Origin: a virus
Direction: 5' to 3' (one strand)
DNA: 41,695 nucleotides
Virus record (IMG/VR): IMGVR_UViG_3300045988_111105
Coordinates: 1-41,695 of that record
The notes beneath the pieces were generated by a model that saw only the letters and a list, made by a program, of their open reading frames with translations, was not told where the DNA came from and searched no databases. Shown one piece after another: positions 1 to 41,695 of this stretch. Each line of letters starts with the position of its first letter. Within the stretch, counting starts at the first letter, position 1. Position numbers and translations under genes: made by a program.

Positions 1-77
1 CCTTATTTTTATATAGAAGAAGCTAAAATATTCGAAGGTGATAAAAAAATTATTTATTCGAATGAAGGTAAAAAGCC
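1..77. repeat. 77-bp terminal direct repeat, identical to 41619..41695 (circular-closure overlap)
   Basis: Bases 1-77 (ccttatttttatatagaagaagc...aaaaagcc) recur exactly at 41619-41695. One ORF reads through the junction in frame. Confidence 0.9.
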
Positions 78-1629
78 ATGCCCTTGTATAATTAATGTAA
101 ATTTAGAGCAAGATGCTTGCTATTTGCAAGTAAGTGATAGTAATGGCAATGCTATTCTTCTTGGAACTTATCCAAGCCTTGTTAATAAAGTAGTTAATGA
201 AAAAGAAAACCAAGTAGATGAAGCATGTGAGACAAAGACTAATTTCTCAAATGGTTCTTTTGTAGATGCAAATAGAGTTGTTACTGGTGGAATAGATGCA
301 TGTGCTGTAAATGAAGGCGGATGGGCAATAGTAGCAAATGATTATGGAAGTGGAGATAAATGGCATGGGCCTTCCATAAGAAGAAATCTTATTCCAGATA
401 TAGTTGATTTTGAAGTACAAGGCTACTTCTATTTTGATTCAACAGGAAAATTAAAATACAACGAAACTGCAAGTACAAATACAACTACTACAGTTCAATA
501 CAAAGTAACGGCTTCAAAAGTATCTTTAAAGGAAAAAAGACTTTCTAGCAGTAAGACGATAAAAACTATAAAAAAGGGTGTCTATTTGACTGCTAGTGAG
601 GTTACTAATGGTTGGATAAAAACTACTTATAGTAATCAAACAGGCTGGATAAAGATTTCAACGGGATTGAAAAAAATTACTACAAAAACAAGTAATTATT
701 ATACAAATCACTCAGCATCATTAAGAAGTGGAGCGAGCAAAAAAACAAAATTGATAACTACAATTCCAAAAGGTACAGCAGTTGATTATTTAAACAGTAC
801 AAAGAATAAATACAGCAAAGTAAGTTACAACGGAAAGACAGGCTATGTTTATAGTGAATACCTTACAAAAGGTTCAGACACAACGATAGAAACAGATGAA
901 GAAATAGTTGTAGCTGAAAATCAATTAGGCTTGTTAGAAATGTACGGATGCGATGTGAATGGTGTAAAATTATTCAAGTTTATGCTATGTGATGATCAGA
1001 AATATTTTGAATCAAACTATCCAGTTATACAAATAGGGAATAAAACTGTATTAGAGGATAAAGACTTTAGTTTACCAGAAGTAAAATTTACAACAACTAC
1101 AGAAGGTGACAAGGATAAACTTACTATAAAAAAACACTATCTTAATATGGGACAATACGGAGATTGGAATGAATTCAAAGGTAATTTCAATGTAAAAAGA
1201 GAAGGCACAAAATGGAGCGTTGAAGTTGTTAAATATAATTCAGAAGATGAAATAGCTAAGACAATAAAAGTAGATGATATAAGGGATAGTGATTTTCCAG
1301 TAGGAAACTTAAACCATATAGATGTTTTTTTTGGGCAGTACGGAGAAGAAAAAACAGTTAATACAATGACACTTAATAGAATTATTGTAAATAAATTAAA
1401 CGATACAACTCAAGAAGATATAAACTTATGCATTTTTAAAGCTGGAGATGAAATAAGCATAGATACTTTAAATCAAAAGGTTTATAAAAATGGTGAGCTT
1501 TTTATGGATTATATAGATTATGGAAGCTATTTCTTTAACCTACAACAAGGTGAAAATACAATAACAATAAATTCAGACAGTCCAATATCTTCTAGTAGTG
1601 TAATATTTAATGAAAGGTTTAATAGATAA
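1..1629 (+). CDS. Distal tail protein (Dit, siphovirus tail family), 3' part of a gene that starts at 41238 and wraps across the window ends
   Basis: Position 1 is codon-aligned with the ATG at 41238 (381 nt = 127 codons upstream), so the full gene is 2010 nt (669 aa). It sits between the tape measure and Tal genes. There are two SH3b-like inserts (GWIKTTYSNQTGWIKIS, YSKVSYNGKTGYVYSEYL). The track start at 124 is a TTG inside the real ORF. Confidence 0.8.
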   Translation, partial: PYFYIEEAKIFEGDKKIIYSNEGKKPCPCIINVNLEQDACYLQVSDSNGNAILLGTYPSLVNKVVNEKENQVDEACETKTNFSNGSFVDANRVVTGGIDACAVNEGGWAIVANDYGSGDKWHGPSIRRNLIPDIVDFEVQGYFYFDSTGKLKYNETASTNTTTTVQYKVTASKVSLKEKRLSSSKTIKTIKKGVYLTASEVTNGWIKTTYSNQTGWIKISTGLKKITTKTSNYYTNHSASLRSGASKKTKLITTIPKGTAVDYLNSTKNKYSKVSYNGKTGYVYSEYLTKGSDTTIETDEEIVVAENQLGLLEMYGCDVNGVKLFKFMLCDDQKYFESNYPVIQIGNKTVLEDKDFSLPEVKFTTTTEGDKDKLTIKKHYLNMGQYGDWNEFKGNFNVKREGTKWSVEVVKYNSEDEIAKTIKVDDIRDSDFPVGNLNHIDVFFGQYGEEKTVNTMTLNRIIVNKLNDTTQEDINLCIFKAGDEISIDTLNQKVYKNGELFMDYIDYGSYFFNLQQGENTITINSDSPISSSSVIFNERFNR

Positions 1630-4600
1630 TGTATAGAGTAAACACGATTTATATTTTAAATAGAAGAAAAAAAATAATAGATGTTATACCTTCACAGGGG
1701 GATAGCTGCTTTTTTGATGATGAATATGAGTTGGACTTAGAAACTTTTATAGATACTTATACATTATCTGTAAAAGATGTAAAAAGGTATTCTGACAAGT
1801 TAATAGGACTTAACTATATAATTTTTAGGTTTAAAGGTAAAGATAGATTATTTCAAATATTTGAATCTGGAACAACTCATGAGAAAAAGAATATTATAAC
1901 TGACATTTACTGTGAAAATACAGGTATAACACTTATAAATGAGCCAACTCAACCGCAAGTAATAGTTGGTAATGTAAAACAATTTCTTGATTCCGTACTT
2001 ATTAATACAGAGTTTGAAGTTGAATATGTTGATAGTGAGTTGCTTAATACAGTGCTTACTATTGAAATTGAAACAAAAACAAACGTATTAAAAGCTATTC
2101 AAGATAATATAGCTAGTTTCAGCGCTGAGCTTGAATTTGCAGTCAAAAGACAAGGTAGTAAGTTAAAACAGATTATAAATGTATATAAGAAAAAAGGAAA
2201 AATAACGAATAAGATTTTTACATATAGCGATAATGTAAATAAAATAGGCCAAAGCAAAAAATGGTCAGATTTCTGCACAGCATTAATTCCTTATGGAAAA
2301 GATGATATAACTATACATTCTGTAGAATGGATAAAAGGAAAAGGTGATCTAGCTGATAAACCACTTAATCAGGACTTTATAGCTGATGAAGAAGCTTTTA
2401 AACTCTATAATAATAATGGTAGGCATATATTCGGCTACTTTGAAAGTGATGCTAATAATGCATCTGACTTGTTAAAAGAAGCATATGAGGAATTGCAAAA
2501 ACGTTCTAAACCTCAAGCAACTTATGAAATGGCTGTTTCTTATGATGATGAACTTGATATAGGCGATACTGTATCAATAAGAGATTTTGACTTTGGAGTA
2601 AAACCATTACTTTTAGAAGCTAGAGTTAACAAATTGAAATTATCTTTTTCTGATGAAACAAAATGTACAGCAGAATTTAGCAATTATAAAGAAGTTACAA
2701 GCAAAATAAAAAACCTATCTAACAAAGATGATTTATTAAAAGAAATAATTGAATTTCTTGGTGGTATTGGAATAGGTGATTTGACTGACGAGGATATTGC
2801 TAAGATAAGAGAGTATTTAGAAAAAATGGGAGTAGAAAAAGAAGAAATAGACAAGATATTTGATGAAATTCAAGATATTATAAATCCTAAGCCAAAACCT
2901 CCTGATGAAGGTGATGATGGCGACCCTATTTATGTAGCTGATTATAAAAATGGTGTATGGCTTGGTGATGATAGATTTTATCAAATAAAAAAATCTAATA
3001 CAGTTTCAACTACAGACCCAGCTAATGACGAATATGCAGACGCATTAGCACTATACGAAAAATATGACATAAGCAAATACCAAAATAAAGCAAATCTTAA
3101 TAATTTATCATCTACAGGAAATAAATATAAGTTATATCTTATAGTTGAATATTATGCTAGAAAATTTGGATTAGACCCCAACTTAGTATATGCAGTTATA
3201 ATGGGAGAATCTAGGGGTGACCCTTACAGTACTACTGGTAGTAATGGTGGCTACGGCCTTATGCAATGTGAAAGAAGTACGTACTTCAAAGAGTGGGGGA
3301 ATAAAGCTCAAACCATAAAATATATAGATGGCACAACTAAAACATTCCTTCCATCTTATTCCAACATGACTCCATACAAAGGAGGGAATGCTACTTTAAG
3401 TGGAATTACAGTCGATAGAAATATCTTAAATCAAATAAGATTCGGCTGTTGGGAATTGAGACAATGCATAGATTATGCACACGGAAACATATTTGCTGGA
3501 TTAGTAGCTAATAACATGGGACAAGGTTCACTTAACTGGATAGTATCAAAATATGTGTGCGATAAATACGGATATACATTTGTTGATTCTTACTATTTAA
3601 GTTCTCAATCGAATCAAACAAAATTGAAAGTTTATGAGGAATTAGATAGCCTAAAATTTGATTTTGCAGCTTACAGACAAACACTTAAAGACCAAAAAGG
3701 ATTAGGAACACCGAACAACGTAGAGCTATATCTATGTTGGTACAAAGTAGTAGATGGTCAATTACCTTACTACAAAGATGCACAAGGAAATAAGCTAGGA
3801 TATGGAGTAGGTGTATCTACTCCAAAAGGAACAGGCAAAGCAAGTTCAAGTGATACAAGACAAATAATAGTTGACACTGCAAAAGCTATAGTACAACAAC
3901 ACACCGACAAATTGGCTACGTATGACCAATCATACAGAACATGGAACTTCAAGAAACCAAATAAACGTAGTGGGACATTCTATGGCATTAAGAATCCGAT
4001 TTGCTATGACTGCAGTTCTATGGTTACTTGTTGCTATGGTGAAGCTGGACTAAAAAGTATATTTCATAGTGATTCATATTGTGCATATGGTACATTGGTT
4101 AAATATGCAACGGCTAAAGATGGGTATAAAATGTTTAAAATCACTAAAACATCTATAGAAAATATGAAAGCTGGAGATATTATAATGATGTGCAATAATG
4201 AATGTCCTACAACATTAACTAGAGCGAAAGCTATGGCAAAGAACTTTACACATCATACGTTAATTTACTGCGGTAAAGAAAACGGAACACATATGGTAGC
4301 TCATGCTAGAAAGTGGGATTATTGGCCAAAGGCTATAAGGTATATGCCAGTATACAATGATATCTATAAATATGGATTCTGTTTACGACCTTATGACCTT
4401 GTCGAAGCTGATAACAATAATGTGGAGGACACTCCTATTATCGACAAGACAGATATGAATGAAGTGTATATAAAAGCTGTTAGAAAAGCAAATGCATATG
4501 ATTTTTATGATGACAACAATAATTTGTCAAATAAAGTAGAGGGGCTATTTGAAGATGATGATAAAGTTTATCCAAGTTCAGCACCTTATACACTTATTCA

Positions 4601-5951
4601 CTTTGGATTGAATGATCTAACAGAAAAAGGTATAACAGGAATTAAAACTCTTACAAATATCTTAAAAACAAAATATAGAAATACACCGATTTTCATATTA
4701 AAGGAATTACATGTTGGAACTGCTTATGCAGATTATACAACTGTAAATACTTCTATAGATGCATTTAACACTGAAATTAAAACATTCTGTGACAATGAAG
4801 AAAATGTATTTTTATTAGATGTTTCTAGTAAATTAGAAACTTATACAAGTGTATTAAACTCAAATTACACCAATGACGGTTATTCTTTTAAGGATGATAC
4901 TAGCATTGGTGTTTTTTATGATGCAATAAAAGAAAAATTACTAGCTACCCCTATCGGCTATAAAAAGAAAGATGATAGTGGTAGCACTGGCGGTGGGAAC
5001 GATGACGATAGCAATGCATCGAAACGTGAAGGTAAAGTTATAGATATCGTATTAGAAAGCACAAAAACTTACACTTGGCCTAAAATGACAATAAAATCAC
5101 TTACATTTAAACTGCAAAGTGATGTAGATAAAAGTTTTTACGCTAGAATGATATTTACTACTGCAGATGAAATAAGTTACTCACAAAGTAAAATTTGCTA
5201 TCTTGAGGGCGTAGATTGTATTGCTGGGCAACTAGTACCAAAACCTAACACTGGATATAAAATCACAATAATGGCCAATGTAAATAGTTCAATAGATTAT
5301 AAATATTACGGCTCTGTGTCAGTAGACAAGGGCGAAGGATATGCAGACCCTTATACTTTTAAAGGTGGAGAAAAGGTAGCAGAAATAGCAAAAACATACC
5401 TTAATCAAACGGGACTTGAATACAGGGGACAATATTCTACAACAGCAGTAAAAACACCCGCATCATATTCGAATCCAGCTAAATATCTAGATAAATGGTA
5501 CGATTCGAGCAGAAAAAAGGCACAAATAGACTGTAGTACACTAACAAAATTTGCATATATGGGATTAGATTATGACCATTCCCCTTATGCTAACCACAAG
5601 ATGACAAGTCTAAAACGTAATACTGCTTATAGTTGGGCGTTTACATTCCCTCGTACTGCAGCAGAGCAAGCTGAATATTGTGTTAAGAACGGTTGGGTTT
5701 TACATGATGTAGATATAATAAATTTCAGCAATTTAGAGCCTGGAGACATTGTATTTTGGGATAGAGATAACAAAGAAAACGGTCGTTATATGAATTGCTC
5801 ACATGCAGCTATTGTTATTAAAAAAACAGAAGATGGTGGTTCGGTATATACAATAGAATCTACTCAATGTGAAAACGGTGTGAAGACAAGATTGATAACA
5901 GAAAACAAAACAGATAAGATACTATTCTGTGCTAGACCTAAGAAATTATAG
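1629..5951 (+). CDS. Tail-associated lysin / tail tip protein (Tal-like) with a lytic transglycosylase module and two NlpC/P60-type Cys-His peptidase modules
   Basis: The 1440-aa ORF overlaps the Dit stop (TAATG). SLT motif GESRGDPY...GGYGLMQ lies at about nt 3140-3550. Cys/His modules are CYDCSSMV...HHTLIY...HMVAHA (about 3940-4360) and QIDCSTLTKFAY...CSHAAIVI (about 5330-5948). A degenerate SGNH-like block (IHFGLNDL) lies near 4590. Confidence 0.75.
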   Translation: MYRVNTIYILNRRKKIIDVIPSQGDSCFFDDEYELDLETFIDTYTLSVKDVKRYSDKLIGLNYIIFRFKGKDRLFQIFESGTTHEKKNIITDIYCENTGITLINEPTQPQVIVGNVKQFLDSVLINTEFEVEYVDSELLNTVLTIEIETKTNVLKAIQDNIASFSAELEFAVKRQGSKLKQIINVYKKKGKITNKIFTYSDNVNKIGQSKKWSDFCTALIPYGKDDITIHSVEWIKGKGDLADKPLNQDFIADEEAFKLYNNNGRHIFGYFESDANNASDLLKEAYEELQKRSKPQATYEMAVSYDDELDIGDTVSIRDFDFGVKPLLLEARVNKLKLSFSDETKCTAEFSNYKEVTSKIKNLSNKDDLLKEIIEFLGGIGIGDLTDEDIAKIREYLEKMGVEKEEIDKIFDEIQDIINPKPKPPDEGDDGDPIYVADYKNGVWLGDDRFYQIKKSNTVSTTDPANDEYADALALYEKYDISKYQNKANLNNLSSTGNKYKLYLIVEYYARKFGLDPNLVYAVIMGESRGDPYSTTGSNGGYGLMQCERSTYFKEWGNKAQTIKYIDGTTKTFLPSYSNMTPYKGGNATLSGITVDRNILNQIRFGCWELRQCIDYAHGNIFAGLVANNMGQGSLNWIVSKYVCDKYGYTFVDSYYLSSQSNQTKLKVYEELDSLKFDFAAYRQTLKDQKGLGTPNNVELYLCWYKVVDGQLPYYKDAQGNKLGYGVGVSTPKGTGKASSSDTRQIIVDTAKAIVQQHTDKLATYDQSYRTWNFKKPNKRSGTFYGIKNPICYDCSSMVTCCYGEAGLKSIFHSDSYCAYGTLVKYATAKDGYKMFKITKTSIENMKAGDIIMMCNNECPTTLTRAKAMAKNFTHHTLIYCGKENGTHMVAHARKWDYWPKAIRYMPVYNDIYKYGFCLRPYDLVEADNNNVEDTPIIDKTDMNEVYIKAVRKANAYDFYDDNNNLSNKVEGLFEDDDKVYPSSAPYTLIHFGLNDLTEKGITGIKTLTNILKTKYRNTPIFILKELHVGTAYADYTTVNTSIDAFNTEIKTFCDNEENVFLLDVSSKLETYTSVLNSNYTNDGYSFKDDTSIGVFYDAIKEKLLATPIGYKKKDDSGSTGGGNDDDSNASKREGKVIDIVLESTKTYTWPKMTIKSLTFKLQSDVDKSFYARMIFTTADEISYSQSKICYLEGVDCIAGQLVPKPNTGYKITIMANVNSSIDYKYYGSVSVDKGEGYADPYTFKGGEKVAEIAKTYLNQTGLEYRGQYSTTAVKTPASYSNPAKYLDKWYDSSRKKAQIDCSTLTKFAYMGLDYDHSPYANHKMTSLKRNTAYSWAFTFPRTAAEQAEYCVKNGWVLHDVDIINFSNLEPGDIVFWDRDNKENGRYMNCSHAAIVIKKTEDGGSVYTIESTQCENGVKTRLITENKTDKILFCARPKKL

Positions 5952-5962
5952 GAGGGATTATT

Positions 5963-8917
5963 ATGAGCAATATAGAGACTATAACTAGAGAGCATGATAA
6001 TTTCTCCTCTAGTTATGATGAACTTGTTTCTTTACTTGAAAGAGTAATAACAAATAGAAAAATAACACAAGATGACAAATATGATTTAGAAAAGGCGCAT
6101 GCCACTTATTCGGAAAATTATAATGAAGTCAAAAGAATACTAGAAAATGAAAGACAGACTAATCTGAAAGAACAAATTAAAGCTGTAAGTGACAGTAAAT
6201 TAGATGCAGATATAAAAAGCATAGTAAATATTCTTACGAATAATGGAGAAAAAACGACTTTATATTTAGATGAAAATGGAGTTTTATATATAGATGGGGA
6301 AAAAATTCCAGAAATACGTCAGACAAAACTTATAGTAGATGAACAAAATGGGAAAATTGAATCTTTAGTTGCTGATGGATTTGTAGAAGATGCCGAAGGG
6401 AATAAAGTTAAATTAAAAGTTCTATATTCAACATTATCTCAAACTGTAAATGGGATAGAGTCAAATGTGGGTACTATAGAAGGGGTAGCCAATGACGCTA
6501 ATTCAAAAGCAGAGGCTGCTATTACAAAAGCATCCCAATTAAAACAAACAGTGGATGGTATTAAGTCCACTGTAACAAGCACTAGTACTGTAGTAGATGG
6601 CTCTATAAAAGAAACTTATAACGAATTCTATTTATCTGACAGTAATACTTCTGCAACTGGAGGCACTTGGGCTACAACTGCTCCTGCCCCACAAGCTGGT
6701 AAATATATATGGTTAAGAGATGTGTATGTAACAAACAAAGGCGATAAAACTTATGGCAACCCTGTATGTATTACTGGAGCTAAGGGAGATAAAGGTGAAC
6801 GAGGGCTTCAAGGATTACAAGGAGAGAGAGGAGAACAGGGGGTACCTGGTAAAGACGGAGATGGGAAAACATCTTATTTCCATATAAAATATTCTAGTGT
6901 AGCTAATCCTACTGCATCTTACCAAATGTCAGAAACACCTGATATTTATATAGGAACTTACGTAGACTTTGACCCTTCAGATAGCACCGACCCTAATAAA
7001 TATATTTGGTATAGATTCCAAGGCTTACAAGGTGAAAAGGGAGAACGAGGAATACCTGGAGTTGGGACAGATGGGAAAACAAGCTATCTACACATTAAAT
7101 ATTCTGATGACGGTGGCCGAACTTTTACATCCTATAACGGTGAAACTGTAGGTACTTATATCGGAACTTATACAGATTTTAATCCAAGTGATTCACATGA
7201 TGTAGGTAGTTATACTTGGGCTAAAATTAAGGGTGACCAAGGTAGTGAAGGCATTGGCGTAAAACAAGTGCAGATATTATACTATGTACACTATAGTAAA
7301 ACATCAGCTCCAAGTACTTCAGCTACAGGGTGGACAACAAATATCCCAGCTTATCAGACAGATAGATATTTATGGCAAGTTAATAAAATTACTTATACAG
7401 ATAATTCGATAGCTTTTACTACTCCTGTATATCTAAGTAGTTGGGAGGCTAATAATAAAGCAGAAACTGCAATATCTATAGCTAACCAAACAAGTGAAAA
7501 ATTTGAATGGATAGTGCAAAAAGGCTCTACAAGTTCAAGCATAACTTTGACTGATAGCTTAATACAAGCAATAGCATCTTCTAACATTCAATTGTCAGCT
7601 AAGAAAATATTAATCAACGGATTAATGGAGGGTTCTGGTTGGAAAATTACTGATGAAGGTGAATTAGATATTTTGGATCTAAATGTAAGAGGTAATTTTA
7701 CATGTGATTCTTTAAATGTAGATACTTTGATATCAGCAGATATTCCACCTGCACTTTCTGAAAATAAAACTATCTATGTATCAAGTGGAGAAACAATTTC
7801 ACAATATTTAGATGATTTACCGTTGAATCTTAATGGTTTTACAGTAGAAATTTATCTAACTTCAAATACAACAGAAAATCTTGAGTTGAGAAGACATGCA
7901 AATGGACTAGTCAATATATTTCTATGTGGTAACACAATAAAAGGAACTATACGAAGTATATATAATAATGCCAAATACAGTATTTATGGGGGTAATAGTA
8001 TCACAGACACTACGATGGGTTCTATAATGCCTTATACTAGTTATAATGTGGGAAGTTATTATTATACTACTATATTTTCTGATTGCCCTAACGTAAATCT
8101 ATATAACTTAAAAGTTTATGGCGACAGTGTAAATTCCAATTCTGTAGGAGTTGGAGCAACTCAAAAATCAAAAGTGTATATGGAAAATATATCATTTGTA
8201 GGTTGTAAATATAATTGTAGAACTTATTCGATGACTGAATTGTATTGTCAATCATCTTCTGGTCTTTCGACTGGAAATTCGTGGAATACTGGTACAGGAG
8301 CAAAAATTGTGTTATATCCAGGACAACAAGCAGGTGGAGGAAATAATACATTTACAAGTGGTAATGGACAAATAATTTCTACTGGAGTTACTTTTGCATC
8401 TTCAAAAGATAGCGGTTCAAATACAACTACTGTCAACCCAACAACAACTAGATTTGAAACATTTAAACCAAAATATGCAGACACTTATAGAAGTTCAAAA
8501 TACAATAACTGGGAAGGTAGAGGAAAATGTAGACAAGGTAATTGGGGATATGGTAATTGTAATGGTTATTGGTTCTATGGTAGCCAATTTGCAGAAGTTA
8601 AAGGCAAGAATATAACAAAAGTTGAAATAGATGTGGCTAGAAGTAGTGATATAGGTTCATCAGCATCAACTTCTCATACTTTTAGAGCACATACATATGG
8701 TAGCCGACCAAGTTCAACGCCTAGTTTTTATACTAGTTGCAACAAGTCTCTATCATTAGCATGGGGAGGAAAAGGAACAGTTACAATTACAGATTCGACT
8801 GTTCTAAGTGGAATAAAAAATGGAACAATAAAAGGATTTGGAATTCAGTCAACGTACGATAGTAGTCATTACTCAGCGCTAACTAATGGAACAATAAGAA
8901 TTTACTATACAGAATAG
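5963..8917 (+). CDS. Tail fibre protein with collagen-like Gly-X-Y tracts and duplicated modules
   Basis: RBS ggaggg precedes the start. GXY runs are GAKGDKGERGLQGLQGERGEQGVPGKDGDGKT (about 6776-6870) and GLQGEKGERGIPGVGTDGKT (about 7021-7080). Each is followed by the repeated module GKTSYxHIKYS...GTYxDFxPSDSxD...YxW. The gene lies in the tail module. Confidence 0.75.
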   Translation: MSNIETITREHDNFSSSYDELVSLLERVITNRKITQDDKYDLEKAHATYSENYNEVKRILENERQTNLKEQIKAVSDSKLDADIKSIVNILTNNGEKTTLYLDENGVLYIDGEKIPEIRQTKLIVDEQNGKIESLVADGFVEDAEGNKVKLKVLYSTLSQTVNGIESNVGTIEGVANDANSKAEAAITKASQLKQTVDGIKSTVTSTSTVVDGSIKETYNEFYLSDSNTSATGGTWATTAPAPQAGKYIWLRDVYVTNKGDKTYGNPVCITGAKGDKGERGLQGLQGERGEQGVPGKDGDGKTSYFHIKYSSVANPTASYQMSETPDIYIGTYVDFDPSDSTDPNKYIWYRFQGLQGEKGERGIPGVGTDGKTSYLHIKYSDDGGRTFTSYNGETVGTYIGTYTDFNPSDSHDVGSYTWAKIKGDQGSEGIGVKQVQILYYVHYSKTSAPSTSATGWTTNIPAYQTDRYLWQVNKITYTDNSIAFTTPVYLSSWEANNKAETAISIANQTSEKFEWIVQKGSTSSSITLTDSLIQAIASSNIQLSAKKILINGLMEGSGWKITDEGELDILDLNVRGNFTCDSLNVDTLISADIPPALSENKTIYVSSGETISQYLDDLPLNLNGFTVEIYLTSNTTENLELRRHANGLVNIFLCGNTIKGTIRSIYNNAKYSIYGGNSITDTTMGSIMPYTSYNVGSYYYTTIFSDCPNVNLYNLKVYGDSVNSNSVGVGATQKSKVYMENISFVGCKYNCRTYSMTELYCQSSSGLSTGNSWNTGTGAKIVLYPGQQAGGGNNTFTSGNGQIISTGVTFASSKDSGSNTTTVNPTTTRFETFKPKYADTYRSSKYNNWEGRGKCRQGNWGYGNCNGYWFYGSQFAEVKGKNITKVEIDVARSSDIGSSASTSHTFRAHTYGSRPSSTPSFYTSCNKSLSLAWGGKGTVTITDSTVLSGIKNGTIKGFGIQSTYDSSHYSALTNGTIRIYYTE

Positions 8918-8958
8918 TAAGTTGTATATCAGCATTAATGCTATTAAGGAGGTAATAA

Positions 8959-11514
8959 ATGTCTAATATAACTAATTTAAATAGAGATTACTTAATAAAA
9001 ATCAATGTAAAAGAAGCAACAATAGATGTACCTAAAATGACATTTTGGAATACAGATAAAAAGACTTCTAATATGTTTGTGCAACTTGTTATAAATATGA
9101 GTACAAATGAATTAATAAGTAATTATGTAACTGTACAAAATGCAACTGATTATAAAATTACACTAAATGTAATAAAGCCTAAAACAAATCAATATAAAAC
9201 AATTGAAGCAACTCTATTAAACGAAGAAAAAGCATTATTTGAAATAGATTTACCAGATGAATTTACTGATCAAGTTGGTAATTACAACTTTGAGTTTGAA
9301 GTATCTAGTAAAGTAGATAGTAATGATGAAAGTATAACTACTTCAAGTTCAAGTTACACAGTAAATGGAAGTATATTAACTAATTTAAACGAAGAAACAT
9401 CATCAAGTCCAGATTTACCAATTTTAAAACAGTTAATAGAACAAGTAAAATCTTTACAAGGTGGAGATTTAACAGGTTATCAAAAGAAAAGTGATAATTC
9501 ATTAGAAACAACTAGCAAGGAAGTAGTGGGAGCTATCAACGAAGTTAATTCGCAATTTAAAGAGATTGCGAAACAAATTGAACAAGGTGGGACAGGTGGA
9601 AATATTAATATGTCAGGTTTTACAGCGTATACATTATTTGAATCACCTACGATTGCAGATACATGGGCGTGTAAGAAAGGACCACGAATTTTAGAAATGA
9701 CATCAGATGAGTTTTTATCCACTTTTTATGATGCATATATTGGAACTAATTCTGATGGGTATACTGTTACAAAAACTGCATTAGGTAAAGATGAAACTCA
9801 AACTTATACAATTCACGAATATGACTTTAAGCCAAAAAATTGGAACAGAATGATATTACTATCTGGAGGTATGCATCCATATGAATTGTCAGCTTGTTTT
9901 GGCTTAGCTCACTTTATGAAATTTTTAATGAATAACCATGATTCTCATGAAGGTTTAAAATATATATATGAAAATGTAAGAATAAAAGTAGTTCCTATAA
10001 TAAATGTATGGGGGTGGAATCAAAATCCTAAAACATATGGAAATGTTAATGGCGTAAATATTAATAGAAATTTTGATGCTAATGGAAATTGGGATAAATT
10101 ACCTGTGGTAACACCTAGTCAAAACGAATGGAATGTAAAAGGGGATGCACCATTTTCAGAAAATGAGACAAAAGTTATGAATAACTGGTTATCAAATAAT
10201 ACTGGTGCTGAATTTTATATTGATACACATACTGGTTTAAATGCTTTTGGTAATGCAGATAATTGTTTATATTATCTTCCAAACAGTACTTTAAAAAACA
10301 AAATCGAAACAGCTTTAGGAAAGCTTAATAATTGGATAAAAGATAAATATGGAACATTAGGAACAAGTAATAGTGACAAAATGTGGACGGGAACACCGAA
10401 TTGCATTACTGATTATGCTGAAACATCTGCACTAGAAATACCAGCTTTCACAATAGAACAAAATCCTGAAAATAGAAAATGGGGTACATCGACTAATAAT
10501 GAAGGTTCTGATATAATGCATTATGTAACAACAATATCAACTTATATTATGGAACTTTTACTGAAAGAAACTGAAAATATAAATTTAAAGAATCTGATAA
10601 TAAAGTTAAAACAACAAGAAATTGAAGCTAATAAAAAATTGGAAAATGAAAAAGAACTAGAAACCAATAATTCTTATTATAGTATAACTAATAAATTAAC
10701 TAATTGTATAACAAATAATAATTCAACTTCTATAATGAAGGAATCACCATATAATGCTATAATAACACCAGATGACGGTTATATACTAAATAGTATAACT
10801 GTAACGATGGGTGGAACTGATATAACAAGTACAGTAGTTAATGAAAATTCTATAAACATTGCGAAGGTTACAGGAAATATAATTATTACTGCTATTGCAA
10901 GATTAAAAAGCAAAGATAATAAAAATATATTTAATGTAGATTTAACTACTGTAAGGAATGGCGATACAAGTATTATAGATACTACTAATAACAAAACATT
11001 AGATATTATAGGGAGTGATTGGACTAAAAATGATGATGGTGGTCTTGTTTTTGGGACAAATAGCTATATAAAATATAATGATGGATTATATGACAAGCAC
11101 AAAGAATTTACATTAGTATTAGATATGTTATTAGATAGTACAGTTAATAATAATGTAACTAGATATATTGTATATTATGGAGATTTTAATAGTTCTAACG
11201 ATGGGTTTGTAATAAAATTACATGGCAAGTTCCTTCAATTACAAGATTTTAGTAATTCGTTAATTAATATACAGTGGGATAAAACTAATATAGATAGCAG
11301 ACAAAAATATATAATAACATCAAGTGATGGAAATATTGTATTAAGAACAAAAAATGATATCCTTGCTACAGGAACTATAGATTTGAAAGTGCCAAGTTTA
11401 CTTCAAACAACATTCGGAAATATAGACCAATTTAATAGAAATACAAATACTAAATTCTATGGAATAAGTCTATATAATTATGCATTAAGTAATGAAGAAA
11501 TTCAATCATTATAA
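8959..11514 (+). CDS. Tail fibre / receptor-binding protein with an M14 carboxypeptidase-like domain, an Ig-like repeat and a C-terminal LamG-like domain
   Basis: RBS aaggagg precedes the start. It carries the tail-fibre motif SKEVVGAINEVNSQFKEI. M14-like zinc signature: GGMHPYE, NINRNF, YIDTHTG (about 9700-10560). The C-terminus (...FYGISLYNYALSNEEIQSL) is typical of LamG/concanavalin-like phage domains. Confidence 0.6.
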   Translation: MSNITNLNRDYLIKINVKEATIDVPKMTFWNTDKKTSNMFVQLVINMSTNELISNYVTVQNATDYKITLNVIKPKTNQYKTIEATLLNEEKALFEIDLPDEFTDQVGNYNFEFEVSSKVDSNDESITTSSSSYTVNGSILTNLNEETSSSPDLPILKQLIEQVKSLQGGDLTGYQKKSDNSLETTSKEVVGAINEVNSQFKEIAKQIEQGGTGGNINMSGFTAYTLFESPTIADTWACKKGPRILEMTSDEFLSTFYDAYIGTNSDGYTVTKTALGKDETQTYTIHEYDFKPKNWNRMILLSGGMHPYELSACFGLAHFMKFLMNNHDSHEGLKYIYENVRIKVVPIINVWGWNQNPKTYGNVNGVNINRNFDANGNWDKLPVVTPSQNEWNVKGDAPFSENETKVMNNWLSNNTGAEFYIDTHTGLNAFGNADNCLYYLPNSTLKNKIETALGKLNNWIKDKYGTLGTSNSDKMWTGTPNCITDYAETSALEIPAFTIEQNPENRKWGTSTNNEGSDIMHYVTTISTYIMELLLKETENINLKNLIIKLKQQEIEANKKLENEKELETNNSYYSITNKLTNCITNNNSTSIMKESPYNAIITPDDGYILNSITVTMGGTDITSTVVNENSINIAKVTGNIIITAIARLKSKDNKNIFNVDLTTVRNGDTSIIDTTNNKTLDIIGSDWTKNDDGGLVFGTNSYIKYNDGLYDKHKEFTLVLDMLLDSTVNNNVTRYIVYYGDFNSSNDGFVIKLHGKFLQLQDFSNSLINIQWDKTNIDSRQKYIITSSDGNIVLRTKNDILATGTIDLKVPSLLQTTFGNIDQFNRNTNTKFYGISLYNYALSNEEIQSL

Positions 11515-11515
11515 T

Positions 11516-11544
11516 TTGATATATTATAATTTGTATGATATCCT
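11516..11544 (+). promoter_or_regulatory. Putative sigma-A promoter of the acyltransferase moron
   Basis: TTGATA (11516-21), 17-nt spacer, then TGaTATCCT (extended -10, hexamer 11539-44), just upstream of the RBS aaagggggg. Confidence 0.45.
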
Positions 11545-11568
11545 TTAATTTAAAAGGGGGGTATTATA

Positions 11569-12593
11569 TGGAAATAAATAATAAAATAGCAATTTATGTA
11601 TTAGTATATATTATTTTGCCGATTATATTAATTTTAAGTTGTAAAAAACAAGATAAAAAAGATATATTAAGTAAAGATACAACTGATGCAATAAAAGGAT
11701 TTTTAGTTATTTATGTGGCAATACATCACTATGTACAGAAAATATCTAATCCAGAATTATTAAATCCTTTAAATTATGTTGGATTTTTATGTGTATCATT
11801 TTTCTTTTTAATGTCTGGTTATGGATTAACATTATCATATTATAAACATGGGAATCTTAAAGGATTTTTTAAAAAAAGATTTTTAAGATTATATTTTCCA
11901 TTTGTAGTAGCTAATATTTTAATAGGATTATTAGATAATATAACTATAAAAAGTGGATATTCTATAAAAGATATTTTGATTACATCATTTACTTTAAGAA
12001 CTATTGATGGTAGTGTTATGCTATGGTATATATTTGTTCAAATATTAATGTATATATTCTTTTATATTGCATTTACAATTTTAAGAAATAAAAATAGTAA
12101 AATCCTATGCATTATACTTTCAACACTAGCTTATATGTTTGTAGCTAAGCATTTAGGTCAAGGAGAATGGAGATATAATACTTGTTTATGTTTTTCAGTT
12201 GGAGTTATAATTGCTACTTATAAAGATAAATTAAAAGATATATTTGAAAAATATAGTATAGGAATAATAGGGATATTACTTACTGTATTTTTAGTATCTT
12301 GGTATTTGATTATAAAGGGAATATATAGTTATTGTATTACTTTTATATGTGCGGTAATATTTGCATTGCTATTAGTAGCAATTACATATAAAGTCAATTT
12401 CAAATCAAAAATATATAATTATATAGGTAAAATATCATATGAATTTTATATAATTCAGTTGCCAGTGATAGAAATGATTATTAATGTGATAGGAAATAAT
12501 GTTTTAGGAATATACTTAATTTTATTATCAACTGTAGTTATTTCCATAATAACTAATAAAATAGCAAACTATATAAATAGTAAGATAGACTAG
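11569..12593 (+). CDS. Acyltransferase family 3 integral membrane protein (O-acyl/acetyltransferase); lysogenic-conversion candidate
   Basis: About 10 hydrophobic segments. The N-terminal motif ...DAIKGFLVIYVAIHH... is typical of the acyltransferase_3 family. I prefer the ATG at 11569 (RBS aaggggggtattatATG) over the track start at 11535. Confidence 0.7.
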
Positions 12594-12614
12594 ATTAATT
12601 TCTAGTCTTTTTTA
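12587..12614 (+). terminator. Rho-independent terminator of the acyltransferase gene
   Basis: agactag-attaattt-ctagtct hairpin overlapping the stop codon, followed by tttttt. Confidence 0.7.
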
Positions 12615-12622
12615 ATACAGTT

Positions 12623-12660
12623 GTTAATTCGCAATTTAAAAATATTGCGTACCAATTTAC
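12623..12660 (+). pseudogene. Relic fragment of a tail-fibre gene (recombination scar)
   Basis: 31/36 nt are identical to 9544-9579 inside the 8959..11514 gene, including an exact 18-mer (gttaattcgcaatttaaa). It translates as VNSQFKNIAYQFTK* versus VNSQFKEIAKQIEQ. Confidence 0.7.
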
Positions 12661-12700
12661 CAAGTAAATACCAAGTAAAAATGGTATTTAAATCATTTTA

Positions 12701-12719
12701 TAGTATAATAACTGTAAGG
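12701..12719 (+). promoter_or_regulatory. TATAAT followed by the conserved 12-mer ATAACTGTAAGG (copy 1), upstream of the XhlA/holin genes
   Basis: tagTATAATAACTGTAAGG. The same 12-mer recurs at 13368-13379, also directly after a TATAAG box. Confidence 0.4.
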
Positions 12720-12801
12720 GGGTGAAAAAGATGTAAAATGTGAGAATGCAAGAAATAAAAAACAACTATATATAATTAAAAACCTAAATCTATTTTAAAA
12801 A

Positions 12802-12828
12802 GGGCTGTAGCGGTACAGTCCTTTTATT
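12802..12828 (+). terminator. Intrinsic terminator within the leader of the lysis cassette
   Basis: gggctgta-gcgg-tacagtcc (8 bp including one G.U) followed by ttttatt. It ends about 10 nt before the XhlA RBS. Confidence 0.6.
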
Positions 12829-12848
12829 ATGCAAGAAAAGAGGTATAA

Positions 12849-13082
12849 ATGAGCGAAGAATTATTAGAACATAAAGTAAAAATTCATGAACAGAGAATTA
12901 ATAATCATTCAGAGAGAATAGACAAATTAGAAAACAGACAGGCAGAAATGACAGTAAAATTAGATAATTTATGCAGCACTATAGATAAACTCGCAAGCAA
13001 CTTAAATAAACTAACTTATGCAATTATAACGGCACTAGTTAGTTTTTTCTTTTATGCAATACAAAATAATCTATTCAAATAG
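12849..13082 (+). CDS. XhlA-like lysis-associated membrane protein
   Basis: 77 aa with an N-terminal coiled coil (HEQRINNHSERIDKLENRQAEM) and a single C-terminal TM (LTYAIITALVSFFFYAI). It lies directly upstream of the holin, as in PBSX-type lysis cassettes. Confidence 0.6.
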   Translation: MSEELLEHKVKIHEQRINNHSERIDKLENRQAEMTVKLDNLCSTIDKLASNLNKLTYAIITALVSFFFYAIQNNLFK

Positions 13083-13091
13083 GAGGTAAAT

Positions 13092-13349
13092 ATGTTTGAT
13101 TTAAATTTATTAGGTAGCTATTTAGTTTTAGTAGTAGTAGGTATTTGTGTATGTGTAGGATATGTTATAAAAACAAGTTTTAGTTTTATAGATAATAAAT
13201 ACATACCTTGCATAATGGCACTTTTAGGATGTGCTTTAAACATATGGATAGCTGGATATGTTAGTCCAGAAGTTATATTAGGTGGCTTATTTAGTGGATT
13301 AGCCTCTACGGGCTTACACCAAGCTTTTAAGAACTTGATAGAAAAATAA
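13092..13349 (+). CDS. Holin
   Basis: 85 aa with three hydrophobic segments and a charged C-terminus (QAFKNLIEK). RBS aggagg precedes the start. It lies between the XhlA-like gene and the endolysin. Confidence 0.7.
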   Translation: MFDLNLLGSYLVLVVVGICVCVGYVIKTSFSFIDNKYIPCIMALLGCALNIWIAGYVSPEVILGGLFSGLASTGLHQAFKNLIEK

Positions 13350-13361
13350 GTATAAATACTT

Positions 13362-13379
13362 TATAAGATAACTGTAAGG
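13362..13379 (+). promoter_or_regulatory. TATAAG followed by the conserved 12-mer ATAACTGTAAGG (copy 2), upstream of the endolysin
   Basis: ttTATAAGATAACTGTAAGG. The 12-mer at 13368-13379 is identical to 12708-12719. Confidence 0.4.
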
Positions 13380-13430
13380 TGCTTAGGAAGTAGATAAGAA
13401 GGTCGATTTTTTAAGTACCTTTTATTTTTA
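13376..13430 (+). terminator. Terminator-like hairpin with T-tract between holin and endolysin
   Basis: aaggtgctta (13376-85) pairs with taagtacctt (13412-21). An alternative short stem is aaggt (13399-403) with acctt (13417-21). Both are followed by tttattttt. Confidence 0.4.
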
Positions 13431-13446
13431 GAAAGGATTTGATAAT

Positions 13447-14262
13447 ATGACAATAAGTAAACCAAAAATAACAGAAAAATGGCAAAAGAAAAATAAATAT
13501 GGTAGACCTGGAACTCCATTAGATTATACAAAAGTCGCAATACACTATACAGGTGAAGCGGATGTTAAAGGTTCCGCTACAGTAAATTATTTTAATAACG
13601 TTGTTGCAAATGGTTGTATAGTTAATGGAAAGTATGTTTATGCATCAGCACATTTTGTTATTGATCTAGATGGAACAATATATCAATTAATACCTATAGA
13701 TGAACGTTGTTATTGTACTAATAGTGCCAATGCCTACGCTATTGGTGTTGAAGTCGCAACAACAGGCAAAGATAACCATTATACAGATGCTACATATAAA
13801 GCAATGGTTCATTTGTGTGCATGGTTATGTGATAGAAAGGGACTAAATCCTAAAAAAGATATAATCAGACATACAGATGTAGTTGGCAGAGCTTATAAAT
13901 TATGCCCAATATATATGGTGCTTAATCCAAAGAAATATGAACAATTTAGATTAGATTGTTATAATTTAAAAGCTGGCAAAATAAAAGTATCAGATATAAT
14001 TAACTGTACAAATGGGAAAGGAAAAGTAACAGTTGTGCCTACTGCTGATACCGCTAAAACTAAATGTGTTAGAATTTTAAAAGATGTAAACATACATAAC
14101 AAAGCTGATTTTGAAAAAGAAAGTGTAGTAGGCAAAGTTACAGCTGGTGGAGCTTATACTGTAGTAGAAACAATCAAACGTAGTGGAACAGATATGTATA
14201 AGCTAAAATCAGGAGTGTATATAACAGCAAGCCCTAAATATGTAGAAGTTTTTGAAAAATAA
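13447..14262 (+). CDS. Endolysin: N-acetylmuramoyl-L-alanine amidase (Amidase_2/PGRP fold) with a C-terminal SH3b-like wall-binding domain
   Basis: Motifs VAIHYTGE, HFVIDLDGTIYQ, YAIGVEV and IIRHTDV..KLCP. The C-terminal YKLKSGVYITASPKYV is SH3-like. Confidence 0.85.
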   Translation: MTISKPKITEKWQKKNKYGRPGTPLDYTKVAIHYTGEADVKGSATVNYFNNVVANGCIVNGKYVYASAHFVIDLDGTIYQLIPIDERCYCTNSANAYAIGVEVATTGKDNHYTDATYKAMVHLCAWLCDRKGLNPKKDIIRHTDVVGRAYKLCPIYMVLNPKKYEQFRLDCYNLKAGKIKVSDIINCTNGKGKVTVVPTADTAKTKCVRILKDVNIHNKADFEKESVVGKVTAGGAYTVVETIKRSGTDMYKLKSGVYITASPKYVEVFEK

Positions 14263-14270
14263 TTATCGGA

Positions 14271-14300
14271 CGCGACCGATAGCGACCGATAGCGACCGAT
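14271..14300. repeat. Three tandem copies of a GC-rich 10-mer (c/aGCGACCGAT)
   Basis: cgcgaccgat agcgaccgat agcgaccgat, directly after the endolysin stop and preceded by the inverted tatcgg. This is a clear GC island in AT-rich DNA. Confidence 0.9.
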
Positions 14301-14367
14301 AACATTTAGATAATATGTATAAATATTCCAGATGCAGTCAATACTCCTCGTAAAGGAGGTAATGACT

Positions 14368-14451
14368 ATGAAAAAATTAATGCTGGAAATAACAGGGCGT
14401 ATTGCATATCTAGGAATTGGAGTAGCAAGTGCTATATTAATAATGATGTAG
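14368..14451 (+). CDS. 27-aa hydrophobic peptide (MKKLMLEITGRIAYLGIGVASAILIMM)
   Basis: Strong RBS aaggaggtaatgactATG, a single predicted TM helix, and a hairpin 10 nt downstream. It is not in the ORF track because it is too short. Confidence 0.45.
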   Translation: MKKLMLEITGRIAYLGIGVASAILIMM

Positions 14452-14461
14452 TATAATAAAT

Positions 14462-14490
14462 AAGGCTGGAGAAATGAATTCTCTAGCCTT
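14462..14490 (+). terminator. Hairpin after the 27-aa ORF (weak T-tract)
   Basis: aaggctggaga-aatgaat-tctctagcctt: an 11-bp stem with one G.U. It is followed by taatgtgtt. Confidence 0.4.
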
Positions 14491-14523
14491 TAATGTGTTA
14501 TAATAAAATGTGGATAAGTTGAT

Positions 14524-14757
14524 TTTACTGACGTTTTAACTGACATTTTAATTTAAAATTTTGCTAAAACGTTGATATTACTAATACTACAAGTTTAATA
14601 TAATATAGTTACAAGATATATTAAATATGATTTATTAGTGTTTAAATCGGTTTATAATGTTTAAATATCAGCGTTTTTGATTTATTTATTTTTAAATAAC
14701 TTACTGACAATTTACTGACCAGTTGAATTTTACTGATAAAACTGACAATTTACTGAC
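14524..14757. other. Candidate attP region with at least 7 direct copies of (T)TACTGA(C/T) (integrase arm-type sites)
   Basis: Copies lie at about 14526, 14537, 14701, 14712, 14730, 14739 and 14750, flanking a roughly 150-bp AT-rich stretch directly downstream of the integrase gene. Confidence 0.55.
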
Positions 14758-15877
14758 TTAATATATTGTCAATTTTATCAACTGCTATCTTATCATTTTC
14801 TTTAAAAGCGTGCGCGTAGATTTTTAATGTAATAGATATGTCGGAATGCCCCACGCGTTCTGATATTGTTTTTACATCTACGCCAGATGCGACTAACATA
14901 GAAACATGAGAATGTCTTAATGCATGTAGCTTTTTAAATTCAAGTCCGATTCTTTTAATAAATCGTTTAAAAGTGATATCTAGATTATATGGATTATAAT
15001 AATTGTTATTGCTATTTATACATACTGTGTCATATTCTTTTTCTTTCATTAAACCTTGTAACTTTAATTTATTTTGTCTTAATTTCTCTTTTTTTAACAT
15101 ATCAAAAACATGATCTGGTAGAGTGATGCTTCTTATTGATGATTCACTCTTTGGTTGCTTCATGATATATTTGCCTTCTATGTATTGTAAATTGTATTGA
15201 ATTTTTATAGTTTTATTTTCGAAGTCTACACAATCCCATGTTAAACCTAAAACCTCGCCACGTCTTAGACCTCCATAGATTAAAAGCTTTATAGTATTTT
15301 GAAAATATATACTTTCGCTTTCTAAAGCGTTTAGTATCTGTTTTATTTCTTCTATTGAATATATTTCCTCTTCGTGTGTTTTATTGTTCTTCGGAAGGAT
15401 AATAAAATCAGTAATCCTTTTATTTATCTCTTGTAATCTGTATGCTTCATTTAGCACAGCATTGCATAATTGCATTATTTTTCGTTTTGAACGATAAGCT
15501 AAATCTTTTTGAAACACATAATTAACAAATGTTTGATATTTATTTACAGTTATGTCACTTAATTTCATGTTTCCCCAATAAGGTTCGACATGTTTTTTTA
15601 CGATACTTTTTGCACAAGCAATAGTATTTTCGGATATTCCTAACTTACTATCATAATATTGATAACAACGATTTGTAAAAGAAATGTTACTCGGCAAAGC
15701 ATAAATATCATTATTTATACTATTTTTTACCTCTATTAATTTTTTATCAGCATCTTTTTTATTTGCGTATGATCCTTGACTCTTTTGTTTCTTTTTACCA
15801 ACTTCATCTATATATTCTACATATACATAATATTTGTCATTTCTTTTTCTTATAAAACTACTTAAGATTTTTTTCAT
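14750..15877 (-). CDS. int: Tyrosine-recombinase integrase
   Basis: 375 aa. Catalytic signature: GGLRRGEVLGL (Arg), HALRHSH (His-x-x-Arg), GHSDISITLKIYAH (Tyr). RBS aggagggttaccaATG. Confidence 0.9.
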   Translation of the reverse strand: MKKILSSFIRKRNDKYYVYVEYIDEVGKKKQKSQGSYANKKDADKKLIEVKNSINNDIYALPSNISFTNRCYQYYDSKLGISENTIACAKSIVKKHVEPYWGNMKLSDITVNKYQTFVNYVFQKDLAYRSKRKIMQLCNAVLNEAYRLQEINKRITDFIILPKNNKTHEEEIYSIEEIKQILNALESESIYFQNTIKLLIYGGLRRGEVLGLTWDCVDFENKTIKIQYNLQYIEGKYIMKQPKSESSIRSITLPDHVFDMLKKEKLRQNKLKLQGLMKEKEYDTVCINSNNNYYNPYNLDITFKRFIKRIGLEFKKLHALRHSHVSMLVASGVDVKTISERVGHSDISITLKIYAHAFKENDKIAVDKIDNILSQ

Positions 15878-15890
15878 TGGTAACCCTCCT

Positions 15891-15920
15891 AAAAAAAAGA
15901 GCAGCTGGTAAAACTGCCCT
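15891..15920 (-). terminator. Rho-independent terminator (minus strand) between the lipoprotein gene and int
   Basis: Minus strand reads agggcag-ttttaccag-ctgctct followed by tttttttt. It lies only about 14 nt upstream of the int RBS. Confidence 0.55.
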
Positions 15921-15941
15921 GATGTTTATATTTATTATTTA

Positions 15942-16370
15942 TTATTTTTTTAAACTCTGATGTATATATACATCATCTGCATATGTATTTACTATTTCAT
16001 TAGCAACTATATTTCCATTTTTTATTCCTTGTATAGTTTTACTATTCAATGTAAATGATACAACTTTTTCTTCTTTGCCATTATCCATATCTGCAACAGC
16101 CCAGTAATCTATTTTATCAAATTTATCACAGCCTTGATTTTTTATAAGATCTTCTACGTTATAACCATTTTGGTCAATAGTTAATTTATTAGTAGTAGAA
16201 GGTTTAATTTTAACTTTTATCACTAAACCGTTATCGTCTGTTTCATTTGATTCTAGATACTCACCATGTAAAATAGTATATTCTCCCTTATCATTAGAGC
16301 CACTGCTGGAGCAACCTGATACTCCAATACACATAATAATACATAGCATTATACTTAATATTTTCTTCAT
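15942..16370 (-). CDS. Prophage lipoprotein (candidate superinfection-exclusion protein)
   Basis: Signal peptide plus lipobox MKKILSIMLCIIMCIGVSG|CSS. RBS ggagagtggagagttATG. The track's 160-aa version adds an unlikely N-terminal extension that overlaps the small upstream ORF. Confidence 0.7.
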   Translation of the reverse strand: MKKILSIMLCIIMCIGVSGCSSSGSNDKGEYTILHGEYLESNETDDNGLVIKVKIKPSTTNKLTIDQNGYNVEDLIKNQGCDKFDKIDYWAVADMDNGKEEKVVSFTLNSKTIQGIKNGNIVANEIVNTYADDVYIHQSLKK

Positions 16371-16389
16371 AACTCTCCACTCTCCTTTT

Positions 16390-16512
16390 TTATTTTGCAT
16401 TAAAACCAGCATTAAAGCCAGCATTAAAACCAGCTTTAAAACTAGGCATACCAGCTATAATTATCACTAGAACTACTATAACTATTAATGCAATAATTGC
16501 TTTCTTTTTCAC
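16390..16512 (-). CDS. 40-aa membrane protein with a C-terminal (AGFN)x3 repeat
   Basis: GTG start 6 nt after AGGAGG. Sequence is VKKKAIIALIVIVVLVIIIAGMPSFKAGFNAGFNAGFNAK, encoded partly by a 12-bp tandem repeat (gctggytttaat). It lies 19 nt upstream of the lipoprotein gene. Confidence 0.5.
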   Translation of the reverse strand: MKKKAIIALIVIVVLVIIIAGMPSFKAGFNAGFNAGFNAK

Positions 16513-16644
16513 GATATCCCTCCTATATATTATTTTTCTTAAATTGTAGCATATATTAACATATTTTACCTTTATTTGCAGAAATTTATATAAAATATTC
16601 CAAATACTTTTTGATTGGTGTATAATATAGTATAAGAAAAAATG

Positions 16645-16660
16645 TAGAACATTTGTTCTA
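16645..16660 (+). promoter_or_regulatory. LexA (Cheo/DinR-type) box
   Basis: tAGAACATTTGTTCTa is a perfect 7+7 inverted repeat matching the Gram-positive consensus GAAC-N4-GTTC. It lies 19 nt downstream of TATAAT (16621-26) and 31 nt upstream of a small ORF. Confidence 0.65.
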
Positions 16661-16690
16661 TGAAAATATTTTGTTTATAAGGGGGATAAA

Positions 16691-16804
16691 ATGGAAAATA
16701 AAAAGAAAGCTTCAATGCTGGGTGAGAAATTTTTAAAAAGATTAGAAATTATCGCTATGCTTACAGAGAAAAAACAAAATATTAATCAGGAGAAACAAAA
16801 ATAG
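16691..16804 (+). CDS. 37-aa basic helical peptide (MENKKKASMLGEKFLKRLEIIAMLTEKKQNINQEKQK)
   Basis: RBS aagggggataaaATG. It is preceded by the LexA box, followed by a bidirectional terminator, and convergent with the repressor gene. Confidence 0.5.
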   Translation: MENKKKASMLGEKFLKRLEIIAMLTEKKQNINQEKQK

Positions 16805-16860
16805 AATTATTTAGTAAAAAAACAGGTGAATAAAAACGTAAAAAACTTAAAATAATAAAA

Positions 16861-16897
16861 AGGAACTAGAGATATAACTCTAAGTTCCTTTTTTTAT
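16861..16897. terminator. Bidirectional terminator shared by the 37-aa ORF (+) and the repressor gene (-)
   Basis: aggaactagag-atataa-ctctaagttcct (11 bp, one bulge), flanked by aaaa on the 5' side and tttttttt on the 3' side. It overlaps the repressor stop codon. Confidence 0.65.
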
Positions 16898-17311
16898 ATT
16901 TTTTATAAATTTAACCATATTCTCTAGATCATCACTGCTAATCCCATTAAATATCTTTGAAAATTTCAAGACATTTATAAATTCATCTTCAGTTAAATCT
17001 TTGGTAGATATTAAAAATTCTATAACTTTATTAAATTGTTCATCGGTAAGATTTTCAGTAAGTTTTTCAACTGCTTCTAACTTTTTTAATTCTTTTTTAA
17101 AAGGTCTTTCTTCAGAAGCACCTACTAAATAATCAGCAGATACATTAAAAAAATCAGCTAGTTTAAAAAGTGTCTCAACATCATATTTTCTAAAATCTTT
17201 CTCCCAACTATTTATTGTTTGTTTAGAAACTTTTAAGTAATCTGCTAATTCTTGCATAGTCATTTTTCTTTCTAATCTTAAATCTCTCAGTATTTCCCCT
17301 TGTGTTGGCAT
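16880..17311 (-). CDS. CI-like prophage repressor, XRE-family HTH, with no S24 peptidase domain
   Basis: HTH region RKMTMQELADYLKVSKQTINSWEKD. The C-terminal half consists of three helical repeats (LTDEQFNKVIEFL / LTEDEFINVLKF / ISSDDLENMVKFI). I prefer the start at 17311 (RBS agaggaggaaaaaccATG). Confidence 0.8.
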   Translation of the reverse strand: MPTQGEILRDLRLERKMTMQELADYLKVSKQTINSWEKDFRKYDVETLFKLADFFNVSADYLVGASEERPFKKELKKLEAVEKLTENLTDEQFNKVIEFLISTKDLTEDEFINVLKFSKIFNGISSDDLENMVKFIKNIKKGT

Positions 17312-17382
17312 GGTTTTTCCTCCTCTAAGTATCATATACATATATTATTAATAATTATACGCAACGTATACCTATACCTTGC

Positions 17383-17420
17383 AATTATACCATTTTGTTT
17401 ATTTTTTAGCTATTAAATAT
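17383..17420 (-). promoter_or_regulatory. Repressor-side promoter (extended -10)
   Basis: The minus strand reads TGgTATAAT (plus-strand attatacca, 17383-91). A second TATAAT lies at plus 17353-58. TATAC half-site motifs lie at 17355, 17366, 17372 and 17385. Confidence 0.45.
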
Positions 17421-17473
17421 ACTGCAAAATACAAAAAGAGTACAAAAATATAAGAAAATTTATAAAAAACATA

Positions 17474-17502
17474 TTGACAGCATACTTTTTGAGTACTACA
17501 AT
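17474..17502 (+). promoter_or_regulatory. Early lytic promoter (PR-like)
   Basis: TTGACA (17474-79), 17-nt spacer, TACAAT (17497-502), about 30 nt upstream of the cro-like gene. The spacer contains TACTTTTTGAGTAC, which is related to TACAAAAAGAGTAC about 50 nt upstream. Confidence 0.7.
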
Positions 17503-17532
17503 TAAACTATAAAGAAAAGAGGTGACAACGAA

Positions 17533-17757
17533 ATGATGGTAAAATCTTACAGAAGATTTCATAATATGACACAAAGTGATATGGCTAACGTTTTAGGAAT
17601 ATCTACAATGAGCTATTGTAGAAAAGAAAATGGAGAAAGAGAATTTAAACTATCTGAAGCTAAAACAATCGCTGACCTTTTTGGATGTACAATAGAGGAA
17701 ATTTTTTTTACAAATAATGTCTACTCTAAGAGTATTAATTTAAGTCAGGCATTGTAA
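17533..17757 (+). CDS. Cro-like XRE-family HTH regulator
   Basis: 74 aa containing MTQSDMANVLGISTMSYCRKENGEREFKLSEAKTIADLF. It is divergent from the repressor. RBS aaagaggtg. Confidence 0.8.
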   Translation: MMVKSYRRFHNMTQSDMANVLGISTMSYCRKENGEREFKLSEAKTIADLFGCTIEEIFFTNNVYSKSINLSQAL

Positions 17758-17804
17758 AATGTGTACACCTAAAGTAAAACAAAGTAAAGAAAGGAGATTG
17801 AAAT

Positions 17805-18632
17805 ATGGATTACATAAACGAAATGAACAACTTAGTACAAAGTATATCATCTAGAGAAGTAGCAGAAATGATGGAAGTACAACATAAAAATTTAATATCA
17901 AAAATAGAAAAACATACTGAAATATTAGAAAAAGTTAACGAGCTTAATTTTAAGCTGGTTGATTTATGGCAACTAAGTTCTTACAAAGATGCAAAAGGTG
18001 AAACAAGAAAAGAATATCAAGTAACTAAAAAAGGCTGCGAATTTCTAGCACATAAAACAACTGGAGAAAAAGGGGACTTGTTTACCATAAGATATATGAA
18101 TAAATTTGAGGAAATGGAACAGTACATAAAAGAACAACAAGTACCTCAGTTAACAGAAAAACAAATGCTGCAGTTACAAATCCTAAATGGTGATGAAATG
18201 GAGAGAATAGGAGCTTTAAAACAATATGAGGGAGTTATAACTAAACCACTAATAGACACAATAGAAAAACAATCAGATGCGATAAATGAATTGAAACCAC
18301 ATGCAGAATATGCAGAAAGAGTTTTAGAAGATAAAAAAACATTATTAACTCCAACTCAAATAGCTAAAGATTTTGGAATGGCTGGTAAAGCATTAAATGC
18401 ATTACTCCATGAGTTAGGAGTTCAATATAAGCAAAATGGTCAATGGCTTTTATATGCTAAGTATCAAGGTAAAGGATATACAGGACCATATCAACCAGAT
18501 ATACCAAATGCTAAACCTCAGACAAGATGGACTCAAGCTGGTAAAAAGTTTATCCATGACATTTTAAGAAAAAATGGCTATAAAACAATTTTAGAAAATC
18601 AACAAGAACAACAAAGATTTGACTTTAACTAA
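17805..18632 (+). CDS. Rha-family regulatory protein with a C-terminal KilAC/ANT antirepressor domain
   Basis: N-terminal region SSREVAEMMEVQHKNLISKIEKH...KEYQVTKKGCEFLAHKTTG is Rha-like. C-terminal region TPTQIAKDFGMAGKALNALLHELGVQYKQNGQWLLYAKYQGKGY is KilAC-like. Confidence 0.75.
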   Translation: MDYINEMNNLVQSISSREVAEMMEVQHKNLISKIEKHTEILEKVNELNFKLVDLWQLSSYKDAKGETRKEYQVTKKGCEFLAHKTTGEKGDLFTIRYMNKFEEMEQYIKEQQVPQLTEKQMLQLQILNGDEMERIGALKQYEGVITKPLIDTIEKQSDAINELKPHAEYAERVLEDKKTLLTPTQIAKDFGMAGKALNALLHELGVQYKQNGQWLLYAKYQGKGYTGPYQPDIPNAKPQTRWTQAGKKFIHDILRKNGYKTILENQQEQQRFDFN

Positions 18633-18644
18633 GGGGGCTTAAAT

Positions 18645-19058
18645 ATGGAAGATAATAAAAAACTAAGTTTCACATACTTTGGTGATATAAGAATAGAGAA
18701 AGCAAATGTTAGAGTGATAGAAATAGGGGCTGGAAGTCTTAAATTTGCAATAGATGAAAGATATCCTCATTACATAAAGGTTTATATAGGTGATAACTCT
18801 GACGAAGGATTCGAATACATTGACGATATATTAGGGATAGATCAAAAAATAAATGATGATGAATTTATGACAATAGTTCTTAATTATTGTGTGCAACATG
18901 TAGAGTTTATAACAAATAAAGCGATGGAAGAAAGAGTTCAAAATTACTATAAAAAGCTAGAAAAAGAGAATAAAAAGGTAAAACAAATTTTATCACAGTA
19001 TACAGATGAACAGTTATTAAACGAAGTTAACGAAAGAGGACTTTTAGGAGGTAACTAA
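18645..19058 (+). CDS. Hypothetical early protein
   Basis: 137-aa ORF with RBS aaggggg, co-oriented and tightly packed. No recognisable motif. Confidence 0.5.
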   Translation: MEDNKKLSFTYFGDIRIEKANVRVIEIGAGSLKFAIDERYPHYIKVYIGDNSDEGFEYIDDILGIDQKINDDEFMTIVLNYCVQHVEFITNKAMEERVQNYYKKLEKENKKVKQILSQYTDEQLLNEVNERGLLGGN

Positions 19059-19059
19059 C

Positions 19060-19263
19060 ATGGCAACTTACATAAAAACAGAACATTTCTTCAAAAGAGA
19101 AGTAGAAGCAGTAAGTGATATTTTAAGAGCTAGAGGATATAAGGAAGAATGGAGCATAATAACTCCTTTTCAGCAAGAGATAAAAATGTTCCACGTATTA
19201 CAAAACAAGTTTGCACTACTTAGAAAACAAGGCAATAACACAGTAGTAGATTATTCGAGATAG
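19060..19263 (+). CDS. Hypothetical early protein
   Basis: 67-aa ORF starting 2 nt after the previous stop, with RBS taggaggt. Confidence 0.5.
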   Translation: MATYIKTEHFFKREVEAVSDILRARGYKEEWSIITPFQQEIKMFHVLQNKFALLRKQGNNTVVDYSR

Positions 19264-19272
19264 GGGGCATAT

Positions 19273-19356
19273 ATGTTAGCAAAATACATAGCAGTAGTAA
19301 TCATATTCGATTTAGGCTTCTTTTTAGGAGCTTGGTGGCACAGCATACATAATTAG
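19273..19356 (+). CDS. 27-aa hydrophobic peptide (MLAKYIAVVIIFDLGFFLGAWWHSIHN)
   Basis: RBS tagggggcatatATG and one predicted TM segment. It fills the gap between packed genes. Not in the track. Confidence 0.35.
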   Translation: MLAKYIAVVIIFDLGFFLGAWWHSIHN

Positions 19357-19367
19357 GGGGTGAAAGT

Positions 19368-19697
19368 ATGGCAAGTGAATTTGAAAAGATGTTAGTCAGA
19401 AACATGGACCAAGGCGAACTACTTCAAACGATATCAGAAAGAATTGACTTAGTTGATATCGTTGAAAAATTTCGTTATAGCGAAGACTATGCACCATGTG
19501 AATATCTAACAATAGAACAATTACAGGAGTATCTACATTGTGGCCGTAGCTATGCTTTACAGGTAGCAAGATACGGACTTAGCACAGGAGAATACACAGT
19601 AAATCATATGGGGAGAAAGTATCTAGTAGACAGAATAAGTTATGACAAATATGTCAAAAGAAAACTAGGAAAGTCTTTAAAGGAGGTGGTTAGATGA
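19368..19697 (+). CDS. Excisionase-family (HTH_17/MerR-like) DNA-binding protein; candidate Xis/RDF
   Basis: LTIEQLQEYLHCGRSYALQVARYGL...HMGRKYLVDRISYDKYV follows the pattern of excisionase-type winged HTH proteins. Confidence 0.4.
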   Translation: MASEFEKMLVRNMDQGELLQTISERIDLVDIVEKFRYSEDYAPCEYLTIEQLQEYLHCGRSYALQVARYGLSTGEYTVNHMGRKYLVDRISYDKYVKRKLGKSLKEVVR

Positions 19698-19825
19698 GAA
19701 AAATAATAATCGCAAATAAGGTAACCGTTACAAGGGAAGAACTACAAACATTAGCTAGTAAATATCCAAACATGACTGTAAAGCAACTTATAGAGTTAAT
19801 GAACTCAAAATGTAACTGGAGATAA
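19694..19825 (+). CDS. Hypothetical 43-aa protein
   Basis: ATGA start/stop overlap with the previous gene. Sequence MRKIIIANKVTVTREELQTLASKYPNMTVKQLIELMNSKCNWR. Not in the track. Confidence 0.35.
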   Translation: MRKIIIANKVTVTREELQTLASKYPNMTVKQLIELMNSKCNWR

Positions 19826-19838
19826 GGGGGAATAACAA

Positions 19839-20066
19839 ATGAAGAGTAAAAAACAAATCTATGAAGATGTAAAAGAGCTTGTTGAAGCTCAAGACAAAGA
19901 AAACTACTTAGCATACTACAAAATATTCTTAGACAACTCAGGAAGAACTGACATACCAACAGAAGAAAAAGAAGCTATTATCAATCAAGCATACAAAACT
20001 TATAAACGACAATCAGAAAAATTATACGACATCTTAGATCATGCATACCTAGATTTTATCGCATAA
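19839..20066 (+). CDS. Hypothetical early protein
   Basis: 75-aa ORF with RBS taaggggg. Confidence 0.5.
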   Translation: MKSKKQIYEDVKELVEAQDKENYLAYYKIFLDNSGRTDIPTEEKEAIINQAYKTYKRQSEKLYDILDHAYLDFIA

Positions 20067-20073
20067 CAAAATA

Positions 20074-20104
20074 AGCTATCTAGGGGTACCAAATCTAGAT
20101 AGCT
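20074..20104 (+). terminator. Perfect 10-bp inverted repeat hairpin (no T-tract)
   Basis: agctatctag-gggtaccaaat-ctagatagct, 8 nt after the stop of the 19839 ORF. Confidence 0.3.
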
Positions 20105-20164
20105 ATAAATCAAACACTATATGTAATATAAGATACTTAAATTATACCATAAGAGGGGGATAAT

Positions 20165-20470
20165 ATGAAGTTAAAATTACAGTCAGAAGGAGTAAAACAA
20201 TCCGACATAAAGACATTAGAACAAAGATTATTCCTAGTTAGACTATACAGAAATACTACTGACCCAGAAGGTAGACTAGGATTTATAGAAGGAGCAGAAT
20301 TTGCTCTAAGAAATAGAAAGTTTATGACATTAGATATATTTAAAGAACACTATAAAGACACATTAAAACAAATAGGAAATAGAAAACATGATAGTTACGA
20401 AAGCAGTTTATTATATGCTTTACGACTTAATATAGAAGAGTTAGAGATAAATAAGGAAGGTGAATTTTAA
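20165..20470 (+). CDS. Hypothetical early protein
   Basis: 101-aa ORF with RBS agaggggg. Its stop overlaps the next start (TAATG). Confidence 0.5.
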   Translation: MKLKLQSEGVKQSDIKTLEQRLFLVRLYRNTTDPEGRLGFIEGAEFALRNRKFMTLDIFKEHYKDTLKQIGNRKHDSYESSLLYALRLNIEELEINKEGEF

Positions 20471-21348
20471 TGACTAAAGCAGTACAAAGAACAAATGGTG
20501 CATTAGCACTTGCAGAATGCACTCTAGAAGGTGGACAAGTTTTAAACGTAGAAACAGTTAAGAATTATCTTGTAAGAGGTAACGGAGACATAACAGACCA
20601 AGAAACATTGATGTTTATCGAGTTATGCAAAGCTCAACATCTTAATCCATTCATAAACGAAGCATACTTAATTAAATTTGGAACTCAACCAGCACAAATA
20701 GTTACTGGTAAAGATGTATTCGTAAAAAGAGCTTATAAAAATCCTAACTTTGAAGGAATGAAAGCTGGAATAGTAGTTTTATCTAATGGAGAAATGAAAT
20801 ACAGAGAAGGCAGCTTAAAAGCACCAAAAGAACAATTAATCGGTGGTTGGTGTGAGGTATATGTAAAAAATATGAAATTTCCAATTAGATCAGAGGTTTC
20901 TTTAGAAGAATATAGTAAATCACAAGCAACTTGGAAACAGATGCCGTGTGTAATGGTGAGAAAATGCGCTATGGTGACTGCTTTAAGAGAGGCATTCCCA
21001 GAAGATTTACAAGGATTATATGATAGCTGTGAAATGAAAAATGTACCTGATAAACTTCCACAAAAAGAAGTGGTAATAGGTAAAGCAACAAGTGAGCAAA
21101 AGAGAAAGTTATTAGCAATGGCAGAAGTAAAAGGATTATATAGCCATGAAGATGCTAAAGATACATCAAAGCTTGAATATTTCTGTAGTAGCAACGGATA
21201 TGACCTAAAAGATTTGAAGTTTGAAGAAGTGGACGAGCTATTACAACTACTAACAGATTATGAACCAGTACAAGATGTAGATTATACAGAAGAACCTATA
21301 GAGGAAGATAACGGGCAGATAGAAGGGCAACAAGTAATGGATATGTAG
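20470..21348 (+). CDS. bet: Single-strand annealing protein, Bet (Red-beta)/RecT superfamily
   Basis: LMFIELCKAQHLNPFINEAYLI and WKQMPCVMVRKCAMVTALREAFPEDLQGLYD parallel lambda Bet (QYGLNPWTKEIYAF; WQSHPKRMLRHKAMIQCARLAF..IYD). Confidence 0.75.
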   Translation: MTKAVQRTNGALALAECTLEGGQVLNVETVKNYLVRGNGDITDQETLMFIELCKAQHLNPFINEAYLIKFGTQPAQIVTGKDVFVKRAYKNPNFEGMKAGIVVLSNGEMKYREGSLKAPKEQLIGGWCEVYVKNMKFPIRSEVSLEEYSKSQATWKQMPCVMVRKCAMVTALREAFPEDLQGLYDSCEMKNVPDKLPQKEVVIGKATSEQKRKLLAMAEVKGLYSHEDAKDTSKLEYFCSSNGYDLKDLKFEEVDELLQLLTDYEPVQDVDYTEEPIEEDNGQIEGQQVMDM

Positions 21349-21397
21349 CTAGGTTGGGGAGCAATCCCCTTCCTAGAAAAATAAAGGAGGTTGAAAC

Positions 21398-22303
21398 ATG
21401 GCAAAATACAGAGCGATACAAGTAGACTTTTGGGAAGATGGATTTGTATTAGATTTAACACCAGAAGAAAAGTATTTCTATTTATATCTTCTAAGCAACT
21501 CTAGAACAACACAATGTGGATGCTATGAGCTACCTTATAAGGTTGTAGAAATGCAAACAGGATATAACAGAGAAACAGTACAGAAATTGTTAAAAAGATT
21601 TGAAGAGTACGGAAAAACAAGTTACAACGAAGAAACAAAAGAAATACTTATAAAAAACTGGCATAAACATAACTTTTCTAAATCTCCTAAAGTGAAAAAT
21701 TGCATCTTAAAAGAAATTGAAAAGATAAAAAGCAAAGACTATAAAGATTATTTATATAGAGTATGTATAGAGTATGGATACCCTATTGATACAGTATCTA
21801 TAGACTATAAAAATAGTAATGATAGTCTAGATAAAGACTTAGATAGTCTAGACATAGACTCGGGGGAAAAAGAAAAAGAAAAAGAAAAAGAAAAAGAAAA
21901 AGAAAAACAAAAAGAAAAACAAAAACAAAAAGAAGATACAGTATCTCCTGAAAAAAATGTAAGTAAGTTGGTAGGTAATGATTTAAAAGAATTTACTAAC
22001 CTATTTGAAAAGAATATAGGAACGGTAAATCAATTAATAGCTCAATGGCTTATAGAAATGACGGAAACTATAGATTATCCGTTGTTTAAAAAGGGAGTTG
22101 AAATATGTACTGAAAAAAGTAAAACCAACTGGGGCTACCTAAAAGGCATAATAAACAACTGGATCAATAAAAATATATACACTATGGAACAATTACAAGC
22201 ATACAAATTGCAACAAGAGCAAAACAAGCCTAGACAGCAAGATGAATTAAATAAACAAGATCTAGATTTTCTAGACAAAATAGATGAAAAATTCGGATTA
22301 TAA
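21398..22303 (+). CDS. Replisome organiser / DnaD-domain replication initiation protein
   Basis: N-terminal YRAIQVDFWEDGFVLDLTPEEKYFYLYLLSNSRTTQCGCYELP (phage replisome organiser N-terminal domain). C-terminal DnaD-like motif WGYLKGIINNWINKNIYT. An EK-rich linker joins them. Confidence 0.75.
   Translation: MAKYRAIQVDFWEDGFVLDLTPEEKYFYLYLLSNSRTTQCGCYELPYKVVEMQTGYNRETVQKLLKRFEEYGKTSYNEETKEILIKNWHKHNFSKSPKVKNCILKEIEKIKSKDYKDYLYRVCIEYGYPIDTVSIDYKNSNDSLDKDLDSLDIDSGEKEKEKEKEKEKEKQKEKQKQKEDTVSPEKNVSKLVGNDLKEFTNLFEKNIGTVNQLIAQWLIEMTETIDYPLFKKGVEICTEKSKTNWGYLKGIINNWINKNIYTMEQLQAYKLQQEQNKPRQQDELNKQDLDFLDKIDEKFGL
21866..21934 (+). repeat. (gaaaaa/caaaaa)n microsatellite encoding the EKEKEKEKEKEKQKEKQKQKE linker
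   Basis: Eleven to twelve tandem hexamers are visible in the sequence. Confidence 0.9.
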
Positions 22304-22317
22304 GGAGGTAAAAAAAA

Positions 22318-23064
22318 ATGGATGCAGTTTTATTGGATAGATTAAAAGCTACTTTGGAAAAACATGCTCCAGAACCAGCAAAATATGATTGTCCTAAATG
22401 TGAAGATAGAGGATATATTTTTAAAATACAAGATGGATATGAAGTGGCTGTACCTTGTAGCTGTTTAGAAAAAAGACAAAGTATCGAAAAATTAGCCTTA
22501 AGCAACCTTACAGAGGTTTTTAGACAAAAGACGATTAATTCCTTTAAAGCTGACAAGGAATGGCAAATAAAGGCAAAGAACGAGGTTTTACGATATATTA
22601 ATGACTTCTTAAAAAAGGGAACTAATGCAAGTTTAATTTTGGCCGGTAATCCAGGTGGAGGTAAGACTCACTTAGGAGTTGGAGCTATGTTAGAACTTAT
22701 AAATAACAATGTTGGGTGTGTGTATAAAGAATATATATCAATGCTGACTAATCTAAAACAAGTAAGTATGAACGAAGAAGAGTTTATCAGAGAATTAGAA
22801 AAATATATAAATCCAAGAGTTCTATTTTTAGATGACTTTCTAAAGGGAGAAGTTACAGAAGCAGACCGAAAATACATATATAAAGTTATAAATACTCGAT
22901 ATTTAAAAGGTAAACCAATGATTATATCAACTGAGAAAAGTTTAAAAGAGATATTGATGTGGGATGAGGCTGTTGGGTCACGAATCACAGAAATGAGCCA
23001 AGGTAATATAATAACATTCCCTAGAGGAATAGAAAACAACTATAGATTAAGAAATATCATATAA
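22318..23064 (+). CDS. DnaC/IstB-like AAA+ helicase loader
   Basis: N-terminal zinc motif CPKCEDRGY...VPCSC. Walker A is LAGNPGGGKTHL and Walker B is VLFLDDF. Confidence 0.8.
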   Translation: MDAVLLDRLKATLEKHAPEPAKYDCPKCEDRGYIFKIQDGYEVAVPCSCLEKRQSIEKLALSNLTEVFRQKTINSFKADKEWQIKAKNEVLRYINDFLKKGTNASLILAGNPGGGKTHLGVGAMLELINNNVGCVYKEYISMLTNLKQVSMNEEEFIRELEKYINPRVLFLDDFLKGEVTEADRKYIYKVINTRYLKGKPMIISTEKSLKEILMWDEAVGSRITEMSQGNIITFPRGIENNYRLRNII

Positions 23065-23071
23065 AACAAAA

Positions 23072-23096
23072 GATAGAAGGTGATTAACCTTCTATC
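23072..23096. terminator. Perfect 9-bp hairpin between convergent genes (bidirectional terminator candidate)
   Basis: gatagaagg-tgattaa-ccttctatc, followed by gatttta. It overlaps the stop of the minus-strand RHH gene. Confidence 0.5.
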
Positions 23097-23221
23097 GATT
23101 TTAAAAAGTCTTTCAGTATTTTGTTTATTTGACTTGATATAGTTCTATCCTCTTCGGATGCATATTGTTTTAGTTTTTCTAAAACTTCTTCATCTAGAGT
23201 TATAGCAATTTTCTTTTTCAT
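23084..23221 (-). CDS. Ribbon-helix-helix (CopG/Arc/Mnt-like) DNA-binding protein, 45 aa
   Basis: MKKKIAITLDEEVLEKLKQYASEEDRTISSQINKILKDFLKSIEG shows the classic RHH pattern (beta strand IAITLDEE plus two helices). RBS aagaggtgatattATG. It is the only minus-strand gene inside the early/middle operon. Not in the track. Confidence 0.65.
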   Translation of the reverse strand: MKKKIAITLDEEVLEKLKQYASEEDRTISSQINKILKDFLKSIEG

Positions 23222-23279
23222 AATATCACCTCTTGGTGGTATTATATCATGATTTCAGATAAAAATAAATCTAAAATAC

Positions 23280-23310
23280 TTGATAAAGTATGACAAAGTA
23301 TGATAAAATA
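23280..23310 (+). promoter_or_regulatory. Promoter overlapped by three tandem 10-bp repeats (TGAYAAARTA); candidate RHH operator
   Basis: TTGATA (23280-85), 18-nt spacer, TGaTAAAAT (23301-09). The repeats tgataaagta / tgacaaagta / tgataaaata occupy exactly 23281-23310. Confidence 0.55.
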
Positions 23311-23364
23311 ATACTATCAACAAGGATGGACGGAAATAAAAATAATACAAAGGGAGCTGAGGGT

Positions 23365-24063
23365 ATGGATACTTTAATTAGAATCGAAAATGGAGAACAA
23401 TTAGTATCAGCTAGGGATTTACATGAAGCATTAGAAGTAACTGAAAGATTTAGTAAATGGTTTGATAGAATGTTAAGTTATGGTTTCGAAAAAAATGTAG
23501 ATTTTGTAGCATGCAAAAAAGTTTGCGCAGCAAATCAATATGGTGGAGAAAAAGAATTAGATGACTATGATTTAAAATTAGATGCAGCTAAAGAGATATG
23601 CAGAAAACAGAGAAGAAATAAAAAGGCTGGAAAATTACTAGAATATTTTATGACTATTGATAATAAGGAAATAATTATTATAGAGCCAGAAAGAAAAGAA
23701 ATAGAATTTGGAAAAATGCTTGATGTAATAACTGGATTTGAATGGCAAAAACAATATTCAATAGATAATGGAAAATATAGATTAGACTTTTATTTAGAAG
23801 ATGTATTAATAGTAGAATATGACGAAAAATATCACGAATATCAAAAGGAGGAAGACGAAAAAAGAATAAATTATTGTAGGGATTGGTTAGCTACTCATAA
23901 AAAAGATAGTTATGATGATGGTTGGAGATGTCCAGTAATAAGGATTAAAGAAGGCGAAGAACTTAATGGATTAAATAGAATAATAAGACATTTAGCAGGG
24001 TTTGAATTATTCGACACGCAATATAACTATAATTTAGACGTATGTGATATAAAAAATAAATAA
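23365..24063 (+). CDS. AntA/AntB antirepressor-domain protein fused to a PD-(D/E)XK-like (DUF559/Vsr-like) domain
   Basis: N-terminal LVSARDLHEALEVTERFSKWFDRMLSYGFEKNVDF is AntA-like. The C-terminal YRLDFYLEDVLIVEYDEKYH resembles a D...ExD/K nuclease core. I prefer the start at 23365 (RBS aagggagctgagggtATG) over the track start at 23290. Confidence 0.55.
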   Translation: MDTLIRIENGEQLVSARDLHEALEVTERFSKWFDRMLSYGFEKNVDFVACKKVCAANQYGGEKELDDYDLKLDAAKEICRKQRRNKKAGKLLEYFMTIDNKEIIIIEPERKEIEFGKMLDVITGFEWQKQYSIDNGKYRLDFYLEDVLIVEYDEKYHEYQKEEDEKRINYCRDWLATHKKDSYDDGWRCPVIRIKEGEELNGLNRIIRHLAGFELFDTQYNYNLDVCDIKNK

Positions 24064-24108
24064 ATAGCCTAGGAGTTAAATTCTCCTAGGTGAAAGGGGG
24101 ATAATCAA

Positions 24109-24648
24109 ATGGCAACAAGACTATCAGATATAGAAAAAAGAAAAATAAAGAGATTGTTTAGCGAAGGAATCAGCATATTAAATATATCTTATGAATTAAA
24201 CAGAAGTAAATCTACTGTTAGAAAGTACATAAACGATGCAGGACTTATTAGAGAACCAAAGGTAGTAGATTTAACAGGACAAGTATTTGGCAGACTTACA
24301 GTATTAGAATTAGATCATGTTAAAAGAAGTACTAGAAACTGGAAATGTCAATGTAGCTGCGGAAATATAACAGTAGTAAGAGAAAGTAACCTACTGCATG
24401 AAATAACCAAAAGTTGTGGATGCATTAAAAGAGAATCTAAAAAGCCTAGTAAGATAGAGGTACAAAAAATAGCCCCTAGACGTAACAGCGGTGGTGCATT
24501 TTTCTTACAAGCTGGAGAAATAAAACTAAAAGGCAATTATGAAAGCGAGAAAAAATGCAGCAAAGTAAAAGAATACAAATTATCACCTCAGGAATTAGAA
24601 AAATATCTAAAAGAGTTAGAAACAAAAGAGATTCAAAGAAGAAAATAA
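24109..24648 (+). CDS. HTH plus Cys-rich zinc-ribbon DNA-binding protein
   Basis: N-terminal IKRLFSEGISILNISYELNRSKSTVRKYI (HTH), followed by FGRLTVLE...WKCQCSCGN...SCGC. Confidence 0.5.
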   Translation: MATRLSDIEKRKIKRLFSEGISILNISYELNRSKSTVRKYINDAGLIREPKVVDLTGQVFGRLTVLELDHVKRSTRNWKCQCSCGNITVVRESNLLHEITKSCGCIKRESKKPSKIEVQKIAPRRNSGGAFFLQAGEIKLKGNYESEKKCSKVKEYKLSPQELEKYLKELETKEIQRRK

Positions 24649-24660
24649 GGAGGGAGAATA

Positions 24661-25050
24661 TTGAAAAATATAATCACAGTAAAAAATATAAAAACTGGTG
24701 AAGTATTAGAATTTACAGGCCAAAATGCAGTAGCGAAGTATCTTACAGGTGTATATGGCAAGAAAATATACGCTGGAGCTGTAGCATCAGCTATAAGACA
24801 AGACGTTCCATATAAAAATACATGGGAAATAAATTTTATAAAAAATGCTAATAAAAAAATATGCGAGTATTGTGGCAAAGAATATACAAGCAATAGAGCC
24901 AATCAAAGATTTTGTAGTAATACTTGTAGAGAAGAATATCGTGCAGAAGAAAAAAGAGGACCAGCGATAAACAGTGAGGCGAAAATAACAAAAGACAAAG
25001 AAATATTAGTACATAAATTAGTGACAATGTTAGAGCCATTAAGAAAATAA
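24661..25050 (+). CDS. Paralog 1 of 3: NUMOD/IENR-like DNA-binding module plus C4 zinc ribbon
   Basis: TTG start after aggaggg. NIKTGEVLEFTGQNAVAKYL...PYKNTWEINFI, then CEYCGKEY...QRFCSNTCREEY, with C-terminal LVHKLVTML. Confidence 0.55.
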   Translation: MKNIITVKNIKTGEVLEFTGQNAVAKYLTGVYGKKIYAGAVASAIRQDVPYKNTWEINFIKNANKKICEYCGKEYTSNRANQRFCSNTCREEYRAEEKRGPAINSEAKITKDKEILVHKLVTMLEPLRK

Positions 25051-25061
25051 GGAGGAAGATT

Positions 25062-25457
25062 ATGAGCGAATACCTATTACAAATGAAAAATGTAAACACT
25101 GGAGAAATAATAAAATTCGAAAGCAAAAAAGATGCAGCAGACTATCTTTCAGGTGTCTACAATAAAAAAATACATGAAAGTATCGTGTCAGGAGTTATAA
25201 AACAAGAAAAACCTTATAAAAAAACATGGGAAATAAATCTAATAGAAGGTGGAGATATAAGAGTATGCGAGTATTGTGGCAAAGAATACAAAAGAAAAAA
25301 CAAAAAACAAAGATTTTGCAGTAATTATTGTAAAGAACAATACATTGTAGTACAAAGAACAAAAGATACACCATTAGTAGCTATGGGAAATAAAGACAAA
25401 GAAAAATTAGTACATAAATTAGTAACAATGTTAGCACCATATAGAACAGCAAAATAG
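25062..25457 (+). CDS. Paralog 2 of 3: NUMOD/IENR-like module plus C4 zinc ribbon
   Basis: NVNTGEIIKFESKKDAADYL...PYKKTWEINLI, CEYCGKEY...QRFCSNYCKEQY, LVHKLVTML. It shares a 23-nt exact block (tgcgagtattgtggcaaagaata) with paralog 1, 404 nt away. Confidence 0.6.
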   Translation: MSEYLLQMKNVNTGEIIKFESKKDAADYLSGVYNKKIHESIVSGVIKQEKPYKKTWEINLIEGGDIRVCEYCGKEYKRKNKKQRFCSNYCKEQYIVVQRTKDTPLVAMGNKDKEKLVHKLVTMLAPYRTAK

Positions 25458-25468
25458 GAGGGGAGCAA

Positions 25469-25696
25469 ATGTTAAGAAATTATAAAGCAAAACCTGTAAT
25501 AGCTACAAATATAAAGACAGGTGAAGTATTAGAGTTTCAAAGTCAATATGCATTAGCAAGATACTTTACAGATTTATACGACATAGAAAGTTCTAGCAAA
25601 AATGTAGGTAGATTAGCAAAACAAAAGAAACCTTATCGCAAAACTTGGAAAATACAATTTAAGGGGGAAGACAATGGAGAGATATCAGCTAAATAA
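25469..25696 (+). CDS. Paralog 3 of 3: N-terminal module only
   Basis: NIKTGEVLEFQSQYALARYF...PYRKTWKIQF, with no zinc ribbon. It overlaps the next gene by 23 nt. Confidence 0.5.
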   Translation: MLRNYKAKPVIATNIKTGEVLEFQSQYALARYFTDLYDIESSSKNVGRLAKQKKPYRKTWKIQFKGEDNGEISAK

Positions 25697-26126
25697 AAAT
25701 AAAGAAGGGTACACAGATTTAACGGCGCTAGAAGGAATTAAGAGAGCAGATAAAGGCAAAACAAATAAACCTAAGACAACAGAAGCACAAGAGCAAAAGA
25801 GCCTTATAGAGTGGGCAAAATGGCAAGAAAAGAAATATCCAGAGTTAAAACTTTTATACCATTGTCCTAATGGTGGAACTAGAAATAAAATGGAAGCTGC
25901 AAATTTAAAAAGACAAGGTGTAAAAGCTGGAGTGCCAGATTTATTCCTACCAGTTCCTAGAGGTAATTCTCATGGCCTATTTCTTGAAATGAAGGTAGGT
26001 AGAAACAAATGCACAGATAATCAAAAGAAATGGATTAGGGCATTAATGGAGCAAGGATATGAAGTAAAAGTGTGTTATAGCGCAGTAGAGGCTATTCAGA
26101 TTATTAAGAGATATTTGGGAATATAG
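25674..26126 (+). CDS. VRR-NUC domain nuclease
   Basis: GVPDLFLPVPRGNSHGLFLEMKVGRNKCTDNQKKWIRALMEQGYEVKVC matches the VRR-NUC core (PDL...E.K...Q..W). Confidence 0.7.
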   Translation: MERYQLNKNKEGYTDLTALEGIKRADKGKTNKPKTTEAQEQKSLIEWAKWQEKKYPELKLLYHCPNGGTRNKMEAANLKRQGVKAGVPDLFLPVPRGNSHGLFLEMKVGRNKCTDNQKKWIRALMEQGYEVKVCYSAVEAIQIIKRYLGI

Positions 26127-26128
26127 AT

Positions 26129-26389
26129 ATGGAATTTGAATGTGAAAACCTAACAACTCTAGGATGCCCAAGAATGGATTCAGTAAAAGAGTTAATGCTA
26201 CTGGAACAAATAGAGAATAACGAAGAACTGGATTTAAACGGAGTTTGTAAGAATCAATGCTGTAAAGACTGTGATAATCTTAATAAATGTGGTTATACAT
26301 GTGGCAGAATTAGTTGGAAGGATCCAGTAGAAGAATTTAAGCAAAAAGAAATAAAGCAAGTTGATTATGAACAACTAAGTTTTATATAG
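26129..26389 (+). CDS. Hypothetical Cys-rich protein
   Basis: 86 aa containing CKNQCCKDCDNLNKCGYTCG. Confidence 0.45.
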   Translation: MEFECENLTTLGCPRMDSVKELMLLEQIENNEELDLNGVCKNQCCKDCDNLNKCGYTCGRISWKDPVEEFKQKEIKQVDYEQLSFI

Positions 26390-26404
26390 GAGGATATAAA
26401 GAAA

Positions 26405-26944
26405 TTGAATACAGAAGAAAAAAACAAATTAGCAGAAGAAAATTTAGGATTAGTTTATTTAGTTGTAAACAAAGAATTTACTTATGAAAAAACTACAGAA
26501 AGCGATAGAGAAAACTACATAGAAGAAGGTATGATTGGATTAGCAAAAGCTATTAATACATTTAATCCAAGTAAAGGTGCTAAATTTAGTACATATGCTT
26601 ATACATGCATAAAATTTGAAATAAATAGCTATGTAAGAAAGAAAAACAATCATAAAAGAAAAATAAACTATGTTTGTAAAAATTCAATAGATGAATATAT
26701 AAAAACTCACAAAGATATTTTAATGGATACGAAAGATGCTTATTCTTCTTTAGTAAATAGAGATGAAATATTAAATATACTTGGAAAGATGAAGATAAAA
26801 AATATAAAGTATATCACTTTAAAACGTGCAGAAGGTTATACGTATGAAAAAATAGGTAATAAAATTGGAGTTAGCAAAGAAACAATACGAGCAAGATTGA
26901 ATAAAGCTAAAAAAGAATTAATCGAATTAGGAATAACTGCATAA
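26405..26944 (+). CDS. Phage-encoded sigma-70 family RNA polymerase sigma factor
   Basis: TTG start after aggagg. Region 2 is EEGMIGLAKAINTFNPSKGAKFSTYAYTCIKFEINSYVRK. Region 4 HTH is LKRAEGYTYEKIGNKIGVSKETIRARLNKAKKEL. Confidence 0.8.
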   Translation: MNTEEKNKLAEENLGLVYLVVNKEFTYEKTTESDRENYIEEGMIGLAKAINTFNPSKGAKFSTYAYTCIKFEINSYVRKKNNHKRKINYVCKNSIDEYIKTHKDILMDTKDAYSSLVNRDEILNILGKMKIKNIKYITLKRAEGYTYEKIGNKIGVSKETIRARLNKAKKELIELGITA

Positions 26945-26955
26945 GGGAGGATAGT

Positions 26956-27183
26956 ATGGAAGAAAAATACATATACAAGTGTGAATATTGCGGGAAAGTT
27001 TACGACTGCAGAAAGCAAAAACATTATACGATTGACATTCCTGGAGAAAAGTTTTTAAAACAAACTTGCAGTTTGAAATGTGCAGAAAAGTATAAAGATA
27101 GATTAATAGAGGAAACAGAAAAAAGATGCTTAAATCTAAGACAAAATACTAAAATTGTTGAATATTGCAAGGAGGGAATATGA
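26956..27183 (+). CDS. Hypothetical zinc-ribbon protein
   Basis: 75 aa containing YKCEYCGKVY...CSLKCAEKY. RBS agggagg. Confidence 0.5.
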   Translation: MEEKYIYKCEYCGKVYDCRKQKHYTIDIPGEKFLKQTCSLKCAEKYKDRLIEETEKRCLNLRQNTKIVEYCKEGI

Positions 27184-27247
27184 TAAAAGCACAAAGAGAA
27201 ATGCTAACAGTTAGTGACCAGTTATGTTTATTTTAGGAGGTGATTAA

Positions 27248-27373
27248 TTGATATTAGCAAGATACAAAGAATTAGTCGAACTGGCTAAGAAATACATAGA
27301 AAAGGGATATAAACCTATTGATGCTATTAAATTAGCTGAAAAGGAATTGGAGGAAGATTATGAGAGAAATTAA
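27248..27373 (+). CDS. Possible 41-aa protein (TTG start)
   Basis: aggaggtgattaaTTG gives ILARYKELVELAKKYIEKGYKPIDAIKLAEKELEEDYERN. It overlaps the YopX start by 14 nt. Not in the track. Confidence 0.3.
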   Translation: MILARYKELVELAKKYIEKGYKPIDAIKLAEKELEEDYERN

Positions 27374-27752
27374 GTTAAGAGCATGGGATATTGAAGCAAA
27401 TGATTGGGCATACGGAACATTAAATATAAAACGATTTAGATTTGATATCAAATGCGATATCTATGGTCAACTCGTTGAAGGATATGGAATTGATGGGCTA
27501 ATCAAAGAAGAAACTATGAGCGAATACACAGGATATAAAGATATTAATGATGTGGAAATATACGAAGGTGACATAGTAGAAACAACTAGAACTTTAAATC
27601 ATATCGTAGGAGTAGTAACCATGATTAAAAGTTGTTGGTATATACAAGATGGAAAAGATAGTTATTACAGACTTATACCTAGATTTGGGACTGCTGAGAA
27701 TAAAATTATAGGAAATATATACGAAAATAAAGAACTACTGGAGGTGGAATAA
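27360..27752 (+). CDS. YopX-family protein
   Basis: MREIKLRAWD...EYTGYKDINDVEIYEGDIV...IIGNIYENKELL matches the YopX pattern. Confidence 0.7.
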   Translation: MREIKLRAWDIEANDWAYGTLNIKRFRFDIKCDIYGQLVEGYGIDGLIKEETMSEYTGYKDINDVEIYEGDIVETTRTLNHIVGVVTMIKSCWYIQDGKDSYYRLIPRFGTAENKIIGNIYENKELLEVE

Positions 27753-27928
27753 TGGAAGATAGAAAAGAGTTAATAAAAAAAGCATTACTAACAATAAAAA
27801 AAGAATGTAGTAGATATGATGAATGCGAAGATGGACAATGCATAGTATTGGAATTACTGCCTAGTCTTGATATATGTCCGTTATACCATAATAGTCCAGA
27901 AGATTGGGAGATAGAAGAACATGAATAG
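27752..27928 (+). CDS. Hypothetical 58-aa Cys-containing protein
   Basis: TAATG overlap with YopX. Sequence MEDRKELIKKALLTIKKECSRYDECEDGQCIVLE... The co-oriented ORF is preferred over the 79-aa antisense track ORF at 27706..27945. Confidence 0.4.
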   Translation: MEDRKELIKKALLTIKKECSRYDECEDGQCIVLELLPSLDICPLYHNSPEDWEIEEHE

Positions 27929-28078
27929 AGCAATAGCAGATGCAATAATTATAGTGGTTATTGGTGCATGGATAGTAAGTAGATTATGCATGTAAAATAC
28001 AAATAATTGACATAAAAAAAGGAATGCTTTCACATTCCGACAAATTCCTTAATAATATTATAACAGGAGTGTGGGAGC

Positions 28079-28564
28079 ATGGCAATATTAAATGTAAGTG
28101 AACAAGCAAAAGAATTAGCTAAGGAAGTAGTATTTGAAATAAAAAAACAACAAAAAGACAAAAGATTACACAATACTAAACTATTAATGAAAAACTACGA
28201 CAAACTAAAAAATCATATAGAAAAAGTTAATAGCGATGGCTTCAAAGGATATTTTGGAGAAGAATTACAAGATGCACTAGAAGAAAATGATATATTTCTT
28301 AACAGTGTACTTAGAACAAAAGCAAGAACAGCACAAATGGTTTCTTGTATAGATATATCATTAGAAATATTAGCTGATGAATACGAAGAAAACGGAACTT
28401 ATTACATATACGATGCTTTTCATATGTATTACATAGAAAAAATTACATATGAAGAAATAGCTGAAAGACTTAATACAGGCAAGAACACTCCAGCAAGATG
28501 GGCAAAAGAGGTGCTAAATAAGTTAAGTATCTTATTATGGGGAGTTGAAGCATTGGGGATTTAA
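28079..28564 (+). CDS. ArpU/RinA-like late-gene transcriptional activator (sigma region-4-like HTH)
   Basis: 161 aa, the last gene before the packaging module. The C-terminal YYIEKITYEEIAERLNTGKNTPARWAKEVLNKL is HTH-like. Confidence 0.5.
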   Translation: MAILNVSEQAKELAKEVVFEIKKQQKDKRLHNTKLLMKNYDKLKNHIEKVNSDGFKGYFGEELQDALEENDIFLNSVLRTKARTAQMVSCIDISLEILADEYEENGTYYIYDAFHMYYIEKITYEEIAERLNTGKNTPARWAKEVLNKLSILLWGVEALGI

Positions 28565-28824
28565 TAGGGAATACATGGGGTTTTCGTGGGGGTTTACCAG
28601 TAATATAATGATAGTATAGAGAAAGTATAATTTAAGGGTACTTCTTTACGAACTCTTATTGAATGTCAGATAGCCTGGTAACCTATTTGACTAGTATAAT
28701 TGCTACAGTTTTTTAAAACATTGGTTTTTTCTTGGCACAGACTTGTGCCCTCCTTAAGTATTAAGTATATAATTAACAACTTAGTTATGACAGGAAATGG
28801 CTGAGGGTGAAACCTCAGCAACGT

Positions 28825-28880
28825 GCAAGTAATGGAAATCACTCCCCCATGTGATACAGGTTCGAATCCTGTAGCTTGCT
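28825..28880 (+). ncRNA. tRNA-like module: acceptor-like stem plus one hairpin plus canonical T-arm, with no D-arm
   Basis: T-arm acagg-TTCGAAT-cctgt (28856-72). Acceptor gcaagt (28825-30) pairs with agcttgc (28873-79), 6 bp including one G.U. Internal hairpin atgg...ccat. Only 56 nt in total, so it is not a canonical tRNA. Confidence 0.45.
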
Positions 28881-28941
28881 AATTGTAATTACTATCATAC
28901 AACAACAGAAACAGATTTTAATCTCATACTCAATTTGAAAA

Positions 28942-28968
28942 AGAGCCCTTCATGGGCTCCTTTTGTTG
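28942..28968 (+). terminator. Rho-independent terminator closing the noncoding locus
   Basis: agagccc-ttcat-gggctc followed by cttttgttg, about 25 nt before the next ATG. Confidence 0.65.
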
Positions 28969-28990
28969 TGCAAAGAAAGAGTTGATCTAA

Positions 28991-29257
28991 ATGAGTAGAA
29001 AAATATTTCAAAGAAAAGAGTATTCAATTTATAGATGCAGTGACGGATTTGTTGTACATAATACAAACAAGAAATTTGAAAACGGACATACACATGTAAA
29101 TAATTTTTATAAAGCTAAGATACTGGTTATTATGGCTATAAAAAGAGAGATTGACGATAAACTAAGTAAAAGAGATATAGAAAGTCTTATTAGATTAACA
29201 AATGATAATAGATATAGAAATAAATTATTAGAATTAGAAAGGAGTGGTATTAAGTGA
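28991..29257 (+). CDS. Hypothetical protein upstream of terminase
   Basis: 88-aa ORF whose stop overlaps the terS GTG start. Confidence 0.5.
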   Translation: MSRKIFQRKEYSIYRCSDGFVVHNTNKKFENGHTHVNNFYKAKILVIMAIKREIDDKLSKRDIESLIRLTNDNRYRNKLLELERSGIK

Positions 29258-29700
29258 AACTAACTGAAAAACAGAAAGCATTTTGTGACTATTATATAGA
29301 ATCACTTAATGCTACTGAAAGTTATAAAAAAGCTTATAATTGCACTAATGAAACTACAGCAAGGACAAATGGAGCTAAAAACCTTCAAAAACCTTTAATC
29401 AAAAAATACATAGAAGAACAATTAAAACAAATGAAGTCAAATAGAATAGCAGACGCGACAGAAGTATTGGAATACCTTACAAGAATTATAAGAAATGAAG
29501 AAACAGAAGAAGCTGTATTGACAGTAAATACAGGTGATTTTACAAGTGAGGTGCGAAAGGTCCAAAAAGAAATTTCGGCTAAAGATAAAATAAAAGCTGC
29601 TGAGCTTCTAGGTAAAAGATACGGCTTATACACTGAAAAAGTAGAAGTAAATGGAGACATGGGAGTTAAAATAGTTGATGATATCCCTGATGAAGAATGA
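29254..29700 (+). CDS. terS: Terminase small subunit
   Basis: LTEKQKAFCDYYIESLNATESYKKAYNCTNETTARTNGAKNLQKPLIKKYI is the typical Terminase_2 N-terminus. GTG start. Confidence 0.85.
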   Translation: MKLTEKQKAFCDYYIESLNATESYKKAYNCTNETTARTNGAKNLQKPLIKKYIEEQLKQMKSNRIADATEVLEYLTRIIRNEETEEAVLTVNTGDFTSEVRKVQKEISAKDKIKAAELLGKRYGLYTEKVEVNGDMGVKIVDDIPDEE

Positions 29701-30965
29701 AACTGACAGAATTAATCGCTCCAAGTTTTTATAAAGTACATCATGATATAAAACAAGGTAAACATACACATTACTGGTTTAAAGGTGGCCGTGGTAGTAC
29801 TAAATCATCATTTATAGGTACAGAAATACCTCTTAATATGATGAAGGATGCTGAAAAAGGAATATATTCAAATGCTGTTATTTTTAGGCGAGTAAAAGAT
29901 GTTTTAAGAAGCTCAGTATTTGAACAGATTTTATGGTCCATAGAAAAACTTGGCGTTACAAGCAAATGGAAAGTAAGTTACTCTCCATTGAAGCTTACTT
30001 ACATACCTACAGGCCAAGAAATACTTTTTAGAGGTGCTGACAATCCTAAAAAAGTTAAATCTATAAAAGTATCAAAAGGATATATAAAATATATATGGTT
30101 TGAAGAAGTAGACGAATTTGAAAACTACGATAAGATAAGAAATATAAATCAATCTCTTATGCGTGGTGGACCTAAGTTTTTTGTATTTTATTCTTTTAAC
30201 CCTCCAGAATCACAAAGAAACTGGGCGAACATGGAAGTATTAGACGAAAGAACAGATAAATATGTGCATCATAGCGATTACAGAAGTGTACCGAAAGATT
30301 GGTTAGGAGAACAATTCATAATAGAAGCTGAACACCTTAAAAAAGTAAATGTAACGAAATATGAACATGATTATTTAGGTGCTGTTACTGGTACAGGTGG
30401 AGAAGTATTCTTAAATGTAACAATAAGAAAAATAACTGATGAAGAAATAAAGAACTTTGATAGATTAAAAAGAGGGCTTGACTGGGGATACGCACAAGAC
30501 CCATTTGCTTATATTGTTATGAATTACGATAAAACAAGAAAAAGATTATATATATTTAAAGAAATATATCAAACTAGATTATCTAATTCAAAAGCAGCTG
30601 AAAAAATAAAACAATTAGATCCTAATCCAAAACTTATTATTGCAGACTCAGCTGAACCTAAATCTATAAAAGATTTAAAGGACTTAGGCTTAAAAGTAAG
30701 AGGAGCTAAAAAAGGGCCTGATAGTGTAGACTATGGAATCAAATTTTTATCAGAAGAAATAGAAGAAATAATAATAGATAGTGATAGATGCCCTAATACG
30801 GCTAGAGAGTTTTTAGGATATGAAACTGAAAAAGATAAAGATGGAAACTTTAAAGGTGAGTATCCAGACAAAAACAATCATACAATAGATGCAGCAAGAT
30901 ATGCTATGGAAGATGAAATCAGACAAAACAGAATTAAATCTAAGAAATTAAATCTAGGAATATAG
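29697..30965 (+). CDS. terL: Terminase large subunit (PBSX-type)
   Basis: Walker A is FKGGRGSTKSS. The C-terminal nuclease region is GLDWGYAQDP...DKNNHTIDAARYA. ATGA overlap with terS. Confidence 0.9.
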   Translation: MKLTELIAPSFYKVHHDIKQGKHTHYWFKGGRGSTKSSFIGTEIPLNMMKDAEKGIYSNAVIFRRVKDVLRSSVFEQILWSIEKLGVTSKWKVSYSPLKLTYIPTGQEILFRGADNPKKVKSIKVSKGYIKYIWFEEVDEFENYDKIRNINQSLMRGGPKFFVFYSFNPPESQRNWANMEVLDERTDKYVHHSDYRSVPKDWLGEQFIIEAEHLKKVNVTKYEHDYLGAVTGTGGEVFLNVTIRKITDEEIKNFDRLKRGLDWGYAQDPFAYIVMNYDKTRKRLYIFKEIYQTRLSNSKAAEKIKQLDPNPKLIIADSAEPKSIKDLKDLGLKVRGAKKGPDSVDYGIKFLSEEIEEIIIDSDRCPNTAREFLGYETEKDKDGNFKGEYPDKNNHTIDAARYAMEDEIRQNRIKSKKLNLGI

Positions 30966-30976
30966 GAGGTGAGAAA

Positions 30977-32380
30977 TTGATATTAATACCAGGATTTGAA
31001 GAAGTAAAAAGACCTATATTTATTACAGATAAAGAAAGACTGGAGCTTGATAATGTACAAAATATATTAAATGAGCATCAGTGGTTTAAATCTGAAAAAT
31101 ACTATAGGAATTTGAAATATTATGAAGGTTATCACGAAATATTAAATAGGACAATGGAAGACCCTAAAAAACCTAATAATAAAATAGTTGTAAACCTTCC
31201 TAGCTTCACAACAGATATAAGAACTGGTTATTTTAGTGGAGAACCTCTTACTTTTTCTAGTGAAGATGACAATACAACAGAAACAATAAATAATATCCTT
31301 GATTATAATGATTTTCAAGATGTAAATACAGAGCTTGACCGATTAACTAGTATCTACGGCCATGCTTTTTTAATTTTATATATTGATAAAGATGCAAATA
31401 TAAGGTTTGCGACAGAAACTCCTGATAACATGATTATTGTTTATGACAATAGCTTAGAGAAGAATATTGTAGGAGCTGTAAGGTATTACTATTATACAGA
31501 TGTATCTGATAATGAACAAAAGGTTTATATGACAGTCTACAACAAAGATATGATTGAATACTATAACGGCGAAGTAGGAGCGCCAAAGTTAGTTGATATA
31601 GAAGAAAATCACTTTGATGGCATTCCTGTTATTGAATTTGTAGAGAATGAAAATCGTAAAGGCTGCTATGAGGATGCAATAAGTATAGTAGATGCAATAG
31701 AATCTGTTATTAGTAGTTCAGTTAATGAGATAGAGTACTTTGATAATGCTTACTTACTGTTAAAAAATTTAGCTGGGACAGAAAAAGAAGATATCGACAA
31801 GATGAAAGAAAATCGAGTTATGTTAGTTGAAGATGACGGTGATGCTGAATTTATTACAAAAACAGTAGATGATGATTATACTCAAAACTTGCTTAATAGA
31901 TTAGTTAATGACTATCACAAAGTCACTAAAACACCTAACCTAACAGATGAAAAGTTTGCTGGAAATGTATCTGGTGTATCGCTTAAATTTAAATTATTTG
32001 CATTAGAGAAGGATATGGCCAAGAAAGAGAGCAAATGGAAAAAGTCAATCCAAAGAATGCTAGAGCTTATATGCACTGTTTTAAACATAAAAGGAACAAG
32101 TATTGATTACAGAACTATCAAGATAACATTTACTAGAGCATTACCAACTAATACATTAGAACAAGCTCAAATGGTTTCTCAGTTATCTGGAATAGTTTCA
32201 AGAGAAACATTATTAGCTCAGTTAGATTTTATTGAAAATCCTAAGCAAGAAATAGAATTGATAGATAAAGAGCAAGAGGAACAAATGAAAAAGTTTGATA
32301 TGTATGCTGATAGTAATGTAGTTGGTGATCCAAAAGAGGGAGATAAATCTCAATGGGCAGAAGAGCAAAGTATTACTTAG
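30977..32380 (+). CDS. Portal protein (SPP1 gp6-like)
   Basis: 467 aa, directly after terL. TTG start after aggaggtgagaaa. Size and position are typical of a portal. Confidence 0.8.
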   Translation: MILIPGFEEVKRPIFITDKERLELDNVQNILNEHQWFKSEKYYRNLKYYEGYHEILNRTMEDPKKPNNKIVVNLPSFTTDIRTGYFSGEPLTFSSEDDNTTETINNILDYNDFQDVNTELDRLTSIYGHAFLILYIDKDANIRFATETPDNMIIVYDNSLEKNIVGAVRYYYYTDVSDNEQKVYMTVYNKDMIEYYNGEVGAPKLVDIEENHFDGIPVIEFVENENRKGCYEDAISIVDAIESVISSSVNEIEYFDNAYLLLKNLAGTEKEDIDKMKENRVMLVEDDGDAEFITKTVDDDYTQNLLNRLVNDYHKVTKTPNLTDEKFAGNVSGVSLKFKLFALEKDMAKKESKWKKSIQRMLELICTVLNIKGTSIDYRTIKITFTRALPTNTLEQAQMVSQLSGIVSRETLLAQLDFIENPKQEIELIDKEQEEQMKKFDMYADSNVVGDPKEGDKSQWAEEQSIT

Positions 32381-33261
32381 GAATGAAAAATCGTGATTAC
32401 TGGCATCAAAGAATGTTAGATAGAGACAAGAAAAGTAAGTTATCTGAGGACAAGGCAGTAAAGAAATTAGCTGATGCTTATCACGATTCTTATATGCAAA
32501 TATCAAAGGAGTTAGATAGCTTCTATAATAAATATGCAATAGAAAACAATTTAACTTATGCAGAAGCAACTAAACTATTAACTCCAGTAGAAATGCGAGA
32601 ATATGGATATAAAGTCCAAGAATTAAAACAGTTATATCAAGCTACTAAAAGTGAAGAAGTGTTAGCACAATGGAAAATAATGAGTGCTAGAGGCAAAGTA
32701 ACAAGATTACAAAGTTTACTTGATGGAATAGATATAGAGCTTATAAAAAATACACATAATGTACAAATGAATATGACAGAGCATCTAACAGGAATGTATA
32801 AAAGGTCATACAAAGAAGCTTTAGCTGATGCTGGAGTAACAAACAAAGTATTACCTAAAAGAGCTATCAAAGATGCAATAAGTTATCCTTGGAGTGGTAG
32901 ACAATTTAGTAGCCGTATATGGAGTAATAAGACAGCTACAATGAATAACATAAAGGAAACACTAACAAAAGAATTAATACAAGGAAAATCAGTACAGAAA
33001 ATGGGACAGGAGCTAAGGAAATTAGAAGGCGTTAGTAAGTATCAAGCTGAAAGGCTTATACGAACTGAGACCAATTTTTTTATGACCAAAGGCCATGTTG
33101 ATGGATATAAAGACAATGGAGTAAAGGCCTTAGAGATATGTGTTGCTTATGATGAGAGAACATGTGCTGACTGTGAAAGCATGGATAGGGAGGTGGTTAA
33201 AATCGAAGAAATAAGTTATGGTAGTAATGTTCCACCATTTCATTGTTTCTGTCGAACCTAA
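32353..33261 (+). CDS. Head morphogenesis / minor capsid protein (SPP1 gp7 family)
   Basis: ERLIRTETNFFMTKGHVDGYKDNGV...YDERTCADCESMDREV...PPFHCFCRT. Confidence 0.8.
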   Translation: MGRRAKYYLGMKNRDYWHQRMLDRDKKSKLSEDKAVKKLADAYHDSYMQISKELDSFYNKYAIENNLTYAEATKLLTPVEMREYGYKVQELKQLYQATKSEEVLAQWKIMSARGKVTRLQSLLDGIDIELIKNTHNVQMNMTEHLTGMYKRSYKEALADAGVTNKVLPKRAIKDAISYPWSGRQFSSRIWSNKTATMNNIKETLTKELIQGKSVQKMGQELRKLEGVSKYQAERLIRTETNFFMTKGHVDGYKDNGVKALEICVAYDERTCADCESMDREVVKIEEISYGSNVPPFHCFCRT

Positions 33262-33309
33262 TATTACGTTGTACCGTAATTCCAGTTGTAGATTATAAGG
33301 AGGGATAAA

Positions 33310-33930
33310 ATGTTTAAAGGTTTAAAAATGAATTTACAGTTAATGGCTGATACTGGAGCTGGTGGAGGAACACCAAGTCAAACAGACGGTGGAGATAACA
33401 CTGATGCTGGAGCTAGTGAAAGCTCTAATACAGGAGGAACAGATAATCAAACGCCTTCATTTGACGATGTATTAAGTCAAAATAACTATAAGGCTGAGTT
33501 TGATAAAAGATTAAAAGAAGCTATACAAACTGCTCAAACTGAGTGGGAAACAAAGCAACAAGAAAAAATAACAGAAGCTGAAAAACTTAAAAAAATGAAT
33601 GCTGATGAAAAAGCTAAATATGAGCAAGACAAAAGAACTAAAGAGCTAGACAAAAGGGAAAAAGACATAACTACTAGAGAGTTAAAAGCTCAAGCTTATG
33701 AAACATTAGCAGAAAAGAATTTACCAAAAGAGTTAATTGATGCTCTTAACTTTTCAGATGCAGAAACTTGCAATGCTTCTATTGAAGCAGTTGAAAAAGC
33801 CTTCCAAAATGCCGTTAAAAAGGCAGTTGATGATAGATTAAGAAGTAAACCACCAGTAAAACCAGCTGAACAAACTAATGGAGATGTATTTGGGTTTAAC
33901 TTCACAGGTGTAAGGCCTAGAAAATATTAG
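33310..33930 (+). CDS. Scaffolding protein
   Basis: 206 aa. A Gly/Thr-rich N-terminus is followed by a charged coiled coil (KQQEKITEAEKLKKMNADEKAKYEQDKRTKELDKREKD). It lies directly before the capsid gene. Confidence 0.7.
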   Translation: MFKGLKMNLQLMADTGAGGGTPSQTDGGDNTDAGASESSNTGGTDNQTPSFDDVLSQNNYKAEFDKRLKEAIQTAQTEWETKQQEKITEAEKLKKMNADEKAKYEQDKRTKELDKREKDITTRELKAQAYETLAEKNLPKELIDALNFSDAETCNASIEAVEKAFQNAVKKAVDDRLRSKPPVKPAEQTNGDVFGFNFTGVRPRKY

Positions 33931-33944
33931 AAAGGATGATGTAA

Positions 33945-34859
33945 ATGACAGTAAATTATGCAGAAGCTTATAGCAGAGAGCTTGCAAATGCTTATCCATA
34001 TGTCTTATACTCAGGAGCATTATGGAGCAACGAAAATACAAGAAAATACAAAATAGTAGATGCAAAGACTATAAAAATACCACTTTTATCTACTGGAGGT
34101 AGAGTTGACGGAGATAGAACTAAAATAGGTGATTTCTCTCAAAACTTCTCAAATGACTGGGAGACTAAAACACTTACTAACCATAGAATTTGGCAAACAC
34201 TAGTGCATCCACAAGATGTAAATCAAACTAATATGGTAGCATCTATAAGTAACATTACAAAAGTAATGAATGAAACTAAAAAGTTTCCTGAGCTAGATGC
34301 AATGATGTTCTCTACTATATATAGTTTAAGAAATGCACAAAAAGCAATAACTGCTGAAACTGCTGATTTAACAGCAAATACAGTATTGACTAAATTTGAT
34401 GCTATGATGGATGCTATGGATGAAGCATTAGTGCCAGTAAGTGGAAGGGTTTTATATTGCGATACATATACAAAAACTTTAATTGACAATGCTATAGCTA
34501 TAGTTAGAAACAACGGAGATAAAAAACTAGCTAGAAATGTATCAAGAATAGAAGAAGTTGATATAGTTTCTGTACCAACAGCTCTTTTTAAAACAGAATA
34601 TACATTTAATGATGGTAAAACATCTGGACAAACTGATGGAGGATTTGCAGCTAAATCAACTGCTAAAGATATAGCAATGATATTATTGCATCCAAGTGCT
34701 ATATTACCTATAGTTTCTTATTCATTCGCACAACTTCAACCACCAAGTGCATTATCACAAGGTAAATATGTATACTTTGAAGAATCATTTGAAGATGTAT
34801 TTATCTTAAATAAAAGAGTTGATGCGATACAAATATGTGTTAAAAAATCAGATGCTTAA
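33945..34859 (+). CDS. Major capsid protein
   Basis: 304 aa, positioned after the scaffold gene. Its size and composition are consistent with a siphoviral MCP. Confidence 0.7.
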   Translation: MTVNYAEAYSRELANAYPYVLYSGALWSNENTRKYKIVDAKTIKIPLLSTGGRVDGDRTKIGDFSQNFSNDWETKTLTNHRIWQTLVHPQDVNQTNMVASISNITKVMNETKKFPELDAMMFSTIYSLRNAQKAITAETADLTANTVLTKFDAMMDAMDEALVPVSGRVLYCDTYTKTLIDNAIAIVRNNGDKKLARNVSRIEEVDIVSVPTALFKTEYTFNDGKTSGQTDGGFAAKSTAKDIAMILLHPSAILPIVSYSFAQLQPPSALSQGKYVYFEESFEDVFILNKRVDAIQICVKKSDA

Positions 34860-34871
34860 TAGGTAATTTAA

Positions 34872-35192
34872 ATGGATATTTCTAAGATAAAAATAAAATT
34901 AGGTTTGCAAGCCGATGATTCACAAGATGAATTGTTGGCTATTTTATTGTCAGATGCTATAAATTACATGAGTGTGTATATAGAAAGCCCTACAATACCC
35001 ACTGAGCTTGAATTTATAGCTGAGGAAGTAGCCATAAAAAGATACAGAAGATTAGGAAGTGAAGGGATATCTACGGAAAAAATAGATGTCCTTTCGACTT
35101 CTTACAAGTCTGATGATTTTTATGAGTATAAACCACTGCTAAAACAATATAAGGCAAACAATACAAGAATAAAGAAGCTAAGGATGTTATAA
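34872..35192 (+). CDS. Head-tail connector protein (gp6-like)
   Basis: 106 aa. The N-terminal IKIKLGLQADDSQDELLAILLSDAINYM is typical of the DNA-packaging/connector family. Confidence 0.6.
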   Translation: MDISKIKIKLGLQADDSQDELLAILLSDAINYMSVYIESPTIPTELEFIAEEVAIKRYRRLGSEGISTEKIDVLSTSYKSDDFYEYKPLLKQYKANNTRIKKLRML

Positions 35193-35513
35193 ATGGATTA
35201 TAGAGATAGTGCAGTTATATATAAAAAAGAATTAATTGAAGATGGTTTAGGTGGCTATACTACAAAAGATGTAGGAATTAAATCTATTAAATGCAAAGTA
35301 GCACCTTTTACTATTAGTGAAATTGATTCGGCTGGAAGGTTAGCGACTTATTCTAAAAATAAATTGTTTACACAAGAAAAGCTGGATAAATTACTGGATC
35401 TTGATGAAGATTTTTATATTTTATATGGAAATAAACATTATAAAAAAGAATCAGTTGCTGACTATAATAAATGCTACATGATTGTTATGGAGCGTGATGA
35501 AATTGGAAATTAA
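35193..35513 (+). CDS. Head closure / head-tail adaptor protein
   Basis: 106 aa. Assigned by position and by the motif IEDGLGGYT... Confidence 0.55.
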   Translation: MDYRDSAVIYKKELIEDGLGGYTTKDVGIKSIKCKVAPFTISEIDSAGRLATYSKNKLFTQEKLDKLLDLDEDFYILYGNKHYKKESVADYNKCYMIVMERDEIGN

Positions 35514-35850
35514 AATAACCTCAGATGCTGGAAAATTACTAAGAAAATTCAATAACACTGATACAGTTGAAAAAGATGTAAGTAAATTAGTAAAAGATAC
35601 CTTGTATAATATCGAAAAGGATGCAAAAAGAGACTGCCCTGTAGATACAGGGCGATTACGTGGATCTATAACTACTAATATAATTTCTACTTATAGTGGT
35701 GAAGTAGGAACTAACGTTGAATATGCTGATTATGTAAACAGCGGAACTAGATATCAAGAAGCACAGCCTTATTTTGATTCAGCAGTTGAAAAGAATGAGG
35801 AAAAATTCGATGATGCACTTGATGAAATTATAGAAAGGTTATTAGAATAA
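35482..35850 (+). CDS. HK97 gp10-family tail-completion protein
   Basis: The CPVDTGRLRGSI motif is present. The real start is more likely the ATG at 35497 (ggagcgtgATG). Confidence 0.7.
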   Translation: MLWSVMKLEIKITSDAGKLLRKFNNTDTVEKDVSKLVKDTLYNIEKDAKRDCPVDTGRLRGSITTNIISTYSGEVGTNVEYADYVNSGTRYQEAQPYFDSAVEKNEEKFDDALDEIIERLLE

Positions 35851-36242
35851 TGATTTCTGTAGAGTTGCAAGAAAAGTTATATGCATTATTAAGTACATTG
35901 TCTTATCCTGTGCATGATGATGTACCTAAGGGCACTAAATGCCCTTATATTAAGCTTGGTACAAATAGAGGTAATGATAATTCTAACAAGACAAATCTAG
36001 CTTACAAGGATTATCAATACATAGATGTTTTTTCAGAATACAGAGGCAAAAAAGAAGTAATGCAAATTATGAAACAAGTTAATGACTTGCTTCAAAACAA
36101 AACAATTACACTTGAAAATATGCAAGCTTTCTTGTATTTAAATTCAAGTGAAATATTAGAGCAAAAAGATGCCGAGGGTAAATATTACCACGGCATTTTG
36201 ATTTACAGAATAGAAACTCAAATGAAAGGAGTGATAGTATGA
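35850..36242 (+). CDS. Tail terminator / tail-completion protein
   Basis: 130 aa. ATGA-type overlaps on both sides. It lies immediately upstream of the major tail gene. Confidence 0.5.
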   Translation: MISVELQEKLYALLSTLSYPVHDDVPKGTKCPYIKLGTNRGNDNSNKTNLAYKDYQYIDVFSEYRGKKEVMQIMKQVNDLLQNKTITLENMQAFLYLNSSEILEQKDAEGKYYHGILIYRIETQMKGVIV

Positions 36243-36679
36243 AACTAGACAACTTACAATTATTAGCTGTTGAAGGCGATACTGGAGAAGTTATAAGAGG
36301 TTTAGATATAATTGTATCTGCTGGTGGTAAGGCTATAGGTGGCCAAAAGAACTGCAAATTATCTATCAAAGCTGATTCCATAGATACATCTACAAAAACA
36401 TCAGGAGATTGGAAAAGAAAAATATCTGGAGCAAAAGAATGGTCAGCTACTTGCGATGGATTTTATTATACTGGAGATGAAGGTTACGATGCTGCAGTTG
36501 ATGCGACATTAAATTCTACTGCAGTTGATGTAGTGCTAGCTAATAAAACAAATACAGTAGGATTTAAGGGTAAAGCTTATATAGTAGGCTTGGATTTAGA
36601 TGCACCTTATGATGATGCCCTTACATATGATTTAAGTTTCGATGGAAACGGCAAATTAGAAAAAGCTAGTGCTGTTTAG
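36239..36679 (+). CDS. Major tail protein
   Basis: 146 aa, upstream of the chaperone pair and the TMP. Confidence 0.65.
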   Translation: MKLDNLQLLAVEGDTGEVIRGLDIIVSAGGKAIGGQKNCKLSIKADSIDTSTKTSGDWKRKISGAKEWSATCDGFYYTGDEGYDAAVDATLNSTAVDVVLANKTNTVGFKGKAYIVGLDLDAPYDDALTYDLSFDGNGKLEKASAV

Positions 36680-36688
36680 GAGGAATAT

Positions 36689-37036
36689 ATGATATTAAAT
36701 ATAAATGGAAGAGACTATGAATTAAAATATACAATGAGAATACTTAAAAAATTATCTCAAAGTGGTTTAGATCCATACACAAATTTAGATAAAATTGCGG
36801 GAACTGTACCTAATGTAATAAAATCATTTCATTATGGACTTTTAGAAGAAAATAGTAAAATGACAGAAGCTATGGCAGAAAAATTAATAGATGCTTATGT
36901 AGCAGAAGGAAATTCTACAATAGATTTAGGAAATCTAATAGTTGATGCTGTAATGGAAGCTTTAGGTTTCAATTCGGATGATGTAATAGAAAGCAATGAA
37001 GAAAATGATTTAGAAGAAAGCGAAGAGGGAAAGTAG
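36689..37036 (+). CDS. Tail assembly chaperone (G-like)
   Basis: 115 aa with an acidic C-terminus. It ends at a TAG immediately after a GGGAAAG slippery site. Confidence 0.75.
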   Translation: MILNINGRDYELKYTMRILKKLSQSGLDPYTNLDKIAGTVPNVIKSFHYGLLEENSKMTEAMAEKLIDAYVAEGNSTIDLGNLIVDAVMEALGFNSDDVIESNEENDLEESEEGK

Positions 37037-37371
37037 AACTCAAAGAGCTAATTGAGAATCTATATAAAAAGTTAGTAGGTGGTATGAAAATGCCACCTTC
37101 TTCTTTTTGGCATCTAACTATACATGAAGCTAATTTAGCACTAGAAGGCTATAAAAAGGAGCAACAAGAACAATACAATTTAAGTTTATGTTGTTTACAA
37201 AATGCTTTAGGAATGGCCTTTGGAGGGGATAAATTCAAGCCTATCAATCCTTTTGAGAGTGCTAAGAGTAAAAAAGAAGCTCATAAAGTAAGCAAGAAAC
37301 AAAGAGAAGAAAACTTGGCATATATAAATAATTTATTTGAAAAATTTGGAGGTGGTGAAAATAGCAACTAA
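36689..37371 (+). CDS. Tail assembly chaperone G-T fusion made by -1 frameshift (about 227 aa)
   Basis: The zero frame runs to codon AAG (37031-33). After slipping back 1 nt, translation continues GTA GAA CTC... (VELKELIENLYKKLVGGMKMPP...) to the TAA at 37369-71. Confidence 0.65.
37027..37033 (+). promoter_or_regulatory. Programmed -1 ribosomal frameshift site G GGA AAG
   Basis: The heptamer is in the X XXY YYZ register of the G frame. The -1 frame is open from 37009 through 37371. Confidence 0.75.
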
Positions 37372-38059
37372 AGTTTTAAATGTAAAAATAAATGCTGATA
37401 TAGCTTCCTTCAAAACTAAGATGCAAGATGCTAAAAAATCAATCCAGGATATGTCAGAAAGTATTAAAAAAGCAACTGGCAATAGTAAATTAAGTGATAC
37501 ATTAGGAGCTTCTGATTTTGGTAAGAAATTAGAAGAAGTAAAAACCAAAGCATCTAATTTAGGTCAAGTGTTTAAAGCATTACCTGGACCAGCTAAAGCG
37601 CTTGTTGTTGTAACTGCAGTATTAACAGTTACTAAAAAGTTATATGATGCTGGAAAACAGAGGTTTTTTGAAGGACTTAATAATATAAAAGATACAGTCT
37701 CCCCTGTGTTTCAAGGTATGCTCACCTCGATAAATGCAGTTAAAGATGCTTTTAGCGAGTTAACAGGATTTGATTTTAATCTTTCAAGTCTTATAACAAC
37801 TGGAGCAAACTTTGAATCGCAAATGAAAACAGTTGCTACAATAGCTGGAAGTGTAGGGACTGAATTTGACCAGTTAGTTGCAAAAGCTAGAGAATTAGGA
37901 GCCGCAACTACATTTAGCGCTAGCCAAGTGGGCCAAGCAATGCAATACATGGCTATGGCGGGCTGGTCAACTCAAGAGATGCTTGATGGTGTACAATCTA
38001 CATTGAATTTAGCAAAAATAGGTGCTACAGATTTAGGAACAGCTAGTGATATTTTGACT
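37337..38059 (+). CDS. Tape measure protein, exon 1
   Basis: TP901-type TMP core GANFESQMKTVATIAGS...ATTFSASQVGQAMQYMAMAGWSTQEM...DLGTASDILT. Homology stops at codon ACT (38057-59). The start codon is uncertain (TTG 37337 or GTG 37352/37355). Confidence 0.8.
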
Positions 38060-38339
38060 AAAATATTGGTCGGTTTAGTAGAAATACTATTCAAAAAATA
38101 TTCGGTGAATTGCTGGAAGGCTAAGTTAATATTTTAATATTAATATGCTAATCAGCAACCAAGCCATGGAAAGCCGTAAAAGTACATGGAAGGTTCAGAG
38201 ACTAGGAGAATGAATAGGCAAATAATAATTTCTCCCACGAGCGCCGAACACCTTACTATTAAGTTAAAGGTGATGATATAGTCCCATCCTCTTATGAAAG
38301 TAAGAGTTCTAGGATAAAGAGCCTAGATATAAGATAATG
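38060..38339 (+). ncRNA. Group I self-splicing intron (IA-type), with no internal ORF
   Basis: P1 U.G pair (ttgacT / Ggtcgg). P aattgctggaaggc pairs with Q aatcagcaa. R ggttcagagacta pairs with S gatatagtcc. P2 and P9 have GAAA tetraloops; P3, P7.1, P8 and P9.1 are present; the terminal G is at 38339. Removing the element restores the TMP reading frame. Confidence 0.85.
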
Positions 38340-41237
38340 GATGATTTAACAGCACTTGGAATGCAAGCAAATCAAGCTGGTGACTTTGCGGATAAATTAG
38401 CTGCAACTATTACTAGAAGTAATACCGATGTAGTTTTATTCGGTGAATCTATGAAGCAGACAGGTGCTATTGCTGGAGCATTAGGCGCATCTATGACAGA
38501 TTTATCAACTAGTATAGGCCTAATGGCGAATGCTGGTATTAAAGGTAGTAAAGCGGGGATGTCATTAAAAAATATGTTATCGAATATGGCAAACCCAACA
38601 GACCAACAAGACCGTGCTTTACAAGAATTAGGAATGACCGCTGACAAAACAGGAAGTTATCTAAAAACAACAGCAGATGGATGTACAGACTTAAAAGCAA
38701 CGGTATCAGCATTAAGAGAAGGCACAGAAAAAATGACAAGAAGTCAAAAAGCAGCTTTAATTGCCACTGTTGCTGGTAAAAATGCTTTACCAGGAGTTAT
38801 GTCATTAGTTAATGCATCAGCAGAGGAATACAACAAACTATCAGATGCGATAGATAATTCAACTTCTACAGTTAGTATGTTCAATGAAAACATGGGTATT
38901 TTAGGCCTTAAAGGTGAAGATGCTACAAAGAGAATAGAAGTTATGAAAGATGTATTTTCTAATACTGAAATTTCAGCAACTGCATTAGGACTATCAAGTA
39001 AGGATTTAGGTTATGCGATATCTTTACTAGGTGATGATTGTAAAGTTAGTACTCAATCTGTAGAGGATTTGCTTGATGTAGTAGAATCTATGGATAATGC
39101 TAGCGGTAAAGTTGATAAATTCTGGAGAAGTGTAGGAAATGCTAAAAACATAGAAATAGACGGAAAAGCAATAAATCAACTGATAGATTATAACGGAACT
39201 CTAAGCACTATAGATAATTCTATAGTTGGACTTAGTGATCATACAGTAGAATATGCTAAAAAGCATAATGAAAACTATAAAAACACAAAAGAATACGTTA
39301 AATCACTTGTAAAAGAAGGAATGACGTTAGATGATGCTAATAGCAAGCTTTCTAAGTATGGTATAGAAGCTGAAAAAATATCATTATCTACATTGTCAAT
39401 GTCTCAAAAGACAGATTACCTAAGACAAGCCTTTAAAGGTATGTCAGACGAGCAAATAAAAGCTAAATTGCAAACTATAGGACTTGGAGATAGCTTTGAT
39501 GAAGTTAATGAAATAGTTGATATGTCAGATGAAAAATATGAAACTTATAAGAAGAATCTTCAAGAAATCGAAGGATTATCAACTAGATTAGCTGACAGTA
39601 TTGACGAAACAACTAAATCAACGTTCTTAGCATTATCAAGTGCGATAGAAGATAGTTTAATAGGTGCATTTGAAAAGATGAAACCAGCTCTTATAAGTGG
39701 TTCTCAAGCTATTACAGACTTTTTCTCAACTTGGAGAAATGGAGATAAAAACACTTATACTTTTGATGGGCTTGAAAAAGGATTAGCAGATTTAGAAACA
39801 AAAGTATCTAATGCAGCTAAAAATATACCTACTATAATAACTAATGCTATAAGTGGAGCGAACAGATTTATAAGTGGTGGTTCTTTAGATAGTTTATTAA
39901 GCATGGGTAGTAGTATAGTTAAAAATATAGCTCAAGGTATAATAAATAACAAAGATGGCTTATCTACTGCAATATCTAACTTGATATCAAAAGCCTGTAG
40001 TTGGATTCAAGAAAATGGACCTATGGTTCAACAAGCTGGGAAAGTTATCTTAGAAGCTATAGGAGAAGGTATAAGAAATAACAGAGATCAAATAAATTCA
40101 GCATGTGGTGTTATCTATGATGCGATGAATGATTGGTCAGCTACAAATGCTGAAAATATGGGTATGCTTGGTGGTTCAGTAGCAGATAAATTTATTTGGG
40201 GATTTATAAAAGGATTTACACTAGATAAATTTAATGGCTTAAAAGGTTTCTTTACTGGATTATTTAACAATAACGGAGAAGATGCTTATCAACAGTGGGG
40301 TATTTCTAGTGGAGAGCAATATACAACTGGTATAAACTCAGGACTTGAACAAAGTAAATCAACAACAAATGCTACTGCAACAGAAATAGGCGATGGTATT
40401 TCTAAAAATATAATGAATAAGTTAGAAACTATGAATACAAGCCAATTAAAAGAGTTAGAAGATGAATTAAAATCTTTACAAACAACAACTCGAAATGTAG
40501 CTAATGGCATAGGTTCAAGCTTTGGAAAGATTAGAAATACAGTCAGAGAAAATTTAGTGGGTAGTGTTAACATAGGTAGAAATCAATTTGTTAACTTAGC
40601 TAATATTATAAAAAATCAATCTCAAAATGCTAGAAACAATGCAACAAAGAGCTTTATATCACTTAGAAAAGTTATAACAACTCAAATAACTCAAGCTAGA
40701 ACTAATGTAACAAGTAAAATGATATCTATTGCTAATGTTGTAAGAACACAGTCACAAAATGCACGTAACAATGCTACAAGAAGCTTTATATCTTTGCGCA
40801 AGGTTATACAAACTCAAATGGCGCAAGCTTATAGTTCAGTAAGTAGTTATATGTCTAAAATGGCATCTGCTACAAATAGAACACTTAATACAAAAGTTAA
40901 TGTAACTAGAACAGTTAATACTGTTAATCAAAGTGCTAAAACAGCCAATTTAAAAGCTGTAAATACAATGGCATATTCAAACTTAGCTTATAGCGCTATA
41001 AAAGCTACAAATAATGCTGCAACTGCTAGTTTAGCTAGTGCGCCAACTGCAAACTTTGCAAGTTCTTCAAGCAGTGTATCTAGTTCTTCTAATAGTACAG
41101 CAAAAGCTACAAGAGATATGAGGATTGTAATGCCTGTATACCTTGACAGTAAGGTTATAGGCGAATCTACTGCTGATGTAGTAGATAATAAAATAAAAGT
41201 AAAAACAAGAAGAGAAAACAGAAAGAGAGGTAGATAA
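38340..41237 (+). CDS. Tape measure protein, exon 2
   Basis: It resumes the TMP core (DDLTALGMQANQAGDFADKLAATITRSNTDVVLFGESMKQTG...GIKGSKAGMSLKN). A 44-aa tandem repeat QSQNARNNAT(K/R)SFISLRKVI lies near 40600-40830. The ATG at 38337 in the track is fortuitous. Confidence 0.85.
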   Translation, partial: DDLTALGMQANQAGDFADKLAATITRSNTDVVLFGESMKQTGAIAGALGASMTDLSTSIGLMANAGIKGSKAGMSLKNMLSNMANPTDQQDRALQELGMTADKTGSYLKTTADGCTDLKATVSALREGTEKMTRSQKAALIATVAGKNALPGVMSLVNASAEEYNKLSDAIDNSTSTVSMFNENMGILGLKGEDATKRIEVMKDVFSNTEISATALGLSSKDLGYAISLLGDDCKVSTQSVEDLLDVVESMDNASGKVDKFWRSVGNAKNIEIDGKAINQLIDYNGTLSTIDNSIVGLSDHTVEYAKKHNENYKNTKEYVKSLVKEGMTLDDANSKLSKYGIEAEKISLSTLSMSQKTDYLRQAFKGMSDEQIKAKLQTIGLGDSFDEVNEIVDMSDEKYETYKKNLQEIEGLSTRLADSIDETTKSTFLALSSAIEDSLIGAFEKMKPALISGSQAITDFFSTWRNGDKNTYTFDGLEKGLADLETKVSNAAKNIPTIITNAISGANRFISGGSLDSLLSMGSSIVKNIAQGIINNKDGLSTAISNLISKACSWIQENGPMVQQAGKVILEAIGEGIRNNRDQINSACGVIYDAMNDWSATNAENMGMLGGSVADKFIWGFIKGFTLDKFNGLKGFFTGLFNNNGEDAYQQWGISSGEQYTTGINSGLEQSKSTTNATATEIGDGISKNIMNKLETMNTSQLKELEDELKSLQTTTRNVANGIGSSFGKIRNTVRENLVGSVNIGRNQFVNLANIIKNQSQNARNNATKSFISLRKVITTQITQARTNVTSKMISIANVVRTQSQNARNNATRSFISLRKVIQTQMAQAYSSVSSYMSKMASATNRTLNTKVNVTRTVNTVNQSAKTANLKAVNTMAYSNLAYSAIKATNNAATASLASAPTANFASSSSSVSSSSNSTAKATRDMRIVMPVYLDSKVIGESTADVVDNKIKVKTRRENRKRGR

Positions 41238-41695
41238 ATGTATAAATACGGTGACATTGTATTAGACGATTTAGAAGGCTTTGGAATAAAAGAAATAGAT
41301 ATGCCTATGCTACCTCCTTCTGAATCTGATTCTATTGAAACATGGAGCGATAACGGAGATATTTTTAGTGGAAGTAGAAAGAAAAAACGACAAATAAGCA
41401 TTAAATTTTGTGTTGAATGTGATGATAAGGATACTTATGATACTACTGTAGATGCTATAGCAGATGCTTTTGATGTAGATACTCCACAAGCTTTTTACAT
41501 AGAAGATGAAGAAAAATTTATTTACTGTATTCCAGAAGATGAAGTAGAGTTCGGGGATATAGTTATTAGAGATAATAAATGTTATGGTGAGGGAAGTGTG
41601 TCCTTAATGGCATACGACCCTTATTTTTATATAGAAGAAGCTAAAATATTCGAAGGTGATAAAAAAATTATTTATTCGAATGAAGGTAAAAAGCC
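41238..41695 (+). CDS. Distal tail protein (Dit), 5' part; continues at position 78 / 1..1629
   Basis: The ATG overlaps the TMP stop (TAAATG). The N-terminal sequence MYKYGDIVLDDLEGFGIKEIDMP...SGSRKKKRQISIKF is typical of the siphovirus tail family. The ORF is open to the end of the window. Confidence 0.8.
   Translation, partial: MYKYGDIVLDDLEGFGIKEIDMPMLPPSESDSIETWSDNGDIFSGSRKKKRQISIKFCVECDDKDTYDTTVDAIADAFDVDTPQAFYIEDEEKFIYCIPEDEVEFGDIVIRDNKCYGEGSVSLMAYDPYFYIEEAKIFEGDKKIIYSNEGKK
41619..41695. repeat. Second copy of the 77-bp terminal overlap
   Basis: Identical to 1-77. Confidence 0.9.

Follow-up and report, generated by a model that had tools for sequence, protein, structure and literature searches.

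A predicted endonuclease-free group I intron in the tape measure gene of an uncultured temperate phage

The window, by which we mean the whole stretch of 41,695 nucleotides analysed here (IMG/VR record IMGVR_UViG_3300045988_111105), is a complete circular phage genome assembly in which bases 1-77 are repeated at 41619-41695. The genome carries an integrase, TerL, an SPP1-type portal, Dit, Tal and an amidase lysin. Two open reading frames on the same strand, at 37337-38137 (266 aa) and 38337-41237 (966 aa), occupy the position expected for the gene of the tape measure protein (TMP): a GGGAAAG -1 frameshift site is found in the chaperone pair just upstream, and Dit and Tal come after, across the circular junction. 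A megablast search of the TMP region against 50,697 phage records gave no match, and the phage is thus without a close cultured relative. A scan of genome contigs gave relatives of the TMP that were distant only and belonged to gut Firmicutes and Negativicutes MAGs (41-53% amino acid identity), and the nearest cultured relatives are Clostridium phages, with about 49% TerL identity. The phage is best described from these data as an uncultured, temperate, low-GC phage of gut type.

Joining position 38059 to position 38340 keeps the reading frame and gives a protein of 1206 aa. Pfam PF10145 (PhageMin_Tail, the TP901-type core) matched this spliced protein in one stretch, from profile positions 3 to 201, with 144.6 bits. 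The upstream ORF alone corresponded to profile positions 3-65, and the downstream ORF alone to positions 65-201. The interruption of the gene thus falls mid-domain, and excision of the intervening sequence restores the domain exactly. These matches bear out the initial annotation of this DNA, which had recognised a split TP901-type TMP whose family sequence resumes at 38340, and had predicted that in-frame excision would yield a TMP of 1206 aa. Homologues at 47-55% identity read ...SDIVTDALTA... uninterrupted through the junction, and, in a set of 930 phage records, the annotated tape measure genes that match best also run through it. The ATG that opens the downstream ORF consists of the last three bases of the intervening sequence, which leads gene callers to predict two genes instead of one. 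For annotation, this means that two 'hypothetical' ORFs represent one tape measure gene, and that the predicted tail length should rest on about 1206 residues and not on 966. The coordinates of the exons and of all the features described below are collected in Table 1.

The intervening 280 nt had been read in the initial annotation as a group I intron devoid of a homing endonuclease ORF, and a covariance-model search with RF00028 and a comparison with intron-less homologues had been named as checks. The Rfam model RF00028 (Intron_gpI) matched positions 38050-38306 on the + strand with 104.9 bits (gathering score 50, E = 2.3e-26). The match spans model positions 1-253 of 253, i.e. the full model, and it was the sole Rfam hit across the 41.7-kb window. 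We also built a custom covariance model, R1, from four introns aligned with MAFFT, using the helices of the initial annotation. R1 scored 269.9 bits on the intron 38060-38339 and gave no other hit in the window. No endonuclease ORF was found in the 280-nt intron, all six frames being full of stops, in line with what had been proposed.

The ends of the element were defined by comparison with the contig L002, in which the intron site is empty and the 4.8 kb before it are 95% identical to the window. There the sequence reads ...GATATTTTAACA/GATGATTTAACT..., with nothing in between (the slash marks the junction here and below); this empty allele is also quoted as ...GATATTTTAACAGATGATTTA..., and the ligated exons of the window would read ...GATATTTTGACT/GATGATTTAACA.... 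Because L002, near-identical in the flanks, has an empty site, the insertion corresponds exactly to 38060-38339, and the empty site matches both of the splice sites that had been placed by the initial annotation. The insertion site, termed site A (38059/38340), is occupied in the window and in contigs L011, L013-L015, L018, L020, L024 and L026. In L002 and L003 it is unoccupied, and intron-plus and intron-minus alleles are thus found in closely related genomes. The same insertion with the same ends was present in at least nine independent contigs from several samples, and the ORF-less form of the site-A intron in at least six independent contigs; a 26-nt word taken from P1-P2 was present in 16 IMG/VR viral contigs. 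In the occupied allele, the exon end TTGACT pairs with the guide GGUCGG of the intron, and (T/G)TGACT precedes the splice site in every occupied site-A allele found. The empty allele of L002 has the synonymous TTAACA, which would pair poorly with the guide and would be without the splice-site U.

Table 1. Features of the tape measure locus and of the predicted intron (window coordinates; a slash within a peptide marks the insertion point).
Feature	Position	Strand	Remarks
TMP exon 1	37337..38059	+	241 codons if TTG 37337 is the start; ends ...DLGTASDILT
Predicted group I intron	38060..38339	+	280 nt, no ORF; RF00028, model R1, empty site in L002
TMP exon 2	38340..41237	+	965 codons plus stop; starts DDLTALGMQANQ...
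P1	38054..38073	+	UUGACU and intron AA (38054-61) pair with internal guide UUGGUCGG (38066-73)
P2 hairpin	38076..38089	+	GAAA loop; 5/5 pairs changed on both sides among relatives
P3 5′ strand	38101..38107	+	Pairs with 38242-38248, 7 bp; 6/7 pairs with double-sided changes (alignment A6)
P4-P5-P5a region	38110..38158	+	P4, 38110-16 with 38152-58, encloses P5 and P5a
P5	38119-21 with 38147-49	+	Inside P4
P5a hairpin	38126-32 with 38137-43	+	7 bp, continues P5
P6 hairpin	38164..38189	+	CCAUG with CAUGG; 5/5 pairs compensatory in A6
P7 5′ strand	38198..38204	+	G198, bulged A199, G200-A204; pairs with 38279-38284
P7.1-like hairpin	38205..38235	+	GGAGAA with UUCUCC, 6 bp
P3 3′ strand	38242..38248	+	Pairs with 38101-38107
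P8 hairpin	38249..38272	+	Base-by-base check, covariation alignment
P7 3′ strand	38279..38284	+	Pairs with 38198-38204 around bulged A38199
P9	38289-38306	+	GAAA loop; 7/7 pairs compensatory
P9.1	38309-38326	+	4/5 pairs compensatory; sequence CTAGGATAAAGAGCCTAG
Omega-G and first exon-2 bases GAUG	38339..38343	+	Can form P10 with U38064-U38067
Site B	37954..37955	+	After residue 206 (QYMA/MAGW); empty in window, occupied in 8 related contigs
Site A	38059/38340	+	After residue 241 (SDI[LV]T/DD); occupied in window; PF10145 profile position about 65
Site C	38537..38538	+	After residue 307 (MANAG/IKGS); empty in window, occupied in relatives
Site D	38582..38583	+	After residue 322 (KNMLA/NMA; window KNMLS/NMANP); empty in window, occupied in relatives

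The fold of the element was inspected helix by helix. All 13 helices were found to be without mismatch in a base-by-base check, with Watson-Crick or G.U pairs only. P1, P2, P4, P6, P7, P7.1, P8, P9 and P9.1 lie where the first reading of the sequence had placed them; P3 was likewise present, with a length of 7 bp instead of the 5 bp given there. The P5a hairpin, 38126-38143, is an addition to that list of helices. The core of P1 is formed between the exon sequence UUGACU (38054-59) and the guide GGUCGG (38068-73). The 5′ splice site follows U38059, which is paired with G38068, and this U.G pair is kept in 17 of the 18 related introns. In P7, the pair G198-C284 is followed by the bulged A199 and then by G200-C283, which is invariant in all introns compared (18/18). 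The guanosine-binding site is predicted at G200-C283, which we take to be the guanosine-binding pair by analogy with Tetrahymena G264-C311. The omega-G had been correctly placed at 38339: it stands directly before the empty-site junction, and all 19 aligned related introns end in G. P10 comprises 4 bp (38064-67 with 38340-43), two of them G.U, and is hence weak. The P7.1-like hairpin is the least conserved helix among relatives (64.8% of cells paired), and a separate P7.2 was not identified between the 5′ strand of P7 and the 3′ strand of P3. The subgroup IA label is plausible because of the P7.1 hairpin located between P7 and P3′. Folding of the sequence alone with ViennaRNA gave the same helices in the centroid, with an MFE of -65.4 kcal/mol and a fold z of -2.87 versus dinucleotide shuffles.

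The pairings were further evaluated by covariation among related introns, using as controls the same alignments in which the 3′ partners had been slid by 1-3 columns. In the four-sequence MAFFT alignment, made without reference to any structure, 88.5% of cells were paired as compared to 29-49% in the slid controls, and 20 pairs were changed on both sides as compared to 4-7. When 19 intact related introns were aligned to R1, 91.8% of cells were paired (31-46% in the slid controls) and 48 of the 64 pairs were changed on both sides (9-17 in the slid controls). This larger set is biased toward the proposed structure, being aligned to a model built from it; the bias is partly answered by the MAFFT-based control, which also supports the helices. 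Three of the six pairs of the P7 pseudoknot helix were compensatory, and P7 was outside the R1 model. The site-A ribozymes are identical or nearly so, and the covariation is contributed by related introns that occupy other sites and other genes. When the introns of site D and of JCL1032 were included, MAFFT misaligned either the core or the 5′ end, and these alignments were discarded. The conserved core by which group I introns are recognised, made of P4-P6, P3-P7-P8 and the P3/P7 pseudoknot, is present and is accompanied by covariation.

Siblings of the intron were found that carry an endonuclease gene. In L011, L013 and L020, site A, the same site as in the window, is occupied by an intron of 1413 nt. 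It consists of the window intron plus a cassette of 1133 nt, inserted after intron base 74 in the terminal loop of P5a (38133/38134). The cassette encodes a protein of 321 aa with an HNH domain (PF01844, 29.6 bits versus a cut-off of 21.4). Without the cassette, the ribozyme of the siblings is 100% identical to that of the window, and the other ORF-less site-A copies (272 and 288 nt) differ in the P5a loop only. Because the siblings combine the identical ribozyme with an HNH gene, the window intron is, as judged from this comparison, the endonuclease-free form of a mobile intron, either a derivative or a precursor. The window copy cannot home by itself since it is without the endonuclease gene; it would be either a copy left behind at the loss of the ORF or one that can be mobilised in trans.

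An intron without its homing endonuclease gene represents the stage that precedes degeneration in the cycle of gain, decay and loss, and the sequence comes from an assembly and not from a propagated phage. The element could therefore be viewed as a decayed, splicing-incompetent remnant, in a phage or prophage defective in tail assembly, but we consider this very unlikely. No helix carries a mismatch, the Rfam score reaches 104.9 bits, the ribozyme is identical to that of the endonuclease-carrying copies, and the same ORF-less form recurs in the six or more independent contigs mentioned above. The exons also speak against decay. Exon 1 differs from that of L002 by 38 synonymous and 9 nonsynonymous codon differences, and the first 66 codons of exon 2 by 7 synonymous and 1 nonsynonymous differences. 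These ratios indicate that the TMP exons are under purifying selection, and the other structural and lysogeny genes are intact. An intact circular genome together with purifying selection is difficult to reconcile with a decayed prophage in which this gene is dead.

On the basis of these features, we propose that the late transcript would fold into the ribozyme, in which the guide GGUCGG would pair with the exon end UUGACU to form P1 and would present U38059. A free guanosine, bound at G200-C283 of P7, would attack after U38059. The terminal G38339 would then occupy the same pocket while the short P10 would hold exon 2, and the exons would be ligated to ...GAUAUUUUGACU/GAUGAUUUA.... As cDNA, the predicted ligated junction reads ...ATTTTGACT/GATGATTTA... 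(also given as GTGATATTTTGACT/GATGATTTAACAGC), and the junction peptide of the spliced TMP would be ...TASDILTDDLTALGMQ... (also given as IGATDLGTASDILTDDLTALGMQANQAGDFADK). These steps follow established group I ribozyme chemistry. The full protein of about 1206 aa would be encoded only by the spliced mRNA; unspliced mRNA would give a 266-aa product ending in ...NCWKAKLIF, with the stop 25 codons into the intron. The in-frame stop met by read-through of exon 1 is at 38135-38137, within the P5a loop, and translation of exon 1 through the 5′ strands of P1 to P5 could in principle interfere with folding. Splicing of the TMP transcript and its efficiency in vivo are both points that we infer from the sequence.

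The same two ORFs could also be taken at face value, the tape measure then being made of two polypeptides, from ORF 37337-38137 and ORF 38337-41237, with the RNA unspliced or splicing irrelevant. Both pieces are indeed open and have possible start codons, the second one beginning at ATG 38337, and public gene callers give the halves as separate proteins in relatives, phiCP13O being annotated in this way. However, the break would then fall in the middle of PF10145, at profile position 65 of 201, and near-identical phages encode the same region of the TMP as one unbroken stretch. Moreover, ATG 38337 coincides with the last three bases of the intron, related introns end with UUG or UAG and thus share the final G alone, and the 5-12 nt upstream of this ATG contain no GGAGG-like ribosome-binding site. 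Independent translation of the second half is unlikely since its ATG is the intron end and is without a ribosome-binding site. Nor does a two-polypeptide tape measure offer any reason to keep a conserved and covarying ribozyme, and we hold it to be even less probable than a decayed intron.

Other features, namely an assembly artefact, a group II intron, an intein, an insertion sequence, or a translational bypass or frameshift site, are generic alternatives for split genes with nothing specific in their favour, and for practical purposes they are refuted by the RF00028 match, the stops, the empty site and the covariation: the recurrence of the insertion with the same ends in at least nine independent contigs from several samples contradicts an artefact, an intein would be in frame and stop-free whereas the element has stops in all frames, neither the terminal inverted repeats nor the transposase of an insertion sequence was found, and RF00028, the splice-site U.G, the omega-G and the P3/P7 pseudoknot all fit a group I intron. 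We thus regard it as highly probable that 38060-38339 is a genuine ORF-less group I intron, located between codons 241 and 242 of the TMP of a complete temperate siphovirus-type phage. Its ends are precisely fixed, and the intron is very probably functional.

The introns of phage T4 td and of Staphylococcus phage Twort orf142 are the classic phage IA introns. They are small self-splicing introns located in essential phage genes, with a P7.1/P7.2 region and, when an ORF is present, with this ORF in a peripheral loop, and orf142 of Twort contains up to three introns in one gene. Their host genes belong to nucleotide metabolism (td) or are an unknown structural gene (orf142). In the searches run here, no sequence similarity was found between the window intron and the introns of T4 td or Twort orf142.

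The initial annotation had held that no group I intron was described in a tape measure gene. This does not stand: such introns were described in 2008 (PMC2504315), one is annotated in phage JCL1032, and those of phage ICP1 were reported in 2023 (PMC10448857). The window intron thus adds one more case to a class already on record, that of group I introns which lack an endonuclease and interrupt the tape measure gene of a phage. In prophages of the Bacillus cereus group, introns of subgroups IA1 and IA2 occur at three TMP sites (TMP-IVS1, IVS2, IVS3a and IVS3b), with up to two per gene, and the same survey lists the JCL1032 TMP intron (Tourasse & Kolsto 2008, NAR 36:4529, PMC2504315). As in the window and its relatives, these introns are found in temperate siphovirus-type prophages of Firmicutes, at several sites per gene, and many copies are without a complete endonuclease gene; similar introns are present at different sites with a site-adapted P1, and different introns share one site (PMC2504315). 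The modular pattern seen in the family of the window intron is the same. The window intron differs from those of the B. cereus group by its host lineage and its sequence family. IVS3b on pBWB404 lies at ...LIGAQIFG/..YEDQG..., which is not site A but another region in a TMP of another type. Site A may be an unreported TMP insertion site, the comparison with the B. cereus group covering IVS3b on pBWB404 only.

The tape measure gene was called a 'frequently interrupted gene' by Barth, Nguyen & Seed 2023 (PMC10448857). In Vibrio phage ICP1, the TMP gene contains three introns, and a four-exon mRNA was demonstrated by RNA-seq, RT-PCR and Sanger sequencing; some of these introns have an HNH ORF and others do not, and their occupancy varies among isolates while the junctions are constant (PMC10448857). 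ICP1 is a myovirus of a Gram-negative host, its TMP and intron sequences are unrelated to those of the window, and its splicing evidence is experimental, whereas that for the window phage is computational. That tail length can depend on RNA splicing was already implicit in the 2008 work, and in 2023 experiments showed that a TMP transcript is spliced, so that the window raises no new question in this respect. It provides a well-bounded addition to the growing evidence that TMP genes are favoured targets of self-splicing introns and endonucleases.

Two further likenesses come from cultured phages. In the Lactobacillus delbrueckii phage JCL1032 (NC_019456), ORF17, the TMP CDS, is given as a join in the annotation and includes a hit to RF00028. 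This TMP is also of the PF10145 type, and its intron scored 59.4 bits with RF00028 and 126.7 bits with R1. The 3′ part of the intron shares sequence with the window intron (78% over 92 nt), including an identical P9.1 sequence, CTAGGATAAAGAGCCTAG. At 322 nt the JCL1032 intron exceeds that of the window in length, its P5 and P7.1-7.2 regions being larger, and beyond the segment from P8 to P9.1 the two introns have little identity overall. The insertion point in JCL1032, ...ELANRG(M)/DGTRAG..., matches site C (about aa 307) and not site A (aa 241); this comparison was made by eye since tblastn of the window TMP against the JCL1032 locus gave no hit. In the Clostridium perfringens phages phiCP13O, phiCP34O and vB_CpeS-17DYC, which are the nearest cultured relatives, the TMP is split at ...ADNGIKG/.EGGTALRN, near site C. 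The gap carries an ORF of 267 aa, contains sequence with 73% identity to the P4-P7 core of the window intron, and scored 78 bits with R1. In GenBank, the TMP of phiCP13O and phiCP34O is given as two 'tail length tape measure protein' CDSs, without annotation of an intron. The TMP introns of JCL1032 and phiCP13O are thus within a few codons of site C.

The most interesting part of the analysis lies outside the window, in the introns of its relatives. R1 hits in related contigs placed four insertion sites in a stretch of 116 codons of the PF10145 domain (numbered on the window protein). All four are occupied in the contig L012, by ORF-less introns of 262, 293, 270 and 295 nt. Once these four introns are removed, a single ORF of 1293 aa or more is restored, whose internal exons measure 105, 198 and 45 nt; four introns in one gene would exceed the three reported for the TMP of ICP1 and for Twort orf142. 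Rfam scored the D-type intron at only 20 bits and missed several others. No introns were obtained when L002 and L003 were scanned whole with Rfam at the gathering threshold, and a permissive Rfam search still missed the L003 introns and the L029 introns split by an ORF. These negatives reflect the limits of the filter and of the model, since R1 scored the same elements at 78-254 bits.

Comparison of the introns at the four sites points to an exchange of parts. The introns at sites A and D share a P1-P2 module that is 94% identical and has the same guide GGUCGG, directed at UUGACU and UUGGCU, respectively, whereas outside P1-P2 they are only 45-56% identical, with about 50% for the catalytic cores. 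At the empty site D of the window the sequence is TTATCG, as compared to TTGGCT in the occupied alleles. The introns at sites B and C show the reverse distribution: their P3-P7.1 core is 97-100% identical, and they differ in P1-P2 (76%) and in P8, P9 and P9.1 (50-61%). The introns of the relatives are, on this sequence comparison, modular mosaics, and the shared modules would point to new homing specificities gained either through module exchange within the gene or through reverse-splicing into look-alike sites. We suggest, tentatively and as the less likely outcome, that the window intron might belong to an undescribed modular family that colonises four sites of one TMP domain in uncultured low-GC phages. 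The empty site, the endonuclease-carrying siblings and the four-site hot spot constitute a natural data set on how such introns acquire target sites.

The introns inserted at sites A to D, the four insertion sites in the tape measure protein (TMP) domain of the window and its relatives, are modular mosaics. Those of sites A and D have in common a P1-P2 targeting module that is 94% identical, while their cores have diverged (window 38060-38339 compared with 7210-7512 of the related contig L002). Conversely, the site-B and site-C introns have a core that is 97-100% identical and differ in P1-P2, P8 and P9 (5739-6000 of the related contig L003 compared with L002 6904-7164). This pattern suggests recombination between introns, or retargeting to the look-alike sites UUGACU, UUGGCU and AUGGCU.

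The occupied allele of site A in the window and the empty allele in L002 (38040-38059 and 6686-6705, respectively) are distinguished by six substitutions, five of which fall in the 15 bases directly 5′ of the intron site. All six are synonymous, including a switch of serine codon family from AGT to TCA. The divergence between the two sequences around site A is about 5%. Either co-conversion tracts or selection for endonuclease resistance would fit this pattern.

In the relatives, the same TMP domain holds four group I introns in a stretch of 116 codons (L012 10833-12306 on the minus strand; also L016, L017 and L019), separated by internal exons of 105, 198 and 45 nt. With all four introns removed, a single ORF of at least 1293 aa is recovered. 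Such packing of introns may be the densest yet observed in a phage gene.

The Rfam group I intron model RF00028 badly under-detects this intron family, as judged from the elements at L002 7204-7512 and at L003 5733-6000 and 6343-7731. The first of these, the site-D intron, scored 20 bits. The site-B intron (L003 5733-6000) gave no RF00028 match even at E <= 1, yet reached 239 bits with a custom model, and the ORF-split introns of the family were missed altogether.

In the published genome of Clostridium phage phiCP13O (NC_019506; 955-4121), the annotation divides the tape measure gene into two CDSs, and the 1-kb gap between them contains intron-like sequence, with matches of 78 and 26 bits to R1, the covariance model built from four related introns, together with a 267-aa ORF; neither is annotated as an intron. 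The same DNA match was obtained in phiCP34O and vB_CpeS-17DYC. Among GenBank phage records, the window's intron has its closest full-length relative (69% identity) in the human faecal phage MT837385. This phage carries two related group I introns (1945-2212 and 2497-2772; RF00028 scores of 32 and 77 bits), spaced by about 300 nt. The gene that hosts them, which does not encode a TMP, has no known function, and an HNH-like ORF adjoins the first intron. HNH homing endonuclease genes interrupt the gene for the large terminase in the related C. perfringens phages PMQ04 and CPQ4; that of the window is uninterrupted.

Features of the window outside the TMP gene
Feature	Position	Strand
Peptidase_M14 protein	8959-11514	
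Acyl_transf_3 gene	11535-12593	
Tyrosine integrase	14750-15877	minus
Large terminase gene	29697-30965	
First tail-chaperone ORF	36689-37036	
Slippery heptamer GGGAAAG and adjoining stop codon	37027-37036	
Second chaperone ORF	37084-37371	

Just upstream of the TMP gene, the first tail-chaperone ORF has a lambda-type slippery heptamer immediately before its stop codon, and from the heptamer the -1 frame stays open into the second ORF. This corresponds to the canonical G/GT-like programmed frameshift.

The window is a circularly closed assembly that represents the whole genome of the phage, about 41,618 bp long, since bases 1-77 are repeated exactly at 41619-41695 and positions 1-2384 continue the L002 synteny past the TMP gene. 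The phage is temperate, a tyrosine integrase being present. In the tail-fibre region, an 851-aa protein with a zinc carboxypeptidase domain (Peptidase_M14, 61 bits) is followed by a membrane acyltransferase gene; the two may serve lysogenic conversion or surface modification.
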